A stretch of DNA of 62,317 nucleotides, the filler included, from Gemmatimonadota bacterium (GTDB lineage: Bacteria > 4572-55 > J002), in NCBI GenBank assembly GCA_003697105.1. It is 4 parts of 4 records of this genome, joined end to end, with 100 filler letters (N's around TTAATTAATTAA, not from the genome) between each part and the next. Parts side by side here need not be neighbours in the genome. Positions count along the whole stretch, not along the records: positions 28,621 to 39,519 come from RFFQ01000065.1; 3 more parts are not named here. One strand, given 5' to 3'. Positions 1 through 62,317 of the stretch are shown here, piece after piece. The position numbers were made by a program, and so were the translations under genes. The notes under the pieces are model-generated. The model did not search any database, was not told the origin of the DNA, and worked only from the letters and a program-made list of their open reading frames with translations. Every line of letters starts with the position of its first letter. The stretch's first letter is position 1.

Positions 1-88
1 AAGTCAATCATGCTATAATGTAAAGAGAATATCAGGTCACCTCAAATTTTGGCGAAGGTATTGATAACTAGTTGTAAATAAAATTCTT

Positions 89-144
89 AACTTTGAACTC
101 CAAACTTCGAACTCTCAACTTTGAACTCCAAACTTTGAACTCCA
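89..144. repeat. Tandem heptamer array, 8 units AACTNNN (alternating AACTTTG/AACTCCA)
   Basis: aactttg aactcca aacttcg aactctc aactttg aactcca aactttg aactcca, ending directly at the ATG at 145. Confidence 0.9.
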
Positions 145-1251
145 ATGAGACTTTTAGCAATTATCAAAAAGGAATTTCGGCAAATTTGGCGGGATAAGCG
201 ATCTTTAGCGGTGCTGCTAGTGATCCCCTCTGTTCTGCTTATGCTTTTTGGCTATGCTCTGAATTTTGACGTGAAGCATCTGAAATTAGCGGTATATGAT
301 GCCGATAAGAGCGCCGAAAGCCGTAAACTGATCCAGACGTTCATAAATTCCGAATATTTTGATCTGGTATATAACTTGGAGAATCCCAACGAGATAGACC
401 ATCTCATGGGGCAAGAACGTATTCAATTAGCGCTCGTCATTCCGGCGGATTTTTCCGGGCGCATCTTGCGCGGGGAGGTGGCTAGGGTCCAGACGATCAT
501 AGATGGGGCAAATTCCAATACGGCAACCACGGCGGCGGGTTATGTGGATGCCGCCATCCAATTTTATGGAGAACGGATTCAACTGAAAATGCTCCGGCAA
601 GCCGACCCACTGCTCCACTTTCAACCGCGCATTTGGTTCAATCCAGAATTAAAAAGTGTTAAATTTTTAGTACCCGGCTTAATCGCCCTTATTTTGATGA
701 TCACCACCGTTATTTCTACGGCGCTGTCGATTGTTCGGGAGAAGGAGCGCAACACCATGGAACAGATCGTTGTTTCCCCGCTGAAACCGGTTGAGCTAAT
801 TTTGGGTAAAACGATCCCGTATGTTCTCATTTCGTTCCTTGCCGCGATGATTATCTTAGGAGTGGGCTATGTTCTGTTTGATGTGACCGTCCAGGGAAGC
901 TATGTGTTGTTATTTGTTGCTACATTGATCTTTATTTTTGCGGGACTGGGCTGGGGGTTGTTTATTTCCACTATTGCGGATTCCCAACAAGTGGCGTTCA
1001 TGATTGCCACCATTACGACGCTCCTGCCGACATTTGTGCTTTCGGGATTTGTCTTCCCGATCCGTAACATGCCTGCCATCGTCCAAGCGGTGACTTACGT
1101 TGTACCGGCGCGTTATTATCTGGTTGCCTTGCGTGATATTATGCTCAAAGGGGTCGGATTAGCCAGCTTTGGGGAGCAACTGGTGTTTTTAGCTCTTTTT
1201 GCGGGAATCACCCTTGCCATTAGCTCTAAAAAACTCAGTTCCACGTTTTGA
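145..1251 (+). CDS. ABC-2 type exporter permease (YbhS-like)
   Basis: N-terminal TM, periplasmic loop, C-terminal multi-TM region; motifs KEFRQIWRD, WFNPEL, SIVREKERNTMEQ, LSGFVFPI. Confidence 0.92.
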   Translation: MRLLAIIKKEFRQIWRDKRSLAVLLVIPSVLLMLFGYALNFDVKHLKLAVYDADKSAESRKLIQTFINSEYFDLVYNLENPNEIDHLMGQERIQLALVIPADFSGRILRGEVARVQTIIDGANSNTATTAAGYVDAAIQFYGERIQLKMLRQADPLLHFQPRIWFNPELKSVKFLVPGLIALILMITTVISTALSIVREKERNTMEQIVVSPLKPVELILGKTIPYVLISFLAAMIILGVGYVLFDVTVQGSYVLLFVATLIFIFAGLGWGLFISTIADSQQVAFMIATITTLLPTFVLSGFVFPIRNMPAIVQAVTYVVPARYYLVALRDIMLKGVGLASFGEQLVFLALFAGITLAISSKKLSSTF

Positions 1252-1269
1252 ACAAAACGAATTCCGAAG

Positions 1270-1297
1270 ACCCTAATCCCTAACCCCTGATCCCTAA
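1270..1297. repeat. Tandem heptamer run, 4 units (TCCCTAA-like)
   Basis: accctaa tccctaa cccctga tccctaa, 6 bp upstream of the ATG at 1304. Confidence 0.7.
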
Positions 1298-1303
1298 AAA
1301 ACC

Positions 1304-2437
1304 ATGAAACTCTTAGCGATCATCATCAAGGAATTTCACCAGCTCAAACGAGACCACAAAATGAAGCCGGTGCTGTTTGTTGCACCGATTTTTCAGTTGA
1401 TTTTGCTCGGTTATGCGGCAAATTTAGATGTCCATCATCTGCCGTTGCTGGTCTGTGACCGGGATCATTCTACGGAAAGCCGTGCCTTGATTCGTGACTT
1501 TATTGCGACGGATTATTTCCGGTTGGTGGCGTATGTGGACGAGGTGCAAGCGATACACGAACCGCTTGACCGGGGGGAAGCGGCGCTGGCGCTGGTTATT
1601 CCCCGTGGATTTGGAAATGACCTGCTGGCAGGACGCCCCGCCCCGTTGCAGATCATCGCCGATGGTGCAGATGCCAACTCCGCCGGTATTGGGCTGAGCT
1701 ATGCCTCGCAAATTGTAGGGCGGTTCTCACAACAAATCGCCCTAGAACGCCGGCAACCGGTGCGCGATGGGACGGGTGAAATCCGCTTGGCGCCCGTGCA
1801 GGCGGAAACCCGCATCTGGTACAACCCGGAACTGAAAAGCCGAAAGTTTATGGTGCCCGGTGTGCTGGCACTGCTGCTGATGGTCATCACCACAATTTTG
1901 ACCTCCCTCGCTATTGTGAAGGAGAAAGAAACCGGGACGATGGAGCAACTGATTGTTACCCCAATCCGAGCGTACCAGTTGTTACTGGGTAAATTGATCC
2001 CCTTCACCCTGATCGGCTTTATCGATGTAGTGCTGGTCCTGCTGGTAACGACCTTCTGGTTTGGGGTGCCGGTCAAAGGTAGTGTACCTTTACTGTTTGG
2101 CTTAACCGGTGTTTTCCTGCTGACCACCCTGGGCTTGGGACTGTTTGTCTCCACCATCTCTCGCTCCCAACAGCAGGCGATGATGACCGCCTTCTTTTTT
2201 GTTATGCTCCCGATGGTCTTCCTCTCCGGCTTTGTCTTCCCTATCGAAAATATGCCGCCCCTCATCCAGCACCTGACATATCTCATCCCTTTACGCTACT
2301 TTTTTGTCATTATTCGCGGCTTGTTCCTTAAAGGGGTGGGTATGGCGGAGTTGTGGGATGAAACCCTCGCTCTTTTCATTTTGGGGATTGTGATCTTAGG
2401 CTTAAGTGCCTTACGCTTCCAAAAACGGCTCGGGTAA
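1304..2437 (+). CDS. ABC-2 type exporter permease (YbhR-like)
   Basis: Paralog of the preceding gene: WYNPEL, AIVKEKETGTMEQL, LSGFVFPIENMP. Confidence 0.92.
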   Translation: MKLLAIIIKEFHQLKRDHKMKPVLFVAPIFQLILLGYAANLDVHHLPLLVCDRDHSTESRALIRDFIATDYFRLVAYVDEVQAIHEPLDRGEAALALVIPRGFGNDLLAGRPAPLQIIADGADANSAGIGLSYASQIVGRFSQQIALERRQPVRDGTGEIRLAPVQAETRIWYNPELKSRKFMVPGVLALLLMVITTILTSLAIVKEKETGTMEQLIVTPIRAYQLLLGKLIPFTLIGFIDVVLVLLVTTFWFGVPVKGSVPLLFGLTGVFLLTTLGLGLFVSTISRSQQQAMMTAFFFVMLPMVFLSGFVFPIENMPPLIQHLTYLIPLRYFFVIIRGLFLKGVGMAELWDETLALFILGIVILGLSALRFQKRLG

Positions 2438-3226
2438 CATTTCTACGGCATCTCCCACGCTGATGTATCCTTCGCCTTCGTGGATCAGGTTCATCCCAAA
2501 GTATATTTTTCCGTTCCGGCGGCGGTACGTTGCCAATGTTTTCAGGGGTTCTTTGCCGTGTGTGCCGGTTTGGGGGTTCACGGTAGTGATGCGGCAACGG
2601 GCGCAGGGTTTGACTGCCTGAAACGGGATGCCGTTGATGTGAAGCCGGCGCCACTGGTCTTCGGCAAAGGGTTCGCTACCGCTCACTACCAGATTGGGGC
2701 GAAAGCGGCTCATCGGTACGGGTGTGGTAAGGCGCGCGTTCAGGTCTGCCAAAGAGGCGCTGGAAATCAGCAAAAAGGGGTAGCCGTCGGCAAAACTAAC
2801 GATGTTTTGCGGGTTTAGGGCATATTCCGGATCGACCCTCCGGCGGGTTTCATCCGGCATATACACCAAGCGGCATTCGGTGCGCAGGAAGGCACTCAAC
2901 CAGCGGTCTGCCTCTGGAGAGACAGGTACTGCTTGGCAGGTGCTCTCCCAAATGCGGACAGTTTCGGTGGCAGGGGCACTCTGGCGTAAGGGCAGATGTA
3001 ATGGGGATTGGTGGGGAGCGGTCAAAATCAATTCGGTGGCGGTGATCTCCGGTTGAATCTGTGCCAAGCGAGGTGATTTTTCCTGTGTGAGGAACATACC
3101 GCTGGGGTCGATCAGCATCCAGCGGCGGTCATACTGCAAACCGCGATCCGTGACGACTGCCCGGTTGGGGCGAATAGCCCCCATGGATTTGACGGGATAA
3201 ATGTAGATTTCTGAGAGAAACATCAT
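2411..3226 (-). CDS. MOSC domain protein (YcbX/mARC-like molybdoenzyme)
   Basis: IYPVKS, DRRWML, SFADGYPFL, RFRPN, KPCARC motifs; GGAGG SD before ATG 3226, which overlaps the upstream stop; 3' end overlaps the convergent permease. Confidence 0.9.
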   Translation of the reverse strand: MMFLSEIYIYPVKSMGAIRPNRAVVTDRGLQYDRRWMLIDPSGMFLTQEKSPRLAQIQPEITATELILTAPHQSPLHLPLRQSAPATETVRIWESTCQAVPVSPEADRWLSAFLRTECRLVYMPDETRRRVDPEYALNPQNIVSFADGYPFLLISSASLADLNARLTTPVPMSRFRPNLVVSGSEPFAEDQWRRLHINGIPFQAVKPCARCRITTVNPQTGTHGKEPLKTLATYRRRNGKIYFGMNLIHEGEGYISVGDAVEMLPEPFLEA

Positions 3227-5373
3227 GAATAGACCTCCGAAAGGTGGCAAAGTGTTGCTGGTACGGTTAATTTAACTGCGGTGAATTGTTCCGGTTGGCT
3301 TTCGACGAACAACGCGCCGCCGATAACCGCCATCATCGTGCTGTGCAGTGCCAAGCCTTGACCGGTGTGGGGCGTGGTGTGCTCATTTAAGACCCCGACA
3401 CCGGTATCCTGAATCTCGATTTCCAGTTGGTCGGTGAGTTGCGCCCGGATGCGCAAGGACAACGGGCGGGCGGGTTGGTCTCCCCGCCCATGATGGGCGG
3501 CATTACGGATAGCTTCGCGGGCGGCGTAAAACACCACTTCGGCAATGAGCGGGGGTAAAGTGGATAGGGTTTTTTCCAACTGGGGGTCGATCTCCCATTT
3601 GACGGTATCAAACGCCTGAGGCACCTCTGTGCTTACCATCCGCCGTAAGGCTGGAATCAAGCCGATTTTTTGCAACTGGGAGGGTTTCGATGCCGGCATT
3701 TTTCGGAGTAAATTGGCGATCTGGCGATGTGCTCCGGTCAGCAGTTCCATGAGCTCTGGCTGAGCATGTTCGCTATACTGCAATATGGCGGTGTGGAGTA
3801 TGGGGAGTATTTCATCATGGAGGACGCGCTGTGCCTGCTGGTCAAGCACCTGACTTTCCACTAGGCGTTGGCGTTGTAACTCCATCAGTCGCCGGGCGAG
3901 TTCTGCACTGGCACGCGTGTCGATCAGCCGTTCGCCACTGGCGCGGGCAATTTCGATCTCTTCTTGAGTGTACAGGCTTTCGCTTTTTTTCTCGCCGAGG
4001 AGCAACACGCCGATCAAGCCGCGTTCACTCCAGAGGGGGACTGCCCACACCGCCCCGTTATGGTGTGCTGGGTTGACCGGCAGGCAGATGGTCTGGGAGG
4101 ACTGAAATTGAGTCACAATTTCATGAGAGACCACCGGAGCGCGGGCTTGATTCGCCGGATACACCAACGGCGCACCGACCAAGGGCGCCAACGAGCCTAA
4201 CGGGACTAAAAATGCCAGACGGGTGCCCAGCACCTCTTCGCAAAGGGCATAAAACGGGGTGATGATGTCCACCTCCGGGGGGGAGGCCGGCGGGCTTATC
4301 AGGAGCTGATCATACACCTTTTGGCTACTAACAAACGGGCGCAACTGCTCCATGAAGGCTTCCCGGTCGGTGTAGGAACGCCAACTGACCAAGGCGTAGA
4401 AGATCGTCATCAAAATGGTGGTGAGCAACACGCTGTAAATTGCGCGGAGGTCACTCGCGAGTGCCCAACCGATCAGCACCCCGTAACCTGCCGCCAGTAA
4501 AATTGCGTTGCGCCAATGCCGGAAAAAGCCGTGCCGCGGCAAAATCTTGCCCGTAAACACTTCGTACGAGATAATGGCTTTGCCCAAAAAGATAATCGCC
4601 ACTGCCACCAACGACGAAATCACCAAATCAAACAGATTTAGCCCCAGTACCAGTTGCAGGTTATCCGGTGGGGTTACCTTGGGGTTCAATGTGCGGGTGA
4701 GCCAGAGGATTGCCCATGAGACCAACACGCTGATCAACAATAAGATCAATGAAGCGGCAACCAACCACGGGCGCGTCCGTTGCCGGGCGAGATCACCCAT
4801 CATTTGGCGTGGCGCACCGGGCTTGCGCAGTACATCCAAGGAGAGGCTGGTACACAACACAATGTAAATCAAGTACGCTAAAAATCGCAGTGGCAGACCG
4901 TACACCGCCGATTTGATGAGTTGTTGGAATTTCAGGAAGGGGGAACCCTGCGCCAGCGGATTGATCAACATGGCAAAGGCAATAAACCCCATCACCAGCA
5001 TGACCGATGTCACGAGAACTCCCAAGCGGTGTCGCTGTTGGAGCTGGGTGTTGCCTTTTTCCCAAAAACCGGCATACCACAGGATCACCAAATACCAAGC
5101 GAACGGCAGGATAATCGCCGGAATCAGCCCGATGCGCCACCAAAAGTATAAGCCGCGTGTCAGTTGGGTAGGGTCGAGTCCGATAACGGCGGAATGGCTC
5201 ACAAAAAAAAATGCACCGATCAGCAAACCGCCCCCCGAGAGCCAAACCCCCCAAGTGCGCCGGTGCGCATTAAGGAGTACCGTCAATCCCAGCCAGAGAT
5301 GTAAAATTGTATTAAACAGCGAGAGCGACAAAATCGCCCATTGCAAGTAAAAGTGTATTGGATTCATAATCAA
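3223..5373 (-). CDS. Multi-TM sensor histidine kinase (TM region, GAF-like domain, HisKA_3-like LHDE box, HATPase)
   Basis: Many hydrophobic helices; VPLWSERGLIGVLLLG GAF-like strand; RVLHDEIL H-box; EAIRNAAHH, DTGVG, GQGL boxes. Confidence 0.85.
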   Translation of the reverse strand: MIMNPIHFYLQWAILSLSLFNTILHLWLGLTVLLNAHRRTWGVWLSGGGLLIGAFFFVSHSAVIGLDPTQLTRGLYFWWRIGLIPAIILPFAWYLVILWYAGFWEKGNTQLQQRHRLGVLVTSVMLVMGFIAFAMLINPLAQGSPFLKFQQLIKSAVYGLPLRFLAYLIYIVLCTSLSLDVLRKPGAPRQMMGDLARQRTRPWLVAASLILLLISVLVSWAILWLTRTLNPKVTPPDNLQLVLGLNLFDLVISSLVAVAIIFLGKAIISYEVFTGKILPRHGFFRHWRNAILLAAGYGVLIGWALASDLRAIYSVLLTTILMTIFYALVSWRSYTDREAFMEQLRPFVSSQKVYDQLLISPPASPPEVDIITPFYALCEEVLGTRLAFLVPLGSLAPLVGAPLVYPANQARAPVVSHEIVTQFQSSQTICLPVNPAHHNGAVWAVPLWSERGLIGVLLLGEKKSESLYTQEEIEIARASGERLIDTRASAELARRLMELQRQRLVESQVLDQQAQRVLHDEILPILHTAILQYSEHAQPELMELLTGAHRQIANLLRKMPASKPSQLQKIGLIPALRRMVSTEVPQAFDTVKWEIDPQLEKTLSTLPPLIAEVVFYAAREAIRNAAHHGRGDQPARPLSLRIRAQLTDQLEIEIQDTGVGVLNEHTTPHTGQGLALHSTMMAVIGGALFVESQPEQFTAVKLTVPATLCHLSEVYS

Positions 5374-5436
5374 AGAATGACCTCATATAATTAGCTCATC
5401 TCTGCCCGGTGGGATACATCCAAGGAGAGGACGTTT

Positions 5437-5509
5437 AATTTATGCCTTGCTATTGCTTTCGTCAATGTAGGATTTTCCGCTTGACTTTCGCGGAGCGTCT
5501 CTGTAACCT
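5437..5509. promoter_or_regulatory. Back-to-back sigma70 promoters for the kinase (-) and guaA (+)
   Basis: + strand TTGACT(5481)-17-TAACCT(5504); - strand TTGACG(5465)-17-TAAATT(5442). Confidence 0.6.
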
Positions 5510-5558
5510 TGCGGGCAAAATTCTTCTGTTTAGCTTTGTTTTTTAGGAGATTGGGCGA

Positions 5559-7103
5559 ATGTCACGCTTACACGAAACGATTTTAATTATTGATTTTGGC
5601 TCGCAGTACACCCAACTTATCGCGCGCCGGGTCCGCGAACTGGGTGTGTATTCTGAAATTCAGCCGTTTCATCACTTCGATCCGGCAAAACGGGATCGGG
5701 TTAAGGGGATCATCCTTTCCGGGGGTCCCAATTCGGTCTATGCGGCGGATGCACCCCGCTTAGATGCCCGTCTTTTGAAATTGGGTCTGCCCATTTTAGG
5801 GATTTGCTACGGTTTGCAATTGTTGGTTGACCTCAGTGGGGGCAAGGTGGAAGCCGCACCGGCACGAGAATACGGCAAGGCGGAACTGCGCCATATTGAG
5901 AATTCGATCTTATTCGATGATGTTCCGCAGGATTCTGTCGTCTGGATGAGCCACGGGGATAAGGTGACCGAATTACCACCCCATTTTGAAGTCATCGGTG
6001 AGACCGAAAATGCCGCTTATGCCGCTATCCACCATACGGAACTACCCTTTTATGGCATCCAATTTCACCCGGAAGTTACGCACACCCAGCATGGAAAATC
6101 TATTTTACATAATTTTTGTTTTAAGGTCTGCGGTTGTCAGGGGGATTGGGCGCCCTCGGCGTTCATTACGGAGACGATTCAAGCCATCCGGCAGCAGGTA
6201 GGTGACCGGCGCGTGCTATGCGGATTAAGTGGCGGGGTGGATTCTACCGTCACCGCGATTTTGCTCCACCGCGCGATTGGAGACCAGTTGCAATGTATCT
6301 TTGTGGATACCGGTTTGATGCGCCTCAACGAAGCGGCGGAGGTTGAAACCATGTTCCGCGACCATTTTCAGGTGAATTTGGATTGCGTTCATGCCGGTGA
6401 TCGCTTCTTCCGGGAATTAGCCGGCATCCATGACCCCGAACAAAAACGTAAAATTATTGGGCGATTGTTTATCGAGGTCTTTGAGGCGGAGGCGAAAAAA
6501 TTCGGTAATTTTGAATATCTGGCACAAGGAACCCTTTACCCAGATGTGATCGAAAGTGTTTCACCCAAAGGCGGTCCTTCTGCAACGATCAAATCCCACC
6601 ATAATGTGGGAGGATTGCCGGAAAAGCTTAATTTTAAGCTGATCGAACCCTTGCGGGAACTGTTCAAGGATGAAGTCCGGGCGGTGGGGCGCGAGTTGGG
6701 TATTCCGGCGCAGGTGCTGGGGCGGCATCCCTTTCCGGGTCCGGGCTTGGCGGTGCGCATTCTCGGCGAGATTACCCCAGAGCGGGTGCATATTTTACAG
6801 CAGGCGGATGCGATCTACATCGAGGAACTTCATAAAAATGATATTTATGATGAAATTTGGCAGGCGTTTGCGGTGTTACTGCCGGTCAAAACGGTCGGTG
6901 TGATGGGGGATGAGCGTACCTATGATAATGCTCTTGTTCTCCGGGCGGTTACCAGCTTGGATGGCATGACGGCAAATTGGTATCCCATGCCGTATGACGT
7001 ACTGGGACGGATTTCCAACCGCATTATTAATGAGGTCAAAGGGATTAACCGCGTGGCGTATGATGTTAGTTCCAAACCCCCGGCAACCATTGAATGGGAA
7101 TAA
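5559..7103 (+). CDS. guaA: GMP synthase (glutamine-hydrolysing)
   Basis: [39 protein letters not shown]-terminal KPPATIEWE. Confidence 0.99.
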
Positions 7104-7347
7104 TCGAATTTACATAATTTCCCCCATTGCGCACATCATGTGCCCGTGACGGCTAAAACTGACATTGATTCTTTGATTTTAAGGTCAATATCATTCATAA
7201 CTAGCTGATAAATAGTCACTTAATTTTTTATCGGCTCTCTGTGGGTTGTATGATTCTTGCCCGTACAAATACCAACCGGGATGCTAAAAAGAGTGCCCCA
7301 ACTTCTTAAAAAACCAAAACATTGGGTAGAGAGAGTGCCAACGTCCT

Positions 7348-8052
7348 ATGGATCCACAAACCCAACAGGATTTAATCGAGTTCCTGACCCAACACATCAC
7401 CCCGGAGCGCCGGGCGCGGATTGACGAGGTGCTCACCTACCGCACACGGTACATTACGTTGGTGCTGGAGGATGTTTACCAGCCGCACAATGCCAGTGCG
7501 GTGCTTCGCTCCTGCGATTGTTTCGGTATTCAGGATGTGCATATCATTGAGAAACGGAACGCTTATAAGGTCAATACCGATGTGGCACTGGGAGCTTCCC
7601 AGTGGTTGACCCTTCATCGCTTCCGGCAAGAAGACCCCGCCGGAGGGGTTGATGCGACACAGCGATGCTTCAATCACTTGCGGGAAAAAGGCTATTATTT
7701 GATTGCCACGACCCCGCACACGGATCGCACTTTGGAGGAGGTGCCGCTTGACCAACCCCTAGCCTTGGTGCTCGGTACGGAATTGCTCGGACTTTCCAGC
7801 GTGGCGCTGGAACTGGCAGATGAGCGGGTCAAAATTCCGATGTACGGCTTTACGGAGAGTTTTAACATCTCGGTTAGTGCCGCGGTCATGCTGTACCATC
7901 TCATCCGGGAGTTGCACCACTCTGGGCGGGATTGGCACCTTTCTGAAGATGAGATGCAAGCCCTCCGGCTAGCATGGATCCGGAAATCCTTAAAGCGCAA
8001 AACGGAACCGTTGGAACGCCGCTTTTTTGAGACGTATGCCACCGGTAAATAA
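7348..8052 (+). CDS. trmH: SpoU/TrmH family tRNA (Gm18) methyltransferase
   Basis: PHNASAVLRSCDCFG, LGTELLG, IPMYGFTESFNISVSAA SPOUT motifs. Confidence 0.85.
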   Translation: MDPQTQQDLIEFLTQHITPERRARIDEVLTYRTRYITLVLEDVYQPHNASAVLRSCDCFGIQDVHIIEKRNAYKVNTDVALGASQWLTLHRFRQEDPAGGVDATQRCFNHLREKGYYLIATTPHTDRTLEEVPLDQPLALVLGTELLGLSSVALELADERVKIPMYGFTESFNISVSAAVMLYHLIRELHHSGRDWHLSEDEMQALRLAWIRKSLKRKTEPLERRFFETYATGK

Positions 8053-8072
8053 GGCATCACCGGTATCAAAAT

Positions 8073-11000
8073 TCAAAATCGGCGGATGGTGATCTGCCCG
8101 CTACTGGCTACAGAGCGTGTCGCCGGATTATACATCGCTTCTGCCGTAATGGGGGGGAGGGTAAACGTGCCGGGGTTGATCCCGCGCAACCCGTAATAAA
8201 ACGTTTTGGGCTGGCGGCGGATTAAATTTCCGAAAATAATCATCCGGTCATCACGGATATCCAGATGAGCCGTTTCAAACTGAGTTTTGGAATCGATCCA
8301 AGGGATATTTTGCCGGGATTGTAAGCGCGGGTTCTCGATCTGAAAACCAGCAGGCAACAGATCGACCACCGCTACATTATCCAGATTTTCGGCGAGGGCT
8401 TCCAGCGTAATCTTGCAGATAATCAAATCTCCAGATTGAAACTGCTGGTAATCCGCCCGGCTGCCGGCAGGGGTTAGATATTCCCGGCGCACCCGCAAAC
8501 CCGCATCTACTTCCGCTATGCCTGCATCCAGCGGCACTCCAAAGGCTTGCCAGTAAAAATAGCATGTGCCGGGTCCCTCATTTTGAATGGTGACCGTCTT
8601 CTGTGCCCAGTCCTGACCGGCTAAAAAGGTATCTTTTCCGCCAAAGGTTTGGTAAAGGGTGTCACCGACCCGCACCGACCCCCGGTAGTCGGTGGACGGT
8701 TGTTTGTGGAAAACCTTCCCCAGTGCCAGATAGCTGTAAGCGGCATCCTGAGTGGTGTAATCCCAACCGTGTTGCTGGCGGAGTGTTTGCGATAACTCTT
8801 CTACCAAGCGGGGCACGCTGGCGTGATCGGGTTGGGAATCTGCCAAAACCGCCAACATGATGGCTTTTGCCCGCATTGGGGAGTAAAAGTTTTCTCCGGT
8901 TTGCCGCTGGTTGAGTTCCGGTGGGCGGACGGTTTTCGGTAGTAGTTCCAGTGCCGAGGTTTGATCCCCTGCCACGGCGAATGCCCCTGCCAACAGATAT
9001 TGCCCTTCATCACCCATTTGATCCAGCCGGTTGTTTTTCAGATAGTACATCACACTTTTTTCTGGCTGTCCCGCTTTTGCCAGTACATAGCAAGCGTAGG
9101 CGGTTTGGTTGATCGCCCAGCGGGTATCTCCGGTGTTCAGGGTTATATCACGCAACCCGCGCAACATCTGCCGGTACACTCGCTCATTTACATGATAGCC
9201 GTTTAAACGGGCTTCTACCAAAAAATGAGCGGCGTAGATACTGCTCCACGTATGGCTTTCCGAGCCACCGGGCCAATACATGAACTGCCCGGAAGGTAGG
9301 AGCATACTTTCCAGCTTTTTAATGCCCTCGTTCAGGTAATAATCCGCACTGTTTTTTTGGAAGAGGTCTGGATCGACCACCCGCGCAACCGCATCAAAAT
9401 AGAGGAGGGGAAACACTTGGGAAGTCGTCTGTTCCAAACAACCGTGCGGGTAGTGGAGCAAGTAGCTCAAGCCGGGACCCAACTCCAGCGCCGGCAGTGG
9501 GGAGATTGTTAATTTGTACTCGGCGGTGCCGGGCATGAAATTTACCGTTTGTGGAAAATCAAATGTTTGAGTTTTTCCCCCGGTGACCGCACCACTACCG
9601 GTGATCGTAATGGGCGGGTTGCTGGGGCGGAGGGGTACGTCTTCCATTACGCGCGTCTGGTTGCCATTGCCGGATGCCGTCAGGGTGACGGTGACGGTGC
9701 CGATCTGATTTCCAGCGGTGACCGGAAAGCGCACCACCCCTTCGGCTTGGTCCTCCAAAGTGATCTGCTGCGTGGCTTGCGAAATGTCCACCGCACCGGT
9801 GGCGGTCAATTGAACTGTAAATCGACCCGTTTTGCCGGTACCATTAAACAAGCTGACCGGAATTTCAAATTGATCTCCACTGGCGATAAAGAGGGGAATT
9901 GTCGGTGTCAACACAATCGGGTCCCGCACGATCACTTGCTTTTCCGCCGACCCAAATTTTTGATCGACTGCTGCCACCGCCATCAGGCGCAACCTGCCGT
10001 TGAACTGGGGTACGGCAAGCTTAATTTTGCCGTTGCCGGCGCCATCCGTTAGCACCATACCCGACCAAAGCGCCACGGGGCGGATGCGTTGGACGGAGAC
10101 CGGATTCAACCGCTTTTTCCGGTAAGCGGCATCTCCAGAAGGGGATAGGAGTACCTCCGCTCCTTCCACTTCGGGCAAAATTAACCCATACAGATCGTAG
10201 GTCTGGACTTCCAGCCGTTTTTTACCGTAAAAATGTCCAAATGGGTCGGGGGTACGGAATCCCGTCAGTTGGCAAATGCCTTCATCCACGGCGGCTAACG
10301 TCATCTGTACCGGTTTGCCGGCGTTGCCATGCACGCTCACATCAATTGAAAGGGTTTGGTGCGGTTTGATGACCTCCGGCGTGTTCAGGTCGATATCCAG
10401 TTGGTGTTCCCGAGAATCGACTTGCAACGGGACGACGCCAAATGCCCGGACAGGGGCGTATTTTTCCAGATTACCGGTAGAGCGAATCAGCGTTGCCGAT
10501 ACATATACATTGGGTTGGAAGGATGCTTCCACCGGAATTGATAGGGTTGCCGTATTTTCCGGCATGTCCAGTACTTGGCTGGAAAGAATGCGATCCCGTT
10601 CGACTGTGATTAGCAATTTCCCCTGCTGAAACGGTGCTTTTACTTGAATGGTTGCCGTTTCTCCGACCCGATAGTGCTCCTTTTCCACATCCAGCTCGAG
10701 CCGGTCGGGATGCTCCATTGACCACGGTGACCAACCCCAACCGGCGGCGTAGAACGCAATTGCGGCACGGTGCCCGGAAGCCGGATCGGTCACTTCAACC
10801 CGGTACTGCCCGTATTCGTGGGGTGTAAAACGGATGTGCTGAATATCGCCGGAAGAGGTTATCTGGTCCTGTTTGACCACATGTTCTTGCTTCTCCGAAA
10901 CATACCGTGTGCGTCCGTTGGATTGTTGGCGCAACACACTCTGCCAGTAGATGCGCGAAATGGAAATCGATACGGTGTGCCCTGCCACCGGTTGCCCTTG

Positions 11001-13487
11001 TTGGTCGAGTACAATCAGATCGATGGTGGTCTCTTTGTCGAGTTCGGCGTAACCTTCCGGACGGCGTAGCCCCACGTATGCGCTGTACGGGTGGACATCA
11101 AATTGGGTGACGTTTGTCACACCCCGCCCGCCAACTTCCAGCACCGTTGCGGAGACCGTGCCTTGGAGCATCCCCGCCGGCTTCAGATTGGGGGGGATGT
11201 CTAGCGTGGTGCGCAGTTGCCCTTCCGCATTTAGCTTATCTTCCACTAAAGTCTCGCTGATGGACGAAAAGGAGTGATCCGGGTTGTCATAGGTAAAAGA
11301 ACGATATTGAACTGGCGGTTCGTATGGTTTTGCCGTCAGGCGGTACTCTATTTTAACGCGGTTGCCTGCCGCCGGCGGTCCAAAAAGATTCATTCCGGTA
11401 ACCTGAATTTGCACTGCATCACCAATCATATAGACTTCCCGATCCGTGTTCACCGTCACGTTGATACGATCCGGCACGAATTCTTCCACGTTAAAGGTGG
11501 CACGCCCGATCTCTTGGGTATCACCGATCATCATTTTAGCGGTGTACTGTCCGGTGCGGGCAAAATTGGCAAGGGGTACATCGAACGAAATCATGCCTGT
11601 GGTACCGGTTTGTTGCCGTTGTTCGTTTACAATGCGGGAATCGGGAGCGACCACCTCCAACCGTACCGGGAAGGAGGGCGGCACCGCCGTATTCACCCCG
11701 CGCACAATGGTGGTCAAATGCGCGGTCTCGCCGGGGCGATATATATCCCGATCCGGATAGACAAAGGCACTATACCCATTGAGGAGTACCGGATCGCCGC
11801 TGGCGTCGAAGTCAGTCAAGTCGATCTCGCGCTTAAATTCCACAAAGGAGACATCCTCATCTTTTTCGGCGATAATCAGATAAGGTTCAAACTCCGCAAA
11901 CGCGGCGCGGACGTTTTGGAACTGGATAAATCCCTCCGCATTGGTTCGACCGCTCAACAGCAACTGGTTGTTGCGGCTTAACACGGAAATTGTCACTTGC
12001 GGGACTGGATCAAGGGTTTCGAGAGAATTGACCCAGACGATCAGATCATCACTGGCGCGTTTGGCCAGAATGCCGAGATCGGTGATCATCACCCATTTAT
12101 CTTTATAACGCCAGTAATATTTCGGGTCTTGTACCCGCAACCGGAAAATACCGGTACGCTCTTCTTGCAGGTACTGTCGCAGGTTGACCGGTGTAATGAC
12201 CTCCTCATTTTGTACCATTGCCACCGGAATTTCGCCGGAAAAAAGCGATTTTCCCATCCGGTTGATGGAAATCCAACTATAATCACTGGTTAAATTCACA
12301 TCCGTGGTCAGATAAACCAGATTGTTGGTATAAACCTTTTCAATGGTGAGTTTGACCGCGTTGATATTGACCGTGGACAGCCCCACATTAAGATTACCCG
12401 ACCGCGCCAAATAAATGCCATCACCTTCAAACCCCACCGAGGGTTCGAGCTGGCGCAACGTGACCGTCTGTTGAAAGGGTGATTGGAGTTTTGCCCCATC
12501 TCGCGCAATGAGTCCCGAACGGATAGTGACGGTGTAGGGTGTCCCGACTTCAAATTGCCCGCTGAGCTTCAGGGCGGTATGACGCTCCTCGATCTGAAAA
12601 TCAACCGCCGGACGAATGGCAATATACGGGCGCGCCACAGCCGAGCGTACCGGTGTATTAAAATTGATGCTAATGGTGCCATACTTACCGGAGGGGTTCA
12701 CGTTTACCTGTTCCACGATCAGGGATTCCGTGCGGTTCAGGGTACGGGTGAGTTCATACGGTTGCGCCAAACCCAAATTGCCACCCACACACCGGATGGC
12801 AGGGTCGATGACGGTCGTGATCTGGCTCACTTGATCCGGATCAATCGTGGTGGTTACCAATTGGATGTAACGCGAGGCTTCTTCTGTGAGAAGGGTGTAT
12901 GCCAATTTGCGGTGGCGATGATCATACAAGGTCAAATGTTGATCGACTTCCGCCGGTTCCACCGGATAATTGAACTCCAAACTGACTAAAATAAAGATGT
13001 GTTCCGGTTCAGCAGGGTCTTGATCCAGTGTGGTGACCAGTTCTTTCACGGCGAGGCGGGGGGTATGGAACCGAAATAGGGTCTCTCCGGTGATTGTTTT
13101 ACCGGGGATAAAATCCCGGTTTACTTCGGCGGTGTATTCGGTGGAGGGTGCCAACTGGACTTCCGGGAATAACCGGAGTTTATCGGGGGCAATCCACTGG
13201 GCTTTAACGGGTAGTTTCGGGGAGAAGGTGACGGGAGGACGACTGAATTCCTGTTCTAAGAGGGAGTCTGTACGGACAGGTTGGGAAAACGTCACCGTTA
13301 TATTGGTGAGGGGGGTTGTTTCGCCCGTCGGGGAAAAATGGGCAATGGTGAGGGTGTTGGTTTCGTGCTCAGATGTGGATTTGATTACCATTAACGCGCC
13401 AGCAATCACCAGCAATGTCGCTAAAATAATCAATCCTCCGGTGAATGATGCCGGCACCTTGCGGGTAGGTGTTGTGGGGTTTGTCAT
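8073..13487 (-). CDS. Bacterial alpha-2-macroglobulin
   Basis: 1804 aa; DRDIYRPGET, LAAVDEGI, thioester motif YPHGCLEQTTS, TTQ, VVDLLPAGFQIEN, AEAMYNP. Confidence 0.95.
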   Translation of the reverse strand: MTNPTTPTRKVPASFTGGLIILATLLVIAGALMVIKSTSEHETNTLTIAHFSPTGETTPLTNITVTFSQPVRTDSLLEQEFSRPPVTFSPKLPVKAQWIAPDKLRLFPEVQLAPSTEYTAEVNRDFIPGKTITGETLFRFHTPRLAVKELVTTLDQDPAEPEHIFILVSLEFNYPVEPAEVDQHLTLYDHRHRKLAYTLLTEEASRYIQLVTTTIDPDQVSQITTVIDPAIRCVGGNLGLAQPYELTRTLNRTESLIVEQVNVNPSGKYGTISINFNTPVRSAVARPYIAIRPAVDFQIEERHTALKLSGQFEVGTPYTVTIRSGLIARDGAKLQSPFQQTVTLRQLEPSVGFEGDGIYLARSGNLNVGLSTVNINAVKLTIEKVYTNNLVYLTTDVNLTSDYSWISINRMGKSLFSGEIPVAMVQNEEVITPVNLRQYLQEERTGIFRLRVQDPKYYWRYKDKWVMITDLGILAKRASDDLIVWVNSLETLDPVPQVTISVLSRNNQLLLSGRTNAEGFIQFQNVRAAFAEFEPYLIIAEKDEDVSFVEFKREIDLTDFDASGDPVLLNGYSAFVYPDRDIYRPGETAHLTTIVRGVNTAVPPSFPVRLEVVAPDSRIVNEQRQQTGTTGMISFDVPLANFARTGQYTAKMMIGDTQEIGRATFNVEEFVPDRINVTVNTDREVYMIGDAVQIQVTGMNLFGPPAAGNRVKIEYRLTAKPYEPPVQYRSFTYDNPDHSFSSISETLVEDKLNAEGQLRTTLDIPPNLKPAGMLQGTVSATVLEVGGRGVTNVTQFDVHPYSAYVGLRRPEGYAELDKETTIDLIVLDQQGQPVAGHTVSISISRIYWQSVLRQQSNGRTRYVSEKQEHVVKQDQITSSGDIQHIRFTPHEYGQYRVEVTDPASGHRAAIAFYAAGWGWSPWSMEHPDRLELDVEKEHYRVGETATIQVKAPFQQGKLLITVERDRILSSQVLDMPENTATLSIPVEASFQPNVYVSATLIRSTGNLEKYAPVRAFGVVPLQVDSREHQLDIDLNTPEVIKPHQTLSIDVSVHGNAGKPVQMTLAAVDEGICQLTGFRTPDPFGHFYGKKRLEVQTYDLYGLILPEVEGAEVLLSPSGDAAYRKKRLNPVSVQRIRPVALWSGMVLTDGAGNGKIKLAVPQFNGRLRLMAVAAVDQKFGSAEKQVIVRDPIVLTPTIPLFIASGDQFEIPVSLFNGTGKTGRFTVQLTATGAVDISQATQQITLEDQAEGVVRFPVTAGNQIGTVTVTLTASGNGNQTRVMEDVPLRPSNPPITITGSGAVTGGKTQTFDFPQTVNFMPGTAEYKLTISPLPALELGPGLSYLLHYPHGCLEQTTSQVFPLLYFDAVARVVDPDLFQKNSADYYLNEGIKKLESMLLPSGQFMYWPGGSESHTWSSIYAAHFLVEARLNGYHVNERVYRQMLRGLRDITLNTGDTRWAINQTAYACYVLAKAGQPEKSVMYYLKNNRLDQMGDEGQYLLAGAFAVAGDQTSALELLPKTVRPPELNQRQTGENFYSPMRAKAIMLAVLADSQPDHASVPRLVEELSQTLRQQHGWDYTTQDAAYSYLALGKVFHKQPSTDYRGSVRVGDTLYQTFGGKDTFLAGQDWAQKTVTIQNEGPGTCYFYWQAFGVPLDAGIAEVDAGLRVRREYLTPAGSRADYQQFQSGDLIICKITLEALAENLDNVAVVDLLPAGFQIENPRLQSRQNIPWIDSKTQFETAHLDIRDDRMIIFGNLIRRQPKTFYYGLRGINPGTFTLPPITAEAMYNPATRSVASSGQITIRRF

Positions 13488-13678
13488 GGTTTGTCTCCCA
13501 ATTGGGGTGATTCATAAAAGACCTGAGCTACCGTATGCGGGGTAGAACAATGGGGCGGTATTGATTTAACCCGATTTTCTCCTGAAAGTCAATTTCTTTT
13601 TCTTGAAAATGTAACCGGATTGTGGTACGTTACCCATCCATTTGTTTTATGTTCCACACACCGGAATGGGGTTTTTAC

Positions 13679-14158
13679 ATGAAGACACACGAATCGACGG
13701 CGGTATTACTCCTTATTTTAGAGCGTACCGCCGAAAAATGGCATTTGTTGGCAACCTTGGTGACGGACTCTCAGGCAAAACAGGCGGCAGAGGGGGAATG
13801 GTCGCTTGCCGAAGTGTTAGCCCATCTTCGTGCCTGTGCGGAGGTGTGGTCCCACTCCATTGTGATGATGGTGGCACAATCTCAGCCGGAATTGGCATAT
13901 ATTCATCCGAATACGTGGATGAAAACCTGCCGTTATGCCGAATTGCCTTTTGCCGGGGCGGTACAAGCCTTTGTCATCCGGCGGCAGGAATTGTTGTACT
14001 TCCTGCGCGGTTTAGATGAGCATCAATGGGAGCGCACCGGTCGAATCAAAGGGCGGGAGCATTCGGTCTATTCGCAAGTGCGTCGCATGGCATTGCATGA
14101 AGAAAAACATATCATCCAAATTGAACGGCTTGTCACCCGGATAAGGGAGGTGAACTGA
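13679..14158 (+). CDS. DinB family protein
   Basis: EWSLAEVLAHL ... MALHEEKH His triad; start moved to ATG 13679. Confidence 0.8.
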   Translation: MKTHESTAVLLLILERTAEKWHLLATLVTDSQAKQAAEGEWSLAEVLAHLRACAEVWSHSIVMMVAQSQPELAYIHPNTWMKTCRYAELPFAGAVQAFVIRRQELLYFLRGLDEHQWERTGRIKGREHSVYSQVRRMALHEEKHIIQIERLVTRIREVN

Positions 14159-14652
14159 TGGAAGATATTTCTGCAAAAACGCTCAAAAACCGTAACCGGG
14201 GGATCGTATTGGCGGTGCTGATCGGTGGGTTTTTTATTTTACGGGATTTTTACCTACATGCGGTGCGCTTCTTACCGGAGTTAGGCGTGGCTGGGTATTT
14301 GATGCATCCTATTTTTTGCCATAAAATTTCGGAACTGATTATTGCCGGCTCCTGGCTGTTTGTGGCGTTTATGGCGAACCACGAACGCGCCCGGCGGTAT
14401 CCTTCTTGGATGCCCCCAGACCGCTACCAGACCGTGCTAAAATTCACCGGAATTGCCAATCTGGTGGCGGTTATTTTGGCAACCTATGCGTGGACGGTTG
14501 TCAATTTGGGGACGAGTCCGTCCACTACAAATTTTACACCGCTGGTTTTTCGGGAAAATGGTTGGGTCTGGCGATATTACTTAGCACTTTTGATTATCGC
14601 CGCCGCCCTTCATGTGATCTTTGTGGGGCATAAATCTGCCCGCACGGGTTAA
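14158..14652 (+). CDS. Hypothetical membrane protein (about 4 TM)
   Basis: Four hydrophobic segments; TGATG translational coupling to the DinB gene. Confidence 0.65.
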   Translation: MEDISAKTLKNRNRGIVLAVLIGGFFILRDFYLHAVRFLPELGVAGYLMHPIFCHKISELIIAGSWLFVAFMANHERARRYPSWMPPDRYQTVLKFTGIANLVAVILATYAWTVVNLGTSPSTTNFTPLVFRENGWVWRYYLALLIIAAALHVIFVGHKSARTG

Positions 14653-14657
14653 AATGA

Positions 14658-17072
14658 TTACCGCAATAGCACCATGGATTGGGTTACTTGCCCGGATGGG
14701 GTTTCCAAGCGATAAAAATAGATACCGCTTCGCACAGCTTGCCCGTGTGCATCTGTACCATGCCACTGCACCCGATGTTGCCCCGCATTTCGTTCTTCAT
14801 CCATTAGGGTTTGGACCAATTTTCCACTGGCGTCATAGATGCGTAAAAGTGCATGAGTTCGCCACGGCAGATCAAACCGGATTGTTGTCAGTGGATTAAA
14901 TGGATTGGGGTAGTTGGGGTACAAGGTGAGGTGTTGCGGGCTGGCAAGGGTGGTGGTATGTTCTACGCCCACATAAATTTCTTGCCCGTAAACGGCAACA
15001 TCATCGATAAACCAGCCCCGGTCGCGAGAGTCAGCGCTACTAAACCGGAAGCGAAACTGGACGGTCTCAAACAGATAATCGGTCAGATCAAATTGCACAT
15101 GATGCCACACGGACTGGTAGCCGCTGAAGCCCGGTTCATTGTCCAGCACGGTGATGCGGCTACGGGGATAGCCGCCTTCCGGCTCGATCACCGTCCATGT
15201 TTCGCCGCCATCGGTGGTAATTTGCACGTTGCCGCCATCCGTGCTACGGATACGGTACCAATGGTAAAAGGCAAGTGCCACCTGCCCGGTGGCATCCGGC
15301 ACGAGCGTATAAGTGGGGCTGTACAAATAAAAGCTGGAGAGGGGGCGGTACAACTCGTCTAATTCCGTTCCCCACACGGTACTGTCGGAATGCGCACTGG
15401 CGGGACCGCCACTACTGGCGGGAACACCCCATTGCCAGCCACTGCTATCGGAAGACCAAAAGCCCCCCGGTGTGCCCTCAAAATCGATCACTGGAATCAG
15501 GGTGAAATCGATGTCCAGCACTGTGCTATCTTCAATGGTGATGGGGCGTTCCTGAATGTCATACCCCGCTTTTTGGATGGATAATTGGTAATGATTACCG
15601 GTCTCGATCTCTTCAAACCGGTAGAATCCAGAGGAATCGGTGATGATGTGTTGGCTTCCCACGTACGGATCGCGGAACGTCACGGTGGCGCCGGCAAGTG
15701 GTTGGGCGATCGACGCGCCATCAAACACCATCCCTTGAAGTGTACCGTAGCCCGGTTCCTCAAGTTCGATTTCCAAATCGATCACAGGGTTTGCTGGGGT
15801 GAGCATCAGGTTGGGGATGATCCGGGTGCCATAAGCGGGGTGCGTAATGCGCAAGGTATATGAGGTTGTGTTGGAAAAGCGCATCAGCCGCCGGAATCGT
15901 CCAAATGAATCGGTGGTGCGGGGGGGGAGGCGCTCACTATCGATTTCAACCACTTGCACCTGTGCGCCGGAAATTACGGAATCGGTGATCGCATCACGCA
16001 CAATTCCGGTCAACACGCCCCCGGATACCCCGTGTACGCGCCGGAACAGTTCATATATACCGTTCAGATTTCGTTGGCACACATCATCAATCAGTGCCGC
16101 TTCACGGGGTTGAATGCGTTCGCAGGCGCCCACTTCCACCGTCAAGGCAAAACTACCGAGTTCCGCATAAAGCCAATTATTGGCAAAGCCTCTATTTTCC
16201 GATGTGCGGAGAGTGCCGTACACCCCATCCAAACTATCCGTGGGGATAAGCCCCGCCATCGTGCGGGCAAGGTCGGAAATGTGGACATAATCCGGGGAAA
16301 GCCCGTAACGTCCCGTCCACGGGAAAATCACTTTTTCACTGTAATTTCCAGAACGGGAACTGTGATATATCACGCTGATACTGGGACGGATGTCACTGGC
16401 AAGGTTGGCGAGGGCGAGGGCTTCCGGTTCGGAAAAGGGAGCTTCGCCGCCGTAATATTCGCTACACGGTTCGTCGTTGTCGGGGTTGCCTTCCCATCCC
16501 CAACTGAAATTCCGGTTCAGGTCCACTCCGTCGCAATCGGAACGGTCAATCAAGGTACAAACTCCGTTGCCGAGGCAAGGGGCAACGTTATAATCGAAGA
16601 CGCCATTAAGGTTATTATCATGCTTGGTTTTGCGATAACAGATGTCGGTACCCTCCATGACGACCTGATGCCCATCTGGGTTGCCGATGGGTACAATCCA
16701 GATTTCGGTGTGGCTGACCCAATAGGTCAGGGAGTCACTTTCCCCATATTGGGTGAGCAAATTCTCAATGAGCATCATACTAATTTCGACCCCTAAAATC
16801 TCTTCCGCGTGAATGTGCCCATCAATTAGGATCGTGGGTTCATCTTCATCGATTTGCGGATGATCCGATATTTTGATTGCCCAAATATCACGTCCTTCTA
16901 AACTTTGACCGATGCTTTGTATCCGGCAGATATTCGGATAGCTTTCCGCGTATTGCTGTAGCTCATCAGTGACCTCGTCATAGGTGTGAAAGCGTTCAAT
17001 GGGGGGATCGAAATCTTGTGCAAAACTGAAGGCTGGCAGGGTGATTATCAACAAAAATAGTAGTTTTTTCAT
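14658..17072 (-). CDS. Secreted M14 zinc carboxypeptidase with carboxypeptidase-regulatory-like repeats, a jelly-roll domain and a C-terminal FlgD/T9SS-type sorting domain
   Basis: Signal peptide; HAEE, GNPDG, RK, GVDLNRNF, YHS, VE motifs; C-terminus LYPNYPNPFNP...SGIYFYRL...MVLLR. Confidence 0.9.
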   Translation of the reverse strand: MKKLLFLLIITLPAFSFAQDFDPPIERFHTYDEVTDELQQYAESYPNICRIQSIGQSLEGRDIWAIKISDHPQIDEDEPTILIDGHIHAEEILGVEISMMLIENLLTQYGESDSLTYWVSHTEIWIVPIGNPDGHQVVMEGTDICYRKTKHDNNLNGVFDYNVAPCLGNGVCTLIDRSDCDGVDLNRNFSWGWEGNPDNDEPCSEYYGGEAPFSEPEALALANLASDIRPSISVIYHSSRSGNYSEKVIFPWTGRYGLSPDYVHISDLARTMAGLIPTDSLDGVYGTLRTSENRGFANNWLYAELGSFALTVEVGACERIQPREAALIDDVCQRNLNGIYELFRRVHGVSGGVLTGIVRDAITDSVISGAQVQVVEIDSERLPPRTTDSFGRFRRLMRFSNTTSYTLRITHPAYGTRIIPNLMLTPANPVIDLEIELEEPGYGTLQGMVFDGASIAQPLAGATVTFRDPYVGSQHIITDSSGFYRFEEIETGNHYQLSIQKAGYDIQERPITIEDSTVLDIDFTLIPVIDFEGTPGGFWSSDSSGWQWGVPASSGGPASAHSDSTVWGTELDELYRPLSSFYLYSPTYTLVPDATGQVALAFYHWYRIRSTDGGNVQITTDGGETWTVIEPEGGYPRSRITVLDNEPGFSGYQSVWHHVQFDLTDYLFETVQFRFRFSSADSRDRGWFIDDVAVYGQEIYVGVEHTTTLASPQHLTLYPNYPNPFNPLTTIRFDLPWRTHALLRIYDASGKLVQTLMDEERNAGQHRVQWHGTDAHGQAVRSGIYFYRLETPSGQVTQSMVLLR

Positions 17073-17090
17073 GAATTCCTCCGGGGGCGG

Positions 17091-17111
17091 TTATCCGTTA
17101 TCTGTTATCAA
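17091..17111. repeat. Short heptamer run (TTATCNN x3)
   Basis: ttatccg ttatctg ttatcaa, just upstream of the M14 gene RBS. Confidence 0.5.
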
Positions 17112-17125
17112 TAGTGAGCAATTTG

Positions 17126-17480
17126 GAGTACTCTCGGATGTTTCTTCCGAGAGTTCTTCGCACAGAAGAGCCGGCTAGCCTTCCCCCCGATGTCAGGGGG
17201 ATTAAGGGGGGGTCAAACATCCTCCCCTCTTGCGGTACCAACGCGCCTTCGCGCAGGAGAGCCAACACGGTCATGGTAGAGACGTTGCACTGCAACGTCT
17301 CTACCAGTTCCACACCGTCGAGCGGGTGAATGCCCTCAACGATCACTATCAGGTCGAACGCTTCTGCTTCGACCCTCATTTTTTAAAACCGACTCGGTCG
17401 AAGACGGATTGTCGCTGTCGAAGAAACAGAATGAAGCGCTACTCTGGCAATACTCTCAGATGTTTCTTCCGAGAGTTCTC
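17126..17480. mobile_element. Non-autonomous REP-bounded element (MITE/REPIN/BIME-like), 355 bp
   Basis: 13-bp TIRs GAGTACTCTCGGA / TCCGAGAGTTCTC (12/13 match); AATTTG direct repeat at 17120-17125 and 17481-17486; ends are 29-bp palindromic direct repeats (17129-17157, 17451-17479). Confidence 0.6.
17274..17306. repeat. GTAG-family REP palindrome
   Basis: Perfect TGGTAGAGACGTTGCA-C-TGCAACGTCTCTACCA (16-bp arms). Confidence 0.85.
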
Positions 17481-17675
17481 AATTTGCAGTAAACTGGTAG
17501 CAGGTGATCGATGGATGATAATTGCTCTTTGCTAACCAATTCCGGCTTATTGGTAATTGCTAACGGATTCGCAGTTGGCTGTCAACGATTTTCCCCAAGA
17601 AAAAAGTATGTACAGCAACGCTCTTTTCGATTATATCTTTAATGGACTTCCACTTTTTGCGAGGACTTCCCCCGA

Positions 17676-20600
17676 ATGAAACATTGGTTTGGTTTACTGT
17701 TTATAGGGCTGAGTGTTGTCACCTGCCTTCATGCCGTACCCCTCAAATTTGAGCGGTTGACCCGGGATAATGGGTTATCCCACCAGACCGTCTTTTCTGT
17801 AACGCAGGATTCGACGGGGTTTATGTGGTTTGGTACGCTGGAAGGGGTCAACCGGTATGATGGTTACGAATTTAAGGTGTACCGGAACAACCCGCAGGAC
17901 TCGCACTCGCTTTCTGAGGATAACGCCGGCAATATTTATCTGGGTCGCGGTGATGTGATATGGATCGGGACATGGGGCGGCGGTTTGAATCGATTAAATT
18001 TGCGGGATGAAACCGTCACGCATTATACCCACGATCCGGCAGATTCTACTTCCATCAGTGATAATCGGGTGCAATGTATTGTGGAAGATTCGCAGGGTTA
18101 CGTGTGGGTTGGTACGCGCGACGGCGGGTTAAATCAATTTGACCCTCGCACAGGGATGGCGATCCACCAGTACCGGCATGACCCCACCGATTCAACCTCA
18201 CTTAGTCACAACCGGATTTGGGCATTGCAAACCGATGCGGCGGGCTATATCTGGGCGGGTACCAGTGATGGCTTAAACCGGATTGACCCCCGCACGCATA
18301 CCGTGACACGCTATCTGCAAGACCCTTCCACGGCATTGGGACGCAGCCGCAATTTAATCCGTACGATCTACCGGGCATCCGATGGCTTGATTTGGGTGGG
18401 TACGCGCGAAGGGATCAGCATCTTTGACCCGTCACAGGAGCAGTTTATCCGCCATTACCGGCATGACCCCCACAACAAAAACAGCCTTAGCGGGAATGTG
18501 ATCAACTGTATTTACGAGTATGACGGCATCTTTTGGATTGGTACATACGGTTTTGGTCTTAACCGCTTTGACCCCCGCACTGAAACCTTCCTCCACTACC
18601 GCTACAATTCATATGATCTCACGTCATTAAGTGATGATGATATTCGTGATATTTATGTGGATCACGCTCAAAATTTGTGGTTGGCAACGCGCGGCGGGGG
18701 CATTAATAAAGCCGATTTGAAACCCCCTAAATTTTACCACGTTCGAGGCATTCCCGAGACGGAAAATACCTTGAGTGACAACAGCGTCTGGGCGATCTGG
18801 CAAGACCGTACCGGACGGCTATGGGTCGGTACGAAACGTGGCGGATTGAATCTTATCACCGAAGCAAACGGGCATGTGAACTATCGGGTCTTCCAAAATG
18901 ATCCAAATGATCCGTACAGTATTAGTCAAAACAGCATTTGGGCGGTGGTAGAAGATGCACAAGGTACGATGTGGTTTGGTACCGGTACTGGCGTGGATAA
19001 ATTGGTGTGGGAGGGTGACCAACCCCGCTTTATTCATTATGACCATCATTCCAAAGAGCAATCCAGCATTGAGGAACTGTACCAAGACCGGGCGGGGCGG
19101 TTTTGGGTTGGTACTAATGGGGCGGGCTTGGCATTATTTGACCCCGTCATGGGTACGTTTGACTATTTTGAGCGGGTTAAAGGCGATTCCCTAAGCCTGA
19201 GTGATAATGTAATATGGTCACTCCTCGAAGATTCAGCAGGAAATTTTTGGGTCGGTACGGGCAATGGGCTGAATCGGATGGATCGGGAACGGGGGGAATT
19301 CCGGCGCTATTTCCATGAACGGGACAACCCGAACAGCCTCATCCATAACCGGATTTGGTCGATGTATGAAGACCGGCAGGGTATCCTCTGGTTCGGTACC
19401 GGGGGCGGTTTGAGTCGATTTGACCCGCGTTCGGAACGTTTTACCGCCTACACGGAGCAGGACGGGTTGGCGAATAACGCAATCTATGGCATCGCGGAAG
19501 ATGCGCAGGGGAATCTCTGGTTGAGTACCAACAAAGGGGTTTCCAAATTTAACCCCTACAGCCGCACCTTTCGTAATTATGATGCAACCGACGGCTTGCA
19601 GAGCAACGAATTTCATCCGGGGGCATCTTTTCAAAGTGCCGATGGCGAAATCTTCTTTGGGGGGGTCAATGGATTTAACCGATTTTATCCGGAGCAGGTC
19701 AAAGACAATCCCCACGTGCCGCCATTGGTATTGACCCATTTTACCTTATTTGGCAAACGTGTGACCTTCGACCAGAACATCACCTACCTCGATGAAATTC
19801 GTCTTTCCTATACCGATGATTTTTTTGCGTTTGAATTTGCCGCTTTGGATTACACCAATCCGGCAAAAAATCGGTATGCCTACAAATTAGACGGTTTCGA
19901 CCGCGATTGGAACATCGTGAAAAACCGGCGATATGCCAGCTACACCAATTTGGACGGGGGGCACTATATCTTCCGGGTCAAGGGATCGAATAATGACGGG
20001 GTATGGAACGAACAGGGCATCTCTATCCCCATCTATATCACGCCGCCACCGTGGAAAACGTGGTGGGCATACGGGTTTTATGTGATGGGCATTGTGGCGT
20101 TGGTGGGGGTATATGTGCGGGTGAAAACCCGTGCCCACGAAAAAGAGTTAGCCCAACAGCGGGAAATTACCGGACGTTTGCAAAAGCTCGATAAAATGAA
20201 AGATGAGTTTTTGGCGAATACCTCCCATGAGTTGCGAACCCCACTAAACGGGATCATCGGTATAGCAGAATCGTTGTTGGACGGCGCCACCGGTGCGCTA
20301 CCCCCGGAAACCCGTTATAATCTCTCTATTATTCTCTCTAGTGCAACCCGATTGGCAAAACAGGTGGATGATATTCTGGATTTTTCCCGGCTCAAAAATC
20401 GAGACCTGAAACTCAAGCGCAAACCGGTCGATATGTACCAATTGACCCAAGTTGTAGTGGCGTTGATCGAACCATTAGTCGGTAAAAAGGATGTGGTTTT
20501 GCAAAACCACATCCCCCCAGACCTACCGTTTGTGGAAGGGGATGAAGACCGCCTGCAACAAGTGATGTATAATCTGATCGGTAATGCGATCAAATTCACG

Positions 20601-22805
20601 GATATCGGGGAGATTACCATCCGAGGGCGTGAAGTGGATGATATGGTTGAGATTTCCGTGACGGATACCGGGGTGGGTATCCCTGAAGATAAATTTGAAG
20701 TGATTTTTGAATCGTTTGAGCAGGTGGATCGTTCCGATGCACGGGAATTTTCCGGCACGGGGTTGGGGTTAACCATCACCAAAAAATTGGTGGAGCTCCA
20801 TGGCGGTGAAATCACAGTCCGTTCTGAGGTCGGCAAAGGGTCAACTTTTTCCTTCACCCTACCGGTCAGCAGTAAACCGCCGGAATATCGCGTGTATGAT
20901 GCGCTTCGTTTGGCTACGGGACATCTGGTTGGTACGCCGGAAGAGACGGAGATCGAACCGGAGGTTCTCCAACCCGTTGCTCCTACCGGCGAACCGGCAG
21001 ATGAACACCGGTTTAAGATTATGATCGTTGATGATGAACCGGTGAATTTGCAGGTACTAACAAATCATCTCTCGCTCCAAAATTATGCGATTACGCAAGC
21101 CCTGAATGGAATGGAAGCGTTGCACACAATTGAGGTGTACGGGAAGCCGGATTTAATCCTGTTGGATGTGATGATGCCCCGCATGTCGGGGATCGATGTC
21201 TGCCAGCGTATCCGTCAAAAGTACTCTGCCCATGAACTGCCGATCATTCTGCTGACGGCTAAAACCCAAGCCTCTGACCTCGTACAAGGATTTGCCGCCG
21301 GTGCGAATGATTATGTCACCAAGCCGTTTTCTAAAAATGCACTGTTGGCACGGATTCGCACCCATATCCAACTTTCGGAATACAGTATTGCATTGACACG
21401 TGCCAAGGATCGATTGGAAATTTTGCTGGAGGGGACAAAAGAGATGGCAGCGGCGCCCGAACGATTTTCCGCGATGGTACGGGCAACCAGTGCAATCTTG
21501 CAAGAAATTCCGGTTTCAACCCCGCCCCGGGTGGAGATTTATCTAACCTGTAATGAGACAGATCACTACGGTAAATTTTATTATTTTCAGGTGGAAACAG
21601 AACAAGTAGAGCATACCATCCAGTTGACGGTTACCGACCCCGATCAGGTAATGCCAGAGATTTTGGAGCGGCTGCCCGAGCCGTTGGATACTCTGCGCAC
21701 AACCCAACTTCAGGAGGATATGCTGATTCTACCGGTGGTACAACAGGACGTTTTGCTGGGAGTACTGCGGCTTCGCGGTATTGACCCCCTCTTGGTACGG
21801 GATGACGATTATGACTTTTTGGAAACCCTCGTCCAGTCGCTGGCGATTTCGCTGGAAAACATCAATTTCCGGCAGGAACTGGAAGATTTGGTTGCCCGCC
21901 GGACGATTCAGTTGCGCGAGGCACAAGCTCGGTTGGTCAAATTGGAGAAAGAAGCGACCGAAAAGCAGATGGCGGGCGGTTTTGCCCACGAAATGCGAAA
22001 TGCACTCACCAGCGCTCAAACCTTTGTAGAAAAAGCATTGACGGAAGATGAACATGGGGAAGAGATCAGTTTAAGCGTGGTCAATAGCCGCCACATGAAA
22101 GAACTCTATTTGATGCTGAAAAACCACATCCCGCACGAGTATCTAAGGCCTGCCGCCGCCGCCATGAAGCAACTGAACGCAAACGAAAAGACCCTAGATG
22201 AAGTGATCCGCATGGTGCGCCAGTCCATTGGGCGGGCGCTTCACATCACCACCCAAATTATGGATTATGCCCGTATTGGGCAGTATAAGCCGGGTACAGA
22301 ACCGGTCCCCTTGAAACCGTTAATCCAAGAGATTCTCCGCGAATCTCGTGATGCGTTTCGTGAGGCGCATATTGAGGTGAGCCTTGACGTTCCAGATGGC
22401 GTGACCTTGATCGGAGATAAAGCCCATTTCTATTCGATCTTCAAAAATTTGATTTTAAATGCCAAAGATGCGCTTTGTGAAGTGCCCCCCCAACAGCCCC
22501 GCCAACTCGCCATCCGCCACCGGCAAAGCAATCACACCGATCAGATTGAGGTGAGTGACACCGGCATTGGTATCGCTGAAACGGATCAGGCAAAAATTTT
22601 TGAACCGTTCTTTTCCTCTAAGCCGACAACCGGCACCGGATTAGGATTAGGAATGGTACAGAAATTGGTCTTTTTATATCAGGGTGAGATTACCATCCAC
22701 AGCCAACTTCATCAGGGAACAACTTTTATCATAAAATTTCCCCAACCTTCAGAAAGACAATTGCCAAATGGCGAAAATCGTGTTAAGATAGGGGAAAATT
22801 CGTGA
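17676..22805 (+). CDS. Beta-propeller/Y_Y_Y hybrid sensor kinase with two kinase cores (Reg_prop repeats, Y_Y_Y, TM, HisKA, HATPase, REC, GAF-like, HisKA, HATPase)
   Basis: Repeated 'D..G.lWvGT..GLnrfd' blades; [39 protein letters not shown]...LLDVMMP...KPF receiver; second H-box AHEMRNAL with N/DTGIG/F/GTGLGL boxes. Confidence 0.9.
22761..22789 (+). promoter_or_regulatory. Sigma70-like promoter inside the 3' end of the large kinase gene
   Basis: TTGCCA-17-TAAGAT with a TGn extension; the same hexamers precede uppS. Confidence 0.5.
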
Positions 22806-22834
22806 TGTTAATTCCCCCAAAAGGAAATCCCATA

Positions 22835-24109
22835 ATGTCATTTGATGAATTTGATGAACTTCTCGATCAGGACGCGCGGTTCGGCCTACCGGGTGAGGAT
22901 GATGCCGAAAAACCGTTGGTGATTGTTATTGACGATGATGAATCCGTCCGTGAAGCCCTGCGCTTTGCCTTACGGGATTATTACCGCGTCCAATCGTACA
23001 AAAATGGTACGGAAGGCATCCACCATATTGATGCCTCGGCGCATGCCTTGATTTTGGATATTAAAATGAAGGGCAAAGATGGCTTTGAAACGTTTCAGGA
23101 TATTCGGAAAAAGCTCCCTTACCTGCCCATCATTTTTTACTCCGCTTATCAAGATATTAAAGACCCCTATCAGGTGATGAATGAATACCGTCCCTTTGGT
23201 TACATCACCAAAGGGGAACCGGTACGCAAGTTACTGGATTTGGTGAAACTGGCGTTACGGTATTATAAACAAATTCTACGCATCCAGCAGGAATTGATCG
23301 AAAAACACGCCCGACTGGCAGAAAGTGAGCGCCGGAGCGCCTTGGAAGAACTAGCCGGGATGGTGGCGAGCGAACTCAGCAATAGTTTGACCAGTATCAG
23401 TGTACCTGCCGCTCGTATTCATGATTTACCCCCGTTGGATGTCAATAAAATTTGGGAATGTTGGGAATCCGATGAAGAAGGTGTGATCCTGCAACAGTAC
23501 CTGAATGAATGGCAACGAAACTGGGATATTGTTCAGGATGGGGTGGAGTTGATCCAAGTCTCGGAAGAGCGTGCCCGCCAATTTTTGAACGACTTACAAG
23601 GGTTTATCGGTAGCCGTAGCCACCAGTGGGGGCTGGTTGATATTTGCAATGTGCTGGAAGAAGTGTTGCGCCTACAAAAACAACGGTTAAAATCCGTGCG
23701 GGTGATTACCGAATGCGATGGGGATGAAATCGAAATTATTTCCTCCCGCGGGCAACTGGGGCAGATATTTACCAACTTGATTAGCAATGCGTGTGATGCG
23801 ATGAGTGGGCAAGAATATCCGCAACTTCACATCACAATAGTTCGTAAAAACGAGGGTGTTGAGGTTGCCGTGAAAGATAATGGGATCGGGATTGCACCGG
23901 ATCAATTGCCCCATATTTTCAAGCCGTTTTACTCCACAAAAGGGGTGCGAGCGACCGGGTTGGGGCTTTCCATTGTAGAACGAATTATCAAAGCACACAA
24001 AGGCACCATTGCGGTAGAATCCCAGTTGGGTAAAGGTACTACAATCACCTTCTGGCTGCCGCGAGAAATCCCGATGGAAAACGTGCAGATTATCTCTGCG
24101 GTTGAATAG
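22835..24109 (+). CDS. Receiver domain fused to a histidine-kinase-like core lacking the phospho-His (pseudokinase)
   Basis: IDDDE...LDIKM...ITKG receiver; H-box reads MVASELSN (Ser at the His position); N, G1, F and G2 boxes present; AAGGA SD supports ATG 22835 (ORF track starts at 22802). Confidence 0.85.
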   Translation: MSFDEFDELLDQDARFGLPGEDDAEKPLVIVIDDDESVREALRFALRDYYRVQSYKNGTEGIHHIDASAHALILDIKMKGKDGFETFQDIRKKLPYLPIIFYSAYQDIKDPYQVMNEYRPFGYITKGEPVRKLLDLVKLALRYYKQILRIQQELIEKHARLAESERRSALEELAGMVASELSNSLTSISVPAARIHDLPPLDVNKIWECWESDEEGVILQQYLNEWQRNWDIVQDGVELIQVSEERARQFLNDLQGFIGSRSHQWGLVDICNVLEEVLRLQKQRLKSVRVITECDGDEIEIISSRGQLGQIFTNLISNACDAMSGQEYPQLHITIVRKNEGVEVAVKDNGIGIAPDQLPHIFKPFYSTKGVRATGLGLSIVERIIKAHKGTIAVESQLGKGTTITFWLPREIPMENVQIISAVE

Positions 24110-24136
24110 CCACTTGACATCAGACAAAATAAGATT

Positions 24137-24172
24137 GCCCGTGAGGGGGAAATACCCCTCACGGGCTTTTTT
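24137..24172 (+). terminator. Intrinsic terminator of the kinase operon
   Basis: GCCCGTGAGGGG-gaaata-CCCCTCACGGGC then TTTTTT; overlaps the last codons of convergent apbE. Confidence 0.8.
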
Positions 24173-25232
24173 GGGTTTGGTAGGTCTGTTGTGTCGGGAA
24201 AAACTCCAAGTGGTAATCGTGTACTAAGGTGGAATCCAGATGCACGTTGCCGGATTCATCGATTCGTAAATAGGGATATTCCGGTTTCGGGTGGATGCTG
24301 AGGAGCGAATCCCCGACGACAAAGAAAAAGGTCGCCATTACATCTGCCGTTTCGGCAGTGGGAGCCAGAACCGTAACACTTTGGCACTGCCGGGCAGGAT
24401 AACCGGTGCGAGGGTCTAAAATGTGATGATAGCGAATGTCATCAATGATGGTGTAGCGCTCGTAATCTCCACTGGTCGCGATTGCAGAATTGGTGATTTC
24501 CAGTTTTGCCAACAGCGCTTCTGGCTGGCGCGGATGTTTAATGCCGATCACCCATCGTTGGTCTTCAAACTTAAAACCGGAGGCGTAAATATCGCCTCCG
24601 GCGTTGATCAGAAAGTCTGTAATTCCTTGCTCCCTCAAGGTTGCTGCAGCGCGGTCAATGGCATAACCTTTGGCAATCCCTCCCAAGTCGATCTGCATAC
24701 CCGGTATGGCAAACGCAACGGTTGTGTCTGCCGCATTGAGATCTAACTGGTGATAATCGACTTTTGCCCGCAATGGTTCGATTTCCTCTGGATACGGCAG
24801 GGTAATTTCGTCCTCACCACTGAATCCCCAACGTTTGCTCAGTACCCCAATGGTCACATCAAATAGACCGTTTGTCTGCTCGGCGTAGTGAATTGCCCGT
24901 TCTAAAATAGCGAACGTTTCCGCACTGACCTTGACCGGGTATTCACTGGCATGGGCGTTGATTCGGGCGATTTCACTCTCCGGTAGGTGGGAACTCAGCA
25001 GATGTTCCACCCGCTCCATCTCGTGGAAAGCGTGATAAAATGAGGTCCGGCACGCTTCCACATTCGGGTGCATGGCTTTTATTTCCACCAGCGTACCCAT
25101 CAAATATTTGGTGGCGCTGACTTCAAACTGCATCTCTTCTGCCGGTGTCGTTCCAGCGATCATCAGTGTCACGTAGAACAAAACTCGGACATTAACCCGC
25201 CACACTGTCCACTCCGTACGGTGAAATTCCAT
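24159..25232 (-). CDS. apbE: FAD:protein FMN transferase
   Basis: LMGT, GLFDVTIG, DLGGIAKGYAID, NAGGDI, ATSGDYER, HHILDPRTGYP, ADVMAT; exact start uncertain. Confidence 0.95.
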   Translation of the reverse strand: MEFHRTEWTVWRVNVRVLFYVTLMIAGTTPAEEMQFEVSATKYLMGTLVEIKAMHPNVEACRTSFYHAFHEMERVEHLLSSHLPESEIARINAHASEYPVKVSAETFAILERAIHYAEQTNGLFDVTIGVLSKRWGFSGEDEITLPYPEEIEPLRAKVDYHQLDLNAADTTVAFAIPGMQIDLGGIAKGYAIDRAAATLREQGITDFLINAGGDIYASGFKFEDQRWVIGIKHPRQPEALLAKLEITNSAIATSGDYERYTIIDDIRYHHILDPRTGYPARQCQSVTVLAPTAETADVMATFFFVVGDSLLSIHPKPEYPYLRIDESGNVHLDSTLVHDYHLEFFPTQQTYQTQKSP

Positions 25233-25857
25233 CTAGTGAAACTTGAATTTGGTTTGGAATGCAAACCAGATGTTGTCCGGCTTGATGAATTGCACCCATT
25301 TTTTGGCAGGTTTGATGCCGGCATTCCGCCGCCACAATCCGCACCTTGCCATTTTGGATGTGAACAACAACGTTGCCTTTCAGACCCTCCAGTTCCATTT
25401 CGGTATCCTGATGTAAGGGGTGCCGGACGAGTTGTTCATTACCACGATAAATATACACGTGTTGCGGTGTTGTGGTGAATGCCCCGGATACCAACCGGAT
25501 TAATATTGGGTTTTCTATTACTTGATCCCGGGCGAATTCACGGTAAATTTCTGCTAACCGGCACGATAGGTCATCGGTTTGCTGTTTGAAATTGATGAGG
25601 CGTTGATTCCGAATCAGTACCAAATCAGCGAGATGGTAGCCACTGAGAGGCACCTCCGAATAGCTGATTGTGCCACTTGCAAGTGCCGATCCCCGTAGAG
25701 CGGATTGAATGCGGTTCACGGCAATATCCGGTTGGGGTACGATCAAGGTTAAGGAAAAATCGGTAGTACGTGCCTGAGCAGAAACCGGTATAAACGGACT
25801 GAGTATCAGCCCGGAAGCAAACAGGGTACTCTGCTTGATAAAATCTCGACGATTCAT
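25192..25857 (-). CDS. Tat-exported protein with a C-terminal NusG domain II (DUF1312-like)
   Basis: MNRRDFIK twin-Arg signal; C-terminal GNVVVHIQNGKVRI..AECRHQTCQKMGAI...HLVCIPNQI pattern; AAGGA SD. Confidence 0.8.
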   Translation of the reverse strand: MNRRDFIKQSTLFASGLILSPFIPVSAQARTTDFSLTLIVPQPDIAVNRIQSALRGSALASGTISYSEVPLSGYHLADLVLIRNQRLINFKQQTDDLSCRLAEIYREFARDQVIENPILIRLVSGAFTTTPQHVYIYRGNEQLVRHPLHQDTEMELEGLKGNVVVHIQNGKVRIVAAECRHQTCQKMGAIHQAGQHLVCIPNQIQVSLDGISPYGVDSVAG

Positions 25858-25891
25858 TTGTGATAATCCTTTTGATAGATAAGAAACGGGT

Positions 25892-27064
25892 TCAAATTTC
25901 AAACCGTATCCCCACATTGATAATCAGTGCATACATATTGAGCATGCGGCTGTGCCAATCTGGGGTGGCGGTGTGCCGGTGGTAAACATTCAGCTTAAAA
26001 TGGAATGACTGGTGCTCGGTTGCCAGTGGAATATTCAGGAGCGGCAAGCGAAAACCGTCGGTAAATGTTGCGTTGAACTGGTATTCATTGGAAAACTGCT
26101 CATTGAGTTTGCTATCCACCGTCATGTAGCGTTCCGGCTCGGTGTAATGCTCCCTGAAAAACGATGCCTGCGACTGAAAATAACTGCGGATGCCCCAGCG
26201 CAGTCGTACCTGCCGGTTGTGGAAGTACCGGTTGTATGCCAGCGAGATGGTGTGCGAGTTGACATCCCAATCGTCCCAATAGTAACGATAACCGGCTTCC
26301 AACGCGGAAATATCACTGAGCAGGTAGTTGGTGCGGGTGCCAATCGCTTGCCGCCTCCGAGAATCCGGTACAACGGATTCATACGTACGAACAACCGGGT
26401 TTCCTCGATTATCCGTAGCCAGTATTTGCACCACCTGATAGGGATCGGAGAGAAACCCATTGTACTGAATGTAGGAAAAATTCAGTTGTGAAATCAAGCG
26501 GGGGCTCAAAATCTGCGAGATGCTGGAACTCAGATGCAAGACATCTTTGTTTTTTTGCCATGTGCGGATTTGCGGGGAAACCGTGTCCCAACTACGTACC
26601 ACGCCCGCTTGTAGGGTTGTGTTTTTCTTTGCCAGCGGGTAGGAGATATGGCCCGCTACTGTTGAGGATGTGTAGTCGTGTTCCGTGCTGTAAATGCCAT
26701 TTAGGGAGAGGGTAGCATCTCCAAGAATCTGGGTTATGCCGGCGTTGAGTTCGTGGCGAAGTTCGTCTGGGGTATTGTCCCCGCCACCGCTGGTTTTGTT
26801 TGTGGCAGAGGTCACCCCATCTACTTTGAACGTGCTCCGCATGGAGGCGGCAGAAATTACATCGACCAAATAACGACCCGTGACACTGGTGGACTCCGTG
26901 ACTTTTTTGGTGACCGTAACCGAGGGATAACCGATTTGCACGTTAAATGTATCAAAATAACCGCTCAGATTCACTTGAATTTCATCCGGAGGCAATTCCT
27001 GAGCAAATACCGGCAGTGAGACCCACAGCATCATCACCGCAATTCTTATCCCGAATTTATCCAC
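25892..27064 (-). CDS. DUF3570 family outer-membrane beta-barrel with flavinylation motifs
   Basis: Signal peptide from GTG 27064; DVISAAS and DGVTSAT motifs; STEHDYTS, GFLSDPY, YRYYWDDW, YFQSQASF; context with DUF4266, TlpA and ApbE. Confidence 0.85.
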   Translation of the reverse strand: MDKFGIRIAVMMLWVSLPVFAQELPPDEIQVNLSGYFDTFNVQIGYPSVTVTKKVTESTSVTGRYLVDVISAASMRSTFKVDGVTSATNKTSGGGDNTPDELRHELNAGITQILGDATLSLNGIYSTEHDYTSSTVAGHISYPLAKKNTTLQAGVVRSWDTVSPQIRTWQKNKDVLHLSSSISQILSPRLISQLNFSYIQYNGFLSDPYQVVQILATDNRGNPVVRTYESVVPDSRRRQAIGTRTNYLLSDISALEAGYRYYWDDWDVNSHTISLAYNRYFHNRQVRLRWGIRSYFQSQASFFREHYTEPERYMTVDSKLNEQFSNEYQFNATFTDGFRLPLLNIPLATEHQSFHFKLNVYHRHTATPDWHSRMLNMYALIINVGIRFEI

Positions 27065-27284
27065 AGCCGCATCCCCCACTTTGTGCTCCCGTGCCCCCTG
27101 CCGAACCCTCACGATAATCCAAATGATGCTCTTCAATACCCTTTTCAATGGGATTGGCATCAAAAATCATGATCGGATCGGCAAGGGATTCACGCTCCCA
27201 TGGTTGAACACGGGTACAGCCGCTAAACAGCGCTGGTGCTCCAATCAGCAATAGCAATACGATACTCCGGTACACTGTTTTCAT
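27057..27284 (-). CDS. DUF4266 family lipoprotein
   Basis: Lipobox FSGC, VQPWERESLADPIM, REGSAGG...GGCGCG C-terminus. Confidence 0.9.
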   Translation of the reverse strand: MKTVYRSIVLLLLIGAPALFSGCTRVQPWERESLADPIMIFDANPIEKGIEEHHLDYREGSAGGTGAQSGGCGCG

Positions 27285-27784
27285 TGGTTATCGTCCTTTA
27301 GCAACCGTTGTAATGTGGATTCATATTCCGCTTTTTCCGACGGATTGAAACCGGTGTGAATCGATTGTACAATCCCTTTTTTATCAATAAAATAAGTGGT
27401 TGGCATTGCGGCTAACTCGTAACGAGGCGGTAAGGTTGCCTGTTGATCCCAAAGGATGGGAAAGGTGGGGGCAGGCTCTAAGGAGTCTAAGAACGTTTTC
27501 ATGTTTTTTTCTTTTTTATCAATATTGATCGAGAGCAAGACAAAGTCATCGGACTGGTGCCGGTTGTAAAATTCTACAAAAAAGGGCATTGCCTGTTTGC
27601 AAGGGGTGCACCAGCTTGCCCAGAAGTCGATCAGTACCACTTTTCCCTGAAGATGTGATAGCTGCAGGGTATCTCCTTCCAAGGTGACGCCGTTAATGTC
27701 TGGGGCGGGTTGTCCCACCTCCACCGCATAAAGCGGCAGCGCCAAAAGCAGGATGATCCATCCGGCGGTGATGTTGGTTTTCAT
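27281..27784 (-). CDS. TlpA/ResA-like thiol-disulfide oxidoreductase
   Basis: Signal peptide; GKVVLIDFWASWCTPCK, AMPTTYFIDKKG; GAGGAG SD before ATG 27784. Confidence 0.92.
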   Translation of the reverse strand: MKTNITAGWIILLLALPLYAVEVGQPAPDINGVTLEGDTLQLSHLQGKVVLIDFWASWCTPCKQAMPFFVEFYNRHQSDDFVLLSINIDKKEKNMKTFLDSLEPAPTFPILWDQQATLPPRYELAAMPTTYFIDKKGIVQSIHTGFNPSEKAEYESTLQRLLKDDNQ

Positions 27785-27798
27785 AATTTGCTCCTCTG

Positions 27799-28095
27799 CT
27801 AATCGTCCCATTTTTGACCATGACATTGATAGCACGATGGCGCGATAGACTCAAAGATGCCATCTTCATCCACGTCGGCAGGGCCCCCTCGTAAGTCAGA
27901 ATGGTGGCAATTGGTGGCACTGCAGCCGCTCTCTTGCCGGTATGGATTCTCCAAGCCGGGCTTGTGGAGCGCCGTCCCTTGCCGGATAGTGTGATCCGAC
28001 GGTACACCCGGCTTATCACAACTGCTAATACCCACCGTTAAACCACTCAACGTGATGAAAATCCACCCAATCTTGATTACGTTTTGGTTCTTCAT
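27799..28095 (-). CDS. Small diheme c-type cytochrome lipoprotein
   Basis: Lipobox ISSC; CSATNCH (CX4CH) and CYQCH (CXXCH); two additional upstream His. Confidence 0.75.
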   Translation of the reverse strand: MKNQNVIKIGWIFITLSGLTVGISSCDKPGVPSDHTIRQGTALHKPGLENPYRQESGCSATNCHHSDLRGGPADVDEDGIFESIAPSCYQCHGQKWDD

Positions 28096-28105
28096 GTTCT
28101 AAGCC

Positions 28106-28520
28106 TTACTGCAACAAAACCATCGTTTTTTGCTGAGTAAACATCGCGCCTTCCAATTGATAGAAGTATATCCCGGAGGAGACCACATTGCCGTTGGTAT
28201 CGGTACCATCCCATTCCACCGCATAATGATCCGCCACTTGGGGTTGATCGACTAATACCTTAATCAGTTGCCCTCGGAGATTGTAAATGGTGAGCTTGGC
28301 ATGGGTTTCTTCCGGTAGCGAATAACGAATGGTCGTGCTAGGGTTGAAGGGATTAGGGTAATTTTGTCCTAATTCATATCGTCGTGGGGTGTTCAGAGAA
28401 GACCAGCTCTCGATGTTCGTCCCGATGCCTTCGCCGTGCAGGGAGACGTCTGTTTCTGGAGAGCTGGCGTCATTGCTGAAAATGGTACAAGTACCTGTCT
28501 CTTGACCGGTTGTCTGGGGT
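28106..28520 (-). CDS. 3' part of a secreted protein (Ig/ASH-like domain end plus FlgD/T9SS-type C-terminal domain); 5' end lost at the gap
   Basis: Not in the ORF track; translates ...IFSNDASSPETDVSLHGEG...YELGQNYPNPFNPSTTIRYSLP...WDGTD...SGIYFYQL...TMVLLQ*. Confidence 0.85.
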
Positions 28521-28620
28521 NNNNNNNNNNNNNNNNNNNNNNNNNNNNNNNNNNNNNNNNNNNNTTAATTAATTAANNNNNNNNNNNNNNNNNNNNNNNN
28601 NNNNNNNNNNNNNNNNNNNN
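28521..28620. other. Artificial contig spacer (N44-TTAATTAATTAA-N44)
   Basis: N runs around a six-frame stop linker. Confidence 0.98.
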
Positions 28621-28927
28621 AGGTGGTAAAAAAGAGTTCCTCGATCTCCACACCCGCCGGGTGGAATACAAAATGGGCTTCCCCGTTTAGGTAGGGATCA
28701 ACGGCGGACGTAAGCGACAGCTCAATATTTTGGACGTTAAAACCATTGTGCTGGGGGTCGTGCCCACCACCTTGCAACATCGGGATGGATTCTTCAGCAG
28801 CCGTCGATCCACCCACAGCAAATAAACCATTTAACGAGATTTGGGGATTCATCAAGGACGGTGTCTGGGCAAAGATAACCGCGACACCCCCCACGACAAT
28901 CCATAAGGATAACACTAAATTTTTCAT
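28621..28927 (-). CDS. 5' part of a zinc-regulated outer-membrane receptor/porin family protein; truncated at the gap
   Basis: Signal peptide; MNPQISL, GGHDP..NGF..Q.IELSL...VDPYL, VEIEELF motifs. Confidence 0.7.
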
Positions 28928-29051
28928 CAAACCGATCCCCTCTAATCTGTTGATTTTATTTGAATTATAAAACTATAGACCACCCCCTTACGTCCACCAT
29001 CTGCCTGACGTTCAGATAGGGATGGCATTGTTAATCAACTCAATAGTACGA

Positions 29052-29411
29052 TTAGAGAAAAGCCGGCGGGGAGTGTTTCGGAGCAAAATGAAGGATCGAT
29101 TGGGAGAAAAATACCGGTGTGGACAAAACGCGAGGTACCAAACACGGCAGCACTGTCCAGAACTGCCCAGCAACCAATAAAATAACACCGGTAGTCACAA
29201 ATAGTTGCCAAAGGGCACAATGTTCATGGGTTGAATTTGAAACGGGTGAAGAGGGTAACTCGTGGGAGTGATCCGTATGAGCGTGAACCAATTCGCCATG
29301 AGTGACACAATACTGGTGATCCACCAATAAAAAGTGGTTCAGTGCCACAAGTAGGCTACCAAGGTAAAACAGAGTTACGAATGGTGTTATCGCTTTGATT
29401 CGTCTCATCAT
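29052..29411 (-). CDS. His/Cys-rich small protein, putative metal-responsive leader (DUF2946-like layout)
   Basis: N-terminal hydrophobic helix, HQYCVTHGELVHAH, HEHC, C-terminal APKHSPP; start taken at ATG 29411 because the longer ORF-track start runs through the operator. Confidence 0.7.
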   Translation of the reverse strand: MMRRIKAITPFVTLFYLGSLLVALNHFLLVDHQYCVTHGELVHAHTDHSHELPSSPVSNSTHEHCALWQLFVTTGVILLVAGQFWTVLPCLVPRVLSTPVFFSQSILHFAPKHSPPAFL

Positions 29412-29436
29412 CACGGAATTTTTAGAGTTCTTATAC

Positions 29437-29453
29437 ATGCAACACTGTTGCAT
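29437..29453. promoter_or_regulatory. Zur-type operator
   Basis: Perfect 8-1-8 palindrome ATGCAACA-C-TGTTGCAT, 25 bp upstream of the leader ORF; matches the ATGCAAC-N3-GTTGCAT Zur consensus known from deltaproteobacteria. Confidence 0.75.
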
Positions 29454-29467
29454 CATGAGGATCAAAT

Positions 29468-30841
29468 TTATGCTTTAGACGCCTTTTTTGTCAAGAGATA
29501 AACACGGTGTTGGTGAAGAATCTCCGGTCGCAAATGACCCCGGTCATCGACAATCGACCGGCGAAAGTACCATCGCGATATTTCACTTGCCGGTTTAAAC
29601 TCCCGTTGAGATGCGTGACACATCAAAAAAGATTCATGTTCGGCATGAATATCCCTTACCCCAACGCCATCTCGCAATCGCCGGTCGCCGGTATAAATGC
29701 CGGTTTTGTGATGGTTTTTTATCTGGACTGGTGTTGGTTGCACATTACGAGCAATGATCTGCGATCTAAATTTTGGTTGTAAATACCGTTCTTGTAATGC
29801 ATTCAGATCGATTTGATAATTTGCGTTTAAATGCTCCAACAAATGGAGGGCTAACATTGGAATATCATCATCGATCACCTGTAGTTGGGTATAAAAAGCG
29901 ATGGATGCCACCAAACGCGGGTTGATTTCAATCAAATAGGGCTGATTGGCGATGCTATCGACCACAAAATCCAGTCCGAAAATGCCTTTATAACCGAGTG
30001 TTGCCAAATAATTGCCCATATTTTGGGTGATCCTCACCATCTCATCGATTGAAGAGGGGGGTAAGGGTGTGGAACGCCAGTCGTTACCGCACGAACCGAG
30101 CGGGTTTGCCGTCAGCTCCGGGACACCGGTGATTTGGTAAAACGGTGCGGAGCAGACCGTCCCGAAGCGGGTCACACAGGCGTTTATGGTCAATTTCAGT
30201 CCCTCGATATAGCGGGATATCCGCACGGTCTTACCTTTGATCTGTTCCTGAATTCGGGCAAAATCCGCCTCAGATTGGATGAAAAAGGTGCCATTTCCGG
30301 CAAAACTAAATCCCATTTGTAGAATTACCGGCAAACCCGTATCCAGAAGGCACTCCTGAAATCGCGGGCGGTCATTGAGTTTGATAATCCGATAGCCCGG
30401 CACGGGGAGATCAAGCTGTTTGGCAACTTCAAAAAAGCGGAGTTTGTTTTCCAACGGCAGGCTGCTTTTTGCGGGTGGCATAAGCGAATGCCATTGATTT
30501 TGGGTGACTACCTGCTCAATTTGCGCCGTAGGCTTAAAGTAGATCAGATGCGGCTCCGGTAGTGAATTTAGATAATCACGTACGCGATGATGGGCTAAAA
30601 TCAAATGCGTGGAGAGAAAATCTGGGTCAAAACCGCCCATTTCGTGCGTAAGAGACAAAACCGGCGGTTCCAGCAGGTGGCGAACCGGATCATCATCCCC
30701 GCAAATAATGTGGAAATTCGGGAGAATCTCATCCAAACCCACCGCGTAATGGATGGTATTGGTGACAAAAACAACCGGGGGTTGGTCGTGGAATAGCGGT
30801 GGCAGGTCTGAATTGGAACGTATCATCAGAGGGGTCATCAA
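29468..30841 (-). CDS. ATP-grasp domain protein of unknown specificity
   Basis: LENKLRF, PVILQ...AGNGTFFI, RYIEG, GIFGLDF, YLIEINPRL. Confidence 0.85.
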   Translation of the reverse strand: MMTPLMIRSNSDLPPLFHDQPPVVFVTNTIHYAVGLDEILPNFHIICGDDDPVRHLLEPPVLSLTHEMGGFDPDFLSTHLILAHHRVRDYLNSLPEPHLIYFKPTAQIEQVVTQNQWHSLMPPAKSSLPLENKLRFFEVAKQLDLPVPGYRIIKLNDRPRFQECLLDTGLPVILQMGFSFAGNGTFFIQSEADFARIQEQIKGKTVRISRYIEGLKLTINACVTRFGTVCSAPFYQITGVPELTANPLGSCGNDWRSTPLPPSSIDEMVRITQNMGNYLATLGYKGIFGLDFVVDSIANQPYLIEINPRLVASIAFYTQLQVIDDDIPMLALHLLEHLNANYQIDLNALQERYLQPKFRSQIIARNVQPTPVQIKNHHKTGIYTGDRRLRDGVGVRDIHAEHESFLMCHASQREFKPASEISRWYFRRSIVDDRGHLRPEILHQHRVYLLTKKASKA

Positions 30842-31107
30842 AAAACCGATACATTTATCGTCAGCAAACGGCGATCTTCACGAGTGGGACAATCCACTTG
30901 GGGAGTTTGTGCCCATTCCAGATTTTGCAAATTTTGCAAGACGTGTTGCTCGTATGGATTACGACGAAAGCTACAAATTTACGCTCAGAGGCGAGAGCCG
31001 CCCCTACCAAAATCATAGAAACACGCTATTGTTGCTAATTTTGCCGTGAAAATAAAAGCGTAGCGAGTTTAGAGTTCAATTCCACCAAACTTACAAGCTG
31101 CCAAGCT

Positions 31108-31986
31108 CTATTTAACGACCGCTTTCGCCAGTAGAATCAGCATCCGCCCGCTAATCGCAAAGTAAACCAACCCGTCCAGCAATCGATTTTGACCCGCTAA
31201 AAATTTATTATAATAGATAATCATCGCCTGATGAAAGACAAATGTCATGTAGATGGGTCGTCGCCGGCTACTGCGGCGGTAGTAGTGTGTACAGGTTGCC
31301 CCGGCTTCGTAATAAATTCGCCAACCCGCTTCGCCGATACGCCGGCTCCAGTCTAAATCTTCACCGTACATAAAATAGGCTTCATCCCAGCCGCCCACCT
31401 GATCGATGACCTCGCGCCGGACTAGGAAAAACGCACCGGAAAGGGCTTCCACCTCCCCAGAGTGATCCGGGGCAAGGTAGGTGAGATTATACTTACCCAA
31501 TCTGGGATGCGTGGGAAAAAGACGGGCTAAACCGGTCAATTTGGCGAACGATGCCAGCGGATCGGGCAATCCACGGCGGGAGGTATAAATAAAAGTGCCG
31601 TCGGGGGCATTCATTCGGCATCCGGCGGCGCCAATATCGGGGTGGTGCTCCATCAACTGGAGCATTGTTTGTAGGGTGTCCGGCGCCACCACATTATCCG
31701 GGTTCAAAAAAAGAAGGTAACGCCCCGAACTGACCGCAATACCCTGATTGCACGCATGAGCAAACCCCCAGTTTTTATCATTTTCAAGGCAGATCACTTG
31801 CGGAAATTCAGTCCGAACCATCGTCATGGAATCATCGACTGAATCATTATCTACCACAATTACTTCCATTGAAAAATCACCACGGGAGGCAAACACGGCT
31901 TGCAACGCCAATCGCAAGAAATTCTTGACATTGTAATTGACGATGATAATCGATAAGTCAACGGGAGGCACGGTAAATTTTCTCAA
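31108..31986 (-). CDS. GT2 glycosyltransferase (WbbL-like)
   Basis: SIIIVNYN, VVDNDSVD, NWGFAHACNQG, FLNPD, SGAFFL, FMYGEDLD. Confidence 0.93.
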   Translation of the reverse strand: MRKFTVPPVDLSIIIVNYNVKNFLRLALQAVFASRGDFSMEVIVVDNDSVDDSMTMVRTEFPQVICLENDKNWGFAHACNQGIAVSSGRYLLFLNPDNVVAPDTLQTMLQLMEHHPDIGAAGCRMNAPDGTFIYTSRRGLPDPLASFAKLTGLARLFPTHPRLGKYNLTYLAPDHSGEVEALSGAFFLVRREVIDQVGGWDEAYFMYGEDLDWSRRIGEAGWRIYYEAGATCTHYYRRSSRRRPIYMTFVFHQAMIIYYNKFLAGQNRLLDGLVYFAISGRMLILLAKAVVK

Positions 31987-32968
31987 TAATTTCGACGGTT
32001 TTTAGTCCTTCAATCCCGGTTGTAGCGATTTGCTCCCGCCCCAGAATGGTTTCCACCACATTGGCGATCACTTTATCATGATTGGACATCGAACCGTGAT
32101 AAAAACCGTAGTCATTGGCGGGTGAGGATTGGGGTACGTCCTGAATAACAAAATCTTGAATATTCTGATATTCCAACACATTCAGATATTGTCCACCAAT
32201 TTTAACGGTTCCTTTTTCCGCAAAAATGGTGATGGAACCTTCCATATTTTTTTGATGGGCGCATATAGTATAAGTGATCGTCCCGATAGCGCCGCTTTTA
32301 AACTCCAGCAACGCTCCGCCACAATCCTCAAAATCAATATAATCGTGGGCAACATTCCGGCGAATTGCCTGTACGGTAGTAACATCACCAATCAGCCAAT
32401 AGAGCAGATCAATAAAATGACTAAATTGCGTGAATAGCGTACCGCCATCTTGCTCCAACCGTCCTTTCCAACTGGAATGTTGGTAGTATGCCTTGTTTCG
32501 ATTCCAATAGCAATTTACGGCAACCTGATAAATGTTGCCGAACCGTCCGGTCTCAATTGCCTGTTTTACAGCAACAACCGGCGGATTATAGCGATTTTGC
32601 TTCACCACAAAGAGCATTTTCTGCATTTTTTCGGCGGCATGGAGCATATCCAAACAATCCGAAGAACGCAATGCCATTGGTTTTTCGCACAGCACATGGT
32701 GTCCGGCATTCAAAGCGCGAATGGAAAGGGGTGCATGGGTGTTATTGGGGGTACAAATCGTGATCACATCAACTGTCGGATGCTTCTCCAGCAGGTCTGA
32801 AAGATGGCGATACGCCGGGACATCAAAGCCCTCTGCTCGTGCCTCTACCACATCACAAGTAGCGACTAATTCTGCTTGCGGATGCGCTTTAATGTGCCGG
32901 ATATGGCGTTGCCCAATAGCACCACAGCCGACAACGGCAAATGAAATCGATTTCAACAGACACCTCAC
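31958..32968 (-). CDS. Gfo/Idh/MocA oxidoreductase (WbpB/WlbA-like UDP-GlcNAcA 3-dehydrogenase)
   Basis: VVGCGAIG, CEKPMA, VVKQNRYNP, DGGTLFTQFSHFID, NMEGSITIF. Confidence 0.85.
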   Translation of the reverse strand: MRCLLKSISFAVVGCGAIGQRHIRHIKAHPQAELVATCDVVEARAEGFDVPAYRHLSDLLEKHPTVDVITICTPNNTHAPLSIRALNAGHHVLCEKPMALRSSDCLDMLHAAEKMQKMLFVVKQNRYNPPVVAVKQAIETGRFGNIYQVAVNCYWNRNKAYYQHSSWKGRLEQDGGTLFTQFSHFIDLLYWLIGDVTTVQAIRRNVAHDYIDFEDCGGALLEFKSGAIGTITYTICAHQKNMEGSITIFAEKGTVKIGGQYLNVLEYQNIQDFVIQDVPQSSPANDYGFYHGSMSNHDKVIANVVETILGREQIATTGIEGLKTVEIIEKIYRASR

Positions 32969-35508
32969 AGTTGGCGGCGCTTTTTGATGCCAAATTCCCA
33001 GCCAAACACGAGCAAGATAAACAACAACGCCACGCTCCCGGAGATCACCCCAGCCCGGAAAGGTGGGTCTTGGAATTTAAATTCAATGGTGTGTTCACCC
33101 GCGGGAACCCGGATAGAACGCAAGGCATAATTGGTTTTGTAAATATCAACTTTTTCACCGTTAATATAGGCGTGCCAGCCGGGGGGATAATTGACTTCGC
33201 TCAGAACCAGCAAACATTCCTGAGCAATATTGGCATGAAGTGTAATCTGATGAATATCAAAATCGGTGACCTGAACCGTACTCCCCGTTTTATCACCAAA
33301 CGAAAAATAGCCAAGTGAATCTGCCTCGCCTAAATTTAAATCATACGTGGATTCCAATACGGCGGCTTGAGCTGGATTAAATGTTGGGCTTTTCAGTTCA
33401 TCAAATATGGCTTTGGGGTCTGTCAGCACTTTTACCCGATCCACCAGATATGCCCGCGGCAAATTTTTGAGATTTTGATAGACGATCATCCCATTACTTT
33501 GAAACACTTGCCGAAAATCCGGGTGGGGAAACTGTCCCGAAACCACCAGATATTTGCCATTGAACATCGCCATCGCAGTGGATAACCGCTCAACATTGAG
33601 CTGTCCATTGGGGAACAGGACGTAATCAAACATATCTTGTATGACCCGTAACTTGGCGGCGTGGTATCCCCCCATCGACTCAATCAGGTAATATGCCCAA
33701 ATATTATTTTGAAAGAGGTCACCGACACCTTGGACATTTCCCAAGCTGAGTATTCGGAATTTCCCGGTATCTTGCTTGAGAAAATCCGCTACTGGGTCGG
33801 TGATGGCAAGCTGGCTGTTAACCACCGTGGGTTCTGCTTTGGCAACGGTGAATCGCCGGTTGAGAAGCCACAAATCGAGAGTCAACACTACCAGAACCGC
33901 GATCACAAATGTCCGCCGGTTCAAGCGACGTTGGATGGCTAAGATCAGCAAGGCACAACTGACAACCATGAAAAAGGTCATCCGGTACACATCTTTTTTC
34001 GCCATATCAAACCGCTGTGCCGCTAAATAGTTGATCGTGGCTTCATCGTATGTCGCCCGGTCCCGGTCACGGGTGAACATGCCATCTTGGCGCAGGGATT
34101 GGTACAACCCGTTACCACCAACGGCAAAAATCAGACTGATTAAAATGGAAACCGCCGCAATGGTTGCGAGTCCTTTCCACAAAAATTGGAATTTCGGTTC
34201 GAGCTTCTTTTTAACCGTTTCAAATTGATCGAGTAATACTTGTAAACCAAATCCGGCGAGGACAGCTACGGCAAATTCCAGCAGAACCAACACCATTGCC
34301 GGCACCCGAAACTTGTTAAAATACGGAAGATGATTCAGTAAAAATTCACTGAGGAGGGGAAAATGCCGTCCAAAACTAACCAGTAAGGAGACGATACCGA
34401 GAATCAGCATAAAAACGGTAATGCGATTCCGGCGAAACAAGAGCGCAATCGCGGAAAGCAATAAGGGTAAAAGCCCCATATAGAGCGAATTTTGGGTAAA
34501 CGGCATCTGCCCCCAATAGAAACCGCCCTGCTCACCCACCCCATAAAATGCTGGGACAAAAAAGGTGATAATTTCCTCGGGAGGGAAAGACCAACTGGTG
34601 GCGTAATCATGAGAAAGACCGGTTTTCGGCGCGGTTGTATCCAACGCGGGTGGAACACCCCGGATGGAATAGTGGCTGTATTCCTGAACCGGTCCAAAAT
34701 AAATATACGAGAGCGCAAAACCGATCAACACAGCAATGGCACACAATCCGCCCCCTAAAACAACTTTGAAATTACGCTTCGCTAATTCGATGATAACCCA
34801 GTAAAGCGTGAACGCACCGAGCATCAGCAGAGTATAATAGGCAATTTGGGGGTGCTGGGCAAGAAGTTGCAACCCAATCGTCAAACCTGCCAGGGCCAAA
34901 TAAAAAAGCGACGGTGATTCCAATAGACGTAAAATAGCGTAAAACGTCCACGGGATGTACATGATCGTCCATAGCTTCCCGCCGTGTGCAATGGGGATTA
35001 AGCCGACAAAATGGGGCATTAGCATAAACGTGATGGCGCCCAGCAAAGAAGCACTTCGTGCCAATTTTAAGTGACGCAGCAACAGATAAAGCCCGAGAGC
35101 ACCAAAAATGAAATGGAGAAGATGCGGATGAAGTACACGTCCGGTACTGAATGGAAGTTTGGCGATAATTGTACGGTGAAATATATCGACTGGATAAACA
35201 ATGGAATGGATCATACTCCCAAAACTTGGCATTCCCGAAAATATGTAAGGTGTCCATTGTGGATAGTAACCTTTTGAGACCGCTTCTTTTGTAAAATGCG
35301 CCGCATATGTCCCGGCAGAGGCATCGGCGGCATTAAACGTTTTGCCTAAAAAGGTATACTCAAAAAATTGGCTATAAATTAGCACCGCAAAAATCAGTAA
35401 AACGATGAGGTTAAAGTAGCGATTCACGTACGTTGGTATTGAGGAGGAACCACTCGCGGAACCGGATGGTGTTCGGCTTCTTTTTGTTTGTTTTTTCTTT
35501 TTTCCCAT
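32965..35508 (-). CDS. YfhO family membrane protein (GT-C-like)
   Basis: WTPYIFSGMP, HPQIAYY, YSHYSIRG, FNKFRVP, GYHAAK, NLPRAYL, SEVNYPPGW..YING, NYALR. Confidence 0.9.
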   Translation of the reverse strand: MGKKKKQTKRSRTPSGSASGSSSIPTYVNRYFNLIVLLIFAVLIYSQFFEYTFLGKTFNAADASAGTYAAHFTKEAVSKGYYPQWTPYIFSGMPSFGSMIHSIVYPVDIFHRTIIAKLPFSTGRVLHPHLLHFIFGALGLYLLLRHLKLARSASLLGAITFMLMPHFVGLIPIAHGGKLWTIMYIPWTFYAILRLLESPSLFYLALAGLTIGLQLLAQHPQIAYYTLLMLGAFTLYWVIIELAKRNFKVVLGGGLCAIAVLIGFALSYIYFGPVQEYSHYSIRGVPPALDTTAPKTGLSHDYATSWSFPPEEIITFFVPAFYGVGEQGGFYWGQMPFTQNSLYMGLLPLLLSAIALLFRRNRITVFMLILGIVSLLVSFGRHFPLLSEFLLNHLPYFNKFRVPAMVLVLLEFAVAVLAGFGLQVLLDQFETVKKKLEPKFQFLWKGLATIAAVSILISLIFAVGGNGLYQSLRQDGMFTRDRDRATYDEATINYLAAQRFDMAKKDVYRMTFFMVVSCALLILAIQRRLNRRTFVIAVLVVLTLDLWLLNRRFTVAKAEPTVVNSQLAITDPVADFLKQDTGKFRILSLGNVQGVGDLFQNNIWAYYLIESMGGYHAAKLRVIQDMFDYVLFPNGQLNVERLSTAMAMFNGKYLVVSGQFPHPDFRQVFQSNGMIVYQNLKNLPRAYLVDRVKVLTDPKAIFDELKSPTFNPAQAAVLESTYDLNLGEADSLGYFSFGDKTGSTVQVTDFDIHQITLHANIAQECLLVLSEVNYPPGWHAYINGEKVDIYKTNYALRSIRVPAGEHTIEFKFQDPPFRAGVISGSVALLFILLVFGWEFGIKKRRQL

Positions 35509-35546
35509 GATGTTTGTTGCCTATTTTAGTGAAAGAAAATGACACT

Positions 35547-36497
35547 TCAAGGGTGAATTAACTGTTTTGCATTTTGGTGGTAGATACGATCATAAACGTT
35601 CGCCGGTAAATCCAGTGAATCCAAAAACGATTTTAATCCAAGTTGATAATTATCCGTGCCATATAACAATTTGGTCGCATATCGGATTAAAAATGTTCGC
35701 GCAAACGTCGGATCGCGGGTTAGGGCATAATACCCACTCCCTCCCGATAAATCGGCATAAAGATTATCATAGGTTGTTAATAGATAGCAAATAATGCCCT
35801 CTTGATCAATATGTCCCGTTGGATATTGGACATCCTTTGGCACGTCCTTACTGATATTTTTCCAAAAAAAAGGTCCGTGCCCGATGAATTTTATATCCGG
35901 GTACTGTTGTAATGCCCGTTCCAAGGTCTCAAAATCCATCAAATAGCCAGAAAAGTGATACTGTAATTCTTTATATTTTTTCCGGAGTACCGGGATGCCG
36001 TTACAGAGCCATCGTGCTGTTTTTGCCGGAATCCCTCCTAACTTGTGAGTGCGGAAACATTTGGCTAACACCTGATCAAAACGGTGTTCTGCCTGAAACG
36101 AAAATCCCTGATGACCTTCCTCCATGTGAAAAATCAAGGGTAATTTTAATTGATGGATACATTCCAGCAGGGGCTGAAGTTGCGGGGAATCCCAACGGAC
36201 ATTTGCTTTGAGTTCGCCACAGCCTCGGATCCCTTTGTGATAGTACTCCTGAAATCGTTCCACCGCATCAGGACGGTTAGGGTCTGGGGCGTAAAAAGGA
36301 ACAATGCGATCCGGGTATTTTTGATACGCTTCTAACACCGGTTCAACCGGAAAAGGATGATAATTCCATTTAATGTGATTTCCCACTTCTTCCCACGTGA
36401 GGAGCCAACATTTATCCAGATGATAGGTATCGAGATACTCAATAAGGGTTTCTGCTGTAATGCCGTTTAAGCCTAAATGCAGATGGGAATCGATCAT
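35547..36497 (-). CDS. Amidohydrolase family protein
   Basis: IDSHLH, GCGELK, IFHME, IGHGP, YADLSG, LYGTD, NAKQL. Confidence 0.85.
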   Translation of the reverse strand: MIDSHLHLGLNGITAETLIEYLDTYHLDKCWLLTWEEVGNHIKWNYHPFPVEPVLEAYQKYPDRIVPFYAPDPNRPDAVERFQEYYHKGIRGCGELKANVRWDSPQLQPLLECIHQLKLPLIFHMEEGHQGFSFQAEHRFDQVLAKCFRTHKLGGIPAKTARWLCNGIPVLRKKYKELQYHFSGYLMDFETLERALQQYPDIKFIGHGPFFWKNISKDVPKDVQYPTGHIDQEGIICYLLTTYDNLYADLSGGSGYYALTRDPTFARTFLIRYATKLLYGTDNYQLGLKSFLDSLDLPANVYDRIYHQNAKQLIHP

Positions 36498-36500
36498 AGT

Positions 36501-37490
36501 TTATTGAATTAAGTGTTCCTCAAGGGCTTGCTGCTTCATGCCTTGACATTTATAAAAATGGATAATAGAACGATACCACAAAAATAGCAAGGGTCGAGGA
36601 AATAACCGTTCTGCCAACGGCAAACTGGTTCTGAAAACCGAATGAATGATTGGATTCTGGATTCCATAACGCGAGATCAGATTACCAATGCGGCGCTGAA
36701 ATGATGGTTTGGCATCGGGTAAAGGCATCACCCGATCAATTTGTAAATCTTCTGCTAATTCCGGTAATTTTAGATAACACAATACCGCAGATTTTCCAGC
36801 AGAAATCGTGCGCTCACAATATCGTTTCAAGGTTGGGTTATAATAATGATAGGATTGGGCTTGAGGGCTGTAGTAAAAGCGGGTTTTTAATTCGCGGTAT
36901 AGCCGAAATCCAATTGCTAAATCTTCATTTCCGTAAATTCCTTTACCAAAACTTTCATCATCAAACCCTCCAACCTTCCAAAACGACTCTCGACTCACGG
37001 AAATATTCCCTCCTTGGAAATACCAGTACGGTTTTGCCGTATCAATCCGACCAGCTTTCTTCGGAAAAATTTGCTGATTGCCCCCATGATCGATAAAATC
37101 AATAAAACGTCCGGTTGCATAATGTGCCGGAATCTGCTTATGCCCTAAAACCACACAATTTGTATCGGATTGGTGATAGTACCAATGTCCAGAAACAAGG
37201 CTCGGTGAGACCTCCATATCATCATCTAAAAAGAGCAATGCCTGACCAGAAGCTTCTCTGGCACCCGCATTTCGGGAATACGGATACCCCCGATTTTCGT
37301 GACGTTCATAGATGAATCGGCATGGCATTTCGACCGAATTGAGATAATCGTTGGTATCGGTATCCGAACCGTCATCGGAGACAATGACTTCATACCGGTC
37401 AGCCGGAAAATCTTGGTGAGATAAAGATTCCAAACACAGTTTCAGTATATCTAACCGGTTATAAGTAGTAATGATAACCGAAACATCCAT
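36501..37490 (-). CDS. GT2 glycosyltransferase
   Basis: SVIITTYNR, VSDDGSD, RNAG, FLDDD, GGFDD, ED. Confidence 0.92.
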   Translation of the reverse strand: MDVSVIITTYNRLDILKLCLESLSHQDFPADRYEVIVSDDGSDTDTNDYLNSVEMPCRFIYERHENRGYPYSRNAGAREASGQALLFLDDDMEVSPSLVSGHWYYHQSDTNCVVLGHKQIPAHYATGRFIDFIDHGGNQQIFPKKAGRIDTAKPYWYFQGGNISVSRESFWKVGGFDDESFGKGIYGNEDLAIGFRLYRELKTRFYYSPQAQSYHYYNPTLKRYCERTISAGKSAVLCYLKLPELAEDLQIDRVMPLPDAKPSFQRRIGNLISRYGIQNPIIHSVFRTSLPLAERLFPRPLLFLWYRSIIHFYKCQGMKQQALEEHLIQ

Positions 37491-37494
37491 AATG

Positions 37495-38586
37495 TTACTC
37501 CCAAAACAGAACGGTTTCCGAAAATAATTCTTCCACGATAGGGATTATGCCCTGGTCGTGCGTCAAGGCTTCCGGAGCCATCTTAATAGCAGAGATGACT
37601 TGGGTTTGCGGTGAAAATAACGACGCATACAACATCGTTGAGGAGAAAAGGGTGATCACATAATCAATTGATAACGCTTTTAAGAGAATTTCCACAGGTA
37701 GCCCCTTCAATTGTGAAATCAGTTTTATGGGGAATCCGGCGATATCATAGAAATATGTGTACTTTTCCGATGATTCCCGAGGGTGCGGTTTTAGGAAGAG
37801 GGTATCCACATGCAGTTCGTGTTGAATCCGTTGGACAATATTGGCGTAAATTGCTAACTCACGCTGTTCGGTAAGACCTCGATCCGCCGATAAGGGTTGG
37901 GTGAGCAGCAGCGCGGTTTTTCCGTCCACGGTCGGCAATGCTTCAAGGTGATCGATCCAAGTAGTAAGCTTAGTTGCTATTTTTTTTTGGATTAAGTTCC
38001 CCAGATCATGCACCGGCTTATTGGGAAAAAAAGCCCACTTGCGAAATTTATCGGGATATACAACGTAACTGCTATCATTGATCTTATTTTTTCCTAACAC
38101 ATAATGGTAGCATGCTAGGCCATAATGAAACACCAGTTTATCAGTTAAAAAGCGCCCAATAACTTTATGGTAAGGTTCTTTTTTTATCCGTTGGATATAG
38201 GTACCTAACCCTTCTTCGATAAAATAGGTTTTATCGGGTTCAATCCAGCGGTGAATGATTTGGTTATTTAACTGAGTGTCATTCGACCAGAATACAATCC
38301 GTTCGGTATCGGTATTTCGGCGTGTATAGGGGAAATTCTCTTTTAACTTTCTGGCATCACGAAGCCAATTCCAGTTTAAATATTTATTTCGTGGAAAAAG
38401 GATTTCTTCATGAATTTCATCCCAATCGGATGTCGCAAATAGGGCTGGGTGGATATTTTTTTGGGGTCCCGTCAGAATGAGAATACAGGGTACCGACCGG
38501 CCGATGTCTGCTTTCCATTGATCCGCAATCAGACTGGAAAAGATGATGTGCAAAGGTGTTGAGGCGATAAAAAAAAGTTCTGTCAT
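37495..38586 (-). CDS. Sialyltransferase-like glycosyltransferase (GT38/GT52 type)
   Basis: TPLH, IEEGLGTY, TQP, KPHPRE, PVE, FSST motifs. Confidence 0.75.
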   Translation of the reverse strand: MTELFFIASTPLHIIFSSLIADQWKADIGRSVPCILILTGPQKNIHPALFATSDWDEIHEEILFPRNKYLNWNWLRDARKLKENFPYTRRNTDTERIVFWSNDTQLNNQIIHRWIEPDKTYFIEEGLGTYIQRIKKEPYHKVIGRFLTDKLVFHYGLACYHYVLGKNKINDSSYVVYPDKFRKWAFFPNKPVHDLGNLIQKKIATKLTTWIDHLEALPTVDGKTALLLTQPLSADRGLTEQRELAIYANIVQRIQHELHVDTLFLKPHPRESSEKYTYFYDIAGFPIKLISQLKGLPVEILLKALSIDYVITLFSSTMLYASLFSPQTQVISAIKMAPEALTHDQGIIPIVEELFSETVLFWE

Positions 38587-38592
38587 TTCGCG

Positions 38593-39519
38593 TTATCTCC
38601 AGCGAACCCAAGTAGTAAACGAGAACCGGTATTTCCATACCATTATCATGGAAAAAAGACCTAAAATGACAAGCTTAACGCTGTATTGCCATATCGGGGA
38701 TTCCCATAAGGATGCTATTGGTAAGGTGACCCCATATACTAAAACGAGTATCAAAGTTGGTACGGCAAGCGTTAATAAAGATGTAGTATGCAACTGCAGA
38801 ACATATTTACTGACCCCCCAACCTCCCAGTGCCATAATTGCATATGAAATTACCGTGGTGTAAGCACTAGCTTCGTATCCAAACATCGGAATATAGATCG
38901 AATTTAAAAGGATATTGATGATACCGGCACTAAGTGCAATTACAGAGGTCCAGATCGTTTTGTAGGCAAAACCTAAGTTTCGACCCCACACTTGCCACCA
39001 ATATACAAAAATATGCCCAAATACCACGATCGGAATCAGATGTAATGCGGTATGATAGGATGCCGCCGATATAATCTGTCCAATGAGTTCGCCAAATAAC
39101 ATTAAAAATAGCGCACAAATTAAAACTAACCGCATCATTTTATCAACATCTAAATCCAGTTGGTGGTAAGATTTGGACTTCATGTATTCATAGTAATCGG
39201 GCGTCCATGCCGTTAGTAATGCGGTCAGGAAGAGATTTAAGACAGTTCCGATATTGTAGGCAAAACTATATAATCCGGTTGCCGCAGAATCAATATAATT
39301 ATTGATCATAATTCGGTCAAACTGGGCTAAGATAATCCCACTCAGTTGATAGGGTACTAATGGTAATGAATATCTGAGAATATACCGGATATGGTGGCGG
39401 TTAAAGGCAACTGAAAAATAGGGTTTTACATAATAGACAATGGCACCACTTAGAATACCACCGATAATGATTTGCCCCCAAATTAGCCCTAGATACCGGT
39501 CTGTTTGTAACATCAAGAC
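38593..39519 (-). CDS. Wzx-type polysaccharide flippase, 5' end truncated at the gap
   Basis: YSLPLVP, QFDRIMI, GLYSFAY, AWTP, NILLNSIYIPMFGYEASAYTT. Confidence 0.88.
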   Translation of the reverse strand, partial: VLMLQTDRYLGLIWGQIIIGGILSGAIVYYVKPYFSVAFNRHHIRYILRYSLPLVPYQLSGIILAQFDRIMINNYIDSAATGLYSFAYNIGTVLNLFLTALLTAWTPDYYEYMKSKSYHQLDLDVDKMMRLVLICALFLMLFGELIGQIISAASYHTALHLIPIVVFGHIFVYWWQVWGRNLGFAYKTIWTSVIALSAGIINILLNSIYIPMFGYEASAYTTVISYAIMALGGWGVSKYVLQLHTTSLLTLAVPTLILVLVYGVTLPIASLWESPIWQYSVKLVILGLFSMIMVWKYRFSFTTWVRWR

Positions 39520-39619
39520 NNNNNNNNNNNNNNNNNNNNNNNNNNNNNNNNNNNNNNNNNNNNTTAATTAATTAANNNNNNNNNNNNNNNNNNNNNNNNN
39601 NNNNNNNNNNNNNNNNNNN
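39520..39619. other. Artificial contig spacer
   Basis: N-TTAATTAATTAA-N. Confidence 0.98.
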
Positions 39620-39747
39620 AGTAGAGGGTGTTGTTGTTCCATAACAAAATTATACCCTATCTCAGTTTCAAAGATCAATCATTTTTTTGCAGGCTGACTA
39701 TGCCTGTGTAGTTACAATATTTTTTTCAAATTGGGGGGTTTCCAATC

Positions 39748-40104
39748 ATGAATCAAGAAGTTCAACTTATTTTAGATCGATGGGGCTTTATCAAGCCCCA
39801 AACGCTTGCACTCCGGGCAGAAGTTTCTCCTCGAGCGGTGGACGACTTAATCCAGTTAGGGCTGTTCGATCCATTTCTGGTCAAGATTGATGGAGCACTA
39901 TTTCTTCTCCCAGAAGCACTTAATCACCTCCAAGAAATAAAAGCCACCCAAAAAATGGAACCCTACATCACTCCCCGTGCAAAACATCAACGCCACCAAC
40001 GCTGGAAACGCCGTTGGCGACGCGTTCGACGTTATATGGAAATCATGTTTGTACCCGCGTTTATTATCTCCGCTTTTTTGGTGGTTGGTTTTCTATTACG
40101 CTAA
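39748..40104 (+). CDS. Hypothetical protein: possible MerR-like HTH, Arg-rich stretch and C-terminal TM anchor
   Basis: LALRAEVSPRAVDDLIQLGLFDP; RWKRRWRRVRR; hydrophobic C-terminus; GGGGG SD. Confidence 0.6.
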   Translation: MNQEVQLILDRWGFIKPQTLALRAEVSPRAVDDLIQLGLFDPFLVKIDGALFLLPEALNHLQEIKATQKMEPYITPRAKHQRHQRWKRRWRRVRRYMEIMFVPAFIISAFLVVGFLLR

Positions 40105-40105
40105 C

Positions 40106-41122
40106 CTAATCCTCACCGGACAATGGGGGCAGAAATTCAGTGGTAAATGCCGCACCGGCATCCACCTGACCGGCTTCAATTAGTCCTAAATCCACAATTT
40201 GAGAAAGCAATGTCTCCCAGCGAGTTGCCGTCATAACACCAAAACCACGGGTTTCGGTTTCTGGTGTAACGGCCAACGGTTTTAAGGCTTCCATGCCATA
40301 GGTCAGGCTTTCTAAACTCATCTCGGGGTTGATCTGATTGAGGTATTGATTTGTTTTTACCGGATCGGTCAAATAGGTTTTCCACCCTTTTACCGAGGCG
40401 TCCACCATCCGCCGTACCAGATCGGGTTTTTCGGCGATCATTTTTTCCGTTGTAAACAGCAAGCCTGTGTAAGGGTTGTAACCAATATCAGAGAGCATCA
40501 AGGGCTTCGGGTCTCCACCCTTTTCACGAATAACAAAAGGTTCGCTAAACACATACGCTTGATGCGCAAAATGGGGGTCTACTAAAAACTGGGCAACATT
40601 GCCGGTATAGGGTACAATGGTCACATTTTCCAAGGGTACATGCTGGCGCAGATAATGGGAAAATACATCTTTGGAACCCATTGCTAATGTTAAATTTTTC
40701 AGGTCGTATAAAGATTCAATACCGGACTGTTCATGCACGATAATGCAACGGGGGCTTTGTTGCAACGGGGTCATGACCGCCACCACCGGAATTTTTTCTG
40801 CTCGACCCAGTAAAATCAAATCCGCATTGGTAATACCAAAATCAGCTTGCCCTGTGGCGACCATCGAAATCACCGGAATATCTGGACCGCCGGGAATAAT
40901 GTCCACCTCCAGATTCGCCGCCGCATAAACCCCATGGAGTTGGGCGGCATAAAACCCGCCGTGTTCCGCTTCGGGAAACCAGTTTAAGACCAGTTTTACC
41001 TTCTCCTTCGCTACGGCTTCGGTTGCCGGAGAGGCGCCTTGTTGCGAGTGAGTATCCGGTGGCGAGCCACAGCCCGCTAAAACCCAACTAAAAATTATGT
41101 AAATAAATATTATGAAAGGCAT
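40106..41122 (-). CDS. NMT1/THI5-like ABC substrate-binding lipoprotein
   Basis: Lipobox LAGC, LNWFPEAEHGGFYAA, PGGPD; GGAGG SD before ATG 41122. Confidence 0.88.
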   Translation of the reverse strand: MPFIIFIYIIFSWVLAGCGSPPDTHSQQGASPATEAVAKEKVKLVLNWFPEAEHGGFYAAQLHGVYAAANLEVDIIPGGPDIPVISMVATGQADFGITNADLILLGRAEKIPVVAVMTPLQQSPRCIIVHEQSGIESLYDLKNLTLAMGSKDVFSHYLRQHVPLENVTIVPYTGNVAQFLVDPHFAHQAYVFSEPFVIREKGGDPKPLMLSDIGYNPYTGLLFTTEKMIAEKPDLVRRMVDASVKGWKTYLTDPVKTNQYLNQINPEMSLESLTYGMEALKPLAVTPETETRGFGVMTATRWETLLSQIVDLGLIEAGQVDAGAAFTTEFLPPLSGED

Positions 41123-41142
41123 CTTTCCTCCAATATGCACCG

Positions 41143-41907
41143 TTACTCTTGCCAACGGATTAAAAGCAAATTACCCAACCCGCTGACCACCCCAAAAATC
41201 AGCAAGCCCAGCATCGTGGACATCAAAATTGCCGCAAATAAATACGCCGTTTTTAGCTGACCCGATGTAACAATGATCAAATAACCCAAACCATACTGAT
41301 CCGTACCATAACCGGCGAAAAATTCCCCTACAATGGCACCAATAACCGATAAACCACTGGAAATCTTCGCTCCGGTTACCAAATCTGGAACAGCGTTCGG
41401 TAAACGTAACTTCCATAGGATTTGCCAACGGGAGGCATTGTTAATTGCAAACAGGTCGAATAAATGCGGACTGATCCGGGTCAATCCAGCCGTCCCATTG
41501 GTAATAATCGGGAAAACACTGATGATGAACGAGACGAGCACCACACTGAAAAAACCTGTCCCGAACCAAATGATAATCAGTGGAGCAATCGCCACAATGG
41601 GGACGGTTTGCAAAAAAATAGCATAGGGATAAAAACTACGCTGAATTAGATAAGATTGCGAAAAGGCAAAAGCAACCAGCAAACCCACCAAAAAACTGCT
41701 GAAAAACCCACCCAACGCTCCCGCCGTAGTTAAGCCACTTGCCATCAACAGCGTGGGTGCATTCTGCCAAGCAACAGTAAAAACTTGCACCGGGGCGGGT
41801 ATCAGAAAAGACGGTACATCAAATATCACGGTCACACTCTGCCAGATCAGCAAAAATAGGCAAAAGACCAGCAACGGTGGAACGAATATTTCCAATAGCC
41901 GCGTCAT
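41143..41907 (-). CDS. ABC permease (SsuC/TauC type)
   Basis: LQTVPIVAIAPLIIIWFG, KLRLPNAVP, GAIVGEF. Confidence 0.92.
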   Translation of the reverse strand: MTRLLEIFVPPLLVFCLFLLIWQSVTVIFDVPSFLIPAPVQVFTVAWQNAPTLLMASGLTTAGALGGFFSSFLVGLLVAFAFSQSYLIQRSFYPYAIFLQTVPIVAIAPLIIIWFGTGFFSVVLVSFIISVFPIITNGTAGLTRISPHLFDLFAINNASRWQILWKLRLPNAVPDLVTGAKISSGLSVIGAIVGEFFAGYGTDQYGLGYLIIVTSGQLKTAYLFAAILMSTMLGLLIFGVVSGLGNLLLIRWQE

Positions 41908-42668
41908 AAGTCTCCTCGCAAATGGCGGCTGACCATGCCCGCAAGTGCGGCAAAATCGCCTCTGGAGCGCAATTCCGGCGAACGGGGGTAATCAAACGGA
42001 ACACAAATGTCTGCCACCACCGATCCCGGCCGGGAACTCATCACCACAATCCGTTGGCTGAGAAAAACAGCTTCAAAAACATTGTGGGTTACAAACAGGG
42101 CAGTCCAACGGTGATGCTCCCACAATGCCAGCAACTCTTCATTCAACCGTTGCCGGGTGATTTCATCTAACGCCCCGAAAGGCTCATCTAACAAGAGCAA
42201 ATCCGGCTGTGTCACCAGTGCCCGGGCAAGCGAGACCCGCATTTTCATGCCCCCGGAAAGATGCCGTGGCAGGCTGTCTGCAAAATCCTGTAACCCTACC
42301 AAATTTAAGACCGTATCTATCTGACCGGTTGCTTGCTTCGAGGGAATGCCTCGCAATTCCAATGGTAAGCGAATATTTCCCCGCACAGTACGCCATTTGA
42401 GTAAATTCGCCTCCTGAAAGACAAACGCCACCTCTTGCTTTTCCCGCCGGGCTTGCAACGGCGTCACCCCATCCACGTGCAAAACACCGGAAGTTGGCTC
42501 TAGCAAGCCCGCAACCAATCTTAAAAGGGTTGATTTTCCACAACCGGAGGGTCCCACAATCGAGACAAACTCACCCTTTTTCAAGCAAAGATTGACATCA
42601 CGCAAGGCGTGCAGACCGGTATCAAACACCAAATTCAGTTGGTGAGTATAGACAAAGGCATCTCTCAT
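41904..42668 (-). CDS. ABC ATP-binding protein (SsuB/TauB type)
   Basis: GPSGCGKS, LSGGMKMR, LLDEPFGALD, VTH. Confidence 0.95.
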   Translation of the reverse strand: MRDAFVYTHQLNLVFDTGLHALRDVNLCLKKGEFVSIVGPSGCGKSTLLRLVAGLLEPTSGVLHVDGVTPLQARREKQEVAFVFQEANLLKWRTVRGNIRLPLELRGIPSKQATGQIDTVLNLVGLQDFADSLPRHLSGGMKMRVSLARALVTQPDLLLLDEPFGALDEITRQRLNEELLALWEHHRWTALFVTHNVFEAVFLSQRIVVMSSRPGSVVADICVPFDYPRSPELRSRGDFAALAGMVSRHLRGDL

Positions 42669-43555
42669 TTTTGGTGTGCGCGGTACGCCTGAAGGGCTTG
42701 TGTTGCTAACGGAACGTTATCCGTAGCCAACACGCTGGCACCTGCTTCCAATAATCGCTGATAAACATGGATGCCCTCGCTTTCCGCCCGTTTATCCAGA
42801 TCGCCCATGGTGCCCTGAATGGGGCGAATACCATACTCGTGAAGCATTTGGTACAAGCGGGGGTCTGCCGACGAAACCCCAACAAACGCCATCAAGTGAT
42901 CCGGCGGAATTCCAGCGCGTTGTAATTGTTGCAGATCGCGTTCGGAACGGATAGATGTACTCAAAAGCAAGTGAGGATGCAACCGGTGGTAGGTCAAAGC
43001 GGATTCCAGATCATAGGTGATCACGACCGCGCATGTTTCTGCCTGATGTTGTTGGATTGCCTTTACAATCATTTCCGGCGGGACATCCTGCTTGACATCC
43101 ACCTGTAACACGGTTTTGCCACACGCCCACTCTAGGGCTTCGGCAAATGTGGGGATGCGGTACTCCGTTACATTTCCCTCATTATCTTTAAGATACAGTG
43201 CCTTCAGTTCTGCAAGGGTATAATCGGATATGATGCCGGTGCCGGTAGTTGTGCGGTCTAGAGTATCATCATGCATCAGCACGAGGACACTATCCCGGCT
43301 GAGCCGAACATCGATTTCCAGCAGGCAGGGAGCGTATGTCAGAGTGTGTTCAAATGTTTCGATGCAATTTTCAGGATAACCGGGTTCGGGACCCCCCCGG
43401 TGAGCACTGATCAACGGCTGATCCGGGTTATAGCGCAAAAAAGCTTGCAATTGCGCAACATCATCAAATTGGCGGTAGTGGGATGACTCTCCCCCGACGG
43501 CAACAAGAACCAGTAAGACTAGAAACACCGGTAGAACATATAGGATTTTCTTCAT
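42665..43555 (-). CDS. Exported glycerophosphodiester phosphodiesterase family protein
   Basis: Signal/TM; SAHRGG, PENC, EIDV, MHDDTLDRTT, IPTFAEAL, DVK, TD. Confidence 0.9.
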   Translation of the reverse strand: MKKILYVLPVFLVLLVLVAVGGESSHYRQFDDVAQLQAFLRYNPDQPLISAHRGGPEPGYPENCIETFEHTLTYAPCLLEIDVRLSRDSVLVLMHDDTLDRTTTGTGIISDYTLAELKALYLKDNEGNVTEYRIPTFAEALEWACGKTVLQVDVKQDVPPEMIVKAIQQHQAETCAVVITYDLESALTYHRLHPHLLLSTSIRSERDLQQLQRAGIPPDHLMAFVGVSSADPRLYQMLHEYGIRPIQGTMGDLDKRAESEGIHVYQRLLEAGASVLATDNVPLATQALQAYRAHQK

Positions 43556-43683
43556 GTTTGATCACCTCAAATTAGCGTATCGTGAAGGCATCTCAGTTTT
43601 CGATAAGTCAATCCGGTAAATCTGTTTCGATCTACACAAAGTTGGGGGTAAAGTCAAGATCGTTTTGGGGATAAGCAGAGAAA

Positions 43684-44739
43684 TCACCGGTCTTTATCAA
43701 ATTGATGTTGCCATTCTATCTGATCTCGGATGTTGGGGTCAATATGTAGCGTAGGAGGAGCGGCATCTAACGTTTGGCGAATCAACCAATTTCGTTTCAT
43801 GGCCCGGACGAGCTCATCCGTTTCATCCAGCAAGTGATGGGTCTGATCGATTAATTCGGGAATTTCGGGGGTCGCCGGTTGCAAATCTGCCATGAGTTGC
43901 TCCATATTTGCTACCATCTGATTCATATTTGCCATGAGAGAATCCGTAGAAGCAATCAGGACTTGCATTTGATCGATCAAAATAGAGGTTTCCCCCATGA
44001 CCAAGTTGGTATTCTCAAGGGTCACCTCTATGTTTTCCGTGAGTTGCGTCATACGCGCCATCAATAGGGACGCTTGCCCGGTCATGGTTGCCAAATCCGT
44101 TGTCCATCGCTTCAAGGGGGAATCCAAGGTATCAGTAGTGACCGTATATAGCTGATATACCAAGGCATCGGTCGTTTCAATCAAGCGCCCGACATTATCC
44201 GAATTTTGCATGAGGGTATCGGTCACATCCACCAGATTAACAAGCAGGCGTTGCAAATTTTCACTCAGTTGGACAAAATCAATATCCTTGACTGCCAAAT
44301 CGATCAAGCCCGTCGGTTCCCCCACCCGAGTAATGACACCACCGGGTTCAATCAGGGGAGACAGGTACGATCCCGCTGAAATATCGATAACACGGGCACC
44401 CAGCACCCCGGTAAACAGGTCAACACTGGCTAATTTGAGGACCGAGTCCTGCCGCAGTTGGTCGGCATAGCGTGCCCGTAGTTGTAATTTGATCTCCACA
44501 TGATTGGAGCCAACCACCTTCACCGAGAGCACTCTTCCCGCGCCATCAATGCCTTCAAACCGGACACCACTTCCTTCTTGCAAGCCATAACCGTCATTCA
44601 AAATGGCGTAGTACGTATATTTTGGCTCAAACCAATTTTCCCGCCAGGCGACATACACCAGCATAAAACCGACCACCAGTAAAGCCACCCCCACAAACAC
44701 GCCTACAACTCGATCATATCGTGTGTACGTAAATGCCAT
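43684..44739 (-). CDS. MCE/MlaD family protein with a long helical C-terminus
   Basis: N-terminal TM, GLQEGSGVRFEG, IDISAG, coiled coil, NWLIR tail. Confidence 0.85.
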   Translation of the reverse strand: MAFTYTRYDRVVGVFVGVALLVVGFMLVYVAWRENWFEPKYTYYAILNDGYGLQEGSGVRFEGIDGAGRVLSVKVVGSNHVEIKLQLRARYADQLRQDSVLKLASVDLFTGVLGARVIDISAGSYLSPLIEPGGVITRVGEPTGLIDLAVKDIDFVQLSENLQRLLVNLVDVTDTLMQNSDNVGRLIETTDALVYQLYTVTTDTLDSPLKRWTTDLATMTGQASLLMARMTQLTENIEVTLENTNLVMGETSILIDQMQVLIASTDSLMANMNQMVANMEQLMADLQPATPEIPELIDQTHHLLDETDELVRAMKRNWLIRQTLDAAPPTLHIDPNIRDQIEWQHQFDKDR

Positions 44740-44754
44740 TCCACACACCTTAGT

Positions 44755-45480
44755 TTATCGAATAATCCCGGAGGTTTCGCAAAATTCAATATATTCAGGA
44801 TAGGACCCGGAAAATAATATCCGCCCATTTTCCAGATAAAAAACGCGGGTAATATAGGACTGCAACCGGTCCATCAAACCACGGTCCATCGTGGTGACCA
44901 ACGCCCCGGTTTGGTGGTCAACCAGAACATTCTCAATATGGTTAATTACCTGCAACCGGAAGAGGCGGGGCAGTCCCTCTGTCGGTTCATCATAAAGAAT
45001 CAAACGAGGATTCATGATCGTCGCCCGAGCAACAGCCACCTGACGCCGGTGACCGGTACTCAGCTCCGCCGGACGACAATGGGCGTACTTCGCTAACCCC
45101 CACTGTTCCAGATGCGCCATTACCTGTTCCATTACCTCCGTCACAGAAGCCGAAGTATGATATTCAAAAGGCAATGCTACATTATCATAAACCGTATAAT
45201 TACTGATTAAACTGTCTCGCTGAAACACCACACCGATATGCTTTCGCAAACCCTGCAACGTCAGATAATCCACTTGAGAAATATCCTGGTTCTCGACTCG
45301 CAAAGAACCCCGGTCAGGGGCAAAAAACAGGGTTGCACACAGCTTTAATAAGACCGATTTACCACTGCCACTACTTCCTGTGATAAAAACCAGATCGCCC
45401 GCTTCCAAACTGAGCGAAATATCCCGCAATTGAAACGTCCCCACCGTATGGGATACCTGATCTAATCTCAACAGGGACAT
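44755..45480 (-). CDS. MlaF-like ABC ATPase (divergent)
   Basis: GSSGSGKS, VVFQ, LSTGHRRQ, LYDEPTEGL; the H-loop position reads VTTMD. Confidence 0.8.
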   Translation of the reverse strand: MSLLRLDQVSHTVGTFQLRDISLSLEAGDLVFITGSSGSGKSVLLKLCATLFFAPDRGSLRVENQDISQVDYLTLQGLRKHIGVVFQRDSLISNYTVYDNVALPFEYHTSASVTEVMEQVMAHLEQWGLAKYAHCRPAELSTGHRRQVAVARATIMNPRLILYDEPTEGLPRLFRLQVINHIENVLVDHQTGALVTTMDRGLMDRLQSYITRVFYLENGRILFSGSYPEYIEFCETSGIIR

Positions 45481-45484
45481 GCCA

Positions 45485-46288
45485 TTATCCCCAGTAGCGA
45501 TACAACAGGGCGGCGGTAATGGTGCCATTGATGATAAAAATGAACCCCATGCAATTCACCACACCCAGTGACGCTTGCTGCGGCACTTCAGTGGACGCAT
45601 ATTGTACCCGCCACCCATGATAACAGGCAATCACCGGGATCACCATCCCAAACAACAACGATTTGAACAACAGAATCAGCAGGTCAAAACTGGACAGACT
45701 GCGGAACATCGTACCAAAGTAGCTAAAAAAGGAAAGACCCGAAATAAACATTCCCCCCACCATTGCCATCAGTGCTACATAGAGCGACAAACAGGTCATC
45801 GAAATCATTCCCCCGAGGATACGGGGCGCGATGAGCAAATGGAGGGGTGAAATCCCCATTGCTTCTAGCGCATCAATCTGGTGCGAAATCCGCATGTCAC
45901 CTATGTGCGCCGCCAACGCCGTCCCGGAACGCCCAATAATCAGATACGCCGTGACCAAGGGACCAAATTCCCGCAAAATGACAATATGGAAAATCTCCCC
46001 CATGAGTTCTGTCCCGGAATTGAGTAGCGGATTCCAGCGATATTGGGCAATGGTCACAAACCCTAGAACCAGCCCAATGACACTCATAAACGGGAGTGCA
46101 TTGACACCGGTAAAATAAATTTGGGAGATGACTTCTCGCAAAATCAACCGTCGCCCGTGATGCCGGTTTTGGATCAGTAAGGTCAAGGCAAAAGAGAAGA
46201 AGAGTACCAGATTTTTCAGGTAGGTCAGACCCTCAATCGTGCGCTGACCGAGTGTATCAATGGGGAGCCACAAGCGAGAAAGATTCAT
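45485..46288 (-). CDS. MlaE-like ABC permease
   Basis: QIYFTGV, ILREFGPLVTA, GRSGTA, IDALEAMGI, PRI. Confidence 0.9.
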   Translation of the reverse strand: MNLSRLWLPIDTLGQRTIEGLTYLKNLVLFFSFALTLLIQNRHHGRRLILREVISQIYFTGVNALPFMSVIGLVLGFVTIAQYRWNPLLNSGTELMGEIFHIVILREFGPLVTAYLIIGRSGTALAAHIGDMRISHQIDALEAMGISPLHLLIAPRILGGMISMTCLSLYVALMAMVGGMFISGLSFFSYFGTMFRSLSSFDLLILLFKSLLFGMVIPVIACYHGWRVQYASTEVPQQASLGVVNCMGFIFIINGTITAALLYRYWG

Positions 46289-46295
46289 GAAGTAC

Positions 46296-47801
46296 TCATT
46301 TCCAATCTTCAATTAGTTGTGCCAATAGGCGCACCCCAAAACCGGTAGCACCTTCCCGAAAATAGCCCTTGTTTTTCTTGGATACAGCCGTTCCGGCAAT
46401 ATCCAGATGCGCCCACGGCACGTCTCCGGTGAACTGCTTGAGAAACCATGCCGCGAAAATCGGACTTCCCTCGCGCACCCCTCCATTTTTGATGTCGGCG
46501 TAAGTGCTTTTCAAATCCTGCTCATACTCCTCAAACATAGGCAACTCCCAGACCTTTTCATGGGTTTTGTCCGCGGCAACGGCTAGCTTTTGAATCAGAC
46601 CGGCATCGCGGGAAAACATACCTGCCGCCACACGTCCGAGAGCCACAACACAACCACCGGTTAGGGTAGCGAGGTCAAACATCGCCGCCGGCCGGTAGCG
46701 TTCCGCCACGTAAGCCAGCGCATCCGCCAGCACCAGCCGTCCTTCGGCGTCGGTACTGCGAATTTCTATTGTTTTGCCGTTATATGCTGTCAAAATATCA
46801 CTAGGTCGATAGGATTTTTCACCGATCATATTCTCAGCGGCGGCAACCGCAAACACCAAATTTACATGTGACGGGCGCAAAGTGCCCATCACTTGCGCCA
46901 GTGCCAGTGTTGCTGCCGCACCACACATATCAAATTTCATTTCGATCATTCCCGCCAGAGTTTTGATGCCCAATCCCCCGCTATCAAAGGTGATGCCTTT
47001 ACCTACCACCGCCACGGTCGGGGCATCGGGGTTACCGCTCTGATATTCCAAAATGATCAGCTTCGGGGGTTCTGCCGAGCCAGAAGAGACCGCCAGAATG
47101 CAGTTCATCCCCCGTTTTTCCATCTCTTTATGGTCAAGGATGGTGCATTTCAGCTTATGTGTTTTTGCAATCGTCTTTGCCTGATCTGCCAAGTAGGAGG
47201 GAGTAATAAGATTTGCCGGATGATTACCTAGATCGCGCGCATAACAAACGCCTTCCGCCAGGGTCTGTCCCCGTTGAATACCGTCTTCAATGGCTTCGAT
47301 CACGCCTTCGTCAAGTTCCACAACCGTAACGGTTTCCAGCCTAGAACTCTTGGGGTCATTGTTGGTTTTGTACGCCGTAAAGCGATACGCCCCCAACACC
47401 GTCCCTTCCGCAAACGCCTGCGCCGTAACCGGACAAAACTCATCCAGTTGGGAGCAACCGTGCAAAATAGAGCTATATGTCCGCATCCCCCAACCGGTCG
47501 CTTTGGAAGCAACGTTTGCCGCAACCTGCCGGATGCGTTCTGCGGTTAGGTCTGCCTTTTTGCCCATGCCCACGACCAACACACGGTTAAAAGGCAAACC
47601 TTTGGGTCGTAATAAGATGGTTTCATTAAAGGCGCCGGTGAAATCCCCCAACTCGATCAAGCGTTGGATATCACCTTCCACCATTTGATCCAGTTTGGCA
47701 ATTGCTCCGGCAAGTTCAGGGCTATCCTCAAAATGATTGACCACAATCATTTCTGCCGTTTCTTGGGTAATATCTCCTTTTTTAACATTAAGTTGCAACA
47801 T
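46296..47801 (-). CDS. pepA: Leucyl aminopeptidase (M17)
   Basis: VGKGITFDSGG, MKFDMCG, AAENM, STDAEGRL, WAHLDIAG; GGAGG SD before ATG 47801. Confidence 0.93.
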   Translation of the reverse strand: MLQLNVKKGDITQETAEMIVVNHFEDSPELAGAIAKLDQMVEGDIQRLIELGDFTGAFNETILLRPKGLPFNRVLVVGMGKKADLTAERIRQVAANVASKATGWGMRTYSSILHGCSQLDEFCPVTAQAFAEGTVLGAYRFTAYKTNNDPKSSRLETVTVVELDEGVIEAIEDGIQRGQTLAEGVCYARDLGNHPANLITPSYLADQAKTIAKTHKLKCTILDHKEMEKRGMNCILAVSSGSAEPPKLIILEYQSGNPDAPTVAVVGKGITFDSGGLGIKTLAGMIEMKFDMCGAAATLALAQVMGTLRPSHVNLVFAVAAAENMIGEKSYRPSDILTAYNGKTIEIRSTDAEGRLVLADALAYVAERYRPAAMFDLATLTGGCVVALGRVAAGMFSRDAGLIQKLAVAADKTHEKVWELPMFEEYEQDLKSTYADIKNGGVREGSPIFAAWFLKQFTGDVPWAHLDIAGTAVSKKNKGYFREGATGFGVRLLAQLIEDWK

Positions 47802-47815
47802 TGAATCCTCCGGTA

Positions 47816-48685
47816 TTAAACGTCCAAAAATCGTCGAATTGAAATCCAACTGCCGATCCCGCCGAGCATTATCCCCAAACCGACTAACCCGAAGCTTACT
47901 TCACCAGTTAGAAACACCATCGAAAAGCCTTCGGGTATCATGCGAAGCAGTTGCGTATAACCCAAATAGAGAAACAGGAGCGAAATCCCCGCCCCGAGCA
48001 TCCCTTGCATCATACCTTCCAGCATGAACGGCAGGCGGATCATCCATGCTGTCGCACCCACATACTGCATGATTTTGATTTCCATTTGGCGAGAATAGAC
48101 TGTCAGTTTGATGGTATTATAAATAACAAAAATGGAAGCAAACGCAATGGTAGCCCCGATCATCAGACTTGCCCACCGTAAGATGAAAAAAAATTGATCC
48201 AGCCGTGCCAACCACTCTTTGCCATACATCACATCTGTGACTCCATCGAGTTGTTCAATCTGGCGAGCAATTGTGGCAACTTGGTCGCGTGATTCGTAAG
48301 TAGTTAATCGGATTTGAAATGAGGCAGGAAGCGGATTGGTGGTTAGCGCCGTGAGGAGGTCTGCCCGATCGGCAAAATCCCGTTGAAATTCAGCCAACGC
48401 ATCCGCTTTGCTGACAAAGGTGGCCAGTTTCACACCGGGGAGGTGTTGGATACGTTGGCGTAGATGCTGTTGATCTGCTAATGAAAGGCTATCCGCCACA
48501 TAGGCGACAATTTCGACCTTTGCTTGCACCCCCCGTACAACCGTCTCGACGTTTTGAGTGACCAACATAAACACACCGAACAATAACAAAGACATCGCTA
48601 TAATCGCGATAGAAATCAACACCATTACCCGAGTCCGGCGAAAACTGGTCAGTGCTTCCCGCAAAGCAAAGATTAATGTTGGCAC
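47816..48685 (-). CDS. ftsX: Cell division permease FtsX
   Basis: FVSKADAL, NPLPASF, YNTIKLTVYSRQMEIKIMQYVGAT..MIRLPF.LEG. Confidence 0.92.
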   Translation of the reverse strand: MPTLIFALREALTSFRRTRVMVLISIAIIAMSLLLFGVFMLVTQNVETVVRGVQAKVEIVAYVADSLSLADQQHLRQRIQHLPGVKLATFVSKADALAEFQRDFADRADLLTALTTNPLPASFQIRLTTYESRDQVATIARQIEQLDGVTDVMYGKEWLARLDQFFFILRWASLMIGATIAFASIFVIYNTIKLTVYSRQMEIKIMQYVGATAWMIRLPFMLEGMMQGMLGAGISLLFLYLGYTQLLRMIPEGFSMVFLTGEVSFGLVGLGIMLGGIGSWISIRRFLDV

Positions 48686-48699
48686 AAAAACAACCCCCG

Positions 48700-48734
48700 G
48701 TAGGATTTAGGGATCAGGGATCAGGAATCAGATT
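48700..48734. repeat. Tandem heptamer run (TCCCTGA/TCCCTAA on the - strand)
   Basis: gtaggat ttaggga tcaggga tcaggaa tcagatt upstream of ftsX; same unit family as 1270-1297. Confidence 0.65.
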
Positions 48735-48803
48735 GTGAATATTTTGCTCATGTGATCTATAGCCTATTTGGAGTCAAAAGTCAAGATGCCATCCCAAAAT
48801 ACG

Positions 48804-49976
48804 TTACAAACACGTTACGATGTCACGCTGAATTTCAGTAGTAACAACAGGACCGGTTTTCGCATCTACAAACAGATTGATTTCACTGCGGATACCAAAT
48901 TCAGGCAAATAAATCCCTGGTTCAATTGTAAACCCCAAACCGGGGATCAAAAGACGCGTTTCATGTGTCTCAAAGTTATCAATATTCGCACCGTTGCCAT
49001 GAGTAACTTCTCCTAAATTGTGCCCAGTACGGTGCACAAAAGCGTCACCATAACCTGCCGCGGCAATCACCTGACGCACGGCATCATCTACCTGATAACC
49101 GGGTAGAAGGTCGCCTTGTTGCCAAGCCTGTTGAAGCAATGCTACCCCCGCATCTCGTCCCGAACGGACAATCTGCCAAATGTGTTGGTAAACCTCCGGC
49201 ATGGTATGACCTACAAAACCGACCCACGTGATGTCAGCGAATACAGACCCCGGCGCATTTTCTTTTGCCCACAGATCGATCAACACAAAATCATTTGCCT
49301 TAATTTCTGTGGAATAGGCGGCAGAAGGCGCGTAATGTGGATTACCACTATGCGCATTTACCCCTACAATTGGAGGGTGATCCGTAACCATTCCTGCCTG
49401 ATCGAACCCGTTCATAATCCGCTGCTGAACATCATACTCTGTGATGGTCTTTCCTGCCCGTATTTGCTCTCCAATCCAGCGGAACGCATCCGCTTGCAAC
49501 TCATAAACTGTTTTTGCCGCCCGATAATGGCTCGCCAATTGCGCTTCTGACCAGCGACATTGAAAGACCTGAATCAGATTTTCAGAGGATTGGACCTGAA
49601 CACCTTGTGCGCGCACCAATTCAACCGTACCGGCATCTACATGCGCGCCGTAAGGTACGGCACATTGCGGCGAATACTCCATCAAAATTGTTTGGGCATC
49701 TGCGAGTAAATATGCCAAACCGTGGTGTAACTCCTGCCAATTGCGATAAATACGTTTCTGTCCGGGAAGATGATCAAATATATGGGTTTCTAACGCCGAA
49801 ATCAACCAGCACGGCTCCCCGTTTGCCGGAATAAACCCAAACCAACGCCGGGTCGTATGCATACCTTTCAAACCCGCTTGTTGAACGGCAATAGGATTTT
49901 GACCGCGAAAATCATATAACAACCATCCATCGACCTGTGCCGTGCTCAATTCAGCTTGAATCCGCGAAATATCCAT
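48804..49976 (-). CDS. M24 family Xaa-Pro aminopeptidase-like metallopeptidase
   Basis: DGWLLYDF, TRRW, NPHY, LIDLWAK, ADITW, HRTGH, FTIEPGIY, RSE. Confidence 0.9.
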   Translation of the reverse strand: MDISRIQAELSTAQVDGWLLYDFRGQNPIAVQQAGLKGMHTTRRWFGFIPANGEPCWLISALETHIFDHLPGQKRIYRNWQELHHGLAYLLADAQTILMEYSPQCAVPYGAHVDAGTVELVRAQGVQVQSSENLIQVFQCRWSEAQLASHYRAAKTVYELQADAFRWIGEQIRAGKTITEYDVQQRIMNGFDQAGMVTDHPPIVGVNAHSGNPHYAPSAAYSTEIKANDFVLIDLWAKENAPGSVFADITWVGFVGHTMPEVYQHIWQIVRSGRDAGVALLQQAWQQGDLLPGYQVDDAVRQVIAAAGYGDAFVHRTGHNLGEVTHGNGANIDNFETHETRLLIPGLGFTIEPGIYLPEFGIRSEINLFVDAKTGPVVTTEIQRDIVTCL

Positions 49977-49995
49977 AAAAACCCCCTTTAAAATG

Positions 49996-50023
49996 AAAAA
50001 ACCCTTCCTGACTAACGGAAGGG
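49996..50023 (-). terminator. Intrinsic terminator downstream of tRNA-Gly
   Basis: CCCTTCC-N8-GGAAGGG stem with a T tract on the - strand. Confidence 0.6.
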
Positions 50024-50039
50024 ATCGATCTCAAAAAAA

Positions 50040-50115
<76 letters not shown>

Positions 50116-50142
50116 TCTTTTTTTAACCATTTGCGGACACCG

Positions 50143-50171
50143 AATTTAGGCTAAAATACCGGTTTTGTCAA
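50143..50171 (-). promoter_or_regulatory. Sigma70 promoter of tRNA-Gly
   Basis: TTGACA-17-TAAATT on the - strand. Confidence 0.7.
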
Positions 50172-50307
50172 GCTTTTTTTGCAAGGAAGGCATTTAGTTG
50201 TAACTTACTTATAATAAAAAGGTTATTTTATTTACCCACACCAAAAGCATCTGGATGCAGAAAAATTTTTAGGCGAATGTGCCGGATTCAATTTATTCAG
50301 AATTTGG

Positions 50308-50336
50308 TTGACAGTATCTGGGTTTCAGTATAGCTT
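50308..50336 (+). promoter_or_regulatory. Sigma70 promoter of the lipoprotein gene
   Basis: TTGACA-17-TAGCTT. Confidence 0.55.
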
Positions 50337-50378
50337 TAGCATAAAATCCAGCCACCTAATGTCATGGAGGTTACCGGC

Positions 50379-50936
50379 ATGAAGGCATATCACACGAGAA
50401 TTACTGGCGCGGTACTTTTTCTTTTTTTGGCTCTACAGGTTGCCAGTTGTTGGAATCCATTCAGCCCCCAACAAGATAAACCGGAGAAAATCCGTCCGCT
50501 AGCACCAAATACTCCCGAAAATGTACTTTCTAACTTAGTGCTTGCCTACCGTCAGCGCGACATCGAACTCTATTTAGATTGTCTGGCAGATGATTTTGAG
50601 TTTTACCTGCTGGATGAAGATTGGGCAGATTTTGATGGTGACGGGGAAACCGATCAGTTTTGGGGTTTAGCCTTGGAAGAGCAGTTTACCCGTAATATGT
50701 TTGAGCAAGCCTGGCGAATTGAATTAGATGACTTTCGTGGCACTCAAAGCATCACCGATCCCTCTGATCCCTCTGGAAAATCAAAAATTTTGAAGCGCTC
50801 TTTTACGTTACGCGTCTGGGAGACTGAAGAGAGCGTGGACCCATTACCAGCCCAAGGAGAAGCCACGTTCACCCTTCGACCCAACGAACAGGGTATTTGG
50901 AAAATCGTAAAATGGGTGGATGAGTCGGAAGTCTAA
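50379..50936 (+). CDS. NTF2/SnoaL-like lipoprotein
   Basis: Lipobox VASC-WNPF; TPENVLSNL..AY...D...Y..CLADDFEF; DFDGDGETD Ca-loop-like; WKIVKWVD; GGAGG SD before ATG 50379. Confidence 0.75.
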   Translation: MKAYHTRITGAVLFLFLALQVASCWNPFSPQQDKPEKIRPLAPNTPENVLSNLVLAYRQRDIELYLDCLADDFEFYLLDEDWADFDGDGETDQFWGLALEEQFTRNMFEQAWRIELDDFRGTQSITDPSDPSGKSKILKRSFTLRVWETEESVDPLPAQGEATFTLRPNEQGIWKIVKWVDESEV

Positions 50937-50940
50937 ACAC

Positions 50941-50973
50941 AAAAAGCACTCTCATTATTGGAGAGTGCTTTTT
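50941..50973. terminator. Bidirectional intrinsic terminator
   Basis: AAAAAGCACTCTC-attattg-GAGAGTGCTTTTT between convergent genes. Confidence 0.85.
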
Positions 50974-51002
50974 CGTGAACCCATTTGAAAAGAACCGGCA
51001 TT

Positions 51003-51446
51003 TTACACTTCAGGAGCTTCCGCGTCTTCGGAGTTTTCCGATTCAGTGGCATCCGAATCTGCCGTATCCTCGCCGGCGTCTTCTGCGTCATCTGCGTCAC
51101 CGGAATCTTCATTCTCTTTTGGCATGCCCGATTGTTTACGGATGTCTTCAATTTCTGCTTCGATCTCCTCAATCCGGGCGCGGAATTCTTTAACTTCCTC
51201 GATCAATTCCAAAATCTTTTCATCCTGCAAAATATCGGTCTGTCCGGTAGTGACGCCTTCAAACACCTCACCGCCGATCTCGGCAAACGTGGCTTGAATT
51301 TCATTGCGCAACCCATGAATACTATAGCGCAATTTACTAATCTTGATGGTTTCTTCGGTCATTTCTTTGGCGACCGCCGCCCCTCGTCGCACCCGGCCAA
51401 CACCTTCTTCTAATCCTTTTTTAACAGAATCCCAAAATGATGGCAT
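51003..51446 (-). CDS. Hypothetical coiled-coil protein with an acidic tail
   Basis: AAGGAGG SD; amphipathic N-terminus, heptad region, D/E-rich C-terminus. Confidence 0.8.
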   Translation of the reverse strand: MPSFWDSVKKGLEEGVGRVRRGAAVAKEMTEETIKISKLRYSIHGLRNEIQATFAEIGGEVFEGVTTGQTDILQDEKILELIEEVKEFRARIEEIEAEIEDIRKQSGMPKENEDSGDADDAEDAGEDTADSDATESENSEDAEAPEV

Positions 51447-51637
51447 GATAAACCTCCTTCAAAATGTGGTGGGATAAATCAACGGTAACATGATAATAGC
51501 TGTTCCCTACCATAATAGAAAAAGCAAGGAGCGTCAAGTTAAATTCTGGTTAATCCTTCAGATAAAGCGGTAAAAATACAAATTGTTCTGCGATGCCACG
51601 CCTCATCATTTGCGCCCTACGGCAGTCGATAGAGTCA

Positions 51638-54133
51638 CTAAGTCGAGTTTGGGGGGGAGACATCCCCGGTGTCCCGTCGGTAAAGAGCTTTATTATGAAG
51701 ATGGATATAGATTTTCCACAACAACTCATTAACTTGGATGGGCTTCGTCACAAAATCATCACATCCGGAAAGCAAACTGGATTGACGGGTCTGTTCAAAC
51801 GTACTTGCTGAAATACCAATGATAATGATGTTGTCTTTCAGATGCGGCATATTACGAATCTGTTGGGTTGCTTCCAGCCCATCCAGAATGGGCATCATCA
51901 CATCCATCAGAATTACATCCAATTCACCGCTCGCCGCACGTGCTAACGCCTCCTCCCCATTAGCCACTTCTTCTATCTGAAAACCTAACGGGGTTAGGAT
52001 AGCGCGCAAAAGTTGCCGGTTTTCGGTATAATCATCAACCAGCAATACCCGGTACGAATGGCGTCGCCAATACGCCCTATCCGGAGGCAATGAGGGCATT
52101 TGCGGAGAAGGAGACTCTAGCCGTGGTAATTTGAGGTCAAACCAAAACGTCGTTCCCTTCCCCAGTTCACTTTCCACCTGTAACTCACTTCCCATCAAGG
52201 AGACCAAACGTTGGCTGATGGTCAAGCCTAAACCGGTGCCCTCAATATTGGGCAATTTATCCGAGTCAATCCGTCGAAACGGATCAAAAATATCGGATAG
52301 CTGTTCCGGGGGAATACCCACACCGGTATCTTGCACCTTAAACCGGAGGGTCACAACCGGTTTTTCCTCGTCTGGCGTGGATTCAGAGAGGCATTGCACG
52401 GAAAAGGTTACTTTTCCTTTTACCGTGAATTTGACAGCGTTATCCAATAGATTAAGCAGCACTTGGTTCAGGCGCCGCTGGTCGGCTTCCACACACAAAG
52501 GCAGATTGAGGTCAAAGTCCGTATAAAAGCGGACCCGATGCTGTTCTGCTCGAATTCGTGCCATCCGTTCCAAATAGTTCAGTACCTCACTGAGGCATAT
52601 TGGCTGCGGGCGAAGTTCAATTTTGCGAGCTTCAATTTTAGATAAATCCAGAACATCATTGATCAACGTCAACAGATGGTCAGCACTGTGGGAGATAACA
52701 TCAATAAAGTTTAGTTGGCGCTCATTGAGTTGGTCATCTTTGCGAAGAAGCTGAATGTACCCCATAATCGCATTGAGTGGGGTACGGAATTCGTGGCTCA
52801 TGTGGGCTAAAAATTCACTTTTGGCATTATTGGCATTCTCCGCTTCTTCTTTTGCTTGTTGAAGTTCACGTTCAGTTTGAATTCGGGCGGTAATATCATG
52901 CCCCCAGACGATCAGCCCTTTTCGTTGCCCATCGGGATAAAACAGTGGTATTTTGATCACATCATACACATGTTCTGTCCCGTCTGGTGCCGGGATAACT
53001 TCATCCCCGCGGGTGGGGACACCGTTCTGCCATGTTTGCTCGTCAGTATCCTGACAGACAAAAAAGGCATCGCGGTGCAACTCACTATATTCCGCCAATT
53101 GGGAATCCGTTTTGCCTTGATACGGCACATGTTCAATCTGAAAGAGCCGGAGCATTGCCTCGTTTGCCAACCACCAGCGCCCCTCACCATCCTTAAAGCA
53201 GATGACATCCCGGGTTGTAGCATTGATCAGCACGCGCAATTTTTCCTCGCTTTCCTGAACGGCATCCAGCGCTTGCTTTTGGTCAGTTACATCCGTGATA
53301 AAACCCTCTAAATGAAGGAGTTTCCCACTATCCGAGAAGATACCCCGTCCCTGCTCAAAAACCCATTTGATGCTCCCTGCCGCCGTCACAATACGGTATA
53401 TACACTGGAAGGGTTGTTGCTTTTCCAACGCAGATTGTACTCGCTCCCACACATAAGCCCGGTCATCTTCATGGATTAAATCATTATACGAAAACGAATT
53501 ATTTTTCAGGAGGTCACTTGCCGTATAACCGGTCAATTCCAGCACACCTTCACTCACAAAATACATTGTCCAATTTGGATCGTTTAAACAGCGATACGCC
53601 ATACCCGGCAAGTTACTAAGGAGTGTTGCCAGCTGGCGTTGATTCTCTACCAATACTTGCTGGGCTTCTTTTTGTTTGGTGATTTCCCGATTCGTGGCAC
53701 GCCGTCCAATCCGTTGTCCCTGATCATCATAAACGGTTTGGCAAATGTGGTGAATCCAGCGAATATTACCTTGCGAGTCCAAAATTCTAAACTCGAACGT
53801 TTCCAATGTGTTACTATCAAACTCATGGTCAAAATGAGATGCTACGATGGGGCGGTCTTCAGGATAGATCAGGTCTGCAAGAAGATGGGGTTGTTGCCGG
53901 AATTCCTGAGGGGAATAGCCCGTAATCCGTTCACAAGAAGGGGACATGTAAGTATAATTGCCGTTTGCATCGATCCAGTACTCCCAATCATAGGTAAAAT
54001 CCAAAATCATACGAAGCTGGCGCTCCCGGGCGTGAAGCTCCCGAATCAAAGCTTTGGCTTGGTCTAACGTGAGCTGATCTAAATCTGGGAGTGGGTCGGT
54101 GGGATGGCGGAATGCCTCCGAAGCCTGTGGCAT
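51638..54133 (-). CDS. Cytoplasmic hybrid histidine kinase (3 PAS, HisKA, HATPase, REC)
   Basis: PAS motifs (YMSPSCERITGY, SNLPGMAYRC); MSHEFRTPLN; NLLDNAVKFT; GTGLGL; LMDVMMP. Confidence 0.92.
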   Translation of the reverse strand: MPQASEAFRHPTDPLPDLDQLTLDQAKALIRELHARERQLRMILDFTYDWEYWIDANGNYTYMSPSCERITGYSPQEFRQQPHLLADLIYPEDRPIVASHFDHEFDSNTLETFEFRILDSQGNIRWIHHICQTVYDDQGQRIGRRATNREITKQKEAQQVLVENQRQLATLLSNLPGMAYRCLNDPNWTMYFVSEGVLELTGYTASDLLKNNSFSYNDLIHEDDRAYVWERVQSALEKQQPFQCIYRIVTAAGSIKWVFEQGRGIFSDSGKLLHLEGFITDVTDQKQALDAVQESEEKLRVLINATTRDVICFKDGEGRWWLANEAMLRLFQIEHVPYQGKTDSQLAEYSELHRDAFFVCQDTDEQTWQNGVPTRGDEVIPAPDGTEHVYDVIKIPLFYPDGQRKGLIVWGHDITARIQTERELQQAKEEAENANNAKSEFLAHMSHEFRTPLNAIMGYIQLLRKDDQLNERQLNFIDVISHSADHLLTLINDVLDLSKIEARKIELRPQPICLSEVLNYLERMARIRAEQHRVRFYTDFDLNLPLCVEADQRRLNQVLLNLLDNAVKFTVKGKVTFSVQCLSESTPDEEKPVVTLRFKVQDTGVGIPPEQLSDIFDPFRRIDSDKLPNIEGTGLGLTISQRLVSLMGSELQVESELGKGTTFWFDLKLPRLESPSPQMPSLPPDRAYWRRHSYRVLLVDDYTENRQLLRAILTPLGFQIEEVANGEEALARAASGELDVILMDVMMPILDGLEATQQIRNMPHLKDNIIIIGISASTFEQTRQSSLLSGCDDFVTKPIQVNELLWKIYIHLHNKALYRRDTGDVSPPNST

Positions 54134-54396
54134 GGTAACCCCCTGAGGAAATAACACTGAGAAACCGCTTTCCCCTTCCATATATCAGGTATGTTTAGGG
54201 CGAGAAAGCACATCACAAAACGGTTGTAACTCTTTTAATTTATTGATTTTTTGCCTATTATCTATGACTACACTGATGGGACATTTAACAGATGCCTTGT
54301 AACCCCTAGACTAGCAGAAAACCAAAAGGATGTCAATAGCGATTGTTCATAAAACCGGTGCACTGCACTTGGAATATGATGCCCCCAGCAAACATG

Positions 54397-54432
54397 AAAA
54401 AACCGGACATTCCCAGTGGATGTCCGGTTTTT
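54397..54432 (-). terminator. Intrinsic terminator after msrA (bidirectional shape)
   Basis: AAAAAACCGGACAT-N9-ATGTCCGGTTTTT. Confidence 0.8.
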
Positions 54433-54456
54433 CAAGCGGTTAGTACCGACCGCCCA

Positions 54457-55509
54457 TCAATCTTTGAGTAATTCCTGAAACTGATCTTCTAATTTTTTCA
54501 CTTTCGGATCAATAACAATTCGGCAGTATGGCTGGTTGCCATTCAAATTATAATAATTTTGGTGATAATCTTCTGCTTCATAAAAAGCCTCAAAGGGTGT
54601 GATTTCGGTCACGATGGGTGACACATAATAGCCGGAAGATTCCATTTTTGCCTTAGAGGCTTCTGCAATCGCTTTTTGGGTCTCATTGTGGTAAAAAATT
54701 ACAGAGCGATATTGGGTTCCCACATCATTCCCCTGCCGGTTGAGAGTTGTTGGGTCATGGGTCTTCCAAAAGACATCTAAAATCTGCTCAAAGCTGATTA
54801 TAGCGGGATCAAACGTAATTTGCACGACCTCGGCATGTCCTGTGGTGCCGCTACAAACGGCGCGATAGGTTGGATTTTTAACGTGACCTCCCGAATACCC
54901 GGAAACCACTTTTTGCACCCCTTCCAAGCGCTGGAATACCGCTTCCACACACCAAAAACATCCCGCACCGAGGGTGGCTATTTCATATTCCGCCGGCATA
55001 GTGTCATCCTCCATTAATGTCTGTAAGGTATTTAAAATCGGGCGCAATTGGGCTGAATCCAGTTCTGTCACTGCCGTTTGATGCACCAACCGCCCCATCG
55101 AATCAAAAATCAAAATATTGGCATGCTCGTCTTCAAACTGATAGGCTTGGGCAAAGACACCCCTCCAGTCCATCAAGATATGGTGACGAGGGTCTGTTTG
55201 GGGAAACTTACTTTTGACAAATCCTTTCAGGAAAAAGGGCACTCCTCGCAAATCCGCTACTCTTAATGCGGTCAATTGATCCGGCGTTACCCTTAATGAA
55301 TCTGTGATAGCATTCTCCCAAATCCGGCAGTATTCATTTCCGGCGCGGTCACCTCCCAGCAACATCAAAGGCTTACCCCGATAATCTCCCGCGAGATGAT
55401 TCCGGTCAAATTGGTCTTTCATCTGAAAATCGATCAAATCTGAGGCGAAACTTGTACTAAAAATTGCTCCGAGAAGCACTCCTCCCATCAGAATTTGGGT
55501 GATTTTCAT
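54457..55509 (-). CDS. msrA: Peptide-methionine (S)-S-oxide reductase fused to an N-terminal exported thioredoxin-fold-like (ATP10/YtfJ-like) domain
   Basis: [41 protein letters not shown]-terminal signal, DQF...DW motifs. Confidence 0.88.
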
Positions 55510-55670
55510 TTTGTGATTCTCCCATGTGAGAATAATGCGTTGTAAAATCAGGGTCTTATAGCTTGAAATACTCAGCGCCTCTGTTCAAAGGCGGCGGGAA
55601 GCGGTAAATTCCGTAAGCATACCCGCAGAACCAAATTTATGTCCCACGGCACTTAATTACGTAAATAAGA

Positions 55671-57176
55671 TTATTGTTCAGATTCGCGAGAATCCCGGGG
55701 CAAGGTCAAAATAAACGTAGTGCCGATCCCTTCTTCGCTTTCTACCGTAATATTGCCGTTATATTTGTGTACGATCCGGAAAACCGTCGAAAGTCCCAGC
55801 CCTGTGCCGCGTTCACCTTTGGTACTATAAAAGGGTTCAAAAATACGACGCTGTACCTCCGCCGGCATACCACAGCCATTATCACTAAAACGCACCACAA
55901 CCGAATCTGGTTCATCTTTGATTTCAACGGTGATCGTCGGATTGGGGCGTCCTTCCAACGCATGAACCGCATTGATGACCAAATTCATAAAAATCTGACC
56001 GATCTCCCCACTGGTACCCCGAATCACAACGCGATCGGCACTGAATTTCTCAACAAGTGTAATGTTATCAAGTTTGCGCTGTTGCAACCGCACGGTTTCT
56101 CGAAAAACTTGACAGAGGTCAACATCACCTAATTTGCGGCTCTTCCCACCGATGAGGTTACTGACATCACTGATAACCGTGCGAGTTCGCTCATCTGCCA
56201 ACGTGATCAAATCAGCAGCCTCTTGGATCATCTGCCACTCTTGCCGGAATCGGGCTAATTCTTCAGCCAACGCGGTACCCTCTTGATCGGATTCCCAACA
56301 TTGCCAGATTTTTTCTTCATCCAACGGTTTGGCATTTTTGATCATGTAGAGGGGAGCATTGATTCCGGTAATCGCATTGTTGATCTCGTGTGTGATCATC
56401 GCCGCCATTTCCCCCAAGGTGGCAAGTTTCTCATTTTCCACGACTTGTGCCTGGGACTGTTTTAACTCTTCCTGTTGTTTTTCGATGACGTCTAATTTTT
56501 CCTGAAGTTCAGCCACATGTTGGCGCGCGGATGCCACCATCAATTTGAGTAAAATCCAGCTTAATAACACGACTAACAAACCAACAACAAGTGCAAGATT
56601 CCGATTCCAACGAATTTTATCGTCAATCTGTTGTAAAGAGGTTGAAACCTCCACTACGGCTCGGACATCATGGTCGGACGAGTGGCAATCCGCCGATTGG
56701 CAACTTTTTTCGTTACGTAACGGGCGTAATTGGGTCATATAGCGGGTGCCAGTAGGGTTGTTTTTGATAAACTCCACCGGTTGGAGCGTCTTTAACACCC
56801 GCTGGACGCTATCCAACAAAGCCGGGGTCACCGGTAAAGTTGATGTTGGATTATAGATGGCATCACTATACACTTCATCGCCATGGCGATCATAAATTCG
56901 CAAATTCTCAACATGTGTCACATTTCGCCGTATATCGCGTAGCAATTCCACCGCTTGTTCAGCTTCTCCAGAAAGCATGACCGTCCGGATGCCTGACATT
57001 AGAGAATTGGAGAGGGAGAGTGCTTTCTGCCGATTTAATTCCATCAGCGCGTTTGAATTGGAAACCAAACTAAACAGCACATAACCTCCGAAACCCACAA
57101 TTAAGATCAGGGTGAGCCAAAAGATAAAGGTCTCTTCGGAGCGAGGTTTGGATAGCGGATTCGGTGTTGGTGTCAT
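55671..57176 (-). CDS. Membrane sensor histidine kinase with a periplasmic heme-c binding domain (DUF3365-like)
   Basis: Two TMs flanking PLRNEKSCQSADCH; H-box ITHEINN; N, DNGCG, PFYSTK, GTGLGL boxes. Confidence 0.85.
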   Translation of the reverse strand: MTPTPNPLSKPRSEETFIFWLTLILIVGFGGYVLFSLVSNSNALMELNRQKALSLSNSLMSGIRTVMLSGEAEQAVELLRDIRRNVTHVENLRIYDRHGDEVYSDAIYNPTSTLPVTPALLDSVQRVLKTLQPVEFIKNNPTGTRYMTQLRPLRNEKSCQSADCHSSDHDVRAVVEVSTSLQQIDDKIRWNRNLALVVGLLVVLLSWILLKLMVASARQHVAELQEKLDVIEKQQEELKQSQAQVVENEKLATLGEMAAMITHEINNAITGINAPLYMIKNAKPLDEEKIWQCWESDQEGTALAEELARFRQEWQMIQEAADLITLADERTRTVISDVSNLIGGKSRKLGDVDLCQVFRETVRLQQRKLDNITLVEKFSADRVVIRGTSGEIGQIFMNLVINAVHALEGRPNPTITVEIKDEPDSVVVRFSDNGCGMPAEVQRRIFEPFYSTKGERGTGLGLSTVFRIVHKYNGNITVESEEGIGTTFILTLPRDSRESEQ

Positions 57177-57279
57177 GTGAGATGGGGCAATTATTTGGAA
57201 GAAACATCGGATTTAACCATTAACTACCAATATAGGCAGACCACGTGAGGTGTCAAGTTACATTTCCATGACAAAACCG

Positions 57280-58023
57280 TCACAAATCGGTTTGCCACGG
57301 TGACCATTCGCCATTTTCCGTCAAGATATAGGGAGTGCCGGCTTCATCCCACCGAATAAGCCGGTTTTCACGCACGATCATGGTGGCGCGAGTTCGGGCG
57401 ACTTTTTCGTCGGTGGCAGTTTCGTTCAAGCCCCATGTGGCATAGATTTGCCCATTAATTCGGCTAATGGTGCGTTTATCGCGGAAGCCCATTTTTGCGG
57501 CGATCTGTTCGTTCGTCATACCCCGCGCCAGCATCCGAGCAACTTTCTGTTCGTTTGGTTCCAGAAGTGCCATCGGAGATTGTTCGTCTTTATGCCGCAC
57601 CTCATGCACGCGCGATTCAATATCGGGGTCAATAAAACTGCGTCCTTGGATGGCATCTTTGAGGAGGGGAATAATCATTTGCGGCAATAGATAGTTGGAC
57701 TTGCGAACATACGCATAATGACTGAGAATACCCGCCCGGCGGAAAGCACGATAATACTCATCATCATCTTGGATAGAATAAAACACCACCGGCATTCGGG
57801 GAAATTCCCGGCGAATTGCCACAGCGGATTCAATCCCGTTCATTATTCCCGCCAATTGTACATCCATCAGGATAGCCTGTAGGGACTGGTCCAAACAACA
57901 TTCAAGTGCTTTTTCGCCGCTATCACAGGTTTCCATCACTTGTACTTCGCCAGTATGTTCCAAACCCGCCTTTAGTGCCGACCGCAATTTGGGATTATCT
58001 TCGACAATCAGAATTGTGAGCAT
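57280..58023 (-). CDS. NarL-like response regulator with a divergent HTH
   Basis: IVEDN, LMDVQL, YVRK receiver; LEPNEQKVARMLARGMTNEQIA HTH. Confidence 0.88.
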   Translation of the reverse strand: MLTILIVEDNPKLRSALKAGLEHTGEVQVMETCDSGEKALECCLDQSLQAILMDVQLAGIMNGIESAVAIRREFPRMPVVFYSIQDDDEYYRAFRRAGILSHYAYVRKSNYLLPQMIIPLLKDAIQGRSFIDPDIESRVHEVRHKDEQSPMALLEPNEQKVARMLARGMTNEQIAAKMGFRDKRTISRINGQIYATWGLNETATDEKVARTRATMIVRENRLIRWDEAGTPYILTENGEWSPWQTDL

Positions 58024-58107
58024 GATAAGTTCCTCAAATATGGAATATGAAGCCCTACTTTAGGCTGTATCGAAGCCATTCTCAAGCACTCAGGTGCTTT
58101 AAATTAC

Positions 58108-58136
58108 TTGCCAAAAAGATGATATTACGATAAGAT
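58108..58136 (+). promoter_or_regulatory. Sigma70 promoter of uppS
   Basis: TTGCCA-17-TAAGAT. Confidence 0.55.
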
Positions 58137-58176
58137 ACAAGAACTTTTCTGCGGATCGAAAAAGGAGTACTATATT

Positions 58177-58968
58177 ATGGCTACTACAACATCACATCAT
58201 TTACCTCATGACATTCATCCGGAATCCTTGCCCAAACACATCGCCATCATCATGGATGGTAACGGGCGATGGGCAAAAGCCCGTAATCGACCCCGCATTT
58301 TTGGTCACAGAGCCGGAGTGGATACCGTCCGCGAGATTGTCCGTACGTGTGGTGAAATTGGTATTCAACATTTGACATTATACACCTTTTCGTCTGAAAA
58401 TTGGCGGCGTCCAAAAAGTGAAGTGGATGGCTTGATGCTATTGCTACAACGTACGTTAGCGCGGGAAGTCGATGAATTGGATAAAAATAATGTTCGCCTG
58501 AGTATGATCGGGCGCATGCATGAATTACCGGATACCATCCAAAAGGAGATGACAAAAGCAATCCGCCGGCTTTCCCACAATACAGGCTTACATTTGGTAC
58601 TGGCACTCAATTACGGGGGGCGATTGGAAATTTTGGATGCTGTCCGGCAGATAGCCACCAAAGTTCAACAGGGCAAACTGGCACCGGGTCAGATTAATGA
58701 GGCAATTATTGACCAGCACCTCTATACCCGCAATATGCCCGATCCGGATTTGGTGATTCGCACCAGTGGTGAAATGCGGGTTAGCAATTACCTGCTGTGG
58801 CAAATCGCCTATTCGGAATTTTACATCACGGATGTGTATTGGCCCGATTTTAGCCCTGATAAACTGTTTGAAGCATTGCGAGAATATCAAAAGCGGTCCC
58901 GGCGCTTTGGAGGAATTGCGGCACAACCGGAAACCGAATCCTCCCAAGTACACGCCATAGAACGCTAA
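58177..58968 (+). CDS. uppS: Undecaprenyl diphosphate synthase
   Basis: HIAIIMDGNGRWA, FSSENWRRP, NYGGR, IRTSGEMRVSNYLLWQ, RRFGG. Confidence 0.98.
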   Translation: MATTTSHHLPHDIHPESLPKHIAIIMDGNGRWAKARNRPRIFGHRAGVDTVREIVRTCGEIGIQHLTLYTFSSENWRRPKSEVDGLMLLLQRTLAREVDELDKNNVRLSMIGRMHELPDTIQKEMTKAIRRLSHNTGLHLVLALNYGGRLEILDAVRQIATKVQQGKLAPGQINEAIIDQHLYTRNMPDPDLVIRTSGEMRVSNYLLWQIAYSEFYITDVYWPDFSPDKLFEALREYQKRSRRFGGIAAQPETESSQVHAIER

Positions 58969-59107
58969 CCAAACCATATCGTTTTCGGAGTCAATCACCA
59001 AACCGGCATATTTTATGGCAAGATTTATGGAAAAAGACGTCCGGTTTGTAACCGTATTGACAAGTTAATTCCGATATTTTATCCGATTTGCCAACGACCA
59101 TTTATAA

Positions 59108-59207
59108 NNNNNNNNNNNNNNNNNNNNNNNNNNNNNNNNNNNNNNNNNNNNTTAATTAATTAANNNNNNNNNNNNNNNNNNNNNNNNNNNNNNNNNNNNN
59201 NNNNNNN
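59108..59207. other. Artificial contig spacer
   Basis: N-TTAATTAATTAA-N. Confidence 0.98.
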
Positions 59208-59281
59208 AAGGTTGATCGGATTATTAACTCTTTCTGCAAAAAGAAAATAATTGATCAGACTTGGAAGGAGAAGGGTTTATA

Positions 59282-59695
59282 TTACACTACCTGTCGAATT
59301 TGAGTAAATAAGTGTAATGCTTTATTATGATATTCAAATGCAAGATCATAATTACTCTGGTAACGGTACATTTCCCCCACATTATGCCACGCAAGACCTA
59401 ACCGGTAGGTGTCATTTAGTGGCAAAGCAAGTTCAGCGGCACGTTGAAAATGTTCCAAAGCCCGGTTATAATCACTTTTTGACCAGTAAAACACACCCAA
59501 ATTGTTATGGGCATCCATAATTCCGGTAGTGTATGCCGATTGCTGGGCTAAAGCCAGCGCCTCTGAGGCGGATTGGTAAGATTCCGCTAAATTTACGTTT
59601 CGCCACAACCCGGAAAGGGTATTGAGCAGGTCTACTTTAGTGGTACCTTCTGCGGTTTGAAGTTGCTGGCGAACTGTTTCAATCGTTTGGAGCAT
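59282..59695 (-). CDS. Short tetratricopeptide-repeat protein
   Basis: AHNNLGVFYW...YNRALEHF and AWHNVGEMY...YDLAFEYH TPR units; start moved to ATG 59695. Confidence 0.7.
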   Translation of the reverse strand: MLQTIETVRQQLQTAEGTTKVDLLNTLSGLWRNVNLAESYQSASEALALAQQSAYTTGIMDAHNNLGVFYWSKSDYNRALEHFQRAAELALPLNDTYRLGLAWHNVGEMYRYQSNYDLAFEYHNKALHLFTQIRQVV

Positions 59696-59825
59696 GATGA
59701 TCTTCCATAAATGCACGTATCCCGAAAGCATGATAATCCTCTTGACAGAATCATTCTGATATATTTTAGTGATAAAGTCAAGTTTATAAATTTGGTCTTC
59801 CAACCTATAGGAAACAATTTGAGGA

Positions 59826-61694
59826 ATGATTCCCATTAAAGAGCCTAAAACACAAACAATTTTAATTGTAGATGATGAACCGGCAAATTTACGGGTACTT
59901 TCGGAATTTTTATTGGATTCCGGTTATGATGTGCTGATCGCGCAAGATGGTGCCAGTGCCCTCTACCGGGCGGAAAAAATGCAACCCGATTTGATCCTGT
60001 TGGACATTAAAATGCCCAAAATGGACGGTTTTGAGACCTGCCGTCATCTCAAAGAAAACCCGCTTACCCAAGATATTCCTGTAATTTTCATCACCGCGTT
60101 TACGGATGTGGAAAATAAGATCAAAGGGTTTGATTTAGGCGGGGTAGATTATATCACCAAACCGATCCAAAATCGGGAGGTCGTCGCCCGGGTGCAAACG
60201 CACCTTATGCTACGGCAATTACAGAAGGAACTTCAACAACGGAATAAAACCTTAATCGATTCGCTTCAATCCTTTTCCAAACTGGTACGCCCAGAAACCG
60301 CTTATGAAGAGCTTTTACGGTTGCTCACCACCCAGTTTCAGGTGGACCGCTGTCAAATTGTCCTCCAGAATGCGGATGAGACAAAAATGGAAGTCAAAGC
60401 GGTTTCACCCGTGTTAAACGAAACCGACATCAGTTACCCAATTTTGCAACAGGCGCTTAAAACCCGGCAAACCCAATTTGTAAGTGATGTTTATACCAGT
60501 CGCTCTGCGGAAAATCCCACTCATGCGGTACTCTCGGTTATTGTTGTACCGTTGCATAATCAACGAGGGGAAGCTATCGGAGCCCTTTATCTCGACCGCC
60601 GGGATCACACCAAACCGGCTTTTACTCCCCAAGATGTCCAGCACGTCCAAAAAATTGCCGAAATCCTCAGTCCGATCCTAGCCCATCAGGAGGATGTCGA
60701 AATAACCCGCGTGGACTCGGAAATCCGTAAATTAGGGTTGTTTATTGGTAACAGCCGCAAAATGCGGCAAGTGTATCAGGAGATTGAAAAAGCGGCAAAA
60801 GTAGATTCAACCGTTTACATTCATGGGGAGTCCGGTACTGGTAAAGAGTTGGTGGCAAAAGCACTTCACCAGCTAAGCTCGCGCCGGGATAAACCCTATA
60901 TTGCGGTTAATTGCGCCGCAATACCGCGTGAACTGGCAGAAAGTGAATTTTTTGGGTATGATAAAGGCGCGTTCTCCGGTGCGGTGACCACCAAACCCGG
61001 TAAGTTTGAATTGGCAGATGGGGGTACGCTCTTTTTAGATGAAATTGCCGATTTATCGATGGAACTACAGGCTAAACTCCTGCGGGCAATCCAAGAAAAA
61101 GAGATTTGGCGGGTCGGGGGTCAAAAAGCCTTACCGGTCGATGTCCGAATCATTATTGCGACCAGTAAAAATCTGGAAGAAGAAGTCCAGAAAGGAACAT
61201 TCCGTTCGGATTTGTATTACCGGTTTAATGTGTTGCGTATTGCCCTGCCACCACTCGATAAGCGCAAAGAAGATATTCCCCTGTTAGCATTTCATTTTTT
61301 GCAAAAACAGAACACCCAAATCTCCGGGTTCACACCGGAGGCAATTTATGCGCTGCAAAACCATACGTGGAAAGGTAACGTCCGGGAATTGGAAAATCTC
61401 ATTGAAAAAGCCGTGGTCTATCATGAGGGCAACCAACCCTTGACCCCCAAAGATTTGTTTCCCGAAGAACACGTCACCACTGCACCCCTTGTTTCTACAC
61501 CGGAAAAGGTGATGATGCCAGAAGGCAAGACTTTAGATGAAAAGTTAAAGTTTATGGAATGCCAAATTGTGACTCAAACCTTGCACCGCCTAAATGGACA
61601 CAAGCGCAACACCGCCGCCGAACTCGGAATTACCCGTTCCCGCTTAGACCGGATTATTAAGCGCTACCATATCCCCTTGACGAAAAAAATATAA
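59826..61694 (+). CDS. Sigma54 enhancer-binding protein (REC, GAF, AAA+, Fis-type HTH)
   Basis: VDDE/LLDIKMP receiver; VVPL...IGALYLD GAF; GESGTGKE, NCAA, GAFSGA, FLDEI, FRSDLYYR, WKGNVREL, TAAELGI. Confidence 0.93.
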   Translation: MIPIKEPKTQTILIVDDEPANLRVLSEFLLDSGYDVLIAQDGASALYRAEKMQPDLILLDIKMPKMDGFETCRHLKENPLTQDIPVIFITAFTDVENKIKGFDLGGVDYITKPIQNREVVARVQTHLMLRQLQKELQQRNKTLIDSLQSFSKLVRPETAYEELLRLLTTQFQVDRCQIVLQNADETKMEVKAVSPVLNETDISYPILQQALKTRQTQFVSDVYTSRSAENPTHAVLSVIVVPLHNQRGEAIGALYLDRRDHTKPAFTPQDVQHVQKIAEILSPILAHQEDVEITRVDSEIRKLGLFIGNSRKMRQVYQEIEKAAKVDSTVYIHGESGTGKELVAKALHQLSSRRDKPYIAVNCAAIPRELAESEFFGYDKGAFSGAVTTKPGKFELADGGTLFLDEIADLSMELQAKLLRAIQEKEIWRVGGQKALPVDVRIIIATSKNLEEEVQKGTFRSDLYYRFNVLRIALPPLDKRKEDIPLLAFHFLQKQNTQISGFTPEAIYALQNHTWKGNVRELENLIEKAVVYHEGNQPLTPKDLFPEEHVTTAPLVSTPEKVMMPEGKTLDEKLKFMECQIVTQTLHRLNGHKRNTAAELGITRSRLDRIIKRYHIPLTKKI

Positions 61695-61697
61695 CAG

Positions 61698-61740
61698 TGT
61701 ACCACCCTGAAACATCTCAAAAATGTACCAAAATAGAACA
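61698..61740. promoter_or_regulatory. Tandem enhancer-like sites (TGT-N11-ACA x2)
   Basis: TGTACCAcccTgaAACA (61698-61714) and TGTACCAaaaTagAACA (61724-61740). Confidence 0.6.
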
Positions 61741-61858
61741 TTGAAATAACTCTAATTACACCAACAGATTAACGAAGTTTCTATCATAATGTCTCAGCAT
61801 AATACAATCAAACGCGTTTAACCTCAAACACCACACCCATCTTATAATATACTGATAT

Positions 61859-61891
61859 AAAGCGACTTACTTAGCTGTAAGTCGCTTTTTT
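61859..61891 (+). terminator. Intrinsic terminator-like hairpin after the activator gene
   Basis: AAAGCGACTTAC-ttagct-GTAAGTCGCTTT followed by a T-rich tract. Confidence 0.7.
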
Positions 61892-61896
61892 GTTTT

Positions 61897-61912
61897 TGGT
61901 ACATTTTATGTA
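61897..61912 (+). promoter_or_regulatory. Near-consensus sigma54 -24/-12 promoter
   Basis: TGGTAC-ATTTT-ATGTA: GG-N10-GT instead of GG-N10-GC. Confidence 0.55.
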
Positions 61913-62057
61913 ATGTTACAGCACCGTTCATAAGGCTGAACCTTTCGGATAGGAGGTGATCCGGTTTCGGGAAGATCACCTCTTCTCTGAATTCTGCGCA
62001 TTCATATTGAAATTGGATTAAACCCGTTTCCTTTTTATTCATTTTTAAGGAGGTTGT

Positions 62058-62317
62058 ATGAATTACTCACGTTTCGCTATTGTGTTATTGTGCTGGATGT
62101 TGGTAAGTGCTGGCAATGTAATGGCACAAGCATCCATGGAGGTGGATCCGGCAAGTTACGACGTAACATTTGATTATTCTCAAGTGGATCAACTCCAAAC
62201 GTTTACGATCACCAACACCGGTGATCAAGATTTAAGCTATTCTATCGATTTATTCGGTGCGACCTATAATCGGGTGGCGGAGACGCATTCCCAACCGGGC
62301 GGATTGCGCGGCTCCGG
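62058..62317 (+). CDS. 5' part of a secreted protein with an Ig/ASH-like domain; runs off the window
   Basis: Not in the ORF track; AAGGAGG SD; MNYSRFAIVLLCWMLVSAGNVMAQ signal, then VDPASYDVT...FTITNTGDQDLSYSI. Confidence 0.85.
   Translation, partial: MNYSRFAIVLLCWMLVSAGNVMAQASMEVDPASYDVTFDYSQVDQLQTFTITNTGDQDLSYSIDLFGATYNRVAETHSQPGGLRGS

Follow-up and report, generated by a model that had tools for sequence, protein, structure and literature searches.

A His/Cys-rich leader peptide with a conserved Ser-Pro-Pro tail, behind a probable Zur operator, at the head of a putative zinc-uptake operon in a deep Gemmatimonadota lineage

The stretch of DNA analyzed here (the window; 62,317 nucleotides from the Gemmatimonadota assembly GCA_003697105.1) consists of concatenated contigs joined by N/TTAATTAATTAA linkers, and the locus under study lies at the start of contig C132, the first base of which is position 28621. 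A minus-strand ORF at 29052-29411 encodes a protein of 119 aa (P0001), referred to below as the leader, which appears to be a distant, unannotated relative of DUF2946 resembling CruR and CutF. Its gene is present in a single copy in the genome, is preceded by a promoter-like sequence and a palindrome, and is followed by the 5' part of a gene for a His-rich, porin-like outer-membrane barrel.

The leader begins with MMRRIK and a hydrophobic helix (residues ~8-25, 29337-29390 on the minus strand; helix 3-29 in the AF2 model), which is predicted to be an export signal or a membrane anchor. By a crude Kyte-Doolittle measure, 145 of 151 family members have a window scoring 1.6 or more ahead of their first His motif. 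Two groups of candidate metal ligands follow this helix. The first, H26-X5-H32-XX-C35-XX-H38 and then H43, H45, H48 and H50 (29262-29336, minus strand), reads H32-x-x-C35-x-x-H38-GELV-H43-x-H45-x-x-H48-x-H50 in this protein, and the second is H62-E-H64-C65 (HEHC, residues 62-65; 29217-29228, minus strand). The putative arrest motif, APKHSPP (residues 110-116; 29064-29084, minus strand), is located three codons (AFL) before the stop. Apart from the N-terminal helix, the AF2 model contains a helix at 66-86, a small beta-hairpin (32-35/40-43) and otherwise little structure, with the C-terminal 30 residues as coil. The ORF, its helix, its His/Cys clusters and its APKHSPP tail with three trailing residues, as described in the initial annotation, are all present in the sequence.

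Upstream of the leader gene, a sigma-70-like promoter (29465-29494, minus strand; TTGACA, a 17-18 nt spacer and ATAAAT/TAAATT) agrees with the consensus hexamers at 10 of 12 positions and sits within the 3' end of an upstream ATP-grasp gene; it is a consensus match only, with two promoter-like sites in the region against a shuffle mean of 2.0. This promoter would place the transcription start at about 29457-29459 and the 7-3-7 palindrome at about +5 to +21 relative to it. The palindrome itself, ATGCAACACTGTTGCAT at 29437-29453, was confirmed with zero mismatches as ATGCAACA-C-TGTTGCAT, and it ends 25 nt 5' of the ATG at 29411, the spacing first reported for it. On the window alone it was not beyond chance, as a match with two or fewer mismatches turned up at least once in 37 of 100 shuffles. 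Across the 4.18 Mb genome, the core TGCAAC-N3-GTTGCA is present in exactly two copies, where ~0.25 would be expected from a uniform-base estimate. The second copy lies 65 nt upstream of the only Fur-family (PF01475) gene of the genome, overlapping its promoter, and this gene heads a zur-znuA-znuC-znuB operon (ZnuA, ABC_tran and ABC-3 downstream); the best NCBIfam match of the encoded protein is Zur, with a score far under the cut-off. Given this second occurrence over the promoter of the one Fur-family gene, the palindrome at the leader is probably an operator of Zur, the single Fur-family regulator of this genome. The expected co-occurrence of Zur boxes was thus borne out within the organism's own genome, where the palindrome is common solely to the leader locus and the zur-znuACB promoter. 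Allowing one mismatch in the core gave 9 sites versus 8 for a control pattern, so that nothing was gained over the control, no shared operator was found upstream of 39 homologs when perfect palindromes and AT-rich islands were examined, and the contexts of the core in two same-class genomes were uninformative.

We also considered the quite improbable alternative that the palindrome is not a Zur operator and represents the site of another regulator, a hairpin at the 5' end of the RNA, or a piece of a longer ORF (MMQQCCM...). The shuffles of the window are in keeping with this alternative. So is the literature: the initial annotation had taken ATGCAAC-N3-GTTGCAT to be an established Zur consensus, and a consensus of the form TGCAAC-N3-GTTGCA was not found in print, where the search returned only a primer. 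We list on the same side that the palindrome folded as RNA reaches only -7.1 kcal/mol, and that the public gene call (P0002, 134 aa) starts upstream of the palindrome. With a TTG at 29465, which opens an ORF of 137 aa, the start codon has two longer readings, and either of these possible starts would make the palindrome coding. Homologs, however, carry no conserved N-terminal extension in the alignment, both copies of the palindrome are found at or beside promoter hexamers (the second as judged by eye), and a two-copy distribution that includes the promoter of the Fur-family gene with znuACB argues for Zur.

The gene following the leader starts at 28927, and only its first 102 codons (28622-28927, minus strand) are in the window because 28621 is the first base of C132. 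Its remaining 262 codons, followed by genes for ZnuA (PF01297, at 2.1e-50) and an ABC-3 permease (PF00950, at 2.1e-30), are found on contig C108 (locus L056). The operon so reconstructed across contigs (leader, porin, ZnuA, ABC-3) is without an ATPase gene, and the same gene order is seen by synteny in a related locus, L062. Public contigs X1 and X2, which may derive from the source sample, reach 3.55-3.7 kb past 28621 and show only that the DNA continues. The downstream gene had initially been described as an outer-membrane receptor gene carrying GGHDP/VDPY; the outer-membrane assignment and the motifs (GGGHDP and VDPY) hold, but the receptor assignment does not. The family of ~400-aa proteins to which it belongs gave no Pfam or NCBIfam match, and the AF2 model of a homolog (pLDDT 69) matches the 16-strand porins VhChiP, OprP and Omp32 at E ~1e-11. 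Judged by this model, the protein is a 16-strand porin-like barrel and not a plugged receptor. The plug domain and 22-strand barrel expected of a TonB-dependent receptor do not fit this model. For the importer genes of L056, the best NCBIfam matches were AztC and AztB, both zinc families, under the curated cut-offs and with MntC close behind AztC; this importer may thus be for zinc or for manganese.

The arrangement is similar to known Zur/znuABC/ZnuD systems in that a Fur-family repressor gene adjoins znuACB and in that the regulator's operon shares its palindrome with another operon for uptake, one with an outer-membrane component. It differs from them in its operator, TGCAAC-N3-GTTGCA, a form that we did not find in print, in the leader ORF placed between the operator and the transporter genes, and in the outer-membrane part, where a porin-like barrel that has conserved His motifs but no plug stands in place of a TonB-dependent ZnuD.

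A single-sequence word search returned only the leader itself, and 60 other genomes yielded no copy of it. The leader family nevertheless comprises 33 representative matches, and a profile matched 351 database clusters, mostly from Myxococcota and Planctomycetota MAGs in addition to the organism's own deep lineage; among the 120 of these 351 profile matches that were listed, none carried a precomputed Pfam domain. Residues H26, H32, C65, A110, P111, P115 and P116 are invariant in alignments A1 and A5, and C35, H38, H64, K112 and S114 are each present in at least 90% of the sequences. When loci were fetched by the N-terminal pattern alone, AP[KS]x[SGA]PP was present near the stop in 39 of 39. 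Of 71 members, 59 have 1-3 residues after the Pro-Pro and 70 have no more than 11, and all 119 top matches of a second set have no more than 8; in the leader family the Pro-Pro thus falls within 15 residues of the C-terminus, as is characteristic of DUF2946-type peptides. The highlighted His/Cys sites and the APKxSPP tail are therefore invariant or nearly so, with the tail a few codons from the stop. From the Cys of HXHC to the first Pro of Pro-Pro, the distance is 50-53 residues for 51 of the 66 members measured and for 114 of 118 in the second set, with a mode of 52, and it is 50 residues from C65 in the present leader. The stretch between HXHC and the tail (about 44-49 residues) is fixed in length and unconserved in sequence. 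Several synonymous codons are used at every position of APKxSPP, which points to selection on the peptide; an RNA element as the cause of the motif conservation was dropped on the same grounds.

Related loci show a consistent position for the leader. Among 84 loci, the first downstream gene encodes a porin in 30 (with ZnuA next in 25), a TonB-dependent receptor (TBDR) in 36, ZnuC in 2 and CobW in 1. One of these four kinds of gene is thus found downstream of the leader in 69 of 84 loci, as expected for the head of a same-strand metal-homeostasis operon, and 8 of the 15 blanks have less than 600 nt of downstream sequence. As had been anticipated, the leader lies upstream of transporter genes, directly 5' of a porin with ZnuA/ZnuB, a TBDR, ZnuC or CobW. 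The 113 downstream ORFs that were scanned contained no copper gene among their Pfam matches. Within the available flanks, ZnuABC was found in 0 of the 36 TBDR-class loci, one of which has CobW. Thus, the zinc link does not cover the TBDR half of the leader family.

To our knowledge, metal-sensing leader peptides have been documented for copper only (CruR and CutF), and the neighboring genes of others have hinted at nickel and cobalt. The leader scored 17.9 bits (E = 0.0056) against Pfam DUF2946 (PF11162), under the gathering cut-off of 23.7; 11 of 32 relatives matched at E <=0.1, with a best value of 2.6e-5, and one of the nearest Atlas clusters carries the automatic name DUF2946. No PF11162 match at E <=1e-5 was found in 401 sampled genomes. 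We regard the weak relationship of the leader family to DUF2946 as real, as judged from these profile scores. The proposal in the initial annotation of a zinc-flavored analogue of DUF2946, CruR and CutF is accordingly retained for the weak similarity, the different ligands and the zinc-uptake context, and not for formal membership, since the gathering cut-off of the Pfam model is not reached. On these sequence comparisons, the leader resembles a cousin of the copper-sensing leader peptides CruR and CutF that is linked to zinc and has not been described before.

CruR of Bordetella pertussis (Bp2923; DUF2946/PF11162) is described as having a CXXC motif and, after 45 intervening residues, a RAPP motif three residues from its end, and as heading a TBDT operon (PMC9426467); its arrest is reported as demonstrated in vitro (PMC12992588). 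Like the leader, it is a small exported protein whose gene comes first in a metal-uptake operon with an outer-membrane transporter, both are predicted to be poorly structured, and the two share a weak HMM similarity. In both, a set number of residues separates a Cys-containing motif, for metal in CruR and putatively so in the leader, from a C-terminal Pro-Pro ~3 residues before the stop, and the 45 residues of CruR compare with about 47-49 in the leader family. The two differ in their ligands, CXXC in CruR (CXXXC in CutF) versus the putative HX5HXXCXXH and HXHC ligands of the leader family, in their tails, RAPP versus an APKxSPP without Arg, and in their contexts, copper genes versus ZnuA/ZnuB, CobW and a porin. 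CutF of Rhodobacter capsulatus likewise has a signal sequence, a metal motif and a Pro-rich C-terminus, with PPP in EGPPPRL where the leader family has APKxSPP. A survey of CutF-like proteins (PMC9973294) describes His-only clusters adjoining HupE/UreJ, from which metals besides copper are to be expected. The word "zinc" is absent from the main text of that survey, and its text supplements make no mention of ZnuA, PF01297, Myxococc, Planctomyc or SPP. The leader family may coincide with one of its 29 clusters.

The tail shares with SecM, ApcA, ApdA and ApdP a short, invariant motif at the C-terminus that closes with Pro-Pro shortly before the stop of a small secreted or membrane protein encoded 5' of the regulated gene. 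As in RAPP/RGPP peptides, a small residue (Ser in the leader) precedes Pro-Pro. In contrast to these peptides, the leader is without the Arg and has a near-invariant Lys one position further upstream, with Ala-Pro before the Lys. At the position of the RAPP Arg (three before the last Pro), the 119 top matches have T, L, H, N, Q and others, and the present leader has H. The Arg is described as irreplaceable for arrest in SecM, ApcA, ApdA and ApdP, and RSPP as partly permissive in ApdA and ApdP (PMC12992588). Because the irreplaceable Arg is absent, APKxSPP, if it arrests, would be a different motif.

The lack of this Arg is also an argument for an alternative that we think unlikely, in which the leader persists as a metal-binding accessory protein anchored in the membrane and facing the periplasm (such as a metallochaperone, or a protein partnering the porin or receptor) and APKxSPPA is a C-terminal docking or processing motif, without arrest or regulation in cis. 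The conserved His/Cys residues and N-terminal anchor would suit such a protein, as would its being encoded with outer-membrane transport proteins. However, only motif residues are conserved, and an unconserved spacer of fixed length fits a ruler better than a fold. The accessory reading also sits poorly with a Pro-Pro that most members carry 1-3 residues from the stop, a C-terminus of 30 residues predicted as coil, and the place of the leader gene, always at the front of the operon. Furthermore, CruR and CutF, the closest of the known relatives, are reported to be undetectable as proteins and to act in cis (PMC9426467, PMC9973294).

Folding of the mRNA suggested how a ribosome on the tail might affect the next gene. 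A putative anti-Shine-Dalgarno (anti-SD) arm (GCCGG-C-UUUUCUCUAAUC; 29050-29067, minus strand), which runs from the last bases of the Pro115 codon through Pro116, Ala-Phe-Leu and the stop to 2 nt beyond it, pairs in both the MFE and centroid structures with the Shine-Dalgarno (SD) arm (GAUUAGAGGGGAUCGGU; 28931-28947, minus strand) directly 5' of the TTG/ATG start of the porin. The tail/SD duplex has an energy of -20.8 kcal/mol versus -12.0 +/- 2.8 when the tail was shuffled, with 5 of 1000 shuffles doing as well, and none of 336 sliding windows in the leader ORF equaled it. The modeled probability that the SD is unpaired was 0.16 in the free mRNA; placing a ribosome 30 nt upstream lowered it to 0.005, and holding one on the Pro-Pro codons raised it only to 0.32. 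The fold of the whole 171-nt region has a z of only -0.97. In L062, the codons after Pro-Pro pair with the SD in the MFE structure too, with p = 0.066 in the duplex test and 43 of 348 windows equally good. Across 39 loci, the mean z of the tail/SD pairing was -0.12, with 1 of 39 below -2, and the pairing is thus no family-wide feature, a point that also favors the accessory reading. The intergenic hairpin noted initially (28997-29025, minus strand; -11.4 kcal/mol) is present and imperfect but not distinctive (z -1.42; 17 of 200 shuffles fold as well). CutF is described as combining a Pro-rich tail with a stem-loop in which the RBS of the next gene is hidden (bioRxiv 10.1101/2025.02.05.636593, PMC9973294). 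The helix predicted at the present locus similarly hides the next RBS and would be opened by a ribosome on the tail. The sign would differ: in CutF copper turns a detoxifying enzyme on, and an uptake operon needs the opposite.

A transcription attenuator of the CruR type could instead operate here, a reading to which we give a rather low probability. A ribosome paused at SPP would block Rho, metal would release the ribosome, Rho would terminate before the porin, and the tail/SD helix would be incidental. CruR, at the head of a TBDT uptake operon, is reported to act in this way (PMC9426467), intergenic distances in the family vary from ~9 to >200 nt, and the helix is not family-wide. Against attenuation, the intergenic region of the present locus is AT-rich, with no C-rich, G-poor tract noted by eye, and its tail/SD duplex beats 995 of 1000 shuffles.

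Altogether, we favor, at a probability of roughly 0.6, a zinc-uptake operon head with two layers of control, a Zur operator and a cis-acting, metal-sensing leader with a Ser-Pro-Pro pause. The anatomy of the locus, the conservation across the family, the fixed spacing, the gene context and the shared palindrome are what the sequences show; Zur binding, arrest, the identity of the metal, the direction of action and the compartment that is sensed are what we infer in this scheme. In the first layer, Zur would act on the palindrome just 3' of the sigma-70-like promoter, the same Zur controlling its own zur-znuACB operon. In the second, the exported or membrane-anchored leader of 119 aa would serve in cis as a nascent-chain metal sensor. 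The ribosome would pause at the Ser-Pro-Pro of APKxSPP and cover the last leader codons, which would otherwise be paired with the SD of the next gene, so that porin, ZnuA and ZnuB could be translated. Because HXHC lies at a fixed ~52 residues from Pro-Pro, it should be just leaving the ribosome or translocon during this pause. Metal bridging the membrane-proximal HX5HXXCXXH and HXHC would cause the chain to fold or be pulled, and the pause would end; the leader would then terminate, the tail/SD helix would re-form and expression would drop. Overall, this would be the logic of CruR applied to an uptake system, with the nascent chain sensing periplasmic metal and Zur sensing cytoplasmic metal. 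More tentatively, and at somewhat short of even odds, we propose that APKxSPP is a new, Arg-free arrest sequence and that the family is the first nascent-chain zinc sensor, with a 52-residue ruler and release by metal pull at the translocon.

A zinc-uptake branch with different ligands and an Arg-free proline tail would broaden the class of metal-sensing leaders, and APKxSPP would offer arrest-peptide research a new motif to set against the RAPP rules, while the 52-residue spacing is a testable ruler for the position of the sensing site on the ribosome-translocon path. The locus also provides a probable Zur operator for a deep and poorly sampled lineage, and the unannotated His-rich porins that travel with ZnuA/ZnuB may represent a plug-less outer-membrane route for zinc. 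If the more tentative proposal of an Arg-free arrest sequence and a nascent-chain zinc sensor is true, a translational layer that reads the periplasm would lie atop Zur in Myxococcota, Planctomycetota and other lineages, numbering in the hundreds.

The 119-aa leader ORF (29052-29411, minus strand) was found to have the features described in the initial annotation, i.e. a hydrophobic N-terminal helix, the cluster HQYCVTHGELVHAHTDHSH, an HEHC motif and an APKHSPP tail followed by AFL and the stop codon. A word-index search for the leader returned only a self match, exhaustive HMMER yielded 33 representatives, and a profile from 48 sequences matched 351 clusters. The 120 profile matches listed of these 351 clusters carried no Pfam domain, and all but one of the names given were "hypothetical protein". 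In the 32- and 48-sequence alignments, complete invariance was limited to H26, H32, C65, A110, P111, P115 and P116, and C35, H38, H64, K112 and S114 were kept in at least 90% of sequences. We also scanned species genomes with the N-terminal pattern H..C.[ED]HGE alone, which gave a set of 39 loci (mostly Myxococcota, some Planctomycetota) independent of the tail. The tail adjoined the stop codon in all 39 and read APKx[SA]PP in 36, APKQGPP in two and APSHSPP in one, as expected of the arrest-like element proposed from the single sequence. One, two or three residues followed it in 28, 17 and 14 of 71 sequences, respectively. The cysteine of HXHC lay 50-53 residues from the first Pro of the Pro-Pro pair in 51 of 66 members and in 114 of the 118 top profile matches (52 in 74 of these), with unconserved sequence in between, and the distance from the first His/Cys motif to Pro-Pro varied from 76 to 119. 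Several synonymous codons were used at every motif position in 79 distinct loci, so selection acts at the level of the peptide rather than of an RNA element. AlphaFold2 with an alignment predicted a helix (3-29), a small beta-hairpin (32-43), a second helix (66-86) and coil in the last 30 residues; the second hydrophobic stretch was present in only 21 of 151 family members.

Codon choice at the invariant pair was uneven: the first Pro was encoded by the rarer codons CCU or CCA in 14 of 38 distinct genome loci, versus 17% in neighbouring long ORFs (binomial p 0.003, a significance inflated by relatedness among the loci), and no such excess was seen at the second Pro or at P111 in these loci. 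CCUCC is also complementary to a Shine-Dalgarno (SD) sequence.

Against PF11162 (DUF2946), the leader scored 17.9 bits (cut-off 23.7) over profile positions 30-108 of 117, and 11 of 32 relatives matched at E ≤0.1. The nearest Atlas clusters comprised Myxococcota proteins 126-137 aa long, and one cluster carried the automatic name DUF2946. Judged from these sub-threshold matches and nearest clusters, the leader family is a remote branch on the margin of DUF2946. Metal-sensing DUF2946 leaders are already known. CruR is described as having CXXC and, three residues from its end, RAPP, with 45 intervening residues whose length matters; it heads a TonB-dependent transporter operon, and relief of its arrest by copper leads to Rho termination (PMC9426467), the in vitro demonstration of arrest coming later (PMC12992588). 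CutF is described as having a signal peptide, CXXXC and a PPP tail, and its copper-induced stalling melts a stem-loop masking the next gene's ribosome-binding site (PMC9973294; bioRxiv 10.1101/2025.02.05.636593). The CutF survey defined 29 clusters, whose motifs are Cys, His or a mixture and of which the His-only ones were linked to HupE/UreJ; the word zinc is absent from its main text (PMC9973294). According to PMC12992588, Arg is irreplaceable in RAPP-type peptides and Ser for Ala is partly permissive. In the leader family, by contrast, various residues occupy the Arg position and, one residue upstream, there is an invariant Lys; the tail is therefore no RAPP motif.

The ORF downstream of the leader, starting at 28927, contains GGGHDP and VDPY, as previously claimed, although its designation as an outer-membrane receptor did not hold. 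Its family, with members of about 390-460 aa, matches nothing in Pfam or NCBIfam and shares GGHDP, VDPYF, HPHxW and a C-terminal GAHGAHxF in alignment A4 of the porin-like family. A homolog modelled from 12 sequences (pLDDT 69, pTM 0.71) lacked a plug and matched the 16-strand porins chitoporin, OprP/OprO and Omp32 in Foldseek (E 1e-11 to 1e-10). On this model, the downstream protein is a plug-less porin-like barrel and not a TonB-dependent receptor. The organism's porin also carries an acidic His-rich insertion, EDEEEHGHAHGLRDDDPEH (about 3250-3300 of L056, the locus on contig C108), which is missing from most A4 homologs.

The window is made of several contigs of one metagenome-assembled genome (199 contigs, 4.18 Mb, completeness 96.85%), with linkers (N runs around TTAATTAATTAA) at 28521-28620, 39520-39619 and 59108-59207. 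The lineage is isolated: among 60 other genomes compared, two fall in the same class and the others share only the domain. Because the locus lies at the very start of contig C132 (28621-39519), the porin gene is truncated by the assembly break. Genes across a linker are not neighbours, and the cluster at 24159-28095 on contig C131 (1-28520) is therefore uninformative on the leader operon; also on C131, a 98-aa ORF (27799-28095, minus strand) weakly matches TIGR01904, a CxxxxCH/CxxCH c-type cytochrome domain (E 3e-4, below cut-off). The remainder of the porin gene was found at the end of C108, after a gap of about 31 codons judged from A4, and is followed by ZnuA (PF01297) and an ABC-3 permease. 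Public contigs from runs X1 and X2, possibly made from the source sample itself, extend 3.55-3.7 kb past 28621. The order leader, porin, ZnuA, ABC-3 recurs in L062, a low-GC metagenome locus. In L056 (1007-3534, minus strand), as in L062, the ZnuA-type binding protein and ABC-3 permease occur without an ATPase gene; the zur-znuACB operon on contig C6 may supply the ATPase.

The first recognisable downstream gene was scored at 84 loci (39 genome, 45 metagenome). It was a porin in 30, with ZnuA next in 25 and less than 1.6 kb of flank in the remaining five, a TonB-dependent receptor in 36, ZnuC in two and CobW in one; none was recognisable in 15, eight of which had less than 600 nt of downstream flank. 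The expectation that the leader precedes its receptor family or znuABC was borne out by the porin and ZnuC loci; in the receptor class, the available flanks contained ZnuABC in 0 of 36 loci and CobW in one. No copper families occurred among the Pfam hits of the downstream ORFs scanned. Gene context supports a zinc link in the loci with a porin, ZnuC or CobW, and the receptor class may or may not share it. For the binding proteins, the top-scoring NCBIfam model was AztC (zinc) and MntC came a close second, every score falling short of the curated cut-off; manganese may be the metal in place of zinc. Among receptor loci, an N-terminal TonB_C domain preceded Plug in 14 of 17 scanned Plug-bearing ORFs (Myxococcota loci L013, L015, L021, L025, L029, L036-L038, L041, L043 and others), and ExbB or ExbD genes lay downstream of the receptor in several loci. 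Two loci encode an ABC-3 permease fused to C-terminal HEAT repeats (L017:7565-9127, L023:8798-10348).

The palindrome ATGCAACACTGTTGCAT was located at 29437-29453, as first reported. It is within chance when the window alone is considered, and would be coding under longer readings of the leader ORF (134 and 137 aa). A whole-genome pattern search found the core TGCAAC-N3-GTTGCA exactly twice in 4.18 Mb; one mismatch gave 9 sites versus 8 for a control pattern, i.e. background only, and the 17-mer at ≤2 mismatches gave 13 versus 12. A 141-aa ORF of the Fur family (PF01475), the sole such gene found in the genome, begins 65 nt downstream of the second copy, TTGCAACTAAGTTGCAA. The best NCBIfam match of this ORF is Zur (34.8 bits versus a cut-off of 167), and genes for ZnuA (PF01297), an ABC ATPase and an ABC-3 permease come directly after it. 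By eye, the left arm of the second copy doubles as a -35 element (TTGCAA, 17 nt, TATATT); counted from the leader promoter, TTGACA-17/18-ATAAAT, the palindrome would span about +5 to +21. A pair of copies with one at the zinc operon of the regulator itself is the classic pattern for an autoregulated Zur operator, and the palindrome is probably such a site. The initial annotation had called it an established consensus, but our literature search did not find it as a published Zur consensus.

Another perfect palindrome of similar form, the third, is ATGCAATGTTATTGCAT (G000:C193:8206-8222; about 4207-4223 of locus L053). It is flanked by a carboxyltransferase gene and a divergent gene for a FadL/Toluene_X-like outer-membrane protein, and may either be bound more weakly by the same regulator or have arisen by chance. 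In L062 (3968-3983), a different, AT-rich palindrome, TGTATAATAATATACA, occupies the matching position, 20 nt ahead of the leader's ATG. Upstream of the leader, a 457-aa ATP-grasp protein (29468-30841, minus strand; PF02655, partial match to the biotin carboxylase model NF005096) is encoded by a gene that ends 14 nt before the palindrome and contains the leader promoter hexamers in its 3' end.

The intergenic hairpin noted earlier does fold, although 17 of 200 shuffled sequences did equally well. In the MFE and centroid structures, the leader's final codons pair with the porin SD region (17 pairs); the leader arm starts inside the Pro-Pro codons, covers Ala-Phe-Leu and the stop, and extends two bases beyond it. 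The duplex energy was -20.8 kcal/mol versus -12.0 +/- 2.8 for shuffled tails, was equalled by 5 of 1000 shuffles and was reached by none of 336 windows in the leader ORF; the whole-region fold had a z-score of -0.97. In the model, the 5' arm would lie under a ribosome stalled at Pro-Pro, and the unpaired probability of the SD was 0.16 when free, 0.005 with a ribosome 30 nt upstream and only 0.32 with a ribosome on Pro-Pro. In L062, the post-PP codons (CUCCUGU) pair with the SD (ACAGGAG) in the MFE structure (duplex test p = 0.066). Across the 39 genome loci, no excess tail/downstream pairing was found (mean z -0.12). Therefore, the helix is perhaps local to some lineages, and others may use Rho as CruR does.

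No family annotation was found for the leader, and our literature search did not find a branch with ZnuA/ZnuB, CobW, a His-rich porin, HX5HXXC/HXHC ligands and an Arg-free APKxSPP tail. For this branch, we infer a two-tier model in which Zur would repress transcription of the leader operon when cytoplasmic zinc is sufficient. Once the operon is transcribed, a ribosome pause at SPP would keep the porin start site open, with the second His/Cys motif about 52 residues from the peptidyl-transferase centre, by our geometric estimate roughly the span of the exit tunnel plus the SecY channel. Metal bridging the two His/Cys motifs would then release the pause and shut down translation, a regulatory sign that would follow CruR and fit an uptake system.
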